DNA of 63,783 nucleotides, counting the filler, from Stramenopiles sp. TOSAG23-2 (Eukaryota), in the NCBI GenBank assembly GCA_900128395.1. It is 31 parts of 31 records of this genome, joined end to end, with 100 filler letters (N's around TTAATTAATTAA, not from the genome) between each part and the next. Parts side by side here need not be neighbours in the genome. Positions count along the whole stretch, not along the records: positions 39,270 to 41,226 come from LT652173.1; 30 more parts are not named here. The stretch is one strand, 5' to 3'. The translations under genes were made by a program, and so were the position numbers. Within the stretch, counting starts at the first letter, position 1. Every line of letters starts with the position of its first letter. Positions 1 through 63,783 of this stretch are shown here, one piece after another. A model generated the notes under the pieces. The model was not told the DNA's origin. It searched no databases and saw nothing but the letters and a program-made list of their open reading frames with translations.

Positions 1-478
1 AAAAATACGCGTATCATAAATAATATTTAATGCTTTTATTTATTTTTTGAATTTTTTAATTGATTTCATCATCATTCCTCCAGATAGAGGCATTCCATTA
101 TTGTGATGATGAATTTATAGTGTGGTGCATTATACTTATTATTACTGCTGTATCGGGAATATAACATTAGAGTATTAGAGTCACCAAAATTAAAATTAGC
201 AATGTCATAGCATCAGTCTTAATAGTATTTATACCATTTTTTTTGCCAAGTACAAAATTCTAATTCATGCCTATCAAACTGGACCTGTTTTTAACTTTCA
301 AATAGGATCTGTTTTATTATATTAGTAATAGGATCATCATAAAAAAAATGGATACCTGTGTGATTTGCACTTAGTTGGAATCTTAGACTATGATCCATCA
401 ATGATACCATCGTTACAAGGGATTACAAAGTTGAAAAGTTACAGTATCGTGTTGATTTTATACTTTTCAAATAATAAC

Positions 479-1543
479 ATGGAGCATTATGAAGTGAGCC
501 CATTGTCACTCCCCAATTCATCTCCAAATAATATAAAAAAAAACCTGCAGGAAGATGTACAGTTTGACCCAAAGAAACACTTGGATTTAACTATGCCCAT
601 GTATATTAAAACATTAGATGGTGAAAATGTACCATTTCCATTGAAAAATGCAGCAAAGCACAATGTTGCGTTTAGTGCACCATTTAAAGTACTTAGTGCA
701 GAAGGTGTAAAAGCTTTTCGCCATGTTATTTCTCAAAATGAAGATTTGGCACAACCATTTAAAAATCGACAAAAAAAAGCAATACGTGGGATTGCCTACC
801 GGTCCAAATTTTTTTGTGATTTCACGTATTCTCCAATTGTGCTAAAACATTTATCAAAATGTACCGGAAAAGCGCTTGCACCACATAACTTTCCTATGAA
901 CATATCACAAATTAATTTTGGAGAAATTGGGAGTGATAAAGGTGCTGATGTATGGCATATCGAGAGTGTTCCATATGTATTAGTTATCCTATTGTCCGAT
1001 AGTACTGGAATGGTTGGGGGGCAACTACAAGTTTCGAAAGCTAAATTTGGCGATCCAAAATTAGCTTTGGAATATATACGAAGAGATGGTAAATTGCCTG
1101 AAGATATGATGAATACTGTAAATTATCCTGCTGCTGGCTATGGCATATTTATGCAAGGGAGCAGAATAGCCCATGCCGTAACTCCTGTGCTTAAAGCCTC
1201 TGAGCCTAGGCTAACACTTGTAAATAGTTATCAAAGTTTAAAGCCATTTGAGGAAGATGCAACCTTGTACAAAGTATTTCAAACTATGGATGGTGATGCT
1301 GCACCATTTGAATACGCCCGCCATAAAGCATGGCGAGCAAGTGGTCAATTGGATTATCTTATGAAAGAAGCAAAATATTTTGGAAAAACAGAAAAAATTG
1401 CAAGTGTGCTAAATAAAGCGATTGATGAGTTAGTATACGCAAGAGATTTGATTACGGGTAAAATTGAAGAAGATGCACCTTACAAGGATACAGATAATGA
1501 AGACAACACAAGGGATATCAAATTGGTAAATAGTAAGCTTTAA
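479..1543 (+). CDS. 2OG-Fe(II) oxygenase-like protein, probably peroxisomal (C-terminal SKL)
   Basis: WHIES..VLVILLSD..GG / HAVTPV / RLTLVNSY pattern fits the HxD/E...H...RxS/T jelly-roll oxygenase layout; ends in SKL. ATG at 479 preferred over the upstream TTG. Confidence 0.6.
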   Translation: MEHYEVSPLSLPNSSPNNIKKNLQEDVQFDPKKHLDLTMPMYIKTLDGENVPFPLKNAAKHNVAFSAPFKVLSAEGVKAFRHVISQNEDLAQPFKNRQKKAIRGIAYRSKFFCDFTYSPIVLKHLSKCTGKALAPHNFPMNISQINFGEIGSDKGADVWHIESVPYVLVILLSDSTGMVGGQLQVSKAKFGDPKLALEYIRRDGKLPEDMMNTVNYPAAGYGIFMQGSRIAHAVTPVLKASEPRLTLVNSYQSLKPFEEDATLYKVFQTMDGDAAPFEYARHKAWRASGQLDYLMKEAKYFGKTEKIASVLNKAIDELVYARDLITGKIEEDAPYKDTDNEDNTRDIKLVNSKL

Positions 1544-1975
1544 CTTTTGTCATCAGTAAAACTTTTATGCACTTGATACCTGAATACTTATAACTCTTTT
1601 GCAATCGGATGTATCATATTTGTCTTACATCTCCACTGGCTCAAAATTTTGAACTATTCCATTGGATTGTTTATATTTTTTATATATATGACCCCGTTTA
1701 TCTGAGAGAGGACTTTCTGGCCTATATTGAAATAACATATTATATAGGTAAATATTTCTAGTATACAACTACTCCGTACTTACACAAGAGATTCAACCAA
1801 TATTTTAATTTGTGTTGTTGGAGGAGAAAAAAACATAAATAGCAATAATAAAAAATAAAAAAAAACAATATGTAAATATATATATTTATTACACTATAGA
1901 CTTTTGGTGTAGCCAATATATACCTGTTTTATCTATTGCCGTGCGTTATAAATTTCTTTCATTATCTTGGTATTA

Positions 1976-2075
1976 NNNNNNNNNNNNNNNNNNNNNNNNN
2001 NNNNNNNNNNNNNNNNNNNTTAATTAATTAANNNNNNNNNNNNNNNNNNNNNNNNNNNNNNNNNNNNNNNNNNNN
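1976..2075. other. Artificial contig linker N44-TTAATTAATTAA-N44 (first of 30; recurs every ~2.05-2.07 kb, last at 61737..61836)
   Basis: Identical 100-bp spacer with stops in all six frames; flanking contigs decrease monotonically in length (1975 to 1947 bp). ORFs ending in X...LIN are linker read-through. Confidence 0.98.
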
Positions 2076-2083
2076 CTACAATT

Positions 2084-3668
2084 ATGATAGAGTATATTGA
2101 ATACCTTAATATAAGATTCATTACAATGATCGATGATGAAGAGTACAGCCTTGCTTTACGTTACATAGTAGGTTTAGGAGAATACGATCAAGGTGTCGCA
2201 GAAATATTTTTCCCAATGCTGCCATTTATCCGTGAAGAACGAGCATCAAAGCGTATTCAATTTTTGTCAAAAGGGTATAATAAGAAAATCAACAAGAACA
2301 ACAATTACAACAACAGGGGTAGTGAATCGTTGGATGATTTAGTTCCTTTAGAGAAAGTATTAAGTATTGATACGAAAGAGATTAAAGGAAAAGATGTAAA
2401 TGGGGAGAAAGGTAATAGTGCGATTGAAAATGATAAAAACAAAAGATTATCACCTAGCTCTTCGTTAATGAACATTTTAAAGAAGGGTAGCAATACTACC
2501 AATAGCATAATTAGCAGCAACAATAGTAATAACAATAATGGTGTTGCATTATCTCGGTCTATGATGTTAAAAGCATCATTAGATGCATTCGATGATTCAA
2601 TGGCATTGCATGAAGAGGAAAGTCCTGCTGGGTCACCTGATGAAAAATCGCCATTATTTATGGTAGCAGCGATGGAGAAAAAAGGGAATAATGTAGTAGC
2701 TGAAGAAAAATCACAATTTATGGTATCAGCTACTTTGGAAAAACCAATAAGCAATACAACGTTTAAAAGTGAAGACTCTAATAAAGCACCTTCACAAGTA
2801 AAATCAAGGTTTAGTCATATATTTAATGACATAGATAATCATAATGATGATGATGACGATGATGACTCTGATGATGAAGAAGAGATTGTCTTATTAAGTC
2901 CTGGTCGTCAATCATCTCGTTTTAAATTTGCATCAAATAATAATAACATCAACAGCAATAATAATGATGGTGCCATAAATCGCAAGTCGAATTTGAATAG
3001 AATGCCAGCCGCTCCACTACAATTGCCAGGACCACAATCTTCATTGAACGGTATGTCACAGCAAAAACCAAACTCTCAAGTACCACCATCTGGAAGACAA
3101 TTACAAATGCATCAGCAACAACAACAACAGCATCAGCAACAACAACAACAATCACTGCAAAACCAACAACGATTTATGCCCCGTGGTCCTAGAGGAATGA
3201 CTCCTCAACAACAACAGCAATTTTTTAGAAATCAGCAGCAACAAATACTTCGTCGCCAACAGCAGCAGCAGCAACAACAACAACAACAACAGCTTCAGCA
3301 ACGACTAAGACAACAACAGCAGCAGCAACAACGAATGCCACGCGCGCCAAATCAGCAAATGCCACGACCAAATCAACCATTTATGATGCCAAACAATAAT
3401 AACAACAATAGAAATAATTTTTTCAATAGTGGTCCTCGACCTCCTAATAATATGCAATTTCCAAACATGCAGCAAAGAACACAGCAAGCAACAGGCATGC
3501 CACGCCCACCACAAATTCCAAATATTGTATTGAATAATAACATGCAACAACGACAACAATTCTTTCCAAACCGGATACAACCTCGTCCATTTGGTCTAGT
3601 TAATGGCCAACAACAAAATCAACAAATGTTACAACAACGCCAAATATTAATGAGACAACAGCATCATC

Positions 3669-3705
<37 letters not shown>

Positions 3706-3910
3706 GCAACAACGTATTCAGCAATTAGCGATGCCACCAACAACACAACAATTTTTCAAAGCAGGTCCAGGACAAACTAATGGATGGCCTGGTAGAAATC
3801 AAATGATGCCAAGAACAATGCCAACAAGTAATAATCTTACAAATAATAATGCGGCACCAACATCCGGTGGTGGATTTGCCTTGCCAATATATATGAAAAA
3901 GAAGACTTGA
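2084..3910 (+). CDS. Q/N/P-rich low-complexity protein (5' end probably missing)
   Basis: 608-aa ORF starting near the contig edge; acidic tract, SRF(S/K) motifs and long polyQ from CAA/CAG repeats. Confidence 0.7.
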
Positions 3911-4150
3911 AAGAGTAATAAATGTATTTTCATATTACATTATCTACATCATATACTTCGTAGCATATATAACTTTTGTACCGTAGCTTTTTTTGTGAAT
4001 GTGTGGTAAAAGCTTGTATAGTAAAAATATACTTCGTACATTATTATATCNNNNNNNNNNNNNNNNNNNNNNNNNNNNNNNNNNNNNNNNNNNNTTAATT
4101 AATTAANNNNNNNNNNNNNNNNNNNNNNNNNNNNNNNNNNNNNNNNNNNN

Positions 4151-6125
4151 AGTCGTAGATAATTGATCAGCGCCTTCTGTAAATATTTCAATATTTGTAA
4201 TAGTGGCAACATTGTAGCCGTCAAAACGAGCCACATTTGAAGTCTGGCCTCCAATCAGAGTGGACAGCATAAAATTTCTTCCAACTCCACCTGGAATGGT
4301 ACATTTTATCATACCAGTCGTTGATGCGGCATCACATGGTTTATTTGGACTTTTTAATGTATATTCTGTGCCACTTAAGTGTGGATACAAACCCGTGATT
4401 CCACTTGATTTGCTGGAAGCAACATAATTGTTATAGCTAATAACATTTGCGTTTGTCAAATATACTTCAACATCCCATGTTCCTGGAATTTGTCCTGTAT
4501 TTTCGCTCAATTCCGCTTTCAAACTATCTGGAATATCTATGCTTGGCTGTATAATTTTCACATATGACGCTTCGTAATTGTATGTGGGTGGCATGTTTTG
4601 ATTAAACTTGTACATTCTAAAGCTATCGCTTTGGCATGTTTCTTGTCTTGTTAACCCTATTAGACCCGTACCATTGAAATGGCAGACGTTTGATGCGCCT
4701 CCCACTATAAAATAGTCAGGTTTTGAACTGTGCTCACTAGCTGCAACATAGCATTTTGCAACGAGGTCAGAATTTTGACTCATCGTGATGTCTGAAAATA
4801 GTCCAGTGGGTGTGGAAGATTGGGGAAAGTTAAAGGAAGTAGAATAACAACCAAGTTCAATCCATCTAGACTCTTGGTAACATAAGTCTGGCTCTACCTC
4901 ATACGATGTTTGAGAAAATGAATGTGCAGTCCAACTACCAACCCGCTTGATAAACATTCTAACATCATCATTACTAGAACTGCTTTTGCTGTGGTGATAT
5001 AATAAATTTCCTACCATGCAACGATCTCGAGATGATGATGGGTATACATTAGTATTCAATTTAAAGCTTCCCGATATTGTTTGTACAACTTGACTCTTTC
5101 CAGCATAAACTATTTTATCATCAATAAGCATTTTTCCATCTCCGATGTCGGTACCTTTAATAGTGATTTTTTCGCCTCCGACTGTTGAAACTCCGGCTGT
5201 TTGTGCATTGCCTTCAAGGCTTAATATATGAGGAGGTGCATACGAGAACATTGCTTGTTTCCTATTTCCTGGAACGGATTTATGAACCGTATTGCCCTTC
5301 TTAATATTTACGCTGATCACATGATTTCGTCCAAACCCAATAGCGGTTTGGCATGAAAGCTTTTTATTACTCTCTTCAACTACAATATTTGTGGCTGAAT
5401 ACGAAGCTCCTGTGTTGCCCGTCAAGCCCCCAACACTACTCAAAGGAGAGTATGTAATACTTATATCTCCTATATTTCCCCCTTGAAATAGTCCAAAATT
5501 TTCTCCATAAATTGTTATAGATTCGCCCCCACCGGAGCTTGATAATCGCTGGTTTGACATTTCAATTCGATCAATAAACACATCATTGACATCAATAATA
5601 GGTATTTCGAGTTGAATTATTGTTGAAAATCTAAGACAATTTGTATTTGGGAAAAATGCACAAGTGCCTTCAACTTCTGTTGCATTTAGGGTAACCATTA
5701 GGCTTTTATATTTTTCATTGTCTAAATAAATCCACTTAGAAGAGTCACCAGTAGCTTTGATTTCACAAAAGCCATTGGATTGTATATTTAAGCATCCCAT
5801 TGTCTGTATCAATCCCATAGTCTCAGATGGATTGATATTGACAGCATTGTTAGTATAATCCATAACTTCTACGGACTTGATAGTAAAATCAACACCGTTT
5901 TTAACTACATCCACATCATGCATATATATTTTACCTATGGAGTTTACTTTTACTCGACATTCCATGCCATCCCATGTATAATAATTTGCCCTTCCCATAC
6001 TTTCGCAAGTAAATTTGTTCCCAAACTGAGATATAGTGTCCCTCTCTGTAATATTAAAAACAGCGTCATTAATAGATAATGACGGTTGCTCATTTGCATT
6101 AATTAAATCTACAGTCACTTTTCCT
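4151..6125 (-). CDS. Internal fragment of a large extracellular protein with cadherin-like and IPT/TIG domains
   Basis: Open across the whole contig; cadherin-like linkers (VDLINANEQP, IIDVND) and IPT motifs (GGGESITIYGENFG, TVGGEKITIKGTDIG, CTIPGGVG). Confidence 0.75.
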
Positions 6126-7110
6126 NNNNNNNNNNNNNNNNNNNNNNNNNNNNNNNNNNNNNNNNNNNNTTAATTAATTAANNNNNNNNNNNNNNNNNNN
6201 NNNNNNNNNNNNNNNNNNNNNNNNNTAGGATAGGGGATTGTATATGTAATCGTACTTAGAGTATACAATGAGGAAGGAATATATATCATACGGATTTTCT
6301 TATATATATATATATTAATTAGTCTTTTCTTCTCTGTTACATAATTTATATATATATATATATATATCTTTGGATCACAATAGCGAGAACGATCTTACAT
6401 ACGCAGGTGTCAATCCTTTATTGTTAACTTTCGACTGTATATTCTTTAGAATATTATTATAATTATTATTGTTTTCAATATATCCAATCAACGCAAAAAT
6501 AAATTATCTGTTTTTGTCTCTGAGTATCTATATTGTTTTCGATTTTTTGATTTGTCGCACACATTATATCAACGAGTGTATAAATTCATAATTATTATAG
6601 ATATTAAAAAAAAACTTTATTTCATAATAAAAAACTTCCCGTTTTGCGGTTTGCTTATTCTTTATAAAATTAAAAAAAACTCTCCAAATTCCTGAATAGT
6701 AAGGAAGGCACATCAGCTAATCCAATGTGTTTGAACATCTATCAAAATAGAGTCTATGATTAAAAAATATCCGAATTAATAAACACTTTCTCGTAAATAT
6801 CAATCATATGTGTATAGTATCTTGCAAAAATTAGGATTGCTGAACAGAGATTTTTCAAGCATTATATGCAGATATGGATAAAAATGGAATTTCCTCACAA
6901 AGATGTTTTTTGCAACATTCTCTACTAATTATTACAGAAGAACAATTGTGATTTTATTTTATTACATTATTTATTATTATATCTGAATCATTCATTCATA
7001 TATATATATATATTACAACCGCGAGCACGCATATATTTTCGTACTAAAACAACAATAAAAGTTTTCAAACAATAACTGTAACGATTAAAGCTTCATCTTC
7101 TTGAATCATA

Positions 7111-8199
7111 ATGGACATTATAGACCCATCGATTGACCCAAAAGAGGTCGAGTTGAGAGATGTGGACAAAAAAATACCACCAGAAAAAAAAACTAGAAAG
7201 CGGAAACGACTGATCGTAGACGTAAAGATCACCTTTTGCACCCACGTCGGGTGGGATGGTATACTGGTCTTGCTTTTCTCGTTACTGATTGCTAGTCTGT
7301 TCGTATATATTACCTTTTTGTATACCAAAGGCTTTTATGCATGGCATCGGCCGTTTGTATGGGTCTTTATGGTGTTTGCAGTGCTGTACACACTGTTGAC
7401 CCTTATGTATCCATTTACATGGAAAAAAATCGCCAAGTCCTTTTCTAAAGATAAGACGGGCAGAAGAAATCAGTCGTTCGTTGAACAATTTCTCCAGTTT
7501 AAGAATATGTTTAACATCAATGGTGTCCTATTTTTATGGAAATTGTATCTTTTTGAATTTATAGAAAGTATCAACCAAATAATAAATTTTGCCACCGTTT
7601 ATTTGTGCACTCTACCGGTTGAGGTAACCACAAGTATGTGTATTTTGCTATCTACCGATGCGTTTTATCGAGCCTACCAGCTGAGACAACCCAACACGGT
7701 TGCACGTCGTGACCGTCAAGTCAAGATAGATATATGCATTGATTTTCTATGTGTAGCAGTGCCTCTCTGTGTCTTGTGGTTCGGATACAATGTTCAAATA
7801 TCCATCCCAGAAATGATTCAAATAACGGTATTGCCTACTTTGTGCCTGTTTAGTAAATTACGGTCCATATTACGAGAGATTATACGAGTGCGGACGGATA
7901 ATGCTATCCTTCGTGAACAAACGAAATTATCTAAAACAAGAAACAGAAATCGAAGAAGCATTTTTCGTACATCATCCAGTGTAAAAATCAGTAAACAACA
8001 GCAGAAGCGGGTGCCGAAAATAGTTTCCACGGGGTATTGTGTATATAATAGTTTATATGGACTGTTTTTTCTGGTGGTGGCGATAGCACATGTAGCGATG
8101 CAACCAACTGGTTGCGATAAGACCACGTGGGAAAACGGATGTGTCAATAAGATACCGTTTTGCAAGAGTTTGTTTACTCCTACTTGTAATTGTGTATCG
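7111..8199 (+). CDS. Multi-pass membrane protein, 3' truncated
   Basis: About 6-7 hydrophobic segments, then Cys-rich CVNKIPFCKSLFTPTCNC at the contig end. Confidence 0.7.
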
Positions 8200-8299
8200 N
8201 NNNNNNNNNNNNNNNNNNNNNNNNNNNNNNNNNNNNNNNNNNNTTAATTAATTAANNNNNNNNNNNNNNNNNNNNNNNNNNNNNNNNNNNNNNNNNNNN

Positions 8300-9913
8300 G
8301 ACGGGGCAACTTACCTCACGATTAACGAATGATACAAATGGAATGGTTAGTCCAATGCGAACACTAATGAACACAATATTAACCAACTCTATCAAATTCT
8401 TTGGCGGACTGGTCATGTGCTTATATACATCGTGGAGGTTATCGATTCTTGCTTTTACTAGTATTGGTCCTATTATCTTCTTAATTACACTATATGCACA
8501 GTTTTCCCGTGGTTTAAACCGGCAAATATGGTCAGCTCTTGGCGATGCCAATCAAGTTGCTACCGAGGCATTTTCAAATGTTAGAACGGTCAGAGCATGT
8601 GGACAGGATCAGACTGAAATTTCAAAATATCGGGGCTCAATTATGAATGCTCTTTCTCGAGGAATCGTGGATGCGATTGCAGCCGCTGGTACATATGCTA
8701 TAACTAATTATGTTGATTTAGGTGCATCTATTTTAATTTTATGGTATGGGGGGAACGTGGCAATGTCTGAAGATGGCAGGTTATCTGTCGGTAGCTTGAT
8801 AAGCTTTCAGTTATATTGGCAAATGATTAATAATGCGTATCAGTCATTAACCGGCGTTTTCTCATCCTTAACGCGGGCTGGTGCTGCTGCAACACGAGTA
8901 TTGACATTGATGGATAATTTACCAGATATTGATTTATTTAAAGGCGATCCGGTGACTGATGATACAGCATTTGCACTTGAATTTAAAAGCGTAAAGTTTT
9001 ACTACCAAATGAGACCAGATAATATTGTGTTAAAGGATTTTTCATTGAAAATTGGACAAGATAAAGTTGTTGCTCTGGTTGGTAGATCAGGTGGTGGAAA
9101 GAGTACGGTTGCTCACCTATTGATGCGGTAAGTATCATACAATATATATATATATATGTATATGCTCTTCGTTGGGCTAAGTCTTGTATATTATTACCAT
9201 ATCATAAAAATAATCTCTCACACATTATTATACAACATATACACGTATACATTGTTTTTCATCGTAGTTTTTATGATCCAAAATCTGGAAATATACTTTT
9301 AGATGGAAAGCCATTGCCTAGCTATAGGTTGTCTACATTCCATAAACGTGTTGGCATTGTAGCACAAGACACACAACTTTTTAATCGAACCATTGAAGAA
9401 AATATTAGCTATGGACGTGAAGAATATGCTGTTGAAGATATAATTGATGCTGCGAAGAAGGCAAATGCACATGATTTTATAATGGAATTAGATGAAGGTT
9501 ACCAAACAAAAGTTGGAGAACGTGGGGTCAGGTTAAGTGGTGGGCAAAGGCAACGATTGGCATTAGCTCGCGTTTTTTTAAGAAAACCAAAGTTATTAAT
9601 ATTAGATGAGGCTACATCGGCATTAGATGCTGAGAGTGAATCATTGGTACAAGAATCTATTGACCGTTTAATTGCCCAGGGTGGGTGCACGGTAATGTTG
9701 ATAGCACATCGCCTTTCTACTGTAATTAATGCAGATATGATTGCTGTTGTTGATAAAGGACAAATAGTGGAACATGGAAATCACAAAGAATTACTAAAAC
9801 AAGGTGGATTTTACTCCACGTTAATAAGCAAACAAAGGAATAAAGAGAATGAGAAACTAAACGTGGATGAGCTGATTGATAATATTAGGGATACTGAGGA
9901 TGATAAAAAATGA
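8300..9913 (+). CDS. ABCB-family half-size ABC transporter (TAP/ABCB9/ABCB10-like), 5' truncated; exons 8300..9127 and 9268..9913
   Basis: TMD (GQLTSRLTND), Walker A GRSGGGKST, signature LSGGQRQR, Walker B LLILDEATSALD, H-loop IAHRLST; splicing restores LMR/FYDP. Confidence 0.92.
9128..9267 (+). other. Spliceosomal intron (140 nt)
   Basis: GTAAGT donor, TAG acceptor, AT-rich; removal joins the two ABC ORFs in frame. Confidence 0.9.
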
Positions 9914-10216
9914 AAAAAAATATTAATATATACGCGAGTATATACTCGTATAATATCATAATATGTTACTCGTACACATTAATTATATATACGAGTTATA
10001 TATATATATATGATGCATAGACATAACTTAAATTTTTAAATTTACTCTCCAGGATAATCATTCCCTCATAAAAAATATACTGTGCGTACGAAAACGTACT
10101 CTCCCCAGAAAGAATACAATAACTGAGGCAATAATATCTATCTCACTAAACTGGAAGATGGACAATATTATATATATATACTCTTCGTTGAGTACTCTTC
10201 GTTAGTACTCTTCGTT

Positions 10217-10241
10217 GAGTATTAGTTTGCAGAGGTGCATT
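10217..10241 (-). repeat. 25-nt fragment of the dispersed element, next to a (TACTCTTCGTT[G]AG)x3 tandem
   Basis: GAGTATTAGTTTGCAGAGGTGCATT is identical to 41201..41225. Confidence 0.75.
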
Positions 10242-10670
10242 AGAGCTTTACTATAGTAGGATAACTTTATCNNNNNNNNNNNNNNNNNNNNNNNNNNNNN
10301 NNNNNNNNNNNNNNNTTAATTAATTAANNNNNNNNNNNNNNNNNNNNNNNNNNNNNNNNNNNNNNNNNNNNAATGGCGTCAATTTGCCAGGGAAAGAGTA
10401 AAAAAAGGAAGATTTTGTACATCACGAAAATCAAAATATATATATACGAAATATCATATGTGACCATACTATATATATATCTCACATGTGTGCGTGTATG
10501 TATATTAAATATTATACAATGATTACCATATTATATTTTGAAAATTTGAAAGCTGGAAAGCTTTTGTTTTTAAAAAAAGAGCACAAGAGAGAAGCAACAC
10601 AACTGCATAAAATAAATTTATACTATACCGAGTTTAGCCGTTTTTTGTAGGGTCCACGACAACACATCGC

Positions 10671-11192
10671 GTAACTAAAATAAGCTAATTTTACGTATTA
10701 TAATAATGATAATATACATGCTAAATTTAAGGGCATGGGCTCTTCCTCTTCCATTCTTGGTCAATTTCTCTCTGATTTCAGGTCTTTTATGCAGCCCTTT
10801 ACCTTAACCTGGTTAACCTGTACTGGTTTACCTCAATTATTATTATTATTATTATTATTATTTTTTTTCACAGAATTTATTATTTATTATTTATTCCCTG
10901 CCCTGATGTGTAGGGGTGTTAACGTTTCAAGATAACAAAGTAGAGATATACATATGGCTCAAATCGGCAAAAAACATCCCAGGTGCTGTTGTGTAGGCGT
11001 AGCTAAAATAAGCTAATTTTAATTAATAATGATATATAGATGCTAAATTTAAGGGCACTTCCTCTTCCATTATTCTTGGTCAATTTCTCTCTGATTTAGA
11101 TTTCAGGTCTTTTATGCAGCCCTTTATTATACCTTAACCTGTACTGGTTTACCTCACAATTATTATTTCACAGATTGATTATTTATTTATTA
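10671..11192 (+). repeat. Imperfect ~200-bp direct repeat pair (about 10671..10890 and 10998..11192)
   Basis: Shared blocks ctaaaataagctaatttt, atgctaaatttaagggca, ttcttggtcaatttctctctgattt, taacctgtactggtttacctca. Confidence 0.8.
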
Positions 11193-11303
11193 TCATAAAT
11201 AAAAAAAGGTGTGTGTGTGTGTGTGTATAAATATATAGAATAAACAAACAGGTTATTATAAAAGAAATAACATAAATAGATAAATATCACCCGACATCAT
11301 CGA

Positions 11304-11934
11304 ATGAAGTCGTTGAAATTAACCGTACAAAACGCTGGCTTTGGACCCGATGTTCGTTGCCGGTCGTTTAAATTAGCAGAGTCGCAATCCAAATCTAGGC
11401 AAATACGTGTCATTCGTTTTATATTAGGTTTATTGTCTTTTGTCTCATTCCGATGTTCGTTGCCGGTCGTTTAAATTAGCAGAGTCGCAATCCAAATCTA
11501 GGCAAATACGTGTCATTCGTTTTATATTAGGTTTATTGTCTTTTGTCTCATTTTGTACAGTTGCATATGATGTATATAATGGGGAAATATATATACGTTA
11601 TAAATTGATCGTACTATGTGTCGTATCGTTTATCATTAGAGCCATGTATGGAAAAGTAGCGGCAGAAGAATCGTTATTGGTGATCCAAAAATTAGGTGTA
11701 GAAATTGAGCGTTTATATTTTAGTGGTAAACGTACATTTGAATTTGTTGATATAGATACTATAGAAGATGTAATAATAAATGAAGGGATAACAAGGTGTA
11801 AAATTGTGTATTATATGGCATTTTTATTATCAACAAAGAATGATCCACTTGTTGTTTTTGAAAATTTTCCACCACGTAAAACATTAGAAACTATATGTCA
11901 CGGTACTAGAGAAGTATTAGGTCAAGGGAAATGA
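11304..11934 (+). CDS. PIGH: GPI-GlcNAc transferase subunit PIG-H, interrupted by an out-of-frame 103-bp tandem duplication (11347..11449 / 11450..11552)
   Basis: EESLLVIQKLGVEI...IEDVIINEGI...YYMAF...VVFENF matches the PIG-H family; collapsing the duplication gives one ORF from ATG 11304 (MKSLKLTVQNAGFGPDVRCRSF...). Confidence 0.8.
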
Positions 11935-12001
11935 TATATATACCCGTATTTTAATTCGAGTGTATGCATATAATGAGAAAATATGATTTACGGTATGGTG
12001 A

Positions 12002-12108
12002 GATCTTTTTCCGGGTAGTTACCGGTTGTTGTTGTATACAAACAGGATCTTTCACATCGATATAACCTCATTGTTTTCAAGCGAATCCGTCGTTGAGCGC
12101 AGTCAACA
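12002..12108 (-). repeat. Dispersed structured element, copy B
   Basis: Aligns with 41059..41160 (gatcttt.tccgg.tagttaccggttgttgtt...aacaggatctttcac) and with the core of 43791..43900. Confidence 0.8.
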
Positions 12109-12443
12109 TATTAAAAAAATAAAATATAGTTTTTAAAATAAATAAATCTCTCTCCTCTCGCATCATTTTTTATTATATATGTTTTTTTTTTTTTTTAATA
12201 TTTTTTTTAAATGTGTGTGGGCATCTCTTTTTGATGTACATACATAATTTTTTACACATACACATACTTTATCTTAAATTTTTACAAGCCATTAATCAAT
12301 TTATATCGTTTTAAACGACGGTTTAATTGATTTTTTGTCCATTNNNNNNNNNNNNNNNNNNNNNNNNNNNNNNNNNNNNNNNNNNNNTTAATTAATTAAN
12401 NNNNNNNNNNNNNNNNNNNNNNNNNNNNNNNNNNNNNNNNNNN

Positions 12444-12798
12444 AAGGGGGAATATGCAAACAAAATTTCATACAAAAACCGATAAATATGCATCAATAAA
12501 CGTCAAAGCGTCAAATCAATACTATAAAAAATTTGTTGAAACTCGTGGTGATGTGGGGGGTATGGCATCACCTACTGCAAGTAACAGTGGTGGTGGTCAG
12601 TCCAGTTTTTCAGGTGGTGGGGGTGGAGGCGGAGGATTTAGCACTAATAATAGTGGAGCAAATGTAAATAATTTAGGACGAAAAGTCCAACGACAAAAAA
12701 CTAGATTAAATTTTCTAGTAGTAGGCATTCCATTTTTGATGTTTGCTGGTTACAAATATTTTGATAATAACAGTAAAAGCAACAGGCGGCGATATTGA
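12444..12798 (+). CDS. 3' end of a hypothetical protein with a Gly-rich linker and C-terminal TM helix
   Basis: ORF open from the contig edge; GGGGGGGG tract and LNFLVVGIPFLMFAGY. Confidence 0.55.
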
Positions 12799-12983
12799 TA
12801 GAGAAGGCCAAAAAACGTGTACTGTGTATGTGTCAGGGGGATATTTTTGTCTTTTTTGTTATTTTTTTTATGCTTTTGTGTACATATATATATATATACG
12901 CGTCAATATAACGAAGATACACATGCACACACACACACTCTCTCTCTCTCTCTGTGTCCTCCCTTTCATTTTTTTTCTTTCTT

Positions 12984-14095
12984 TTACAATTCGTTCTTGT
13001 TTGATTTCAGTAATGGTAAAGTTAATAACATTTTTTCACATCGCTTATATTGATTTAAACTATCTTTAAATTTTTTTGGTATTGCATTGATGCCGTGATA
13101 TGCACCAAGTACTAAACCAATATTTGTACCACGAGAGGCATTATCACCTCCAACCATGGCATTAGCTGTTATTGCTGCCATAAAATCATCTTCATACTTT
13201 AAGATAATATACACACTCCCTGGCAATACACCTTCAGTAGGAGATGCCTTGCCAACCCTGATTGGCTCTGATTTTCCAACTTCCCAAAGTCGTGCCATTG
13301 ATGTAATTGCTAGATCATCAACAAATTCTTCTTTAAACAATTGTGAATTCATATCTGTTGCTTCCTCAAATTTAGCAATTGCAGTAGCCACCATTTTTTG
13401 CAACCAATTCGGTGATTCTTTTGTTACTGAATCAATAGATTGTCTTGGTGTCAAGTTTTTGTGAAGGATACGATGTGCAACTTTTGCAAAAAATTTAGCG
13501 CCACCTAACGCCTCCTCATTTTTATGCGTAAACATAAAACGCAAGGCTGCATCAACAATTTGCTCTTTGAACGCATAGACATTGCATTTGAGAACCCTCC
13601 AAGATTATTATGAGGCATACCTTGCCTTACTTGTTGTAATGTTGTTCTTGTCATTGTACAAACCCATGCACCCCAGTTAGTCGTAACTCTCTCTTCCCAC
13701 ATCGGTATCAATTCATGAAGATCAACAGGTGCTGTTTTTACAGCATCATCCCTACTTGATAAATACTCTAACGTCAACACATTATACAAGCCATAATCTG
13801 TTTGGTCTCCTGCTTTCATACCAGGATGATAATTACGTCGTCCCCAACCAACACCGTGTGTGCTGCCATTCATTTTTTCACCAGGTCCATATAATTTATC
13901 AATTACTTTGTTCCCATATGCTTGTTTAATCGTTTCTGCTGAATATTCATAGTGAGAACCAAGACAAAGACTGTCAGAAATCAGCGTTCCAAAATATGCG
14001 CCCTTAATTCGTTCTTCCAATTTATTATTTGCATGTACAGTAGCAGTAAAAAATAAAATAGTCCATGTTACGGATAAAAATAGTATTTGGTTCAT
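12984..14095 (-). CDS. Secreted ADP-ribosylglycohydrolase (ARH/DraG/crystallin-J1 family), frameshifted near 13570
   Basis: Signal peptide; RIKGAYFGTLISDSL, GDQTDYG, ANAMVGGDNASRG, GAYHGINAIP motifs; frame changes at ...MSMRS / KEQIVDAALRFMF. Confidence 0.8.
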
Positions 14096-14762
14096 GATAA
14101 CTTTAAAATTGTATTAAAAGTGATTTATGTGTTACTCTTATTAAAAGTAGGATAAGTAATCGAATAAATAATGAATTATTTTTCTGTGAAAGATTTTCAT
14201 GGTCAGTACCTATTTTCTTGAAATTTGTTTTTATATCTCATTTGTTCGATCGAATTTTTAGCGGCATGTGAAAAGTAATTCAACAAGTAATGTACATATG
14301 TACATAATTAGAATAATGAAAAAGCTTCTTCAAACCCACTAGAGCAACACCAGGTACATATCATTAGAAATCGCATATTTTTCATCCAATTTCATCATTT
14401 TCAACATTTTCAANNNNNNNNNNNNNNNNNNNNNNNNNNNNNNNNNNNNNNNNNNNNTTAATTAATTAANNNNNNNNNNNNNNNNNNNNNNNNNNNNNNN
14501 NNNNNNNNNNNNNTTCCAGGATTTCCTATAGATTTCACCTCCGATTTATTACTACAACAGCAGACGACAGATCAGAACATAAAAATGAATGAACATTCAT
14601 GATGATTATGATAGAAATACATCATTATAGATAGTATCTACAGATACAGAAGATATATGAATATATAAATCAGGTGTATATAATAATATATAAGACGTAC
14701 ATATAGTATACAGACATATATATATATATATACACATACGCACCCACCCACACCTACTAATC

Positions 14763-16115
14763 ATGGCAGCAGTCGTATCATCTGACGTAAATATTACTAC
14801 ATTATCACAATTTTTTATTTTATCACCACGTGGCGATACTATTATTAAACGTGAATATAGACATGATGTGCCACAAAATTCACCAGAAATATTTTTCCGT
14901 AAAATAAAATGTTGGGAAGGTGATCCACCACCATGCTTTAAAGAAAACGATGTGAATTATTTGTTTATCAAGCAAAATGGTTTGTGCATTGTTTGTACGA
15001 CAGTATTTAATGTTAGCCCATCCTTTATTTTGGAATTATTAATACGCATTGGGAATGTTATTAAAGATTATTGTGGTGTATTAAATGAGGAAGCAATACG
15101 TAAAAATTTTATTTTAGTATATGAATTGCTAGATGAAATGCTTGATTATGGATACCCACAATGCACATCAACGGAAGGTTTGAAAAATTATATACACAAT
15201 GAACCAATACAAGTTGCAAAAGTACAAAGTACAAAACGAAGTGGCTTATCAAAATCCAAAACAAAACATAGTAGTGCCGTGCATAAGCCTATCTCGGTAT
15301 CTAGAAAACGTGATAAAAATCATCGTAATGAAATATTTGTTGATATATTAGAACGTTTAACTGTAACATTTAATAGCACAGGGTATATAATTGCATCTGA
15401 AATTGATGGGTGTATACAAATGAAAAGTTATTTAAGTGGTAATCCACAATTACGCTTGGCATTAAATGAAGATTTACAAATTGGGAAAGGGAAAGATAAT
15501 TATGGTAGTGTCGTTTTAGACGATGCAAATTTTCATCCATGTGCTGATTTAAGTGAATTCGATTCGACAAGGATGTTATTGATCAGTCCCCCAGAAGGTG
15601 AATTTGTAGTGATGAATTATCGTTTAAGCGGTGAATTCCATGCACCATTCCGTGTATTTCCATTTGTTGAAGAAACTTCTCAATTTCAATTGGAAATGGT
15701 TGTCAAAGTACGTGCAGATATTGATAAGAAAAATCATGGTTCAAATGTAGTTGTGAAATTTCATGTGCCAAAATCCTCAGGCACCGTGTCATTAAATTTA
15801 GATAAAAGTAAAGATGGAGAAATGAAAAATCAAATGGCAGAGTATAAAGAGAAAGATAAAGAAGTGACATGGACGATTAAAAAATTTCAAGGTCAAAGTG
15901 AACATACCCTTGTAACTAGGATTACATTAACGTCAGCAAGTACCAGCACTACTAGGAAAGAACTTGGTCCTATACGTTTAAATTTTGAAGTACCAATGTA
16001 CAATGCAAGTCATTTACAAGTGAGGTATTTACGTATAAATGCAGATTCGAAATATAAATCATTTAAATGGGTACGTTATGTAACACAAGCAGCAAGTTAT
16101 GTATGCCGGGTTTAA
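14763..16115 (+). CDS. AP4M1: AP-4 complex subunit mu
   Basis: SQFFILSPRGDTII, NFILVYELLDEMLDYGYPQ, NEIFVDILERL, IQMKSYLSGNPQLRLALNEDL, KWVRYVTQ; complete 450 aa. Confidence 0.92.
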   Translation: MAAVVSSDVNITTLSQFFILSPRGDTIIKREYRHDVPQNSPEIFFRKIKCWEGDPPPCFKENDVNYLFIKQNGLCIVCTTVFNVSPSFILELLIRIGNVIKDYCGVLNEEAIRKNFILVYELLDEMLDYGYPQCTSTEGLKNYIHNEPIQVAKVQSTKRSGLSKSKTKHSSAVHKPISVSRKRDKNHRNEIFVDILERLTVTFNSTGYIIASEIDGCIQMKSYLSGNPQLRLALNEDLQIGKGKDNYGSVVLDDANFHPCADLSEFDSTRMLLISPPEGEFVVMNYRLSGEFHAPFRVFPFVEETSQFQLEMVVKVRADIDKKNHGSNVVVKFHVPKSSGTVSLNLDKSKDGEMKNQMAEYKEKDKEVTWTIKKFQGQSEHTLVTRITLTSASTSTTRKELGPIRLNFEVPMYNASHLQVRYLRINADSKYKSFKWVRYVTQAASYVCRV

Positions 16116-16910
16116 ATTTATTTTATTTACGAATATATATTATATCCCTTCTCTATGAATTTGTGTGTGTGTGTGTATTGTGTTGTATTTATATGATATT
16201 TATTTTGAATTCTTTGTTCTTTTTATATCTCCTGTGTATATAAATGTATAGATATATATATAGAAATTACTTGTTGTCCTCTTGTAGTTCTTATAACAGT
16301 AATAATGTATTTTGTACAAAAAGTATACGCGTGCAACGTTTTTTCTCAACAAAATAATAACTGACGACTATATTATGCACCTTAAAGCACCTTATTGTCG
16401 TATTTATTTTTTGCTCAGAAGAGTCGTTGTAGAAATAGCATATAAATACCATTAAAAATTATGTAAAACTAGGTACTATTTCNNNNNNNNNNNNNNNNNN
16501 NNNNNNNNNNNNNNNNNNNNNNNNNNTTAATTAATTAANNNNNNNNNNNNNNNNNNNNNNNNNNNNNNNNNNNNNNNNNNNNTTTTAATGCTGTTCCCCT
16601 ATATGCAAAATGGATCCTTTGATCTTTTGTGCTGTCATATATATTATATATTATTTTATTCTCTTTTCAAATCCTCTCTCTATGAGATGTGTGTATTTTA
16701 TAAAAAAATATATTTTTCTCGTGGTGGTTTTCTCTCTTTTCTATGTTATGCATATTTTTTTATTTTTACAAATGACTTCTTTGACTAGTACCAGTCTCTT
16801 GAATCAATAATTTCATTTCAGTTGAATATGTTTTAAAGAAATCTTCCATACCATCTAAAAATTGTGCATAATGCTTATCCTTTAAATACATAGTGCATAT
16901 TTTTTTATTT

Positions 16911-18287
16911 TTACAAATGACTTCTTTGACTAGTACCAGTCTCTTGAATCAATAATTTCATTTCAGTTGAATATGTTTTAAAGAAATCTTCCATACCATC
17001 TAAAAATTGTGCATAATGCTTATCCTTTAAATACATAGGTAATGTTAAATAATTCAGCTTTGGTGAACCAGCCAAGATGTTTTTTTCCACAAACATATAA
17101 TACCAAAATAATGTGGGCATATGAAACACAGCTGGATGAATCACTTGATTTAATTGTCCATTTCCATCAATTATGTTTTGATTTTGCCATACTAATGATA
17201 TTAAACTTCCAGTACCTACCGCATGAACAGGTGATCCATATTTCTTCGACAAACTATTAATTTTTCCTTTAAACCATTCACCACGTTGATTATGTTTTAA
17301 GCAATTTTCACTTGTCCATATTTTTGTTACCACTGCAGCAGCTGCAGCCATTGACAATGCATTTTGATTGAACATTCCGCCAGATGCAATGGATTTTTTA
17401 TGATTGGGATTATGTCTTGCCATCCATCGCTTTTTACCACCAAAACAAGCAAATGGAAACCCACCACCAAGGTATTTTCCCATTGTTGTCATATCTGGGT
17501 ATACACCAACTAAATCTTGCGCACCACCAGGCGATAAACGGGATGTCATAACTTCATCAAATATCAAACATACATCAAATTTAGTACATTGATCACGAAT
17601 TGCTTGTAAATATTCTTTTGGGGCAACTCGTTTAATATACATAAATGGATTGATCAATACAGGTTCTAAAATAAAACATGCTAATTCATTGGCATTGTCT
17701 TCAATTGCTTTTAAAATCGTATCTAAATCCCCACAATCGACTAAAATCTTATCATATGGAATTTCCATTTCCATATCGACATTCGATGCACCATGTATAT
17801 ATCCTCCATGATAGGAACCATGATACATCATAACTTTTTGTTTGCCACTGACTGCTCTTGCTGTATTAATTGCATATGTATTTGCTTCTGTACCAGTCAT
17901 TGCAAACTTCAATTCTTCAATGGAAGTATGAAATCTACTACTGATTTCCTTTGCAACAATAGCTTCGTATTTATTATTAGCGCCGCCAAGAGCATGGCCG
18001 TTTTCCATACATTCTACAACGGCATCTTTAACCTCTTTTGGTGAAAATCCAAATAAACCAGCGGTCCAGTTGCTGAGAAAATCAACTACAGTTTTCCCAT
18101 CTACTGTTGTTGCATAAACACCTTCTCCACCTGCCCATGTTACAGGAAATGGTTTCCAATATACAGATGAACGATTTGTTCCACCTGCTATACCATTTTT
18201 TACTGCTGTATCATATGCTTCTTTTGATTTTGGATTTTCATGTTTGTATATGTCTTTCAATTTTTGCGTAGCTATATCGATATTCAA
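16911..18287 (-). CDS. Class-III PLP aminotransferase (GSA-aminomutase/beta-transaminase-like), C-terminal SHL; start uncertain
   Basis: GGTNRS..WKPFP, GTEAN, YHGSYHG, LIFDEVMTSRL, DMTTMGKYLGGG (PLP lysine); both ends carry 145-bp tandem duplications. Confidence 0.88.
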   Translation of the reverse strand: MNIDIATQKLKDIYKHENPKSKEAYDTAVKNGIAGGTNRSSVYWKPFPVTWAGGEGVYATTVDGKTVVDFLSNWTAGLFGFSPKEVKDAVVECMENGHALGGANNKYEAIVAKEISSRFHTSIEELKFAMTGTEANTYAINTARAVSGKQKVMMYHGSYHGGYIHGASNVDMEMEIPYDKILVDCGDLDTILKAIEDNANELACFILEPVLINPFMYIKRVAPKEYLQAIRDQCTKFDVCLIFDEVMTSRLSPGGAQDLVGVYPDMTTMGKYLGGGFPFACFGGKKRWMARHNPNHKKSIASGGMFNQNALSMAAAAAVVTKIWTSENCLKHNQRGEWFKGKINSLSKKYGSPVHAVGTGSLISLVWQNQNIIDGNGQLNQVIHPAVFHMPTLFWYYMFVEKNILAGSPKLNYLTLPMYLKDKHYAQFLDGMEDFFKTYSTEMKLLIQETGTSQRSHL

Positions 18288-18651
18288 TTCTACCTTTTTT
18301 AAAGTGCGTCCCTTTCATTGTTATTAGTGTTAAATGGATCGAATTTTCGTTCATTTAAGTGCGTTCTTTTGATTTTGGATTTTCATGTTTGTATATGTCT
18401 TTCAATTTTTGCGTAGCTATATCGATATTCAATTCTACCTTTTTTAAAGTGCGTCCCTTTCATTGTTATTAGTGTTAAATGGATCGAATTTTCGTTCATT
18501 TAAGTGCGTTTCCTTTGCTGTGTTCCTATTAGACCCTTTTGATAGACTCATNNNNNNNNNNNNNNNNNNNNNNNNNNNNNNNNNNNNNNNNNNNNTTAAT
18601 TAATTAANNNNNNNNNNNNNNNNNNNNNNNNNNNNNNNNNNNNNNNNNNNN

Positions 18652-19665
18652 GCACAAATCACATCACCAAGAAGAAGAGAATTGCCAATTGGTAATCATT
18701 CATCCCCACTCAAACGACAACAACAAAGACGTAAAGAATTGAACGAGGATGTTGTCATGAAACCTGCTGTTGGACCTATTGCCATGGGCATTGATACTGT
18801 GCCAAAAGAAGTTTTAGAAAAAACAAATGCATTAGCAAAACGTTCAAGTGAGCGATATTCACCAGGTAGCACAGTGAAACGAAAAGGGCATGTAAACAGG
18901 AGACATCCAAGTGGACGTGCATATAACAACATTGGTAAATTGCCAGAATCTCCAAATAAAATAAATGGACCAGAAAGCCCAAATAAAATTCATGGACCGG
19001 ATAAACCTGGCTATGTGAAAGGCATGAATACAAGTCATGGCAGTAGTTACAGTACGTACATGGCTAGGAGGAACGATGGTGGTCGTTACTTTCAAAGATC
19101 TGATATTTCTAAAGATCCTGTATTAAATTGTAAAGATCCTGAGCATCCACATCCACATCATGATGTACCAACTATTGAAGATCGTGCAGTACAATCATTG
19201 CATCGTAAGCGTAATCAATGGGGTGCACCATTTCATAAAAGTACATTAGATCGCGAAGCTGCAGTACACAATCGCCACGGCCGATTGAAAGTCGTTAAAG
19301 ATATTCCAAAAGAATTACTAGATGCTACAAATGCAGCATTATTAGACGATGCATCTGTAGATGATTTAAATAACATGAGTACAGGTAGCATGGGTGCAAC
19401 ATATGAAGCAAAAAATTTATATAATAATTTTCGTGGACGTACACCAGAATTTACACAAAAATTTGGATCAAAACATTGGAAATCTGAATATGCTGCTCAA
19501 AGTGTTGCTGCACGCAATCAATTGACAGAAACAAGACAATTAGAATTATTATCCACTGAAAATGATGTTTTAAGACGATCAAATAGAATGTTACGAGAAC
19601 GTTTACAATCTGGTGTTAGAATTGATATGTTTGATGCCAAAGGTAATTACAAAAGGAAAGTGTAA
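18652..19665 (+). CDS. Hypothetical, largely disordered protein (5' truncated)
   Basis: Long ORF open from the contig edge, internal PESPNKI repeat, C-terminal coiled coil. Confidence 0.65.
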   Translation, partial: AQITSPRRRELPIGNHSSPLKRQQQRRKELNEDVVMKPAVGPIAMGIDTVPKEVLEKTNALAKRSSERYSPGSTVKRKGHVNRRHPSGRAYNNIGKLPESPNKINGPESPNKIHGPDKPGYVKGMNTSHGSSYSTYMARRNDGGRYFQRSDISKDPVLNCKDPEHPHPHHDVPTIEDRAVQSLHRKRNQWGAPFHKSTLDREAAVHNRHGRLKVVKDIPKELLDATNAALLDDASVDDLNNMSTGSMGATYEAKNLYNNFRGRTPEFTQKFGSKHWKSEYAAQSVAARNQLTETRQLELLSTENDVLRRSNRMLRERLQSGVRIDMFDAKGNYKRKV

Positions 19666-19951
19666 AAAATTTCATTTAAAAATAAAAAATAATACGAAAT
19701 ATTTTATATTATTTAATTAAAATATTCGTAAAAAAATAAAGAGAAAATAAAATGCCATGATCTGATTGATGTGTAGCAAAATTATATATTTTTTGCGAGA
19801 AGAAATCGTAATAAAAATAAATAATTATATTATAAATATCTCACACACCACCACACTTTTATTTACACGCGCTGCTGCACATATTTTATATTTCTCCTCC
19901 TTTCTTGAAAATTAAAAACACATTCACAAATCTAATCAACATTATATACTT

Positions 19952-20619
19952 TTAACTAACAATAATCTTCTCATTAATTTCGATATTTTTCCAATACACT
20001 TCATGATTATAACCTGGTGAACATGTATCTCCGAATTTCGGTTGATCGACTCCTACAATTTCTTTCCATTTACCACCAATTAAAGATTTCATCAATTTAT
20101 CATTGTCTGTCCCTTCCGAATAATCACCTCGAATCATAACAAGTTTCCCTCTTGTAATTGGATCGATTACATATGAAACTGCTGCTAAAAATACAGTAAA
20201 ATATGCTGGTGGTTGCCATAATATACAACGACCCAAACGTTCGCAATAATGTGAAGCAAGAATTTCAATAGTTTTTTTCGTTACAGATATAGACGGTGCA
20301 TTGAATAATGAAAAATTTTCTAAATGTATAAATACAACATGTTTCTCCACCGGTGATATCATTGATTTAATTGACAATTCCATATTGAACATTAAAAATC
20401 GCATTTGTTCAACTGGATCATTTGTATTTTCAACAGTATTGTCTAAAACAACCACTGGTCGACCATGTCGATCAAATCCACCAATTCTTGTTTTTCCAGT
20501 CAAAGCTTCTTTTTCAATTTGACCTGGTGTTATCAAAAATGGCTTATCTTCTAACAAATATTTTAGATTTGTTTCTGCCAGTTTTAAAGATTTATTTACA
20601 TCAAACTTACGAGCTCTTA
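19952..20619 (-). CDS. CRAL-TRIO/Sec14 lipid-binding protein (5' truncated)
   Basis: LRARKFDV, GFDRHGRPVV, HYCERLG, IDPITRGKL motifs. Confidence 0.88.
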
Positions 20620-20786
20620 NNNNNNNNNNNNNNNNNNNNNNNNNNNNNNNNNNNNNNNNNNNNTTAATTAATTAANNNNNNNNNNNNNNNNNNNNNNNNN
20701 NNNNNNNNNNNNNNNNNNNATATATATAGTTTTCATTATAAATTGTTGTAATAAAATTATTTTTTTTTTTTGTTGTTGTTGTTGTT

Positions 20787-22488
20787 CGAAGAAAAAATTC
20801 TTCAATAAAAAAAAAAAAAACAAAACAAAAAAAAACAAAAAAACCTTAACCTCAAATCGGATTATTATAGTTAAGAATAGGGTAATATTATATCATTAGC
20901 AATGGCCCATACACACAGGCCTATAATATTCACTCTCTGATGAAATTAAAATTTGAGGAGGTGGACGATTATTAATTTTGTGTATTTGCAACGATGATAA
21001 CACTATTCAGCATTAGTCTCATGCAAATAGGCTGGATTAAATAGAAAAGCCATTCCGTATAACAATACACAAAGAAATATTTGTAATGGATGATTGTAGA
21101 ATATTTGAATATAATAAATCATTAAAATTTAATTTTTGAAATTTTTATGCAAAAATCTTATACAAGACACCTACAAAAGCTACCCAAATAAATGCTTTAG
21201 ACCAAGTTGGCCAAATGAATGGTGGTGGTGTTCCACACTTCAAGGCCTCAATGAGTGGTGCGATCTCATCCGCATAGTAACGATACTTGAACCGCAAAGA
21301 AATCCACCATACGAAGGAAGGGATTTTTTCCTGAATCATAAATTTTTCACGAAATTTTCTCTCTCCCATACAATAGATAAAAGCACCAAGATCAGATTTT
21401 GCTGATTTAGCAAGAACTTCTTGCACTTTGACTGCCATTTCCTCAGGCGTAAAATAAGCAAGACTCAGCGGAAGACCCACCTATATATGAAGCGTTGGAC
21501 ATATGAATATATGATACGGGTTAGAGAAGATTTCTATTAATATGGAGATATACCGATTTTTACTTACCTCTTCTTCTTCCAAAAGATGGGGAAGCATAAA
21601 TTTTTCATATCGATTCCATATCCGTCTAAGGGTTGATACCAATTCGTTTCGACTAATGGGCAATTTTCTGTTGCTAACATCCTCGTCAATTTCATTTATT
21701 ATTTCAACAAGGCCAGCATGATCAGTCTCTAACTTTTCAGGATATTTAATACGTGTGCGAAAATACGGATTAAAAATCTCATCTTCCGTTTCATGATGAG
21801 ACGTGACGTGCTCTTTGTGTGCTGTCCACCATTTTTTGATTGCATCGAGCTCCCATTCCTTAAGATCTTTTGACCCAAGTTTAATAGAGTTTATTTCAAT
21901 TTTGTCAAGAGCGCCTTTAAAATCTTTTATTTCCATACGAAGGGCATTATGCGAGTGTACCCAACCATCTTCTGCCATTGGATGTCCATATAATTTCGCT
22001 TTATCTGGTGGAAAATTAATCGCATCCACGGCCCATTTTGGATTGGTTGGATTAAATTTTTTTTTTAAATCTTCTGTTGCTGATGTCATGTTGTTGTTGC
22101 TGTTCTTGTTATTCATATATATATGTATATATGGTTGTTAAGTTTCTTTACTCTTTACCAGGTATATGTGTTTGCAACCTGGCAACCAAAGATTCAAAGT
22201 TTTTTTTAATTTAGTACAAAAAAATATCATATAAACCGAAGAAAAAATTCATAAATTCTTCCAAAAAAAAAAAACAAAAAAACAAAACACAAAATAAAAA
22301 AACAAAAAAACCTTAACCTCCAATCGGATTATTATAGTTAAGAATAGGGTAATATTATATCAGCAATAACATACACACAGGCCTATAATATTCACTCTCT
22401 GATGAAATTAAAATTTGAGGTTGGACGATTAATTTTGTGTATTTTAATATTTGCAACGATGATACAATAAGCACATAACACTATTCAG
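20787..22488 (+). repeat. Imperfect ~220-250-bp direct repeats (20787..21010 and 22237..22488) flanking the hemerythrin gene
   Basis: Shared ccttaacctc.aatcggattattatagttaagaatagggtaatattata and catacacacaggcctataatattcactctctgatgaaattaaaatttgagg. Confidence 0.85.
21145..22116 (-). CDS. Hemerythrin-like (HHE) protein with C-terminal TM; exons 22116..21568 and 21480..21145
   Basis: HSHNALR...HVTSHHETEDEIF...DH...HLLEEEE metal-ligand pattern; an 87-nt GTAAGT..TAG intron (21567..21481) joins EEEE/VGLPL in frame. Confidence 0.82.
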
Positions 22489-22870
22489 TATAGTATAAAC
22501 CACCACCACCACAGTTCCTTATAGCACCTTAGTAACTTATATATGTATATATATTGCAACTATTCAAAAAAATACAAAAATATATATAAATTTATAATAA
22601 GGCCTATATTCGAATAGACTTTTGAGCGAGAAATACAACACACATCAATGCGGCAATCCTTACGGGAAAAATAAAAATAGAACAANNNNNNNNNNNNNNN
22701 NNNNNNNNNNNNNNNNNNNNNNNNNNNNNTTAATTAATTAANNNNNNNNNNNNNNNNNNNNNNNNNNNNNNNNNNNNNNNNNNNNAATTGTAATAATATA
22801 AAAATAATAATTTTATATTTAAAAGAACATATCACGATCATAAAATCAAAAAATAATTACGAAATACAGT

Positions 22871-24425
22871 ATGGCATCAATCACTAACACAACTACTACT
22901 GGCGGCGGACAATCTTCCTCATCCTGTTCTTCTTCCTCTTCCTCATTCCCTGGAAAAAATTGGAAAATTCATCAGGTAATACCACAGTTAAAAAAAACAA
23001 CATTATTAAAACTTGGACATAGTGATGTAGTGTGTACTATTGATATAATATGCAAGATAATACAAAACGATTGGATTGTGAATTTTTGCGGGAAACGCTG
23101 ATATTAATAATAACAGATCAAACTATGAAAAGCAAGATTGTACGAACGTTCGTAAAGAACAAAAATTAAATAACTATGATGATAATGATAACAAGACGAA
23201 TAATAATTACACGAGCAACAATTGCAAGCAGCGTACGTGGACCGTTTTAGATCTATGCAGTGGTAAGGGATTTTTTGCAACACTTTTATCCGCAGTGATG
23301 TCATATCATATAAATAATCATCCCGATGATGATAAAAATAACGGTAGTAGTAACAACAATATTGTCAACAAAATAATCATGGTTGATAATGATTTGAATA
23401 TTAATTGGAACCATATTGACTTGCTAAATTCAACTTCATCAATAAAAACTAGTATAGAAACACATAGACTATGCTTGTATTCAAAAGAATTCGATGTTTT
23501 AATTAATTCATTGCTTGATAATAATGTCTTCGTTATCGGTACACATTTATGTAAACGATTGTCTGCACGGGCTGTTGAAGTATACAACGCATTGTGCAAT
23601 AATAATAAATATAACAATAGAAATAATATTGATAATAAGAACAGCATAAAACAATTATCCACTTCATCAATGGCATTCCTTTTAGCACCTTGCTGTTTAC
23701 CAGTATTTAGAGGTATTTGTTATATTCAAGGTTGCAATAGTGTTGATGATGATTCGGGGATTTATCCTCTGGTGAATGAAATAAAGAGACTTGAAAGTGA
23801 GATTGTTCAATTACCAGGGTTGAAGTTTCAAAGTATAGGTGAGAATTTATTATATCTTCATGTATGTTGGCTATTACTTGATGCAGAAAATAATGATGTC
23901 AAAATTAAATTGTCAAGTATTGCAGAACAATGTAGCGTATCTTTAAAAGCCGTGAAACGTGTAGCATATAAAGGATTGAAAAAAGGTGAATTGAACGTAA
24001 AGAATGGTTGTTGGTCAATTAAGTCAGATATACCATCGTTATCAACATGTAATGATTCAAGTGGAAGCAAAGGCAAATATGCTAGAATGAAAGCAAACTT
24101 CTTTGCAAATCATAGAATAAATGTCTCAAAAAAATCTGGCACTAGTACTAACACTACTGCTGATGTTGTTGCTGCTGCTAATATACAATTATATACTCAA
24201 AATGAAAATACATTATCAATTGATTTATTTAATCTAGGTATAATTGGGAAAAAGCGACCTTTTTTAAATTGGGTCCAGTGTTTAGCAAAAGCAATCAACA
24301 CTGAAATTAATTCAAATTGCGTGGAAATTATAGATGCAACTTTGTTTGGAAAACATCAAAATGAACAATTATTAAATGGAAATTTACAAGGAGAACGAAG
24401 GAGTTCATGGATAATATGTAGTTAG
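22871..24425 (+). CDS. SAM-dependent methyltransferase-like protein, frameshifted or with a deletion near 23080
   Basis: The frame of ORF 23295 is open back to ~23082 and contains motif I WTVLDLCSGKGFF; also IGTHLCKRLS and LAPCCLP. Upstream ORF 22871 is in another frame. Confidence 0.65.
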
Positions 24426-24940
24426 CTGGTTAGCCATCAGGTTAGATGCAAGATGGAAACATTATTGAAACTAGAGAGGATCGTCTAAAATTGAAACGAG
24501 AGAATTGAAATTTACAACAATTATTTGTCGTTAAAAACCTTAAATTTGTTTTTAAGGAGATTGAAATTGTACAAGCTCTGCCGGATTTGCTGTTATCCGT
24601 CATTTTGTGCGATGTTTGTGGCAGTATGGACACAGCAAATCTTACTTTAGAACAAATTTCCGCTTTTGTTATTTCGAGATGATGTGTTGTGTGTTGTTAT
24701 ATTTCATTATTTACATAAGGCAATTTCACTTAAATATTAACTCTACGTCTNNNNNNNNNNNNNNNNNNNNNNNNNNNNNNNNNNNNNNNNNNNNTTAATT
24801 AATTAANNNNNNNNNNNNNNNNNNNNNNNNNNNNNNNNNNNNNNNNNNNNCAAGTTGTTAAATAAAATAGAAAGGAAATAACGATTTAGTAGTATATATA
24901 TATATTTTATTGGAAATATCGTTTTTTTGTAATATTCCCG

Positions 24941-26813
24941 ATGAACGAAGATAGTGACTCATCATCAGATGAGGAAGAAGATGAAGAAGTCGTTTTAGCT
25001 GAAGTAAAGAAACAATTAGATGTAAAAGATTCAAAAACCTATCTTCAATTCATATCAACATTGCGTAAATTTGGTCGTTTATCGGAGTTAAGAAAAGCGA
25101 GAAAAACATATCATGAACTATTTCTATGCACACCAACAATGTGGAAAGAATGGCTACAAGATGAAATGGAAGTTATTACGAATAATAACGAGAAAAAAAC
25201 ATTATCGCATATTTATAAAGCTGCCACGGACGGGTATTATTCGTTTGATTTATATATTAAACGTATGGAATTTCAATATGATTTATTTAAAAACAATTGT
25301 AGCGAATGGGATGACAGTGTTCATATTTTTGACCATCTCGCAATTATTGCAGGATGCGATATTAATAATGGATCTAAAATATGGAAGTTAATTATAGATA
25401 TTAATATGGAAATATGTAATGAAGATAAAACTAATAAACATTTATGGAACTTTTGTATACGAGATTATTTTCTAGAACAATTAAGAATTCCATTACAAAA
25501 CAGTGAAGATACATTGATAGAATTTGAGAAATGGGGCAAAGCAAATCAAAATATCGTAAAAGAAAGTCATATTATCGAAGCAAGAAATTTGCACAATGTA
25601 GCGTCAAAAAAAAGATATACAAGGGAAGAAAGAGAAATTAATTTGTTAGCATTACAAGAAACAAATGCAAATGTTGAGGATTTAACCAAAGGTTGGTTGG
25701 AATATATAAACTTTGAAATCAATGAATATCAAAATGAATTTAAGATAAATGATGAGATGGAGCATACAAATATTGAAAATATTAAAGATGATCGAAATCC
25801 GTTTCCTGTAATATGTCTTTTTGAACGCGCCATTGCACAAATACCATCTAATTTGCAAATATGGTCACAGTATATATCTTTCCTTAATAATGTTGGCAAT
25901 ATTTCATACCCGTATTATCATTTCTTCTTTAATTTAATAGAATGGAAATATCGTGTACATCAAATGGCTGTTAAAAATATAACTTACTCGTCTGCATTAT
26001 ATATTGGTTTAATGTATTCTACTGAACGTATTGCCAACAGCAAAACAATTGGTGGCATTGATAATAATAATAATAAAAATCTTGCTAGCAATAAAATCTT
26101 GATGAATGTTAAAGAAATTGTAAATAAAGTAACAGCATCTAGATTACAAAATGCGATGGATTATGTAAATGTTTTGCTATCTTATTGCGGTATCGTCAAG
26201 CGTATTTCAAATGAAATAGAACTAGTACGCAACGCTTGTAAATATTCATGTGATGTGATATCAAAATTATATCCTGGATGGAATACAGGATTAATATATT
26301 TCTATAAATATCAAATATCGGTTGAAATTAGTATGGAGAAAAATGTTAAAAATGCAAGAGAGCTATGGGAATTAATTTTAAGCGATCCTCAATATATACG
26401 AACGTATAATGCTTGGAAAGAATTTATCAATATGGAGCGTATGTTAGGTAATTATAAAGAATGTAGAAAATTATATCATCGTGCAGTGACGAAGGTGCAA
26501 GATTATTCAAGTGCATTATTAGATGAATGGGAAAATTTTGAACGTGAAATTGCTGAAGACATTGTAGTATTAGATCGGTCAAATGTAATCATCAAAAATC
26601 AAAGAGATGTGTTAAATAAACGCTCAGCCATTGAATATCAAGAACGTGTAAGAATGGAACGAAAACGTAAATTTGATGCCACGGTTAAATCTCAACAAGT
26701 ACAAAATAGTGGAAGTAATAGTAGTACCAACAAGAACGATGGCGAACCCCTAAAAAAGAAATCAGCAGCAGGGCAAAAGAAAATGAAAAAAAGCAAGGTT
26801 ACAAATACTAATA
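24941..26813 (+). CDS. SART3: SART3/Prp24-like HAT-repeat protein (3' truncated before RRMs)
   Basis: ISTLRKFGRLSELRKARKTYHELF..MWKEWLQDE, CLFERAI, ARELWE, WKEFINMER, CRKLYHRAV, WENFERE. Confidence 0.75.
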
Positions 26814-27204
26814 NNNNNNNNNNNNNNNNNNNNNNNNNNNNNNNNNNNNNNNNNNNNTTAATTAATTAANNNNNNNNNNNNNNNNNNNNNNNNNNNNNNN
26901 NNNNNNNNNNNNNAATAATATATATATATATATATATTTAAAATACATATGGGTATGCATATGCCACAATAATATTAATATGATATGATCATACGAGCGT
27001 ATGATACTTTTTTATTTTAAAATCATAAAAATGGGTGTGTAGAAAACTAAAAACATCAGAACAAAGTAATACGAAGTATATAGTTCGTACGACGTATTTA
27101 TATATCATATTATAGCTTTTTATATTTGAAGTTATATTATAAATACGAACACCGTACAATTTAGGCTTATATTACTAAAATATTTTATTAAAAACACTTT
27201 CAAA

Positions 27205-28875
27205 TCACTTGCTACCAGTAGCTGCAGTAGCACTACCTGTAGCTGCTGATGTACCACCAGTTCCCCCTTTCTTTGTTATGTCTTCGTCTTCTTCTGGAAT
27301 TGGGCCAAATTTCACTCCTAATTTCTTTTGCTTTGCTTCCCACTTGGCAGCAAAACTTGATTCCATTTTGGCAATTAATTTATCTTGTGGTGTTTTTGTT
27401 TTATTTACAGCTTCTTCAGTAGCAAGATGATTCGCTATTTGTTGATAGTAATGCCCTGGCTCACGGCCATTACGATTGATAATCTTCAACTCATCTGTTG
27501 CCGGATTTTCAAGCATACGTTTATATTTTGGATTTACCTGTGCACCTGGTGCAAAAATGTATAATAATTCAGATTTTGATGGCCTGATAGTTGGCGCAAC
27601 TGGTAAAAGTGGTTGTCGTGTATACAATGGCCCTTCAGGCTTCTCAACTACAAATTGATGTACTGTACGGCAAAATTTCTCCGAACGACGAACATCGTTA
27701 TCTTCACTATTCGCTTTAAATATTGATTTAGCATGGTTACATGCCATTTCTACATTAGTATTTAATTGTTTCTTATATGCCGCAGACGATGCCATTTGTT
27801 TACAAATATCCATTGCCCATTTGGACATGACTTTCCACACTCCACCACGCTGTGTTTGCACACGCACTTTATCTAAATGCGCAAGTACACTTAAGGAGCA
27901 ATCACCTACAGTTCGAGGGAAATTTGTTGATGGGGCAAGCTCTGGACCGGACGCACCAGTATTTGTTGGTGCTACTATTTCCTCTTCTGTTGGAGCTGGC
28001 ATGGCACCGGTGCTTCCAGTACTACCAGTGCTACCAGTGCTACCAGTAGAACCAGTAGCGCTAGTGAAGGACATATCGTCATCTAGGATACTAAGCTGCT
28101 TTGTTTCTATATCTTTCGTTACTTGCAAACCATCGCATTTCGCACGCGCAACAGCTACTTCTTTTCTAGTTTTCGAAAGCTCTTCCTCTGCTATTGTACA
28201 TTTCTTGCCTTGCTTTGATACAGCTAATTCTAGGGCACCTTTTTTATTGACAGCATCTTTACATACTTTGTCAGATGCATCCAATTTGGCATGTAACGCC
28301 TTTAATTTCGTAAAACTAGTCTGCACGGCACTTGCAGCGGTGTTAACAGCAGCAACATAACCATGTTTCTCCGTTGCACATTTATTTACCATATCCTTCG
28401 TATCTGTTGTCAATTGTGCTACAGTATCTTTATATTGTTCCTCTGAATGCGACATCGCCTTCTCTAACTGTTCCTTACGGGTAGTTAATTCCATCGACTC
28501 GCCACCTTGAGCTCTAATTTTTTGAGCTACATCAGCTAATTCAGCATTAATTCTCCCAGCCTCTGTTTCAAATTTACTCTTAGCACCTACTTTACTTTTT
28601 TCAACATGTGCTGCACGATCGTCTTTCATAATTTTACATTCCTTCGTTTTCTCTTCCAATTTCTTCTGTAGACCCTCTAACTCATGGCGATTTTCTTCAT
28701 GTTCGCCTTGTGCATCCTCTAAATCTTTTGCATGGCTACGAGATGCTTCACATGTTTTTTCCATGTTGGCACCAAAATCTTCTGAAGCAGTTTTCTTTTT
28801 AGAAAGCTTCGTTTGACATTTAGCAAAAATATCTTCTTGCAATTGCAAAGTTTCTCTCAGCACCGTTACAGAAGC
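27205..28875 (-). CDS. Coiled-coil protein with (STG)n linker, 5' truncated
   Basis: Open from the contig edge; heptad-rich N half, ATGSTGSTG repeats. Confidence 0.7.
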   Translation of the reverse strand, partial: ASVTVLRETLQLQEDIFAKCQTKLSKKKTASEDFGANMEKTCEASRSHAKDLEDAQGEHEENRHELEGLQKKLEEKTKECKIMKDDRAAHVEKSKVGAKSKFETEAGRINAELADVAQKIRAQGGESMELTTRKEQLEKAMSHSEEQYKDTVAQLTTDTKDMVNKCATEKHGYVAAVNTAASAVQTSFTKLKALHAKLDASDKVCKDAVNKKGALELAVSKQGKKCTIAEEELSKTRKEVAVARAKCDGLQVTKDIETKQLSILDDDMSFTSATGSTGSTGSTGSTGSTGAMPAPTEEEIVAPTNTGASGPELAPSTNFPRTVGDCSLSVLAHLDKVRVQTQRGGVWKVMSKWAMDICKQMASSAAYKKQLNTNVEMACNHAKSIFKANSEDNDVRRSEKFCRTVHQFVVEKPEGPLYTRQPLLPVAPTIRPSKSELLYIFAPGAQVNPKYKRMLENPATDELKIINRNGREPGHYYQQIANHLATEEAVNKTKTPQDKLIAKMESSFAAKWEAKQKKLGVKFGPIPEEDEDITKKGGTGGTSAATGSATAATGSK

Positions 28876-29282
28876 NNNNNNNNNNNNNNNNNNNNNNNNN
28901 NNNNNNNNNNNNNNNNNNNTTAATTAATTAANNNNNNNNNNNNNNNNNNNNNNNNNNNNNNNNNNNNNNNNNNNNAGTATAAAACAACCATAAAACGTGT
29001 TCTAAAATGATTTATTTTTCAAAGAGAAGGGAGATTATATTAAAACACACTAATATTATTTCGTACATTGATTAGCGTACGAGTACTAAAACAATAATAT
29101 GCATACGTCTCCCCCCCCCTGGCTGCGAGAAAGCGTAAAATGTATTTTTCAAACCAGAAATACGTGAATGTACAAGAGTAATTCAATATTTTTAAAATTT
29201 ATCTGTGTGAGACACAAGATATTTTTTATTTTTTTATTTTATATTAATATTTTAAAAAATTTTATAATAACACAAACGTGAA

Positions 29283-30320
29283 TCATCTTTTCAAACCACG
29301 TCGATACCACATATAACAACCTAACAACCATACAATTGATAAAACTTTCCGTCCAATAAATCTTGCTGTGAAAAAAGAAAATGCTGATAAAATTTTAAAT
29401 ATTAACTCATTTTTTAAAAAGAAATGTGGTGATAAACGCATTGCATAATCAACTATTTGACAATCTGTACCAATAATTATACGTGTAGATTTGTTTTCAA
29501 ATCCATTTACTATTTGTATTGCAGCTTCCCGTGCAGTTGTACTTCCAATATTATTTAATGCCCAATGTAAATCACTACTACTTTTCATTTTATATTTATC
29601 AGGCAATTCAAAACCTAATGTTTTAGAATTGACGCAATCGCTTACATTATGTACATATTGATCGCAATTTTTAAATATATCTGTTTTCACCATACCTGGA
29701 TGTATAACAGATACATGTATATTTGGTGTTAATGTTAAACATTCCGACATGAAACATTCTGTAAATCCACGAACACCAAATTTAGACGTACAATATGCAC
29801 TTTCTCCTGGATAACCAGCAATACCAGCAAAAGATGATGTATTCCCAACATATGCTTGTTTCGATGCTTTTAAATATGGCAAAAATGCTTTGGTGCAATA
29901 AAATACAGAAAACAAATCAACTTTTACTACTTTTTCCCATTCTTCCACCGTTGTATTATCAGTTGTATTGGCACAGACAATCCCGGCATTATTTAATAAG
30001 CAATCACATTGTTTATGAATTTTTATTACATCTTCTGCAAATGCAAAAACTTGTTCACGGCTTGAAACATCTACTATGTGTGTCGTAATTAAAGTATGTT
30101 TACGTTCTTCTTCACTTAACATTTGATAAATGTAGCCAGCAGTCTCTTCTAATTTTTCAGCATTAATATCCGCCAATGCCAATCCTTTAATACCACGAGA
30201 TGCAAATATCTCTGCCATTTTTGCACCCATGCCTTGTCCACCACCAGTAATTACAGCTACTTTATCTTTCCAAATGGTATTATTTTTTATTGATGATGAT
30301 GTTGATAATATATTTCCCAT
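29283..30320 (-). CDS. Short-chain dehydrogenase/reductase, possible N-myristoylation
   Basis: TGGGQGMG, NNAGI, S...YCTSK catalytic motif, HPGMVKT; starts MGNILS; 5' end duplicated (194-bp period). Confidence 0.9.
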   Translation of the reverse strand: MGNILSTSSSIKNNTIWKDKVAVITGGGQGMGAKMAEIFASRGIKGLALADINAEKLEETAGYIYQMLSEEERKHTLITTHIVDVSSREQVFAFAEDVIKIHKQCDCLLNNAGIVCANTTDNTTVEEWEKVVKVDLFSVFYCTKAFLPYLKASKQAYVGNTSSFAGIAGYPGESAYCTSKFGVRGFTECFMSECLTLTPNIHVSVIHPGMVKTDIFKNCDQYVHNVSDCVNSKTLGFELPDKYKMKSSSDLHWALNNIGSTTAREAAIQIVNGFENKSTRIIIGTDCQIVDYAMRLSPHFFLKNELIFKILSAFSFFTARFIGRKVLSIVWLLGCYMWYRRGLKR

Positions 30321-31284
30321 GTTTTCTTTCGTCCTGTTATATAATTGTATCTATCCAATTTTTTACTTTATTTATTCTTCTCCCTATATATAGGAGTTAA
30401 TTTGTTGTTGATCACGTGTAGAAAAAATATATAATTTCAATAGACTAATATTATTGATATATATATCTTGGTATTATTTTTTATTGATGATGATGTTGAT
30501 AATATATTTCCCATGTTTTCTTTCGTCCTGTTATATAATTGTATCTATCCAATTTTTTACTTTATTTATTCTTCTCCCTATATATAGGAGTTAATTTGTT
30601 GTTGATCACGTGTAGAAAAAATATATATTTTCAATAATATTATTGATATATATATCTATCTCTATTATTTTTTTTCTATTGCCAGTAGTAGTGGTGGGGT
30701 GTGTTGTAATAAATTCATCAATAAAAGTAATAAAAAAAAGAACAAAAAAAACTATTATTCGAATAATAATAGCTAATAACGGTTGATAGAAAGAAAGAAA
30801 ACTAAAAAAATGAAAGAGAGTATGTATGAAAAGAAATAATATTGTATCGTTTAAGAAATCGTGTCATTGATTAAAATCGTCCATTACGTCGTCCTCCTCG
30901 TCCTCATATTCATACATCAATGTCGTTGTTTGCACNNNNNNNNNNNNNNNNNNNNNNNNNNNNNNNNNNNNNNNNNNNNTTAATTAATTAANNNNNNNNN
31001 NNNNNNNNNNNNNNNNNNNNNNNNNNNNNNNNNNNACGACGATCCTTTCTCCATTATAGATTGATATCTCTGTTGGTATTTTCAAATGTAGTATATATAT
31101 AATTATCACGATGGTATCTTTTTATTTGAAAAAGTATATTTTCGTTTTGTACATAGAATTTATATATGTATCAAAACACTGTGCCTTGCACATAAATAAT
31201 GCAAATTAACCAGCAAAAAATAATATTTGAATTGGAGCACTACTTACTGGACATCATGTAACTTTCTTTCTTTTTCCACTAATG

Positions 31285-31990
31285 CTAATTTCCTTCTTTT
31301 TTGAAATTGTTTAATTTCATTAATGCTATTTCTATGCTATTTGTGAAAATCCCTATAGGGGAACATGAATGAAGAAGAATGTAATTTAAAAAAATGTATA
31401 TATTTTCCACAATTACTTCTTTCAATTTGTTGGCATCTTCATGACACATTATTCTGCTTCTACTTGTTCCTCTCCCGGTTCTTTCTTCAAAAAAACCAAC
31501 CGTTGGATTGAATATAATGCTATGTAGATTCTCCGTGTTTGTCAAATCAAATATTTTATGTTCAGATGTAGTTATAAAATATCCACTTTCTGGAAGTCTT
31601 TCTCCATATATATCTTCATTACATCCCAAACATTCCTGATCGCAATTTCTTGTTCCCTCTGTTAAGAAACAATCACAAACACCTCGCAATTCCGATTGTG
31701 CTTTATCAAAAGCAATCAAATCCCCATTATCATTTATAAAACCATTATCTATTATCCTCTGATCATTTTCATTTGGCATACACTTACCCACGCCCAACCC
31801 TTCACCACATGGATTAATTTGTCGTTTGCATTGTTTGCATCAATACTTTCGTTGGTGTTATTATTATCATTTTCTTCAGTTTTGTTACTATTTTCGATAT
31901 CGAAAGGCCCTGTTATTTTTGTTGTTCCAAAGAACGTGTTTTTCCCTGTTGTTTTTAATAATGCAAACAGCGAACAATTATGTACAGCTG
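31285..31990 (-). pseudogene. Frameshifted Cys-rich extracellular protein fragment
   Basis: CKRQINPCGEGLGVGKC...GVCDCF..NCDQEC in one frame; upstream coding-like sequence sits in another frame. Confidence 0.35.
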
Positions 31991-32897
31991 TTTGAAATCA
32001 TGTGAACATGCAATACGCATACTTCGAGGAAAGTATGGGGTAAAGCAAAAACAAATTCCCATATGGTGTTTGAAAAATGGTGGTGAGACAACGTTGTTTA
32101 AATGCACTCATAAGGCTTTTATTCCGGTATCAGAAAAGGACTACGAATGGAAAAAACAACGATACATACGTATGGTTGACGGTCGTTTTGAAGAATTTAC
32201 GGTAAACAATCTTGTTGGAAATAATACTGGAAATAAAAGCTTGGTTAGGGGGAATTTTCCCTTACTGCAGAAATTTAAAAAACTGATGTCGGGAATAGTT
32301 GCAACTAAATCAGGCCATGCAATAGAACGTTTTCAAGATGTGTGTGGTGAACGTGATGTTGGTGGATTTAATAATATTCTTTTACGGACTATATTATTTA
32401 TAGTTGCAAAAGATCATTCATTTATTTCCATTACATCCATACCTATTCTTTTACGGACTATTTTAACAAAACTAGTTGCAATAGATTTGTTCATTTACAA
32501 CACTACCACCTTTTTTTAAAAAATTCTTTTAGGACAAAGGAACAACAACAAAATGAGTTTGGCATCAGGCACAGCGCGTATTGTCCACCTTGTATACTAA
32601 CATACTAGCAATAATCGTACTATACAAGGTAGCTAGCTGTCTTCTTTACAACCACATAATCAAATCATAATAAAATCATCACATACAATTCAATCACATC
32701 ATAATAAATATATATATTGTATTGTTGCTGTTGGTGAGGGGTATCGTTGTCTATATATACTAATCGATCAAGAATATTCAGTTATATATATATACATACA
32801 TACATACATCATTCTATTATAAAAATAAAGACAACATTTCATACATATAAACAGATTTGAGGACCATATATATATATATATATATATAATATAAAAA

Positions 32898-32994
32898 ATG
32901 AACAAATTAATTTTCATAACGTTCATATTAGCATTAGTCGTAATCAATAATACTAACGCAGCAAGTAATAGTGGTAGCAATAGCGAAACAAAAC
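32898..32994 (+). CDS. 5' end of a secreted protein (signal peptide)
   Basis: MNKLIFITFILALVVINNTNAASNSG runs into the linker. Confidence 0.55.
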
Positions 32995-33439
32995 NNNNNN
33001 NNNNNNNNNNNNNNNNNNNNNNNNNNNNNNNNNNNNNNTTAATTAATTAANNNNNNNNNNNNNNNNNNNNNNNNNNNNNNNNNNNNNNNNNNNNTCTCTA
33101 AATCCAATAATTTCAATTCTAATTTTTTTGTTTTTTTTATTTTATTTATTTTAAAACATTTTTTTTTTAAATATAGATGGATAGAAATTATAGAACAACT
33201 TATCGTGCTAATATATATCAACTGGTGGGTTAAACATTTTTTTATAAAAAATATGTAATTTTACACAATCACATACCTCCTATCATATCTTTTCAATATA
33301 TATTATATATATATATACATAGTTTTTTAAACATTTTGAAAGTTAACATATTCTTTTTTTTATACAGTACCTAGAACAACTTATCGTGCTATATCTATTG
33401 TGGGTTAGACATTTTTTTTTAAAACCAATTTGAAAGTTA

Positions 33440-34379
33440 ATGTATATTAGTATAACAATTAATTTTCTTTACTCCTCCTTTCCATGGTGTTCAATTGTGA
33501 TGGTATTTCTATCGCGATTAACAGTTACTTTTCCATTACATGGTTTTCCATGTGTTGTCGACCATTCNNNNNNNNNNNNNNNNNNNNNNNNNNNNNNNNN
33601 NNNNNNNNNNNNNNNNNNNNNNNNNNNNNNNNNNNNNNNNNNNNNNNNNNNNNNNNNNNNNNNNNNNNNNNNNNNNNNNNNNNNNNNNNNNNNAGTTAAA
33701 ATTACGTCCTTGCTTTGGGCACGAAAGTTTTGTTTCTTCCCCTGTCTTTGTATTCTGGCTTATAGTTTCAAAAGTATTCTGATCAGTTAAATTAAAAACT
33801 CCAAGCCAATTATCACCGGGTTTCACGCTCCCCAAATATGGAGAATGAACAGTAATATTTTTTGGGCAACAATACCATGAAGAAATACACCACCCAGTTT
33901 TTGACTTCGGATTACTTTCAAGACAATTTGTATTTGGTCCATACGTCAGAACCGGTTGCAATATTGCCCTTCCGCTCGGTGGTGGCATGACAGTAGAAAA
34001 TCCTCCAATATATGGTCCTTTATTATAGGGTTCCATCATCCATCCAGCGTTATCAATCCAATTATTACAAGGAAGTTTCTCGCACGTGCAAGGAGCCTTT
34101 TGGCAATCGTTTTTTTTTTTCATGGTGGAGATACATGCGTTGAGGCTTTGGTGCGTATACTTGCTCTGAACATACTGGCGCTGGCGTGTGGCGCCACGCA
34201 CCATACAATGGGTGTGAAATGATCAAATCATTTGTATGTAAATCTTCTTCCACATGCGAACCACTAGGAACTTGGAGAACACACTCTTTTGGCCGCAGAC
34301 CAAAAGGTGTCGGTACTACGGAGCAATCTCCTGACTGTATAGCAAGCGCGAACGCCACAAAAATATACCAATACATTAT
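33440..34379 (-). CDS. Secreted uncharacterised protein, frameshift in an A11 run (~34110..34120) and an internal N gap; 3' end approximate
   Basis: Signal peptide, VPTPFGLRPKECVLQVPSG, then NNWIDNAGW, ILQPVLTYG, WCISSWY in the shifted frame. Confidence 0.6.
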
Positions 34380-35360
34380 GACGGCTCAATAAATAAATAT
34401 ATTCACTTCTCGAATGTATACTCTGTTTTTGTGTAATTTTATAATTTGCATCATTTAATTTAAATTCGAATTTTAACCTGTTGAATACCAGAATAGAAAG
34501 CCGAAAGTGCGAAAGTGCGAAAGAAGAAATAATAAAAAAGGAAGAAAGAACGAAGGATTAATTTTTGCCATGCCGGGCATGGCTATTATTAATTTAAGGA
34601 AACAGTCAAAAATCTGAGAGAAGACGACTTTTCTGGCCCTAAATTTAAATTAAAATGCTGAAGGGACAAAACACAAATATTTCCAGTATACAACTAGTGT
34701 AAAAAACATTCTATTTTCAATTTTATATCCACGCCAGGTCTTGGCATTTTTAATTAAAAATTTATACAAAATTTTAAACTACCAGATATGATATCAAAAT
34801 TATCAAAAAATATTTATGATGTGTGGTTAAAATCTAAAGTTTTTATATTTAAAATATATGATATTTAATAATTTTATCAAGATACTTCCCGTGGTAAATA
34901 ATATGCTCAATATTTAAATATCCCCCTGTAATCATCACAAACTTATAATCTGGCCTGGGTCGCGCTGGTGCTCCACGAGACTGCTGTAAAACACCCGCAC
35001 GGTTTGCTGCGCCTGCCGGTCCTGCACTGAGTCTTTGCTTCTCTTTCGTCAGGNNNNNNNNNNNNNNNNNNNNNNNNNNNNNNNNNNNNNNNNNNNNTTA
35101 ATTAATTAANNNNNNNNNNNNNNNNNNNNNNNNNNNNNNNNNNNNNNNNNNNNTGACCTATCAAATATATCAAACACTACAAATCTACTGAGTATATGAA
35201 AAGGACTACATTAAGTATAAATATGATAGGAAATGAAAAACAGAAAATGTGGCAGAAAAACACATTTTTCAAGAGTAAAATGTTGTAAGGCCTGTGTCCA
35301 TGCTAATTTCTAAATGCTATTTCCATATATTAAAAACACTCTATAGGGGACAATTACCAT

Positions 35361-37030
35361 TACTATAGAAAATAACAAAAAATCTCCATACTTAAATTTT
35401 AAGTGAAGTACCAAAAAAGCACAATTAGACTACGAAAATTATACTACATTTCTATAACACCTCAAACACGAATATTTTTGCCAATTTTATTTTCATTTTG
35501 AGAACTTCCGCCAAAGTGGGTACGAAAATTGAGAAATTTCATCAGATATATCAAATTTGCCTACTATAGAAAACAACAAAAAATCTCCATACTATAGTTT
35601 TAAGTACTCTAACAAAAATATGTAAATTAGACTACGAAAATTATACTACATTTCTATAACACCTCAAACACGAATATTTTTGCCAATTTTATTTTCATTT
35701 TTTAAAGTTCCGCCAAAGTGGGTACGAAATTGGAGAAATTTCATCAGATATATAAAAATTGCATTTTGTCTCACAACATCATTCCCAACATTTTCACCCC
35801 ATATAAAGTTCCACATCCTTATTTCATATATATAACTTGTATCTCTAAACTCCAACCAAAATAAATATTACATTTACATGAAACGCTAGACCCAAAATGA
35901 ATTTTCACTCAAAAATGCACATTTTTTGACACTTTTAATCCTTATTTCATATATATAACTTGTATCTCTAAACTCCAACCAAAATAAATATTACATTTAC
36001 ATGAAACGCTAGACCCAAAGTGAATTTTCTCTAAAAAATGCATATTTTTTGACACTTTTATTAAGGTTTTACAAGCCTATTACATAGTAAGGGTACTTTG
36101 ACATACGATTGAAACGTCGTTAGTAAACTATGTTCCTGACACTCAGTTGTCATCAACTTACTCTTAAGTTTTAGTCTACACATGTATAAATGAGAATCGA
36201 GCCTACTTTTGTATTCATATTTTAATTGACTCGAGATATATTGTGTCAACTATACCCTATTTTGCAATGTATTTGAACATGCCTGAAAAAGGCCTAGAAT
36301 TCCAGATCGATTTTAAATCACAACAATTCTAACGGGAGCTAGAAATCATCAATTTAAACACGAAACATAAAAAATTTTGATAAAATATCGCAGATTCTAT
36401 ATCGTAGGTGATATATTTAACTTTTCTCCGAGAGTTTACATGTATAATTATGTTTTTAAAGAAAAGTGCTGAGATTTTATATTTTAATTGACTCGAGATA
36501 TATTGTGTCAACTATACCCTATTTTGCAATGTATTTGAACATGCCTGAAAAAGGCCTAGAATTCCAAAACGATTTTGAATCACATCAATTCTAAATGGAC
36601 CTAGAAATCTTCATTATAAACATGCAACATAAAAAATTTTGATAAAATGTTGTAGTTTCTATATCTTAGGTGATATATTTAACTTTTCTCCGAGAGTTTA
36701 CATGTATAATTATGTTTTTAAAGAAAAGTGCTGAGAATTTTTTTTAAATCGTACGTTAGCATGGAGTTAGTATTAGAGCACTTTTCCATGTAAATGGTGA
36801 AAATCATGAAAGGTTGAAAACTTTCATTGAAGATATTAAAATTAGACTTTGAAACGTTGCATATCCGTTATTTATTACGTATATAATGTCTGTAGGTCGT
36901 GGAGCACTTTTTCATCGAAATGGTGAAAATCAGGAAAGGTTGAAAACTTTCATTGATATTATTGAAATTAGACGTTGAAACGTTGCATATCCGTCAATTA
37001 TTACATATACAAGGTCTGTAGGTCGTGGTC
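35361..37030 (+). repeat. Non-coding contig built from four successive diverged tandem pairs (periods ~202, 123, 262, 126 bp)
   Basis: Units start at about 35361/35563, 35815/35938, 36218/36480 and 36776/36902; no credible ORF. Confidence 0.85.
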
Positions 37031-37657
37031 TGGGGAGTTTACCGTTAGAACTTTGTAAACTAAAAATATCGTGCATTTTGATCATTTACATTAGGGTTAG
37101 AGATGCTAGCANNNNNNNNNNNNNNNNNNNNNNNNNNNNNNNNNNNNNNNNNNNNTTAATTAATTAANNNNNNNNNNNNNNNNNNNNNNNNNNNNNNNNN
37201 NNNNNNNNNNNTATTGTATTTATTACTGTTCTCTCACTGTTGTTCTTCAATGTTTTTTTAGTTCACTTTCACTTTACAAATAAGTTAGTTATACACATAT
37301 GTGCAAGTTGTAAGTTGTTTGAAAAGTTTTTAACTGTGATGAGGAGTTAATGGTGTGCACCTGCTATATATGCCGTTTGTAAAATGATGCAATCATTTTA
37401 ACCTCAAAGTACTATAGACAAATGTATTCCGACTATTTCTTTTCTGGCAATAGCTATTGACATAACCCTATTTTTAACTATATCTGGAAAAGATTTAATC
37501 CTATGGTAGTGCTAATATCGGATATTTATATTGACACAAATCGATTAGTTTTGTAATTTCGGTCAACTGGCAATAGCTTTTAGCACAAAATATGGTATTT
37601 CAGTGCTGTGTAATGCTAATAGCTATTGCCAGTAATTAAAATTTATCTGGCCCCCAG

Positions 37658-37695
37658 GCTGGGTGCTGGGTGCTGGGTGCTGGGTGCTGGGTGCT
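37658..37695 (+). repeat. (GCTGGGT)x5 microsatellite
   Basis: Direct reading; five GGG runs. Confidence 0.95.
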
Positions 37696-37706
37696 CCCTA
37701 AAGTTA

Positions 37707-37957
37707 AAGTATAAATTATGTGTCATTTGATTGAAATAAATCGATAATTTTAATATTTCTGATATTCTAATTTCCCTTTCAAGTATAACTTATGTGTCCT
37801 TTGATAGGAATAAAAATCGATAATTCATATTTCTGATATTCTAATTACCCCTTCAAGTATAAATTATGTGTCATTTGATAGGAAATAAATCGATAATTTT
37901 AATATTTTCGATATTCTAATTTCCCCTTCAAGTATAAATTATGCATCATTTGATAGG
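37707..37957 (+). repeat. ~74-75-bp minisatellite, about 3.4 copies
   Basis: aagtataa.ttatgtgtc.tttgat...atcgataatt...gatattctaatt units at 37707, 37781, 37855 and 37930. Confidence 0.9.
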
Positions 37958-38313
37958 ATGTCTTTATATAGGAATCTATTTGTATAGTACTAAGTACAAA
38001 TGATAACAAATTATTTTTAAATAACGACAATTTGAAATACTACTAATAACTAAGTACTACTAATGAAAGAATTGATTGATGTATATATATATATATATGT
38101 AGTAGTAGATAAATCACAGAATTTATAGATAAAGTGCAAATTATTTTGATATTTCATATATATATTGTATACCACGTTTGTACATTGTGTGTTTGTTTGT
38201 GAGAAATTTAATTTGTGTATTTTTTTTTTTCTAAAAAAATATTACATCATCATTATAAACATTTTTTATTAGTGACATTTTGTATAAAATAATAATAATA
38301 ATAGTTTTGAATA

Positions 38314-38559
38314 ATGTCGGAAGAAACACCACAGAATAGTCAAGATTTAACCGTCTTTGTACAATCATTGTTGCAACAAATGCAAGGTCGTTTTCAACAA
38401 ATGTCAGAAGCAATTATAGGACGTATTGATGAAATGGGTGGTCGTATTGACGAGTTGGAAGCATCTATTGGTGAATTAATGGCACAAGCTGGTGTAGAAG
38501 ATGATGAAGATGGTAAAAAAGATGGTGAAGCTGGTGATAAAAATGAATCAGAATCGTAA
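38314..38559 (+). CDS. HSBP1: Heat shock factor-binding protein 1
   Basis: DLTVFVQSLLQQMQGRFQQMSEAIIGRIDEMGGRIDELEASIGELMAQAG is the HSBP1 consensus. Confidence 0.93.
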   Translation: MSEETPQNSQDLTVFVQSLLQQMQGRFQQMSEAIIGRIDEMGGRIDELEASIGELMAQAGVEDDEDGKKDGEAGDKNESES

Positions 38560-38969
38560 GAAAAAGAGGGAGAGGAAAGGAAAATAGGAAAGGTAAGAAG
38601 AAAAGAAAAGATATATAATGTATGTATATATATATACCATATGATAATATGTTGCGTTGTAAAAATGGAAAGTGTTTGTAACAAAGAGAGAAATATTGTC
38701 TCTTCATTATAGTACTGGAGATTGTGAAGTATTAGAAGGTATGATAAACGATAAGATTTTTATATTTTTATAAATAATCATATTATCTCATCACCTGAGA
38801 AAAAAGTGGTGAAATTTAAAAAAAACACGACGACACATGAAATATGTCATTTTATTTGCTTCATTAAAAATTAAAATTTTACAAACTTCGTAAAAAATAA
38901 TTGTGTGGGTGATAGACCAGGGGTGCTGACTTTTTAAAAAAAACACACAATTTCTTTTTTTTAACTTTT

Positions 38970-39169
38970 TTAACACAATTGTGTATTATCTGATAATTGT
39001 TCTGTCCATTTCAATGTATTATCACCTCCATCACTTTCCTCCTCCTCCTCCTCCTCCTCCTCAGCTTCCATCATTACCTTTCCTTCATCAATTCCATCGC
39101 CATTTTTTATTTGTAATTCATGCATATTCATCGTACGTTGCCTCCTTACTTCACGTTCTTTACGATAAT
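38970..39169 (-). CDS. 3' end of an unknown gene with a poly-Glu tract
   Basis: Minus frame open from the contig edge: YRKEREVRRQR...EAEEEEEEE..SDGG...TQLC*. Confidence 0.5.
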
Positions 39170-39590
39170 NNNNNNNNNNNNNNNNNNNNNNNNNNNNNNN
39201 NNNNNNNNNNNNNTTAATTAATTAANNNNNNNNNNNNNNNNNNNNNNNNNNNNNNNNNNNNNNNNNNNNATGAATTACTAAAATTTAGGTTGAAAATGTT
39301 GATTTTAATGAAATTTGAGGGAAAATATGCGAGATGTAATGGTATCCATATGTTACCTTATAATGCCTATAGGGCCACCACACATTTCAAGAGGCCAGCT
39401 GGCCAGAAGAAAAAAAAAGACGAAGAAGTATTTTTTACTAATAATACTGTAATACTACTATTACTTATTTATTATAAATATGAATGAGGATTAATTTTTA
39501 GACGACATCTAATAAATAATTAATCAGAACAGAAAACATGCAAATATATACAAAGCCATATTCTTTTGTGACGGGACGTAATTGTACAAG

Positions 39591-40652
39591 ATGGCAAATG
39601 TAGATAAACCACCGATTGAAATACTAGACTCACAAGATGGTATCTTGAAGTTTAAAATTTCACGGATAGATGTCTCAGTTGCAAATGCATTACGCCGTAC
39701 AATGATAGCGGAGGTGGAAACATTGGCAATTACAACTGTAACTATTGAGGAAAATTCTGGTGTATTACATGACGAATTTTTGGCACATCGCTTAGGTTTG
39801 GTACCGTTTAGACATGTGAGAGGTTTAGCAGGAATTAGAGAAATGAAGTTAAATCGTCTTTGTAATTGTCCAAGTAAATGTAATAATTGTACAATCGATT
39901 TAACTTGTAGTGTACGTTATGATCAAGGCCTAGGTTGGTTAGTGAATGGTTCCCAACCACATCGTGATTTGCAGACGGATCAGGCAGTATATCAACAAGG
40001 GATGGGGGAACCTCAACCATGCCATGACGATACGTTTGATGTGACTAGCCGGATGTTGTCGGTGGATAATACGGCTATGCATAGTGCTGTTCCAGCTCAT
40101 TATAGTTCAGAAGTGGAGGAGAAAGATAATCACGATAATGGAATACGTATAACAAAATTGAAAAAAGGTCAAAGTGTTAAATTTACTGCATATATACAAA
40201 AAGGAATTGGTAAACAACACGCAAAATGGATCCCTTGCTGTACTGCATCGTTCCAATACATCCCAATTATAAAATTAAACCAAGAGAGAATCAATGAATT
40301 GACGGATGTGGAACGTAAAAATTTTGCTTTGAGTTGTCCAACTCCAGTATTTGAGTATAACGAAACAACTGGTAGAGTGGAGGTCATCGATGAAATGGCA
40401 TATAGATTTGATGGTGAATGTTTAAAATATAGCGAAGCAATGAGAAAAAAAGCAGATGACGATCCATTGGTGACTATAAAGACAGTACCCGATACATTTA
40501 TTTTTAGCGTTGAAACAACAGGTGCTTTAACACCAAGCGAAGTTGTAAAGTCAGCATTCGAAAAGTTATCAGAGAAAATCAATAAAATCAATTATGAATT
40601 AGGTATAATGGACAAGCAGCATTCACAAAAATCAGGACAAATGATGATGTAA
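39591..40652 (+). CDS. RPB3: RNA polymerase II subunit RPB3
   Basis: SVANALRRTMIAEVETLAI, VLHDEFLAHRLGLVP, CNCxxxCxxC Zn motif, KGIGKQHAKW, FSVETTGAL. Confidence 0.9.
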   Translation: MANVDKPPIEILDSQDGILKFKISRIDVSVANALRRTMIAEVETLAITTVTIEENSGVLHDEFLAHRLGLVPFRHVRGLAGIREMKLNRLCNCPSKCNNCTIDLTCSVRYDQGLGWLVNGSQPHRDLQTDQAVYQQGMGEPQPCHDDTFDVTSRMLSVDNTAMHSAVPAHYSSEVEEKDNHDNGIRITKLKKGQSVKFTAYIQKGIGKQHAKWIPCCTASFQYIPIIKLNQERINELTDVERKNFALSCPTPVFEYNETTGRVEVIDEMAYRFDGECLKYSEAMRKKADDDPLVTIKTVPDTFIFSVETTGALTPSEVVKSAFEKLSEKINKINYELGIMDKQHSQKSGQMMM

Positions 40653-41058
40653 ATGTGAAGATGAGACATTTTACGTACGACGTACGAAGTATTCGTATTT
40701 AATATATTTTACTCTCGTATTTTTAAAATTTCTTGTGTTTTATTACCGCGGGGTTGTTGTACGTGTTTTACGATGTCGTATTTCGATGGGGGGAAATATA
40801 AAATTTTGTAGTGTTACGTATTATAAAAAATAATATATTTTACGAAATCGTATATTTAATTATTTATTAAAATATATAATATTATATATCATATCATACG
40901 AAGTATAATCATTAAAATAATAAATGAGTGCACGAGTATTTAAAATCATTTTTTTATTTGAGATGTTAACTTCCGGGAGTAAAAGAAATTTAATATGCAT
41001 ATAATTACATACGAGTAAGAGAAAATTATATATTATGATATATTATTGATATAAATAT

Positions 41059-41226
41059 GATCTTTATCCGGATAGTTACCGGTTGTTGTTCACAACAGGA
41101 TCTTTCACTTTGACAGCCTCACCGCTATCGAGTGAACCCGACGTCCAGCGCGTTCAACGTTCGAACATGTTGGAAGGATAGAAACCTACTTGTGCTTGTA
41201 GAGTATTAGTTTGCAGAGGTGCATTT
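41059..41226 (-). repeat. Dispersed structured element, copy A (longest; cut by the contig end)
   Basis: Shares its 3' module with 12002..12108, its core with 43791..43900 and a 25-mer with 10217..10241. Confidence 0.82.
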
Positions 41227-41326
41227 NNNNNNNNNNNNNNNNNNNNNNNNNNNNNNNNNNNNNNNNNNNNTTAATTAATTAANNNNNNNNNNNNNNNNNN
41301 NNNNNNNNNNNNNNNNNNNNNNNNNN

Positions 41327-42380
41327 GTGCAAAGAAAACAACTATATATGATGTAAAATCAAAGACAAAAATACATGAATTTATACATGATGTGTAACAA
41401 TATTTGATGTAAAATCAAAGACAAAAATACATGAATATAAACAAGAAGGTGACGTATATAGTGTATCATTTTCTCCAGATGATACTTTATTGGCAACTGG
41501 CGATAGTGCAAATAAAACAACTATATATGATGTAAAATCAAAGACAATAATGCGTGTATTTGAACACGATGATTCGGTAAACAGTGTATCATTTTCAAAT
41601 GATGGTAGATTATTAGCATCTGTAACAACGAAATTGGTCTACCCGTTACCACAACAAGAAATATTGGATGCAACAGCTCTCATCTTGTTATGGATTGGTA
41701 TTTTCAACAAAATTAGAGGATTTGAAAACTTCAGTGTCTTAATTACTACCTTTACTCAAATATTATCTGATATACGTTATTTTACGATCATGTTGGGAGT
41801 TTTAATATGTGCATTTGCAATGGCATTTAAACTTTTAGTGCGTGGGGAAGACATTTTTGATAATGTAGTAGCGATAGAATCAACTTATAATTTAATGTTT
41901 GGGATGACTGATTTAGATGTTTTTGTTGATTATGATAATAATGCCATATCAACTGCTGCAAGAGTGTTCGTAGCATTTTTCTTGTTTCTAGTAGTAATTG
42001 TAATGTTAAATATGTTAATTGCAATTATGGCAGATTCATTTGATAATGTACAATCAAATTTAAAAATACAATCGTTTCGTGCCAAAGCAAACGTTTGTGC
42101 TGATTTATTAATAGATTTCAGTGCAGGATATTCATTGTTTAAACAAAAATGCTTGCATATCTGCACGATAAAGGATGAAGCAGGTGAAAGTGCACTTATG
42201 AGTGGTCAAACTCAATGGGAAGGGAGGTTAAAAGCGGTGAAAAAGGAAATTAAAGAGAGTAATGTGAAAATGGATGCTAGGATGAATGAGATGAAAGCTG
42301 AGATGAATGAGATGGGCGCTAAGATGGACGAGATGAACGCGAGAATGGACAAAATATTGGAAGCTGTTTTAAAAAAATAA
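41327..42380 (+). CDS. WD40-repeat / TRP-like ion channel fragment (5' part disrupted, probable internal deletion)
   Basis: WD40 repeats (VYSVSFSPD, VNSVSFSNDG) joined directly to S4-S6-like segments and IVMLNMLIAIMADSFDNV, then a coiled coil. Confidence 0.7.
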
Positions 42381-42451
42381 TTTTAAAAATATTTACGAGC
42401 GTAAAAATTGCACGAATACATCTTTCTCTCTCTCTCCCTACCACGTTTATT

Positions 42452-43283
42452 TTACCCTTTGATAACGCTGGGTAAATTTTTCCATACAGCAATGCCTGCA
42501 CCAATCATTCCAAATATACCATCCCATGTTTGACCAATAAATGGTATCCTAAAGCCAAATAAATGCCCTCGTTTACTTGATGTCATAATAAAATAACAAC
42601 ATACGCGAATAAGCATTAAAAAATGAAATTTACGAATAGCACGTAACCTAAATTCTTTTTGATCGAAAATTGCAAGTTCATCATCCTCGAATTCCCCTCC
42701 ACCTTCCTCTTCCGTATCATGTACGGTAATGACATGATCATCAATGATATTGTCTTTTATTTCTTCATTTGCTTTTTCGTCATCAAGTTGTTTCAAATAC
42801 GCTTTTTTTTCTTCAATATGTACACGTATATCGTTTGTTAAATTTAATACCCAACGTGTTTCACATATGATACTTAAGAAACAACGTACTAATGAGAATT
42901 GATTTTTTTGAGCTTTTAAATTTGCAAGAAATTCAACTTCCCCAGGCACTGATTTTTGACCATATCGGACTAATAAATCATCATTCGTCAGCGTTTCCCA
43001 GCGATATAAAATCTTGCTAATAAATAAACGATTATCAACGAAATGGTATCCAAATGCAACCGTATGCATTGCAACTTCTAACCAACGAATGATGAAGTCT
43101 GAAATGGTAGTATATGCACTACGTGTTTTTTCAATCTCAACGATCCATTTGCCCAATTTAAAACCTTTCCTTGTATCTTTGATCCAATCCTCAATCGTGC
43201 GATAATACAAATAAATATGTGGAAGGTTATGGTCTTCCCCTAATACACCTTGACGAAATACAAAAAATGATTGTGCAAACGCC
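42452..43283 (-). CDS. PEX11: Peroxin PEX11-family protein, 5' truncated
   Basis: TRKGFKLGKWI amphipathic motif and C-terminal GIFGMIGAGIAVWK. Confidence 0.65.
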
Positions 43284-43790
43284 NNNNNNNNNNNNNNNNN
43301 NNNNNNNNNNNNNNNNNNNNNNNNNNNTTAATTAATTAANNNNNNNNNNNNNNNNNNNNNNNNNNNNNNNNNNNNNNNNNNNNCTGATCCAAAACAATTC
43401 ACGTAATATTTAAATATTTTGAGAGATATATATTTTAAAGAATATGTATATGATCTCGGTTAAATTTTACGAAGTAAGTTTTATTAACTAATATATAATA
43501 TATGATATAGTGAGATAGATATCATATTATTTGTTGATATTCTTTCTTCTGCTGGAGAGTATGATATGCATATTTGATATACAAATATATCATGACAATA
43601 TACAAGATCATAGGACAATTATCATGAGTAAATTAAAAAATACGACGTCGTAAGTTTTAAACGCACATTAATTATACACACAAATATTTTTTTACGAAGA
43701 GTATAAAAAAATGTACACACACATCATTTTAAAATATTTAAACTCTATCAATTGGTACGCGTATATGATATTTTTATAAATAATTATAAT

Positions 43791-43900
43791 GACTTCCCGG
43801 TTCCCGGTGTCCCGTGGTACCACCAATCGACAGCCTCACCGTTTTCGAATGAACCCGGCGTCCAGCCCTTTCAACAAACCGACATGGAACTCTCTTGTTT
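43791..43900 (-). repeat. Dispersed structured element, copy C (variant 3' module)
   Basis: gacagcctcaccg.t.tcga.tgaacccg.cgtccagc.c.ttcaac core shared with 41114..41158. Confidence 0.8.
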
Positions 43901-43917
43901 ATATCTTTTATATCTCG

Positions 43918-44717
43918 CTATATTCTCGCACATTCGCCACCTCCTGAATTTTGCAATAACCTTCTTCTTCTAGATAAAGAGTTTTTAATGTCATAATGCG
44001 TTCCTGTCAACACAATATCTTTTGAATAATGTTTACCCCGTTTGTCTATCAACTTGGTCAACCCTCCTTTATCACATATGCTTTGACATTGCTCATAATC
44101 TTTCAAACCATCACAGCAATCACCATTATCTATATAAGCTTTAACAACAGTTTTTGCACCAATTAAATACTTTCGCACTTTACAATATGGCAATTCACTT
44201 TGTAACCATTTTTACTCTGTGTATTAAGATTGACTACTGCAACCCATTCTTTTTTTTTTTTACCTAATGTATCCATATTAACTTGTTGTATGGAAATATC
44301 TTCAGCTTCAAACAATTTCGAAGGACATGATGTATCTTGGACATCATACCGTACTTTCTTCTCTAAGCTAAACATCTGTATATCATTGAATGAAATACAT
44401 CCTCTTAAATAATGCACTGCAATATTTTTAATGCCTGTGTCGAAGCGAGGGTTATACACTTTACAAAATGTTGTTTTCTTTTCTACTAATTCAGTGTGAC
44501 TAAACTTCGACCCACCAGTACACTTTCCCTTTTTTTCCTGCGATGGCTTTGATTTCATTATTGTACCAATATTATTCATATTTCCCTTCCCTAAACGATT
44601 TGATGTCAACAATTGGCGCTGCTCAAATGATTTTTCAACTGTTTCTAAAAACGACGCTTCTTGCGCTGGAAGTTTTACTTGATAAAGACTTTCGATCAAA
44701 TTGTAAAAATTTGTCAT
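43918..44717 (-). CDS. C-terminal part of a Cys-rich secreted protein, frameshift near 44195
   Basis: Two overlapping ORFs join at KV/ELPYC; ends with an SRRRRLLQ processing-like motif. Confidence 0.55.
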
Positions 44718-45437
44718 AGCATGTTTATATGGTATAAATAATTCACATATTGGAAAATAAATTAAGAATGCCTAATAGTACATATAAGGAACGGACTTTA
44801 GAATATTATATTGATGTTAAGGATATGTACGCTTCATTTACTACAACCTCTGTTGAAGAAATGATGAATCTATAATCTATGGCTGGTAGATCACCATGGG
44901 TATATATAAATAGAATAAAGCTGTCCAAAAAAAATAATTTTCGTAGAATATAGAATTTGGTTTGATAGGGATATACGGGTAAATTATACTTAAAGTAATG
45001 AAATTAGTTATTTATCGATTTCTCTCAGGAAAGGTCACTCTACAGATTGTCCGGGTCATATAAAAAATTAAAAACTATTTAAGTTAAAGTTAGAAAATAA
45101 CTAAGCAAAACTCAGCTAGATGCCTGCACGGGATGAATTCTGTACCAAATTTAGCAATAGCTCTAATTTGTCCATTACTTCTTTGTTCTGCAATTTCAAT
45201 TTTTTTGTTTCATTCTCATACTGATGCCCTTTTATATTTATATTTAAGCTTTTCTAAAAGATGAATTTTCTTTTTTGTATCGTCCAATACATTCAAAACC
45301 ATTCCACATACTAATACATAACACACTGGAAACAGATNNNNNNNNNNNNNNNNNNNNNNNNNNNNNNNNNNNNNNNNNNNNTTAATTAATTAANNNNNNN
45401 NNNNNNNNNNNNNNNNNNNNNNNNNNNNNNNNNNNNN

Positions 45438-46075
45438 CTGGCCATTCAGATGTTGCACTGAAAATTGCCACTAGTGTTGAATATCCAAGCTGGGGTTATA
45501 TGCTTCCTAGTTCAATACACCCAGCAGGTCAAGGAGAAGGAACGCTTTGGGAACGGTGGAAAGGAGATAAACATACAGGTTTTGGTTCTAGAAATCATAT
45601 CATGTTGGGTGGCTTTGACGGTCCATTTTTTTATGGAAATTTAGCAGGAATCCAAAACGATGGAATAGCATGGTCTAATATTTTAATTGCACCAACAGTT
45701 GCTGGCGATCTTTCAGGTGTGACAGCTTCTGTAGCTACTATACGTGGATTAATTAGCGTAAAATGGAATGTACTGGAAGACGCCGTTGGTAAATTTCTTA
45801 TTAATGTCACTGTACCACATGGAACAACTGGTGTAATACACCTGCCTATTTTACAAGAAAAGAATAATAACATTACAGCAAATGATGTAAATGTATTGGA
45901 AGGCGGAATTTGTTTTTGGAAAGCAAAAGTTGGATATATAAGTGAAAGTGTCCCAGGTATTGATATGGCTAAATCTGGTTCAAATCTTGCAGGAAAATTT
46001 ATTGAAGTGATTATTCAATCTGGTACATATGAATTTGATCTTACTGTGGTGGCGAAAGATTATTTAAAAATTTGA
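45438..46075 (+). CDS. Alpha-L-rhamnosidase (GH78) C-terminal fragment
   Basis: YPSWGYML, TLWERW, SRNHIMLGG, ATIRGLISVKW, SGTYEF. Confidence 0.85.
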
Positions 46076-46753
46076 ATACTACAGACATATACATATTATA
46101 TACTCTGCGCTTGCCAGAGTCTGCGCTTGCCAGAGTACATATATTATATGTGTATATGTGTGTGTGTGAGTATAAAGAAAAAAAATTAAGAAAATGAAAA
46201 TAAAATAAATTTAAAAAAAATACGAAAAAATATTTCTGGAGATTATTTGTTGATTGGCACACATTGTGTGTTGTAAAACATTTAACTAAATATAATTCTG
46301 TATAAACGAGAGGTAAATATGTATATATAGATTTAAGATTAAAAATCCACCCCCCCCAATATCTTCTTACATTTTTTTTCTAATGATATTCCTATGCTAT
46401 ATTAATACCGGTATATACCGGTATTAATATAGCATAGGAATATCATTAGAAAAAAAATGTAAGAAGATATGGGGGGGGGTGGATTTTTAATCTTAAATCT
46501 ATATATACATATTTACCTCTCGTTTATACAGAATTATATTTAGTTAAATGTTTTACAACACACAATGTGTGCCAATCAACAAATAATCTCCAGAAATATT
46601 TTTTCGTATTTTTTTTAAATTTATTTTATTTTCATTTTCTTAATTTTTTTTCTTTATACTCACACACACACATATACACATATAATATATGTACTCTGGC
46701 AAGCGCAGACTCTGGCAAGCGCAGAGTATATAATATGTATATGTCTGTAGTAT

Positions 46754-47391
46754 TCAAATTTTTAAATAATCTTTCGCCACCACAGTAAGATCAAATTCAT
46801 ATGTACCAGATTGAATAATCACTTCAATAAATTTTCCTGCAAGATTTGAACCAGATTTAGCCATATCAATACCTGGGACACTTTCACTTATATATCCAAC
46901 TTTTGCTTTCCAAAAACAAATTCCGCCTTCCAATACATTTACATCATTTGCTGTAATGTTATTATTCTTTTCTTGTAAAATAGGCAGGTGTATTACACCA
47001 GTTGTTCCATGTGGTACAGTGACATTAATAAGAAATTTACCAACGGCGTCTTCCAGTACATTCCATTTTACGCTAATTAATCCACGTATAGTAGCTACAG
47101 AAGCTGTCACACCTGAAAGATCGCCAGCAACTGTTGGTGCAATTAAAATATTAGACCATGCTATTCCATCGTTTTGGATTCCTGCTAAATTTCCATAAAA
47201 AAATGGACCGTCAAAGCCACCCAACATGATATGATTTCTAGAACCAAAACCTGTATGTTTATCTCCTTTCCACCGTTCCCAAAGCGTTCCTTCTCCTTGA
47301 CCTGCTGGGTGTATTGAACTAGGAAGCATATAACCCCAGCTTGGATATTCAACACTAGTGGCAATTTTCAGTGCAACATCTGAATGGCTAT
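46754..47391 (-). CDS. Inverted identical copy of the GH78 fragment
   Basis: Identical translation; part of the whole-contig palindrome. Confidence 0.5.
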
Positions 47392-47655
47392 NNNNNNNNN
47401 NNNNNNNNNNNNNNNNNNNNNNNNNNNNNNNNNNNTTAATTAATTAANNNNNNNNNNNNNNNNNNNNNNNNNNNNNNNNNNNNNNNNNNNNAGTATTTAT
47501 TATAATATTAATACTTCAATACACACTAACACTTCTGTGTGGTATTTAGTATATTAAAATTAAAATACAACAACGACACAACAACGACTCGACTGTATTT
47601 TTTTACGACACATTATTTATATTAATATTATTAATATGAATACTTTTCGATGAAG

Positions 47656-49443
47656 TCCGGCCACCCCACCACACCCCCCCCACACCGCACACGAAAAAAA
47701 ATTCACAAAATAATGGTCGAAATGGTGAAATGTTGAAATGTCGTCGAAAATAGCAATGAAAATATGAAATATGATGTACTATTTATTTATATTAAAATAT
47801 TAGAGATATATACAGACGATATACCCATTATTGCACTATTTATTTATATATATAGAAATATATTATAGCTATATAGATATAAGAGATAGAGAGATAGTAA
47901 TATTGTTGTATTCGACGAGACGGCGATATATTGTATATATATTGATGGTGTAGTTTGTTTTGAACAAGTATTACCTCGAAGATACATTTATTATATATAT
48001 ATATATATATATATAATGTACATACAATTTTATGGTTTATGTAATATTTGATAATCGTTTAAAATAACTGTTAGAGGTGCATGGTGCGTACTGTAAGATC
48101 CGTTTGCCATTGTTTACATTCGTTACCTAATCAGAGGAATCGTAAGATTTAAACATTTACTTAATTTGACATATACCGTTTAAACTGTATTAATATTCAT
48201 ATATGTATATTGCATTTTCGTTTATTTATATTACGTGAATTATAATAAAGTTTATTTGACACAGATACAATAAATATGAAAATTCAAAAAATAATTACGT
48301 ACATGAGAGATAAAAATACGTGCTTCGTATGAGTGTACGAAATTATACATTTATTTTAATATTTAAGACGCAGTTTTTACAAAAAAGCACATTTAAATTC
48401 AATCAATTTCTCAAAGTGTACGAAATTATACATTTATTTTAATATTTAAGACGCAGTTTTTACAAAAAAGCACATTTAAATTCAATCAATTTCTCAAACA
48501 TATATAATATATGAACCAGTAATAGTAGCGAGGTTTGCACAAAATTTTTAAATACAAAAAACGTATCTTACACTCTAGCTTGGTCTATGCATTTTACTTC
48601 TCTAATTTGATCTTCATTGTGCGGGTAATAAATTTTTAATCTCAACGTCCTTCGACGCAGTCCCAGTTTCACGATATATATTTCCAATTGCAAATAATAT
48701 CAATTCCATTTTCTGATCTTTAAGTGGTATACGCACTACGCAACGCAAACTAAATAGCATAACTTAAAGAAATATAGAACGTTTTGTAGAACGTTTCATG
48801 TACGTCTGGCAGTATTATTATGATAGATTCCATCCAAGAGTTTCGACTCGCTTTATGACCTTTAATTTCAGATTCTAATTAAACTTCTAAAGCAGATCAA
48901 CTCATTTCTTTATTTTTAATTACGCAACAGCTTGATCTCTTCCTTCAGCAATTTGTCTTCACTGACAAGTGCCTCGTATACAGCTCCGTTCGGAGAAAAT
49001 TGCATGTTCAATTGTTTGGGTTGAGTGGTTTACTTAGACTAATTTAACAATGATACTATTTATATTATCTCCACATCGGATTTTTATATAATTATATGTA
49101 TATGTTTACATTTATACATTGAATATATGATAATATTAATATATCTAATACATCTCTTAATACATCTCTTAATATATATCTTATAGTATATATTATGTAT
49201 ATCTGTATTATATGTCTAATTATATCTATAATTTCAATAATATATTTCTATATATATAAATAAATAGTGCAATAATAATATTTTATATCATATATATAGA
49301 ATATATTAGTATGTGCGATTTTCATATTTTTTCATTGCTATTTTCGACGACATTTGCACATTTCAACATTTCACCATTTCGACCATTTTTTTGTGAATTT
49401 TTTTTCGTGTGGTGTGTGGGGGGGGTGTGGTGGGGTGGCCGGA
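47656..49443. mobile_element. Putative non-autonomous DNA transposon with ~210-bp imperfect TIRs
   Basis: TCCGGCCACCCCACCACACCCCCCCACAC... at 47656 is inverted at 49443; similarity continues to ~47866/49237 with several indels; no intact internal ORF. Confidence 0.7.
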
Positions 49444-49870
49444 NNNNNNNNNNNNNNNNNNNNNNNNNNNNNNNNNNNNNNNNNNNNTTAATTAATTAAN
49501 NNNNNNNNNNNNNNNNNNNNNNNNNNNNNNNNNNNNNNNNNNNAAAATATGTTTAGATAATATAATTGTCAATTTTATAATATATTATAAATATCTTTGT
49601 ATGTAATATTTTCATTTAAAATAATATCTTTTTCCATTTGATGTATCAATTTCATCAAAATACTTCTATAACTTGTGCAATTCTAACATAAATTTGCATC
49701 ATTTATTTAGTGCCGGATGAAGCAAAAATACACAAATTATAAGGTGAAATGATGAAATATCACATTACGATGTAATAGGCCTGAAAATATTTATATGATA
49801 GGACTTGTTAGAGTATGAATTGTGATGGTTCGCCAAATTTAGCATGGACACAGCAGGATCTCTACCTACC

Positions 49871-50482
49871 TCAGCAGACTCTTTCTTTCGAAAGAGTCTG
49901 ACGACGCAGACTACCAATGTATGTAATCATGCCATAAAAAACCTTATACTTATTATAAGCAACACGAAATGTGACAGTATCTCTATACGTAATCTTGCCC
50001 GGGCCGTGTTTTTTTCCATTCTTAAAGTCATATTCTGTACGATCCTTGTCACTATATATAATTTTTTGTTGTCCATTTTTAGTAGGTATAATAATACTTT
50101 TACAAGATGTGGTTGACAGTCCCAACAATTGTGGATTATGAAGTATATTTTTATCACTATATCGAAGTGTTTTCTTACTTCGAATATTTGCAATTTCTCC
50201 ATCAGGCACCCCATCATTATTTTTGGACCCATATTGTCTTTTTTTTTTGTGTGTACCCACCCACCTCCAGAGTCCTCTCTGATCGCGCCGCCATCCTTTG
50301 TCGTAGCTTCCTCTTCTACCAGCATGCTTAATGCCAGAATGGTGTTTTCTCACAGCTTCTCTATTTTTATAATTTTTGATGAGAAGATCCTCTTTCAGCT
50401 TTTTCTTTTTTGCTCGACATTTACGCTGTCTATCTCTAGCTTTCTCTCTTTTCTTTCTTTTTTTCTCTTCGATTGTATCCAT
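49871..50482 (-). CDS. Basic hypothetical protein (basic bZIP-like N-terminus, MORN-like segment)
   Basis: KREKARDRQRKCRAKKKK; YDFKNGKKHGPGKITY; no clear family. Confidence 0.4.
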   Translation of the reverse strand: MDTIEEKKRKKREKARDRQRKCRAKKKKLKEDLLIKNYKNREAVRKHHSGIKHAGRRGSYDKGWRRDQRGLWRWVGTHKKKRQYGSKNNDGVPDGEIANIRSKKTLRYSDKNILHNPQLLGLSTTSCKSIIIPTKNGQQKIIYSDKDRTEYDFKNGKKHGPGKITYRDTVTFRVAYNKYKVFYGMITYIGSLRRQTLSKERVC

Positions 50483-50768
50483 GCTCGTGAAATCGATTGA
50501 ATTGTTAAAATGATTTTGCTTAGACTCGAGTAGGGGCTTTTCTTCGCTTTTAACAAATACGTTGCTTGAACTAGTTATTTGTTTTTATTAGTGATTTTGT
50601 AGATCTAAAAAGGCAATGGTCCTTGATACGTTTACTTGGCTTGCCAGCTTGCTTTTGAAAATTAACTTGTTTTACTTTTCTTCTATGTGTTTACACTTGG
50701 AACTATGGAAGTTTGAAAAAGTAATAGTTAGTAGTCCGCAAGAAAAGGAAACATCCATCGACACTCCT

Positions 50769-50977
50769 ATAACAGGAACACACCATTACTGTCCATTGTT
50801 GTATTGTAACTGAAAGTTTGGTAAAATTGGATTTTTTACCAAACTTTGCCTGTGTGTCCTGTGTGTAGCTTAATAACAGGAACACAGCATAATCGTCCCC
50901 AGCTGTAATGCTATATTGTATTGGCTTGGGGACAGTAACGGTGTGTTCCTGTTATTAAGCTACATACAGGCATACAG
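50769..50977 (+). repeat. Nested inverted repeats (fold-back)
   Basis: 50864..50886 and 50942..50964 form a perfect 23-bp IR; 50769..50794 and 50930..50955 form a 25/26 IR. Confidence 0.85.
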
Positions 50978-51383
50978 CAGGTACTACAATACAACCTACA
51001 TTTAATTCTCCTATCAAAATGTCTATGACGTTTTATACTTATTTCCTAACAATACAAAAATGTTATATAGACTTATATGCGTGGTAGACTATGAAATATA
51101 TATTAAAAAACGACATAAAAATCCTTTGAATACAAGCCTATTACCTGCTAAACTGATTTACTGAATTTGCATGCATTTACACAATTGGGTTCATGTAACA
51201 TGTAAAATGTGTTTAAATGTTACATTCAAAGTATCGTACATTTCTTTATATGCATAAATAAAAACTATTTATTGCTTTTGATATTCGCAATCACTCAGGT
51301 CCTGTATTTTGAATGTTCAATTTTCACATGTACATGCAATTTAATGCTATTGCCATACTATTTCAACTGCCTATTTCGCTTGG

Positions 51384-51493
51384 ACATTTGATTTACCTGC
51401 TATTACGGCTTAATTGAATGGAACATTTGATTTACCTGCTATTACGGCTTAATTGAATGGAACATTTGATTTACCTGCTATTACGGCTTATTT
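51384..51493 (+). repeat. 39-bp tandem repeat, about 2.7 copies, running into the contig end
   Basis: acatttgatttacctgctattacggcttaattgaatgga at 51384, 51423 and 51462. Confidence 0.92.
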
Positions 51494-51593
51494 NNNNNNN
51501 NNNNNNNNNNNNNNNNNNNNNNNNNNNNNNNNNNNNNTTAATTAATTAANNNNNNNNNNNNNNNNNNNNNNNNNNNNNNNNNNNNNNNNNNNN

Positions 51594-52684
51594 ATTTAAA
51601 AGAGGAGTTAGGTGGATATGATGTACCAAAATAAGCTTTGATATGTCATATTTCCCCCCGAATATATATCTAGATTAGTGTATCGTTTATATATATGTGT
51701 TCTAAAAATATATGTCACATAATATATAAGGTTTATCCATTTATCATACTATATTTTTTCATCATACATTTTAAATATATGTATCCTTCGATATTTTTTT
51801 TTTGTCTTCCTTTCAATTCTGATCTTTTAAAAAAGATGAAAAAACACTCTGGCGGATGATTTAGTAATATAAAATGTGTCTACAATAGATTTTAAATGGT
51901 ATATAAAATACATTTTTTTCACACTCTCCTCTCTCTCTCTTTTTTTTGTAATATAAGGTTTATCCATTTATCATACTATATTTTTTCATCATACATTTTA
52001 AATATATGTATCCTTCGATATTTTTTTTTTGTCTTCCTTTCAATTCTGATCTTTTAAAAAAGATGAAAAAACACTCTGGCGGATGATTTAGTAATATAAA
52101 ATGTGTCTACAATAGATTTTAAATGGTATATAAAATACATTTTTTTCACACTCTCCTCTCTCTCTCTTTTTTTTGTAAAAAAAATATATAACACACATGT
52201 TAATTTTGCTAAAAAAGCACACACGCCCTTTTTCTGTATTTATAATCAATTTAAAAGAGGAGTTAGGTGGATATGATGTACCAAAATAAGCTTTGATATG
52301 TCACATTTTTTCCCCGAATATATATCTAGATTAGTGTATCGTTTATATATATATGTGTTCTAAAAATATATGTCACATAATATAAGGTTTATCCATTTAT
52401 CATACGAAGCGTACTATATTTTTTCATCATATGATACATTTTAACTATGTACCCTTCGATATTTTTTATTTTTGTCTTTTCCTTCAATTCTGATCTTTTA
52501 AAAAAGAGGAAAAAACACTCTGGCGGGTGATTTAGTAATATAAAATGTGTACAATAGATTTTAAATGGTATAAAATACATTTTTCACACTCTCCTCTCTC
52601 TCTCTTTTTTTTGTAAAAAAATATATAACACACATGTTAATTTTGCTAAAAAAGCACACACGCCCTTTTTCTGTATTTATAATC
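51594..52684. repeat. Multiply duplicated 3' flank of the adjacent gene (~230-bp unit x3 plus ~135-bp and ~70-bp pairs)
   Basis: taatataaggtttatccatttatcatac...ctctcttttttttgtaa at about 51720, 51948 and 52378. Confidence 0.85.
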
Positions 52685-53452
52685 TTTTAACTGGCATATC
52701 CGCCCCAGCTGATGGCATTGGTTGGGCAGCTACTCTTTTCCTGTTTACTAATACTTTGACATGTTTATCATTCTTTTCATCTACGGCAGTGATATTGCAG
52801 TTACCACCTAAACATTCTTCTTTTGCCATTTCTAATGGATTTGGCAAGGTCCTATTGTTACTATAATGTTGTGGTTTCGTCCACGTTAAATTCATATCGC
52901 GCCCCATGATGCGTTCAAAAACCATTTCCAACGTTTCTTTACCATCTTTTGGTGTTCCATCATCTGTATCGATTTCTTTTTTCACTTTTTTCTCTTCGCC
53001 CATACCTTTTGCTTCGTAATCAGCTCTTAATGCTTGTGCATCACGTCTAGCAATAGCAGTTTTCTCCGATGCACGTTTATTATTTAAGCCTAATAAAGCT
53101 AATACTTTGTCACCATGCAAACCTTTAATCCCATCAAATGCTGGCATTCTGTTGCACTTTTCTCTTCCGCATCTCCAGCACCTGGATGATTGTTAACAGC
53201 ATAACCAACATTTCCTGGTCCAGGTACAACAGGTAATTTGCTACCATATATACCATAAGAAGGAGCAGCAGCACCAGGTGGTGGTACTGGAATAGCTCCA
53301 TACGTTGGCATGATATTATTCATATTATCAAGTTGACTAAAAGTTGGATTTCCATTATTAATCGCATCGGTCATTGGATCTCGTAAATATTGTCCATTGG
53401 ATGCATGAAATGCAAGGATCACCGCAATCACAACATAGGTAATTTTATACAT
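52677..53452 (-). CDS. Secreted hypothetical protein, frameshift near 53160
   Basis: Signal peptide MYKITYVVIAVILAFHASNG; two overlapping ORFs join at EE/KCNRMPAF in an A-run. Confidence 0.6.
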
Positions 53453-54081
53453 CTTTTTTGTTGTTGTATATTCGTTTAGATCGATCAGGTCTCTTCCGCT
53501 ATTTATACGTATGTATGTTTCTATATGTTTACGTATATATCTCNNNNNNNNNNNNNNNNNNNNNNNNNNNNNNNNNNNNNNNNNNNNTTAATTAATTAAN
53601 NNNNNNNNNNNNNNNNNNNNNNNNNNNNNNNNNNNNNNNNNNNATATTTATTAACATATATTTTCGATCATCGTCGTACATTTACATAATTTGAAAATAT
53701 ACACTGAAGTACGATATATAATTTTTCAATTGTTGTTGGAGCAAGTGTGATTAGCGCACACATCAAATTCGTTTTTATAATTATCCCCCGGTTTACTAAA
53801 GAGAGTGTTTCCAGGTGTTGAATGGAGTAAAAACATTATATTCGTGTGTGTTCATTTCATTAAATATTAAACTTTATTTCACAGTTTTCAAATGTTTTTT
53901 TTCTCTGTTTCCTCTACGTGTTTCTCACACACGTGCAGCCGTGTCTTGTGTCGTTCCTTTCGCTTTTCCTCTCCGGCCAGTCGAGGGTTTTTATCAATTG
54001 AATTTGAACTAAGAAATATATAAAATAATAGAATAATGTTGAATATATAGATAACACAATATATATATATATATATACAAG

Positions 54082-54885
54082 ATGGCGTCAAGAAATACAA
54101 AACAACGGAAAGAGGTGAAGGACGACGACGACGATGAAATTAAAAACATATACGATATATGTGGTATACCAGGTTTGTTTAAAAATATTTTAAAATTTTT
54201 AAAAGTTAAATCTATATTAAAAATGAGTGAGTCTTGTTTAGTGAAAAATTTAGGACATGCAAGTTTTAATGAGTGTGTAAGTGAAGCGATAAGTGAACCA
54301 AAACAGTTGTATGAGCTATATCGAAGGTATCGAAATGAGTTTGAAGGATATACTGCGTTGGTATGCGCATGTGAACACGGACGTATGAATGATGTGTTAT
54401 TATTTGTAAATTTACACCGTTTTCATAAATATATTGAGATGAACGGCGTGAAAGAAGGTAATATGACATTGAAAGAAATGGTGAATCAACTCGGTGCAGA
54501 TAGTTATGGTATTGACGGTACACCTTTAATGGCAGCTGCATCGAACGAACATTTCCACATAGTTGAATATTTAATTGAACAATGTGAAGCTGATCCTAAT
54601 ATTGCACGTAGTACTGGATCGAATGCATTACATTTAGCAGCATGTAATAACAGAACAAATACTGAGTTGATTCAGCTCTTGTTAAATCATATGTCTCTTA
54701 ATAGCATTAATAAGAAGACGTCCACGACGGGGGGATTCACTCCCCTGGACTGTGCATATTATGTTAATCATAGCCCAATTCGCCAAGACATCATTGCACT
54801 TTTACGTTCAAAAGGTGGAAAAGCAAATTATTATGATGAAAATGGTAGAGATGTAGGAGAAGGTAATGGTGATTTAAATGATTAA
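54082..54885 (+). CDS. F-box-like + ankyrin-repeat protein; first unit of a tandem array
   Basis: GYTALVCAC, GTPLMAAA, GSNALHLAA, GFTPLDCAY ankyrin repeats; N-terminal IPGLFKNILKFLKVKSILKMSESC. Confidence 0.85.
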   Translation: MASRNTKQRKEVKDDDDDEIKNIYDICGIPGLFKNILKFLKVKSILKMSESCLVKNLGHASFNECVSEAISEPKQLYELYRRYRNEFEGYTALVCACEHGRMNDVLLFVNLHRFHKYIEMNGVKEGNMTLKEMVNQLGADSYGIDGTPLMAAASNEHFHIVEYLIEQCEADPNIARSTGSNALHLAACNNRTNTELIQLLLNHMSLNSINKKTSTTGGFTPLDCAYYVNHSPIRQDIIALLRSKGGKANYYDENGRDVGEGNGDLND

Positions 54886-55553
54886 CATTACAATCAGAGG
54901 AAGACGTCAAGGATGAAAGAGTTGTTTGCATAGCGAGAGAGATGTCGTCTATCTAATCATCCGTCTCAATCAAAAATATATCAAATATAAATTCCAAATA
55001 CAAATAGATGAGCCAAGACATCATTGCACTTTTACGTTCAAAAGGTGGAAAAGCAAATTATTATGATGAAAATGGTAGAGATGTAGGAGAAGGTAATGGT
55101 GATTTAAATGATTAACATTACAATCAGAGGAAGACGTCAAGGATGAAAGAGTTGTTTGCATAGCGAGAGAGATGTCGTCTATCTAATCATCCGTCTCAAT
55201 CAAAAATATATCAAATATAAATTCCAAATACAAATAGATGAGGAGATGAGATGGAGCAAATGGGGAGTGAGATGTGTGTGCGAGTGGTAAAAATATGTGA
55301 GGCATGTTTACAAAAAATTGAAAAGGAATTAAAATTATTTTACTTTACACAAAGCTTTCTTAATGTCTTTGTCCCCATTTTCCTCCCTCCCACGTCTTTT
55401 CTCACGTGCAGCCGTCTTGTGTCGTTCCTATTTCTTTTCCTCTCCGGCCAGTCGAGGGTTTTTATCAATTGAATTTGAACTAAGAAATATATAAAATAAT
55501 AGAATAATGTTGAATTATATAGATAACACAATATATATATATATATATACAAG

Positions 55554-55593
55554 ATGGCGTCAAGAAATACAAAACAACGGAAAGAGGTGAAGG
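55554..55593 (+). CDS. 5' start of a second tandem copy of the ankyrin gene
   Basis: About 55398..55593 repeats about 53921..54121, including MASRNTKQRKEVK. Confidence 0.7.
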
Positions 55594-56838
55594 NNNNNNN
55601 NNNNNNNNNNNNNNNNNNNNNNNNNNNNNNNNNNNNNTTAATTAATTAANNNNNNNNNNNNNNNNNNNNNNNNNNNNNNNNNNNNNNNNNNNNAACATGC
55701 AGTTGAAAAATCTTTAAAATTAACGTATCGACGGAGTTAAATTTTACTTACACGAGGAGACACATGAGATATAAGTGAATTGTGGGACAATTCTAGCGCA
55801 AAAGGTGCGGATGCATCTATGATAAAATTGATCAGTTGGCAATTTCATTAAAAGAAAAATTGAAGGTGCCAAAGAGACATTGATTATCCAGAATGATCCC
55901 TCGAAGCATCGGTGACCGGGGGCGACACATTTTTTTTCTTTTAATTAAATCTACGAGTATGTATGAAAAATAATTATTAATATACAAGGTGGTATGAAAA
56001 ATGAAAATTAAAACTTTTTAATGTCTCTCAAAGTTTTCGTACGAAGGTACACGCACTTCCCAAGGTGCTTGTGTACTCGTAGTCAGCTACTGCTGCTTCA
56101 AAAGTCATCCTCGCTGTAATCATTGTAGTCGGTATCGTAATCGATGCTGCGGGCAGACAGGCCTTCAGAGGATTCTCGCGCGACAAGCACTTTGCTACGC
56201 CCTTTATCCTTTATTGATGTGGCGGTCGCCTGCACCAAGATAAAGAAAATATACTAGCTAGCTAGCCAGGCTAGCTACTGTGCTACATACTACTGTCACC
56301 TGCTATGAAGCGTTGGTATATTTATAATATATACATTCAAATATAGGGTTTGACTATTTCGTTCCATATAAGTACTAAGTATAAAATATAATAATACCTC
56401 CACTAAAAGAAGTAAATTTTGGAACACTTTTTAGACATATTTAACAGTGTTAGTGTACTTATATTTATCACAATGTAAATGTTGGTTCCTATTATACCTT
56501 AACCTTAAGAACACAGGTTGATGCTGTGTGTACGCTATAGCACGGACACACACTCCAGCACTCCAAGACAAAAAAAATTTTTTTGGGAATAATTTATTAG
56601 GAATGTTGGTTGGGGAATTGCTTCACAGTGCTGTGTGCATGGTGTTGGCAAAATGGTGCGTATTATATATAGAAATATATGTATCTAGTATATACAAGTC
56701 AATACCTACGTTATACAAATACAAAAAGAAAAACAAATACAAAAAGAAAAACAAATACAAAAGAAAAGAGAATTAAAAAAAGGAAGAAAAACGAAAACAC
56801 AATACTATAGAATTTCTGTCGACTGAATTTTTTTAAGA

Positions 56839-57642
56839 ATGTCATCAATAGTATCGACTGATTGTCGATCATGCATGCTTGGCAATATTAAATTACCGTG
56901 AGTAAGACATTATTAAATTGAATTGAAGCTATAAGAAAATGTCGTCTAACATTTCACATTTCTCATTTATACATAAAATTTCATATATATACAGAGGTGG
57001 CTTAGCGGGTCAAAAGATTTTCGAAGCAATTCTAGAATTCTTAGACACAATGTCTTTCTATAAACTGGTGAAAACTAGCTGCATTAAGCAGATGGATATG
57101 TTATATGCAAATTTATATTTGCAAAAATATACTAAATTGAGACTGAACATTCCATACAATGCCAATTTGATATTATCTTCAAGTAATAGTGTTGAGATTT
57201 ACAAATCAATAGTAACAATTCGTAAAATGTTATCTTTAAGTATTCCCAAAAGAAATGAACTAACTCAGCAAATTATCGAGACGGGGGTTGTACCATCCCT
57301 TGTTGCAAAATTACAAGAATACAATCCAAAAGTACAAATTGAAGCTGCTTGGGCTTTAACTAATATTGCTTCAGGTACTAGTGAACAAACACGAGTTGTT
57401 ATGGAACATGATGCTGTGCCAATATTTGTTCGATTATTATTAGCAGAAGATAAGAATTTGAAAGAGCAAGCAGCTTGGGCTCTTGGAAATATAGCGGGCG
57501 ATTCACCAAGCAGTAGAAACATCGTTTTAAGCGAAAATAATGCTTTGGAAAATTTGTTAACATTGATGCAACCAGGAACGGAAACCTCGACTGTTCGTAA
57601 TGCAACATGGACTTTATCTAATTTCTGTCGCGGTAAACCTCA
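56839..57642 (+). CDS. Importin-alpha-like ARM protein with an N-terminal F-box-like motif instead of IBB; exons 56839..56897 and 56995..57642 (3' truncated)
   Basis: EAAWALTNIASGTSEQT, EQAAWALGNIAGDS, RNATWTLSNFCRGKP; predicted GTGAGT..CTAAC..CAG intron 56898..56994 joins in frame. Confidence 0.75.
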
Positions 57643-58186
57643 NNNNNNNNNNNNNNNNNNNNNNNNNNNNNNNNNNNNNNNNNNNNTTAATTAATTAANN
57701 NNNNNNNNNNNNNNNNNNNNNNNNNNNNNNNNNNNNNNNNNNATGTAGATATAGTAGTCGTATATATTCTGATAAAATAAAAGAAGCAAAAAAAAAAAAA
57801 ATGGTGTGTTTTGTTGTGTATAATATTACACACATTTTATTAAAATTAATTTTTAAAATAATAAAAATTGATGGTTAAAATCTATACGAGTACGAAGTAA
57901 AAGTTTTATATACGAAGTAATAATTTTACACTTCTCGTGTTAAGTAATATGCTCAATACTCAATCTGACACTGGTGTCTGGCATTGAAGCTGTACGATGC
58001 GACACCTGGTCAAGATGATTATACGTATCAGAAAGCTGGATTTGGTGCGGTGTTAATTGCCGTGAGTGTTTTATGCGTATCATATGGTGTTAGGGTTGGG
58101 AAGTATTGTCGTAAAGTACGCCATGTTTGAGAGAGAGGGTCATGAAGTGTTTGAAACAAGATTTTTGGCTAGATGTGCGAATGGCA

Positions 58187-59077
58187 CTAAGGAGTTGTAC
58201 GTCTTGGCGAGAAGCATTTTTTTGTTTTTAAATTATTAAAATAAATATTATTGTATATATCATTTTCCTCATCATTATCATTTTTTGCATTAACAAGTTC
58301 ACTATATGTTTTGACTTCACCTGGATTCTTAATATTTCTTCCATATCCAGGAATACCTAATATAATTTGTTCTCGTAAAAATCCTTTTTTTAACATATCT
58401 TCCACATGTTGTTTCGCATTTTTCAATGTAGAATGTCTTTCCCCATAATCATAACTCATTAAATGTATACGATCTATTACTTTTTTTGCTGCTGGCAATA
58501 AATCATTCCAAGGATGCAATGCAACGGATAATAGTAATTTTTTCGGTTTAAATAATTCAGCAGTTTCAACAATTAATTGTGAATATGCTTTTACTTCCTC
58601 ATAATTTTGTGGTTGTTCCCAATCATAATCAACACCTTGTAAATTATATTTTTTCATGGTTTCATATAAGGTAGAAATGAACGACTCGCGCAATTTTTCT
58701 TCTTTTGATATTGTGTAAAAATAATTACTTCTACCACCACCACCGATAGTTAACAACAATTTACCAACACTATGTTTTCTTGCAGTTTTTATTTTATCAT
58801 CATGAAAATGAAATTTCAAACCACCAGATGAACTTGGTTCAGCAGAAAATAATAATAAATCAGACGTTTGTTCCAACAAAAATTCATAATCGACATCTCG
58901 ATATTCCGGTATATATGTTGATATAGTAAAACCAACGTTTGATGACCGCCCTTTACCACCATATTTCGATCTTTTCGTTCTTGCAAATGAAATAGTTATT
59001 AATATTATTGATATAAAACTAAATAAATAAAAATAATACCAATTTTTATTATTATGATTCATTAAAAAACATCTCAT
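58187..59077 (-). CDS. GH18 chitinase-like protein with N-terminal anchor; C-terminus appears truncated or chimeric
   Basis: LTIGGG, LQGVDYDWEQP (DxxDxDxE-type), LMSYD, LGIPGYGR; the final barrel strand is absent after IYFNN. Confidence 0.85.
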   Translation of the reverse strand: MRCFLMNHNNKNWYYFYLFSFISIILITISFARTKRSKYGGKGRSSNVGFTISTYIPEYRDVDYEFLLEQTSDLLLFSAEPSSSGGLKFHFHDDKIKTARKHSVGKLLLTIGGGGRSNYFYTISKEEKLRESFISTLYETMKKYNLQGVDYDWEQPQNYEEVKAYSQLIVETAELFKPKKLLLSVALHPWNDLLPAAKKVIDRIHLMSYDYGERHSTLKNAKQHVEDMLKKGFLREQIILGIPGYGRNIKNPGEVKTYSELVNAKNDNDEENDIYNNIYFNNLKTKKCFSPRRTTP

Positions 59078-59844
59078 TATTGTATTTTATTATTGTGGGA
59101 AATTTGAGACAATTATTATTACTATTATTTAGAACAATTTAGGTAATAGTATACACTGTATTTTGAATGAGACAGAAGTAGTTTTACATATATATATATA
59201 TGTATGTATGTAAATGTATAGAGGTGCATCATTCACCAACCATTTTTATATCGTAAACAATAATAATTTTCAAAAAACATACTAACATAATAATCGCGAA
59301 AAAAAATAAAAATAACAATAATATAATGTGCATGCTAATCATGTTAGTAGCTATACTTAAGACTATACGGTGTACCATCCTATCCGCATTTTTTGATAAA
59401 ATAATTTTGAGAATTAGAATAGGCAGAATTAGAATGGGCTTACCAAGTAAAAAAATGTACAATGCTGTATTAGTAATAGTACTAGCTCTACTGTATACTA
59501 CTGGTATACCACCAACCACACAGAAGAGTTTTGTTGTAAATTACAGATGTGATTTGAATTTGTATGTTTATGACGTATAATACTTTGAAATTGAAAAAAA
59601 AATTAAAGTGATAGATACACCAACATATATTCAGTATATTAAATAATCGTTAGAACAAGCAAGAACGAAATGAGTAGCTTTGCAAATCGNNNNNNNNNNN
59701 NNNNNNNNNNNNNNNNNNNNNNNNNNNNNNNNNTTAATTAATTAANNNNNNNNNNNNNNNNNNNNNNNNNNNNNNNNNNNNNNNNNNNNTCTCTAAAATA
59801 TCATCGTTTTCTACTTCTTCTTTCTCCACCACCTCTTCTTCCAA

Positions 59845-61736
59845 TACTTTCTCGGATAAACGCTTTTTCACTGCAATAGCTGGAAATGGTAATAGTGGCT
59901 TTAATGTCGATAAATATGAAGAGAAATTAAAACAGTTGCAGGAAAAAGGTACACCACCAGAAACAATAGCACATTTTTTGCTTTCTAAAGACGTTAGAAA
60001 TATAACAAGGTTAGGTTTATGGCAAACGCCTAATATTATTGGCAATAGCTATTATATACAAACAGTTGAAAATTTGTTAAATAAGTACTGGGATACAAAT
60101 GATATAAACCATATATTATTAGCGCAGCGACTTGCATATGTAATAACAAATGAAAATGTAAATAATGATCGCCATGGTGCTATTATTACTAGTAGTCAAG
60201 AATTTGATCCGATAATATATGATCGAATAATTGATTTTTATTTTACAACAGGTAATGTACATGAAAGTAGAAATTTATTTCAGAAATTAATTGAGAAAGA
60301 TAATGGTATTAATTTGAATTTAGATCGCGTCTTTCAATATCAAAATGGTATCAACAATTTAAATAACTTATTCAAAGATCTGAAAGCAACAGAGCAAGAG
60401 GAAGGGAGTGTTAATGAGCCATCCAAAATTATGCAAATTACTGTTGTGAATGATGAAAAGTTAATTAATGAGACGGTACATTCCTTCATGGTTGGTATTA
60501 ATATATGTGAAACAAAAGATGAAATCCAACAATTGTTTTTAAGTACGATGGAACTAGTGAAGAAAATTGAGAATCATGGAGCTTTATCCAGTGAAAATGC
60601 AATAGCATGTTTTTATATGACAAAACATGCAATTAATTTACTTGGCGAAGATATCGATATGATTGAGATATATGATTTATATTTATATTTCTTATCATCT
60701 TTTTATTACCATCACAATAGTAGTCTTCATAGTGTTGCTGCTGATGGTGGTGGTGAGAATCCTCCTCATGATGGTACAAGCAATAATTTAAATATAAATC
60801 AAATGGTCAACGATGTAAATAATAAACCTAATAAAAAAGTCATGCAAGATATATTTAAAAAACTTGAGGTTTGTGTTAAAAAATCATTAGATGAAATGGA
60901 AAAATCTTCAAATAAAAAAGAATTTTTAGCTCGAAGAAATGCATTGTTAGATGCAAATAAAAAGAAATCAAGAAAATCATTGCTATCACGATTATTAGAT
61001 ATAACAAAAGGTGATCTCGATCGCAGTAATAACATGTCAAATATAACAATTACAGCTGACATCCCGGCAAAGAATAATGTATTAAATGAAGATATTTTTA
61101 CCGTACTGTCCCAAAATGCTCCATACTTTGTGTCTGCAACGCTTCAAGAGCTTGAAGCAAGAGGTTTACAGCCAAATAAAACTACAGTTCAACACATGTT
61201 AAATCTTTTACATACAATGTACTTACATGAAAAACAGCATATTGCCATGAACAAGACAGGATCAATAATAAATACGGATATTTCTGCGTTGCGTAAAGAA
61301 TTTCACAAGGATTACGATAATTTTGTTGATGACAATAGGAAAGAATTTGTATCCTCATTCCTCGAGAAAATAGAACGGTATTCATTATCGGAAGAATTTA
61401 ATAAAGAAGAATATACGTTTAATTCTGGAAAACTAGTTTCACAAAAGGTGCAAGAATTATTGCATGAATTTTGTAAACAGATTCCGGGTGTAGCATGTAA
61501 ATCTAGAGGTTTCAATCTAGAGAATGCTGAGAAAACCGTTAAATATTGTCATTCTAGAAAAGAAGAACTCCTTGAATTTCTATGGAATGAACATGCGGAG
61601 ACGTTAATTCAATCAATATGGAATAAGAATATGGCAAAGAATGCTGATATTGTTGAAAAGTTTTTCCCGCAATATAAGATTTTGGAAGAAGAGGTGGTGG
61701 AGAAAGAAGAAGTAGAAAACGATGATATTTTAGAAC
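59845..61736 (+). CDS. Hypothetical alpha-helical protein fragment
   Basis: ORF of more than 600 aa open to the contig end; the first ~55 bp of the contig is an inverted copy of its last ~55 bp. Confidence 0.65.
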
Positions 61737-61836
61737 NNNNNNNNNNNNNNNNNNNNNNNNNNNNNNNNNNNNNNNNNNNNTTAATTAATTAANNNNNNNN
61801 NNNNNNNNNNNNNNNNNNNNNNNNNNNNNNNNNNNN

Positions 61837-63185
61837 GTACCGCGGGATTTTGTACACCTGATGGGAATCAAGTGCAAGTTACGTATCCATATTCAAAATC
61901 AGGTGTTTATGATCCTAAAAATCATGGAAACAACGCTGTGTTTGAAGGAACGGAAGCAGGAATAGAAGTTTTGTATAGACCTAATCCTGCCGTACCGCTT
62001 TACATGGGCATTTCAAAAATTGTCACAACTGAAGCGCCATTCTTAGAATTATCGTTGAAGTACACCCCGGTAACGGAATGGGGACCAAATAAAGTGACTT
62101 TACCGAAAAGTCCTATGCCAAATCTTCAATTTTTTCAAGATGCATTTTTGAGCCCGAAGGTATTTGAAAATCTTGAATATTTGATATATACCGTGATGCC
62201 AATGTATGAAAAAGTATTGGGCATTTGTGGTGGTAACGCACACAAACCATTAAAAATGGTCACAAAGGGTTTATTGGCAGCAGAGATCAAGAAACTGTAC
62301 GGGTACAACATCAAAAGTCCGACTCAAATGTTTAAAAAAATAATGGAAGCAAGGTCAACCGCCCCAACCGATTTAGGAGATAAATATAGAGGAGATAGCT
62401 TTTCCAATACACCGGCTATGTCAATTGATTTAAAGTGGAAAGTATACTGTGGCGGTACAGCTGGGCTAGCGAGTTACTTCGGCAATGGAAAAGGTATAAA
62501 AAGTATGTCTCGTCCCAGACTCACACTGAATTTTTTGAATGTAAACGAATGGGTCAGAGGCATCCCAGGCTCTAATATGAAAATTAAACCAATGCTTGGT
62601 CTTGGAATCAGTCTTGACATGGGAGCACTATTTAACTCGGTAGCTAGAATGTCGTCATTGTATTTTGAACAAGCTGAAAATTCTAAAAGTGTTGCATTGG
62701 ATTTAAATACAGGGAATGAAATTGTGACAGACCTTCGATCAAAAAGATGTAAAGAATGTTGCAAGCATATTAGACCAATGTTTGTTAATGGCGCAAAAGC
62801 ACCATCTTGTACAGCTGGAAATGCAGATGAACGTGAAGAATGTAAATTTGTGAAATCTGATATTAATGACTTTCTATCTACAACAAGAGTCAAAAATGCA
62901 GATGGTAAGCGAGTAAAACTTGAGGAAATTCTTCAAAATGGAGTTAAAAACAACGCTGAATTAAGAAAAATAGGTGCTCTAGCAGAAGCTAAATGTATCG
63001 GAGTGGAGATTGAATACTGCGCTGCAGCCTTAACATGCAGAGGCATGGGATTAGCCTGTGCCCAAGAAGGTTCAGCTGGATTTGCCGATGGCGGGGCTAA
63101 AGATGTTGGCACCGCTGAGAAATTGAAAACAATGGATGAAATAGAAACCAAAAAAGGATGGGGATTTAAGCTCTTTCGATTGTAA
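61837..63185 (+). CDS. Hypothetical protein, 5' truncated, Cys-rich C-terminus
   Basis: ORF of 437 aa or more from the contig edge. Confidence 0.65.
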
Positions 63186-63783
63186 AAATTACGAGAGCGT
63201 ACTACTGGCTGATAATAGTTTTTTTATATAATTTAAAAGAACACTCTTTTAAAACACTTCACAGATTTACTGCAATAAAAATAATTTTATTGCCTTACCC
63301 TATCAACGTCACATAATTTATACTTGAAAGGGAAATTAGAATATCAAAAAAATTACTCATCATCAATTTATACCTTAAACCATCCTTTTTTCCACATGAT
63401 TCAGGTGGTACATTTGATGTATATACAGTACTTAATACATTGACAATTATAACATGTAATATAAAAGGTGGTGGTGGAAAATGTAATTTTACAATATATC
63501 ACATAACTTCATTACATTCTTTTAAAAAAAACATATGTATATATATCTTAACTAGTCTTCGTTCGTTTCAAGTCGTTTGTATATATATATATATATATAT
63601 ATATTTGTTTGTTTGTGGATATACATCAACAACGTTTTGTTGTTTTCTACCATTTCAACATATTGGTTGTTATTATCATTTTATTTAATTGTTATTATTT
63701 TTCAAAACCGTTATGAAAAATGACTAGTAATAACAATCATAAGAATGAAAAAAAAAACATAAAGAATACCATCCAAAAAAAGG

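Follow-up and report, generated by a model that had tools for sequence, protein, structure and literature searches.

The locus at 41059-41226 carries a short, GC-rich and hairpin-rich block that recurs in the 3' flanks of unrelated genes of an AT-rich protist. It raises the question of what kind of element this block belongs to, and whether its hairpins are the reason for its conservation. The window, that is the whole analysed stretch of 63,783 nt from Stramenopiles sp. TOSAG23-2, is made of 31 short contigs (about 1.95 kb each) with N spacers between them, and the genome has about 31% GC. A sequence-only reading had described three copies (A, B and C) and proposed that selection on a minus-strand RNA or ssDNA fold maintains them. 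Our analysis implies another origin: A, B and C are quite probably dead, 5'-truncated copies of an abundant LINE-like retroposon of the RLE type, and not structured RNA.

Copies of the repeat in the window

The three copies lie on three different contigs of the window, and their similarity, as had been claimed, is real and far past chance: by BLASTN, A and B are 76.4% identical over 106 columns (E 2.7e-15) and A and C 87.2% over 47 columns (E 1.7e-11). They are also GC-richer than their flanks, with 49% vs 23% for the coding part of A, 42% vs 20% for B and 56% vs 23% for C. C is homologous to the others only over 43828-43879, and A runs off the end of its contig. Six fragments of the repeat were found in the 62-kb window, at least three of them beyond A, B and C; positions called reference nt are those of a 1429-nt copy, L040:

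41059..41178, + strand: coding part of copy A, with the final 40 codons of the repeat ORF (DLYPDSYRLLFTTGSFTLTASPLSSEPDVQRVQRSNMLEG), from translation
41179..41181, + strand: TAG stop of the repeat ORF in copy A, from translation; the context is GGA TAG AAACC in most copies
41182..41226, + strand: start of the 3' UTR in copy A, 45 nt up to the contig end
12000..12107, + strand: copy B (reference nt 1158-1259), a fragment that is old and divergent
43828..43879, + strand: copy C, 52 nt from inside the element (reference nt 1212-1263), with the peptide ..ASPFSNEPGVQPFQQ..
10214..10270, + strand: fragment F, which lies at a contig end and comes from the 3' UTR (reference about nt 1296-1352)
57869..57967, - strand: fragment D, final ~100 nt of the 3' UTR, interrupted by a small insertion
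about 34820..34913, - strand: fragment E, the final ~90 nt of the 3' UTR in divergent form, ..TTAGATTTTAACCACA

Copy A is 5'-truncated at 41059, which corresponds to reference nt 1160, and its peptide reads …DLYPDSYRLLFTTGSFTLTASPLSSEPDVQRVQR..EG, then stop. It is 88.6% identical to L040 over 167 columns (blastn) and 86% identical to residues 424-459 of the repeat protein P0121 (tblastn). Element sequence from upstream of 41059 is present in runs X1, X2 and X9 as loose ends 'before' this position, in contigs of other copies, and in runs X2, X9 and X17 the loose ends 'behind' 41225 carry on into 3' UTR sequence (AGAGCTTTACTATAGTAGGA...). Copy B shares its subfamily characters with L016, L004 and L031; its frame is still open, its peptide has diverged and its 3' UTR is unrecognisable. 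The GC-rich 40 nt to the left of copy C (43791-43827) lie outside the repeat and match only the orthologous locus L043. Both B and C are 3'-eroded as well as 5'-truncated. Fragment F is 96.5% identical to the L039 and L037 copies over 57 columns, fragment E reaches 72-76% over 64-70 columns, and fragment D ends in the terminal motif of the family, TAGATTTTAACCATCA.

Copies A and F both lie at contig ends.

Hairpins and searches for RNA families

The hairpin strings quoted in the sequence-only reading were indeed found on the minus strand, and hairpins can be drawn in most copies. One would argue that they belong to an undescribed minus-strand family of structured ncRNA, ribozyme or omega-RNA-like type with hairpins under selection. 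We evaluated this with an alignment of 29 copies (28 distinct rows), the four proposed hairpins and 500 shuffles. The paired cells amount to 90.9% against a shuffled expectation of 90.3%, the covariation score is 0.138 (shuffles average 0.132, and 70 of the 500 reach the score), and 3 pairs are altered on both sides against 2.2 in shuffles (189/500). Thus the idea that compensatory change keeps the pairing is not supported. The C-G to T-A double change reported for the tetraloop hairpin occurs in one of the 28 rows, that of copy B, and in the 'upstream hairpin' the pair in the middle is standard in one row, again B alone; the apparent compensatory changes arise because of this one old copy. 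Folded as a single sequence, copy A is modestly better than shuffles (z -2.2 on the minus strand, -2.1 on the plus strand), but B (z -0.3 and -0.7) and C (-0.9 and -0.3) are not better than theirs.

The sequence is present in contigs of poly(A) RNA libraries, which would suit an ncRNA, these being unstranded Logan contigs that report presence and not strand or ends. However, the block lies inside an ORF of the opposite strand, which is under purifying selection and has relatives at the protein level, and the copies are cut at arbitrary points through the proposed structure. The block is not recognised as a tRNA or a known RNA family. The whole window gave no Rfam match at gathering score; permissive Rfam scans around A and B had best E-values of 0.29 to 0.83 with bits far under the gathering scores, the sub-threshold noise being freshwater-1, GAIT and DdR6, and ARAGORN found neither tRNA nor tmRNA in the window. 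Since the copies show no covariation beyond shuffles and are decayed fragments of a protein-coding region, the claim of selection on an RNA or ssDNA fold falls, and we give a structured RNA family next to no credence. What the copies contain, namely final codons, stop and 3' UTR, belongs to an ORF on the + strand, opposite to the strand proposed for the RNA.

Other classes of short mobile elements were also compared. The sequence-only reading had seen a loose resemblance to IS200/IS605 ends and TnpB/Fanzor omega-RNAs, which likewise have a hairpin-rich stretch toward one end of a mobile element. This resemblance does not hold: here the stretch codes on the opposite strand and the element ends ~150 nt downstream of the hairpins, no RuvC-type TnpB/Fanzor or HUH protein was found by Pfam or by fold, the ORF having no Pfam match and an R2-like fold, and covariation is missing. 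With SINEs and MITEs the copies share short length (50-400 nt), high number and intergenic dispersal, but they are pieces of a longer coding element, nested by 5' truncation and with coding sequence of the parent ORF in their 5' parts, and have no tRNA-like head; a SINE Pol III head (tRNA-, 7SL- or 5S-like) was not found in the window by ARAGORN and Rfam. A Helitron 3' end (CTRR with a preceding hairpin) is absent, the ends reading ..ACCATCA or ..TTTAACAC and their last 40 nt being free of hairpins.

Truncation pattern and abundance

A pattern scan of marine metagenome contigs returned 47 further loci of the repeat. Their 5' starts are spread from reference nt 164 to 1218 (blastn, all 47 loci), and tblastn with P0121 matched 42 of the 47 and copy A of the window, with starts from residue 92 to 442. 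The 3' side of the copies is mostly uniform: they end with ..TAGATTTTAACCATCA or ..CTTTACACTTTAACAC and pass directly into unrelated flank. In all, 23 of 25 matches to the two terminal motifs close the 3' UTR of a copy, which is ~150 nt long in the element, and are followed by unrelated AT-rich DNA. Five or six copies (B, C/L043, L004/L031, L014) are exceptions to this common end and have no 3' UTR. Of the ends and target-site duplications, which the sequence-only reading had suggested to define, the 3' end is sharp in most copies. Target-site duplications were undetected: the longest word shared by the flanks averages 6.0 (17 copies), and the mean of the mismatched controls is 6.16 (272 pairs), in a test weakened by AT-rich flanks and fuzzy 5' junctions.

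The copy number is high. In run X1 the summed contig depth over 41052-41226 spans 30,426 to 95,393, that over RPB3 being 6.7, and in run X2 it spans 5,276 to 15,063, with 20.5 over RPB3; in three of four runs (X1, X2, X17) it climbs toward the 3' end. The repeat was found in runs from 12 studies and consists of several diverged subfamilies, each with many near-identical members, and the copies look alike because of recent descent from few source elements and because of the shared coding end.

No poly(A) or simple-repeat 3' tail was found at the copy ends; tails of such kind are also absent from some LINE clades. No LTR was seen, the copy ends read had no terminal inverted repeats, and no other repeat family with the same 3' terminus was found in the 369 kb examined. 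Site-specific insertion is unsupported, as the flanks are mutually unrelated AT-rich intergenic DNA beside different genes. L040 was also considered as a full-length, nuclease-only element of ~1.4 kb with a 413-aa ORF, and this was rejected, since the ORF extends upstream in other copies.

The encoded protein

In 50 copies the block reads ..CRDLQAKVIKTAAFCHNRALRDLYP(D/N)SY(R/Q)LLFTTGS.T..ASP.S.EPDVQRVQR...EG, then stop, and the longest copies have 462 (L040) and 316 (L017) open codons. The frame is under purifying selection, as dN/dS is 0.21 between L040 and L017 over 313 codons (dN 0.103, dS 0.501) and 0.27-0.45 in divergent pairs over the last 84-96 codons. The diversity by codon position is flat in the last 40 codons (0.129, 0.110, 0.124), and with no third-position signal there, the coding reading of this part draws on frame, homology and distant relatives. 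Over the element as a whole, coding and UTR parts have comparable diversity (0.08-0.16). HMMER found 104 relatives, down to ~25-39% identity and all of them fragments of 46-243 aa; two of these proteins, P0148 and P0152, have a C-terminal ..Y..LF.. tail and a terminal G in common with the repeat protein. The reading frame extends past the 5' end of the longest DNA copy by at least about 135 residues, which come from P0228, and 7 other proteins share the first 58 residues of P0128. No protein longer than P0121 was found among the relatives.

A reverse transcriptase (RT) domain was not found by Pfam in P0121, P0228, P0230, P0128 or the 106 aligned members, the pieces being all partial; no RT is seen, presumably because no full-length copy was recovered. 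Neither the repeat protein nor its distant relatives have a family match in Pfam, PHROGs or NCBIfam. Searches of the PDB by sequence and with two profiles returned no R2 protein and only one chance row (E 0.54), and a scan of viral contigs with P0121 gave 11 pattern matches, none of them confirmed. In the ESM Atlas the nearest clusters consist of eukaryotic 'hypothetical proteins' without a name (356-418 aa); a zf-RVT cluster also appeared, at 0.89, which is under the trust level. The first model of the whole protein was poor (pLDDT 58.9), and Foldseek found no match with it.

The link to R2 comes from a mid-confidence model of the C-terminal 270 residues and from fold scores. With this model, the best two of 48,161 chains are R2 proteins, namely 9dou_A (R2Tg; Z 10.1, rmsd 3.8, 185 aligned, chain residues 1177-1388) and 8ibw_C (R2Bm; Z 9.6, rmsd 3.8, 181 aligned). 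The next chains, with Z of 7.0 or below, are generic PD-(D/E)XK nucleases, Prp8 and Hjc. Foldseek also ranks R2 chains 1 and 2 (E 0.013 and 0.044, probability 0.99 and 0.94), with E-values above 0.001. In alignment A4 we recognised by eye the motifs H(D/N), (T/A)D, Y(V/F)D.T, K..KY and (Q/H/L)G.F, and their order is the same as that of the R2 endonuclease motifs RH, PD, D/E, K..KY and RG.W in the part of PMC4838377 that lists them.

A Cys/His knuckle and a PD-(D/E)XK fold of the RLE type in the C-terminal part are shared with R2, R4, NeSL, HERO, CRE and Utopia. The repeat protein differs from R2 in a Cys/His spacing of C..H..C...C and not CCHC, in an insert of ~50 residues between the second acidic motif and K..KY, in a tail of ~100 residues past the nuclease, in having no RT found so far and in the lack of a sequence-level match to R2 or to a Pfam model. 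Judged by fold and motif order, the C-terminal part is most like the R2 zinc-knuckle and RLE module and would be homologous to it. The repeat is thus predicted to encode an endonuclease of the restriction-like type.

Placement between genes

The earlier view that the family is dispersed, comes from a mobile element and lies in the 3' flanks of unrelated genes agrees with our data on ORF-defined intergenic regions. Those with a copy are convergent in 14 cases, tandem in 5 and divergent in none (0/19), and those without a copy are convergent in 16, tandem in 16 and divergent in 23 (Fisher p 0.001). The orientation of the copies to the neighbouring gene differs between A and B on the one side and C on the other. 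Locus C is 97/100 identical to its orthologue L043 over 43776-43875, against 117/150 in the intergenic DNA just upstream; conservation is as high in other AT-poor windows of the locus, and the windows of low identity are indel-rich. RNA contigs of RPB3 from two studies end near 40847, short of copy A, which is a weak hint.

Discussion

Our data point to a retroposon whose remains are scattered between genes. The conserved GC-richer block is the 3' end of the protein-coding region of the repeat, on the + strand. We suppose that the zinc-knuckle and PD-(D/E)XK module of R2 type would nick the target, and that the RNA of the element would be copied into it from the 3' end by target-primed reverse transcription, although no RT domain was recovered. 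If this copying often aborts, copies with a common 3' end and varied internal starts would result, and the hairpins would be incidental features of the element sequence. That the copies persist chiefly between gene 3' ends may be because an insertion there is presumably least harmful. The 5'-truncated copies with a common 3' end, and the fact that no LTR was seen, are likewise in agreement with RLE LINEs. A contrasting feature is the insertion at many unrelated, AT-rich intergenic sites: RLE LINEs are mostly target-specific, as described in the relevant portion of PMC4640811.

It could be that the same retroposon carries an additional RNA function, the end of its ORF and the start of its 3' UTR doubling as a + strand cis handle to which the RT would bind when copying begins, like the 3' protein-binding motif of R2. 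The R2 protein is bound by RNA motifs of the 3' UTR, according to the section of PMC4838377 devoted to them. The diversity of the element is also lowest at two places, the core (0.080, a value partly forced by the search pattern) and the 50 nt with which the 3' UTR begins (0.087, unforced), against 0.14-0.16 in neighbouring parts. Moreover, the last 40 codons have no third-position excess, and the consensus fold of the 3' UTR contains one subfamily-level G-C to A-U exchange (11 vs 8 sequences). However, this only covarying pair is one evolutionary event, the plus-strand folds of B and C are no better than shuffles, and the differences in diversity are small among copies which are not independent. 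Such a handle is unlikely.

Adoption of the truncated tails by the host, as terminator, polyadenylation or mRNA-stability modules of the 3' flank and in the manner of SIDER elements in Leishmania 3' UTRs, would account for the skew towards convergent regions and for the identity of locus C with its orthologue. The same skew is expected from purifying selection against promoter insertions in a compact genome, though, and the equal conservation of other AT-poor windows, the end of the RPB3 contigs short of A, the differing orientation to the neighbour gene and the arbitrary truncation points all argue against it, so that we regard this explanation as quite improbable. Still less probable is a scenario with no transposon, in which a multicopy host gene encodes an R2-like nuclease and many partial pseudogenes of it arose by retroposition or by segmental or ectopic recombination. 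It would agree with the purifying selection on the ORF and with the failure to find an RT domain, target-site duplications or a poly(A) tail. Yet it must explain a depth hundreds- to thousands-fold over a single-copy gene, at least 50 copies that begin at arbitrary 5' points, share one sharp 3' end and lie in unrelated flanks, and several diverged subfamilies of near-identical members. Moreover, the closest folds are C-terminal modules of R2 retrotransposons, matched past the nuclease core to 185 residues. One further account, in which the family differs from an ordinary autonomous LINE, has two variants. The repeat could be an RT-less or split RLE element which is not site-specific and has its RT supplied elsewhere, or its tails could be host-adopted as 3'-end modules between convergent genes. 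The lack of divergent placements, the conservation at locus C and the 104 relatives without RT would fit, and we consider this account rather improbable.

The truncated RLE-type retroposon, which we prefer, has parallels in other protists. SIDER of Leishmania and RIME/NARTc are short degenerate LINE remnants in trypanosomatid 3' UTRs, and their parent LINEs are of the APE type (ingi/L1Tc). Our copies are likewise short, dead, LINE-derived pieces in gene 3' flanks of a compact protist genome, but they are simple 5' truncations and not an internally deleted non-autonomous family. The parent here is of the RLE type, and no regulatory role was seen for the copies.

These findings form a useful negative, as a block which is rich in GC and hairpins and dispersed through an AT-rich genome can look like a new structured RNA and yet be the coding tail of a retroposon. 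The repeat family explains the breaks of the assembly into ~2-kb contigs at copy sites. For the biology of the organism, they reveal in a widespread uncultured AT-rich marine protist a very abundant repeat family which, having no match in Pfam, PHROGs or NCBIfam, is apparently unannotated. Its protein is linked by fold to the R2-type endonuclease module. The repeat seems to insert at dispersed sites, unlike most RLE LINEs, and it accumulates between the 3' ends of genes.

Results

The three GC-richer blocks A (41059-41226), B (12002-12108) and C (43791-43900) are truly alike: A and B agree at 76.4% over 106 columns (E 2.7e-15) and A and C at 87.2% over 47 (E 1.7e-11), the GC content is 49%, 42% and 56%, respectively, against 20-23% in the flanks, and the hairpin strings quoted in the sequence-only reading are indeed present. 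Our data imply that the blocks are, very probably, decaying 5'-truncated copies of a LINE-like retroposon that is abundant and encodes a protein with an R2-type endonuclease module. The earlier proposal of a minus-strand structured RNA does not hold, since covariation across 29 copies stays at the level of shuffled alignments and the block is coding on the plus strand.

A second contig carries the last 28 nt of A again at its end (10214-10241), which first indicated that A belongs to a longer repeat, one at which the assembly breaks. A 33-letter degenerate pattern fitting A, B and C was searched for in marine metagenome contigs and gave 47 matching stretches. When these copies were lined up, the likeness reached well past the originally proposed block on one side, and on the other nearly every copy had a break-off point of its own. 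In the plus orientation of the window it is the left (5') boundary that varies, and the right side runs on to a single sharp end. One subfamily closes with ..TAGATTTTAACCATCA and another with ..CTTTACACTTTAACAC; these terminal motifs were matched 25 times, and 23 of the matches close a copy, with unrelated AT-rich DNA beyond. The longest copy (L040, 1,429 nt) found all 47 loci by blastn, with 5' starts at nt 164-1218, and its protein, P0121, found 42 of the 47 loci and copy A by tblastn, with starts anywhere in residues 92-442. Because the pattern corresponds to nt 1216-1250 of the L040 copy, shorter copies are invisible to the pattern scan; with these included, the window holds six fragments in 62 kb. 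The common 3' end is not universal: by blastn, B, C with its orthologue L043, and the metagenome loci L004/L031 and L014 have no recognisable 3' UTR.

Parts of copies A and C and further fragments in the window
41059-41178, plus strand, coding part of copy A, translation DLYPDSYRLLFTTGSFTLTASPLSSEPDVQRVQRSNMLEG
41179-41181, plus strand, stop codon TAG of copy A
41182-41226, plus strand, first 45 nt of the 3' UTR of copy A, the rest being cut off by the contig end
43828-43879, plus strand, copy C, a 52-nt internal piece only
57869-57967, minus strand, last ~100 nt of the element
about 34820-34913, minus strand, last ~90 nt of the element
10214-10270, plus strand, mid-UTR piece at a contig end

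Two copies lie head-to-head, inverted, with 13 nt between (L036:2264-2552), and in L040:1-52 the last ~37 nt of the 3' end are duplicated in tandem just after the first. Small insertions of 10-35 nt with TACGAGTA-, CGTACG- or ACTTCGTA-like words interrupt the 3' UTR at 57885-57919 (minus strand) and in L013, L018, L026, L027 and L032, at sites that differ between copies; they may represent a mini-insertion family in its own right or else a signature of repair. Three tandem ~14-nt units (GTACTCTTCGTTGA-like, 10176-10213) stand directly upstream of the fragment at 10214-10270. Fragment C is directly preceded on its 5' side by a very GC-rich stretch of 40 nt that contains a palindrome (..CCCGGTTCCCGGTGTCCCGTGGTACCACC.., 43791-43827, matching L043:1098-1142). 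The stretch is 100% identical over a 45-nt query in L043, has no other match in the 369 kb searched, and may represent untemplated or foreign DNA at a 5' junction.

A long ORF passes straight through the block (462 codons in L040 and 316 in L017, stop to stop), and translation of the block in the 50 copies gives ..CRDLQAKVIKTAAFCHNRALRDLYP(D/N)SY(R/Q)LLFTTGS.T..ASP.S.EPDVQRVQR...EG, followed by a stop. In copy B the frame is still open, though diverged. The ratio dN/dS is 0.21 for the two longest copies (dN 0.103, dS 0.501, 313 codons) and 0.27-0.45 in divergent pairs compared over their final 84-96 codons. Relatives numbered 104 in a full HMMER search against 1.84 billion representatives, many with only 25-39% identity; two of them, P0148 and P0152, reach the C-terminus and have the ..Y..LF.. 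tail and the terminal G in common with the repeat protein. In the last 40 codons the diversity among copies is flat by codon position (0.129, 0.110, 0.124), and along the whole element it is alike in coding and UTR parts (0.08-0.16), a pattern that mostly neutral decay of the copies since their insertion would produce. Thus a local third-position signal is absent, and the coding reading of the block itself is based on frame, homology and distant relatives.

The "bulged tetraloop hairpin" is the opposite-strand reading of the codons TCA CCG CTA TCG AGT GAA (S P L S S E). Four hairpins were evaluated in 29 copies (28 distinct rows) against 500 shuffles: pairing held at 90.9% of positions (shuffles 90.3%), covariation scored 0.138 against 0.132 (matched by 70 of 500 shuffles), and two-sided pair changes numbered 3 against 2.2 expected (matched by 189 of 500). 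Slid controls score much lower, as is expected because the structure was derived from the same sequences. The compensatory change claimed for the tetraloop hairpin comes down to a double change in a single row, B; the upstream hairpin is paired in B as described, but its central pair is unpaired in 27 of the 28 rows, B being the sole exception. L016, L004 and L031 share an older subfamily with B. The truncation points of the copies fall arbitrarily inside the proposed structure. In the entire window no Rfam family attained its gathering score, permissive Rfam scans around A and B gave only noise, and ARAGORN found no tRNA. In the consensus fold of the 3' UTR, one G-C to A-U exchange separates two subfamilies (11 against 8 sequences), which amounts to a single event and gives no more than a hint.

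The repeat protein has no family match in Pfam, PHROG or NCBIfam, and sequence and profile searches of the PDB with it gave nothing. The whole-length model is poor (pLDDT 58.9). When a mid-confidence model of the C-terminal 270 residues was compared with 48,161 representative PDB chains, R2 retrotransposon proteins took the first two places: 9dou_A (residues 1177-1388; Z 10.1, rmsd 3.8 Å, 185 residues aligned) and 8ibw_C (residues 901-1107; Z 9.6, rmsd 3.8 Å, 181 residues aligned). Below them came generic PD-(D/E)XK nucleases, Prp8 and Holliday-junction resolvases with Z of 7.0 or less. Foldseek independently ranked the R2 chains first and second, with weak E-values (0.013 and 0.044). Read by eye, the alignment of distant members has a Cys/His cluster, G.CP...H.G...GGRCL..C, and after it H(D/N), (T/A)D, Y(V/F)D.T, K..KY (KNGKY, KLRKY) and (Q/H/L)G.F; this by-eye order is the same as that of the R2 endonuclease motifs CCHC, RH, PD, D/E, K..KY and RG.W described in PMC4838377.

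The possibility that the L040 copy is a complete ~1.4-kb nuclease-only element was rejected, the ORF running on upstream in other copies. In the protein P0128, 58 residues upstream of the L040 boundary are found again in seven other proteins (67-90% identity), and P0228 extends the ORF by about 135 residues, L040 beginning at its residue 136; these upstream residues put the predicted ORF at at least about 560 codons. Pfam detected no reverse transcriptase in the recovered pieces of the ORF, whose 5' part lies outside them. All database relatives are of at most 243 aa, and a search for proteins longer than P0121 was empty.

For abundance, public contigs were aligned to the contig of RPB3, the gene adjoining copy A.

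Depth summed over 41052-41226 (contig depth, not copy number) and depth of RPB3 in four public runs
X1, DNA: 30,426 / 40,058 / 95,393; RPB3 6.7
X2, DNA: 5,276 / 9,453 / 15,063; RPB3 20.5
X17, RNA library: 602-1,975; RPB3 20.9
X9, RNA library: 208-342; RPB3 8.8

The sequence of copy A is very high-copy, and its representation climbs toward the 3' end in three of the four runs. Contigs extending before 41059 hold upstream element sequence and those extending behind 41225 the remainder of the 3' UTR, as one would expect were A just one of many truncated copies. The RPB3 contig carries two further short repeats of very high copy number (39270-39335 and 40920-41051), with a summed depth of ~9,900 in X1 against 5-7 for single-copy sequence, and high in X2 too; the latter includes ..ACGAGTAAGAG.., and kindred AATGAGTAAGAATTAAT / ATTAATTCTTACTCATT units flank many metagenome copies.

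Discussion

The placement of the blocks in the 3' flanks of unrelated genes extends to the wider set. With ORFs of at least 150 aa as crude gene proxies, and with the window (contigs artificially joined) and L034, L031 and L043 (second of same or orthologous pairs) omitted, 19 intergenic regions with a copy comprised 14 convergent, 5 tandem and 0 divergent ones, against 16, 16 and 23 among the 55 without (convergent against the rest, Fisher p 0.001). The simplest explanation is selection against promoter insertions in a compact genome; targeting of copies to 3' ends could also be the cause. In two independent poly(A)/oligo-dT libraries (X9, X17), of two studies, the RNA contigs that cover RPB3 end at 40847-40848, ~195 nt past the stop codon and 210 nt short of A, which suggests an RPB3 3' UTR of ~195 nt (40653-40848) and is a weak hint that A lies outside the mRNA. 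Locus C and L043 are identical at 97 of 100 positions, against 117 of 150 in the adjoining AT-rich intergenic DNA; the poorly conserved windows there are rich in indels, and other windows are as conserved as C.

The nearest relatives of this RPB3 (97%, 87%, 83%, 64% and 61% identity) are only metagenome proteins, named ones begin at ~36-41% and are mostly stramenopiles, and its contig is present in marine or seawater DNA and poly(A) RNA runs of 12 studies. Therefore, the source is a widespread, uncultured, AT-rich marine protist. The 31 contigs of the 63,783-base window are short (1,947-1,975 bp), sorted by length, with GC of 27-38% and spacers of N/TTAATTAATTAA; one has an internal N gap. In two of them (45438-47391 and 59790-61736) the 40 nt at one end are a near-perfect reverse complement of the 40 nt at the other, which looks like palindromic chimeric contigs rather than biology; such chimeras are expected in amplified single-cell DNA. 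A G/T-rich run (..GTGTGGTGTGTGGGGGGGGTGTGGTGGGGTGGCCGGA) closing one contig at 49404-49443 could be telomere-like or an artefact.

The truncation pattern together with the R2-type module suggests that the retroposon would be copied from its 3' end by target-primed reverse transcription. Target-site duplications were not found (the longest word common to both flanks averaged 6.0 against 6.16 in controls, n=17), nor was a poly(A) or simple-repeat tail at the copy ends. The family, without a match in Pfam, PHROGs and NCBIfam, would be a new member within the LINE-like elements with a restriction-like endonuclease. Among these, most of which are target-specific (abstract of PMC4640811), it is mildly unusual in that its insertion is dispersed and not site-specific; the absence of a tail repeat is a second mildly unusual trait.
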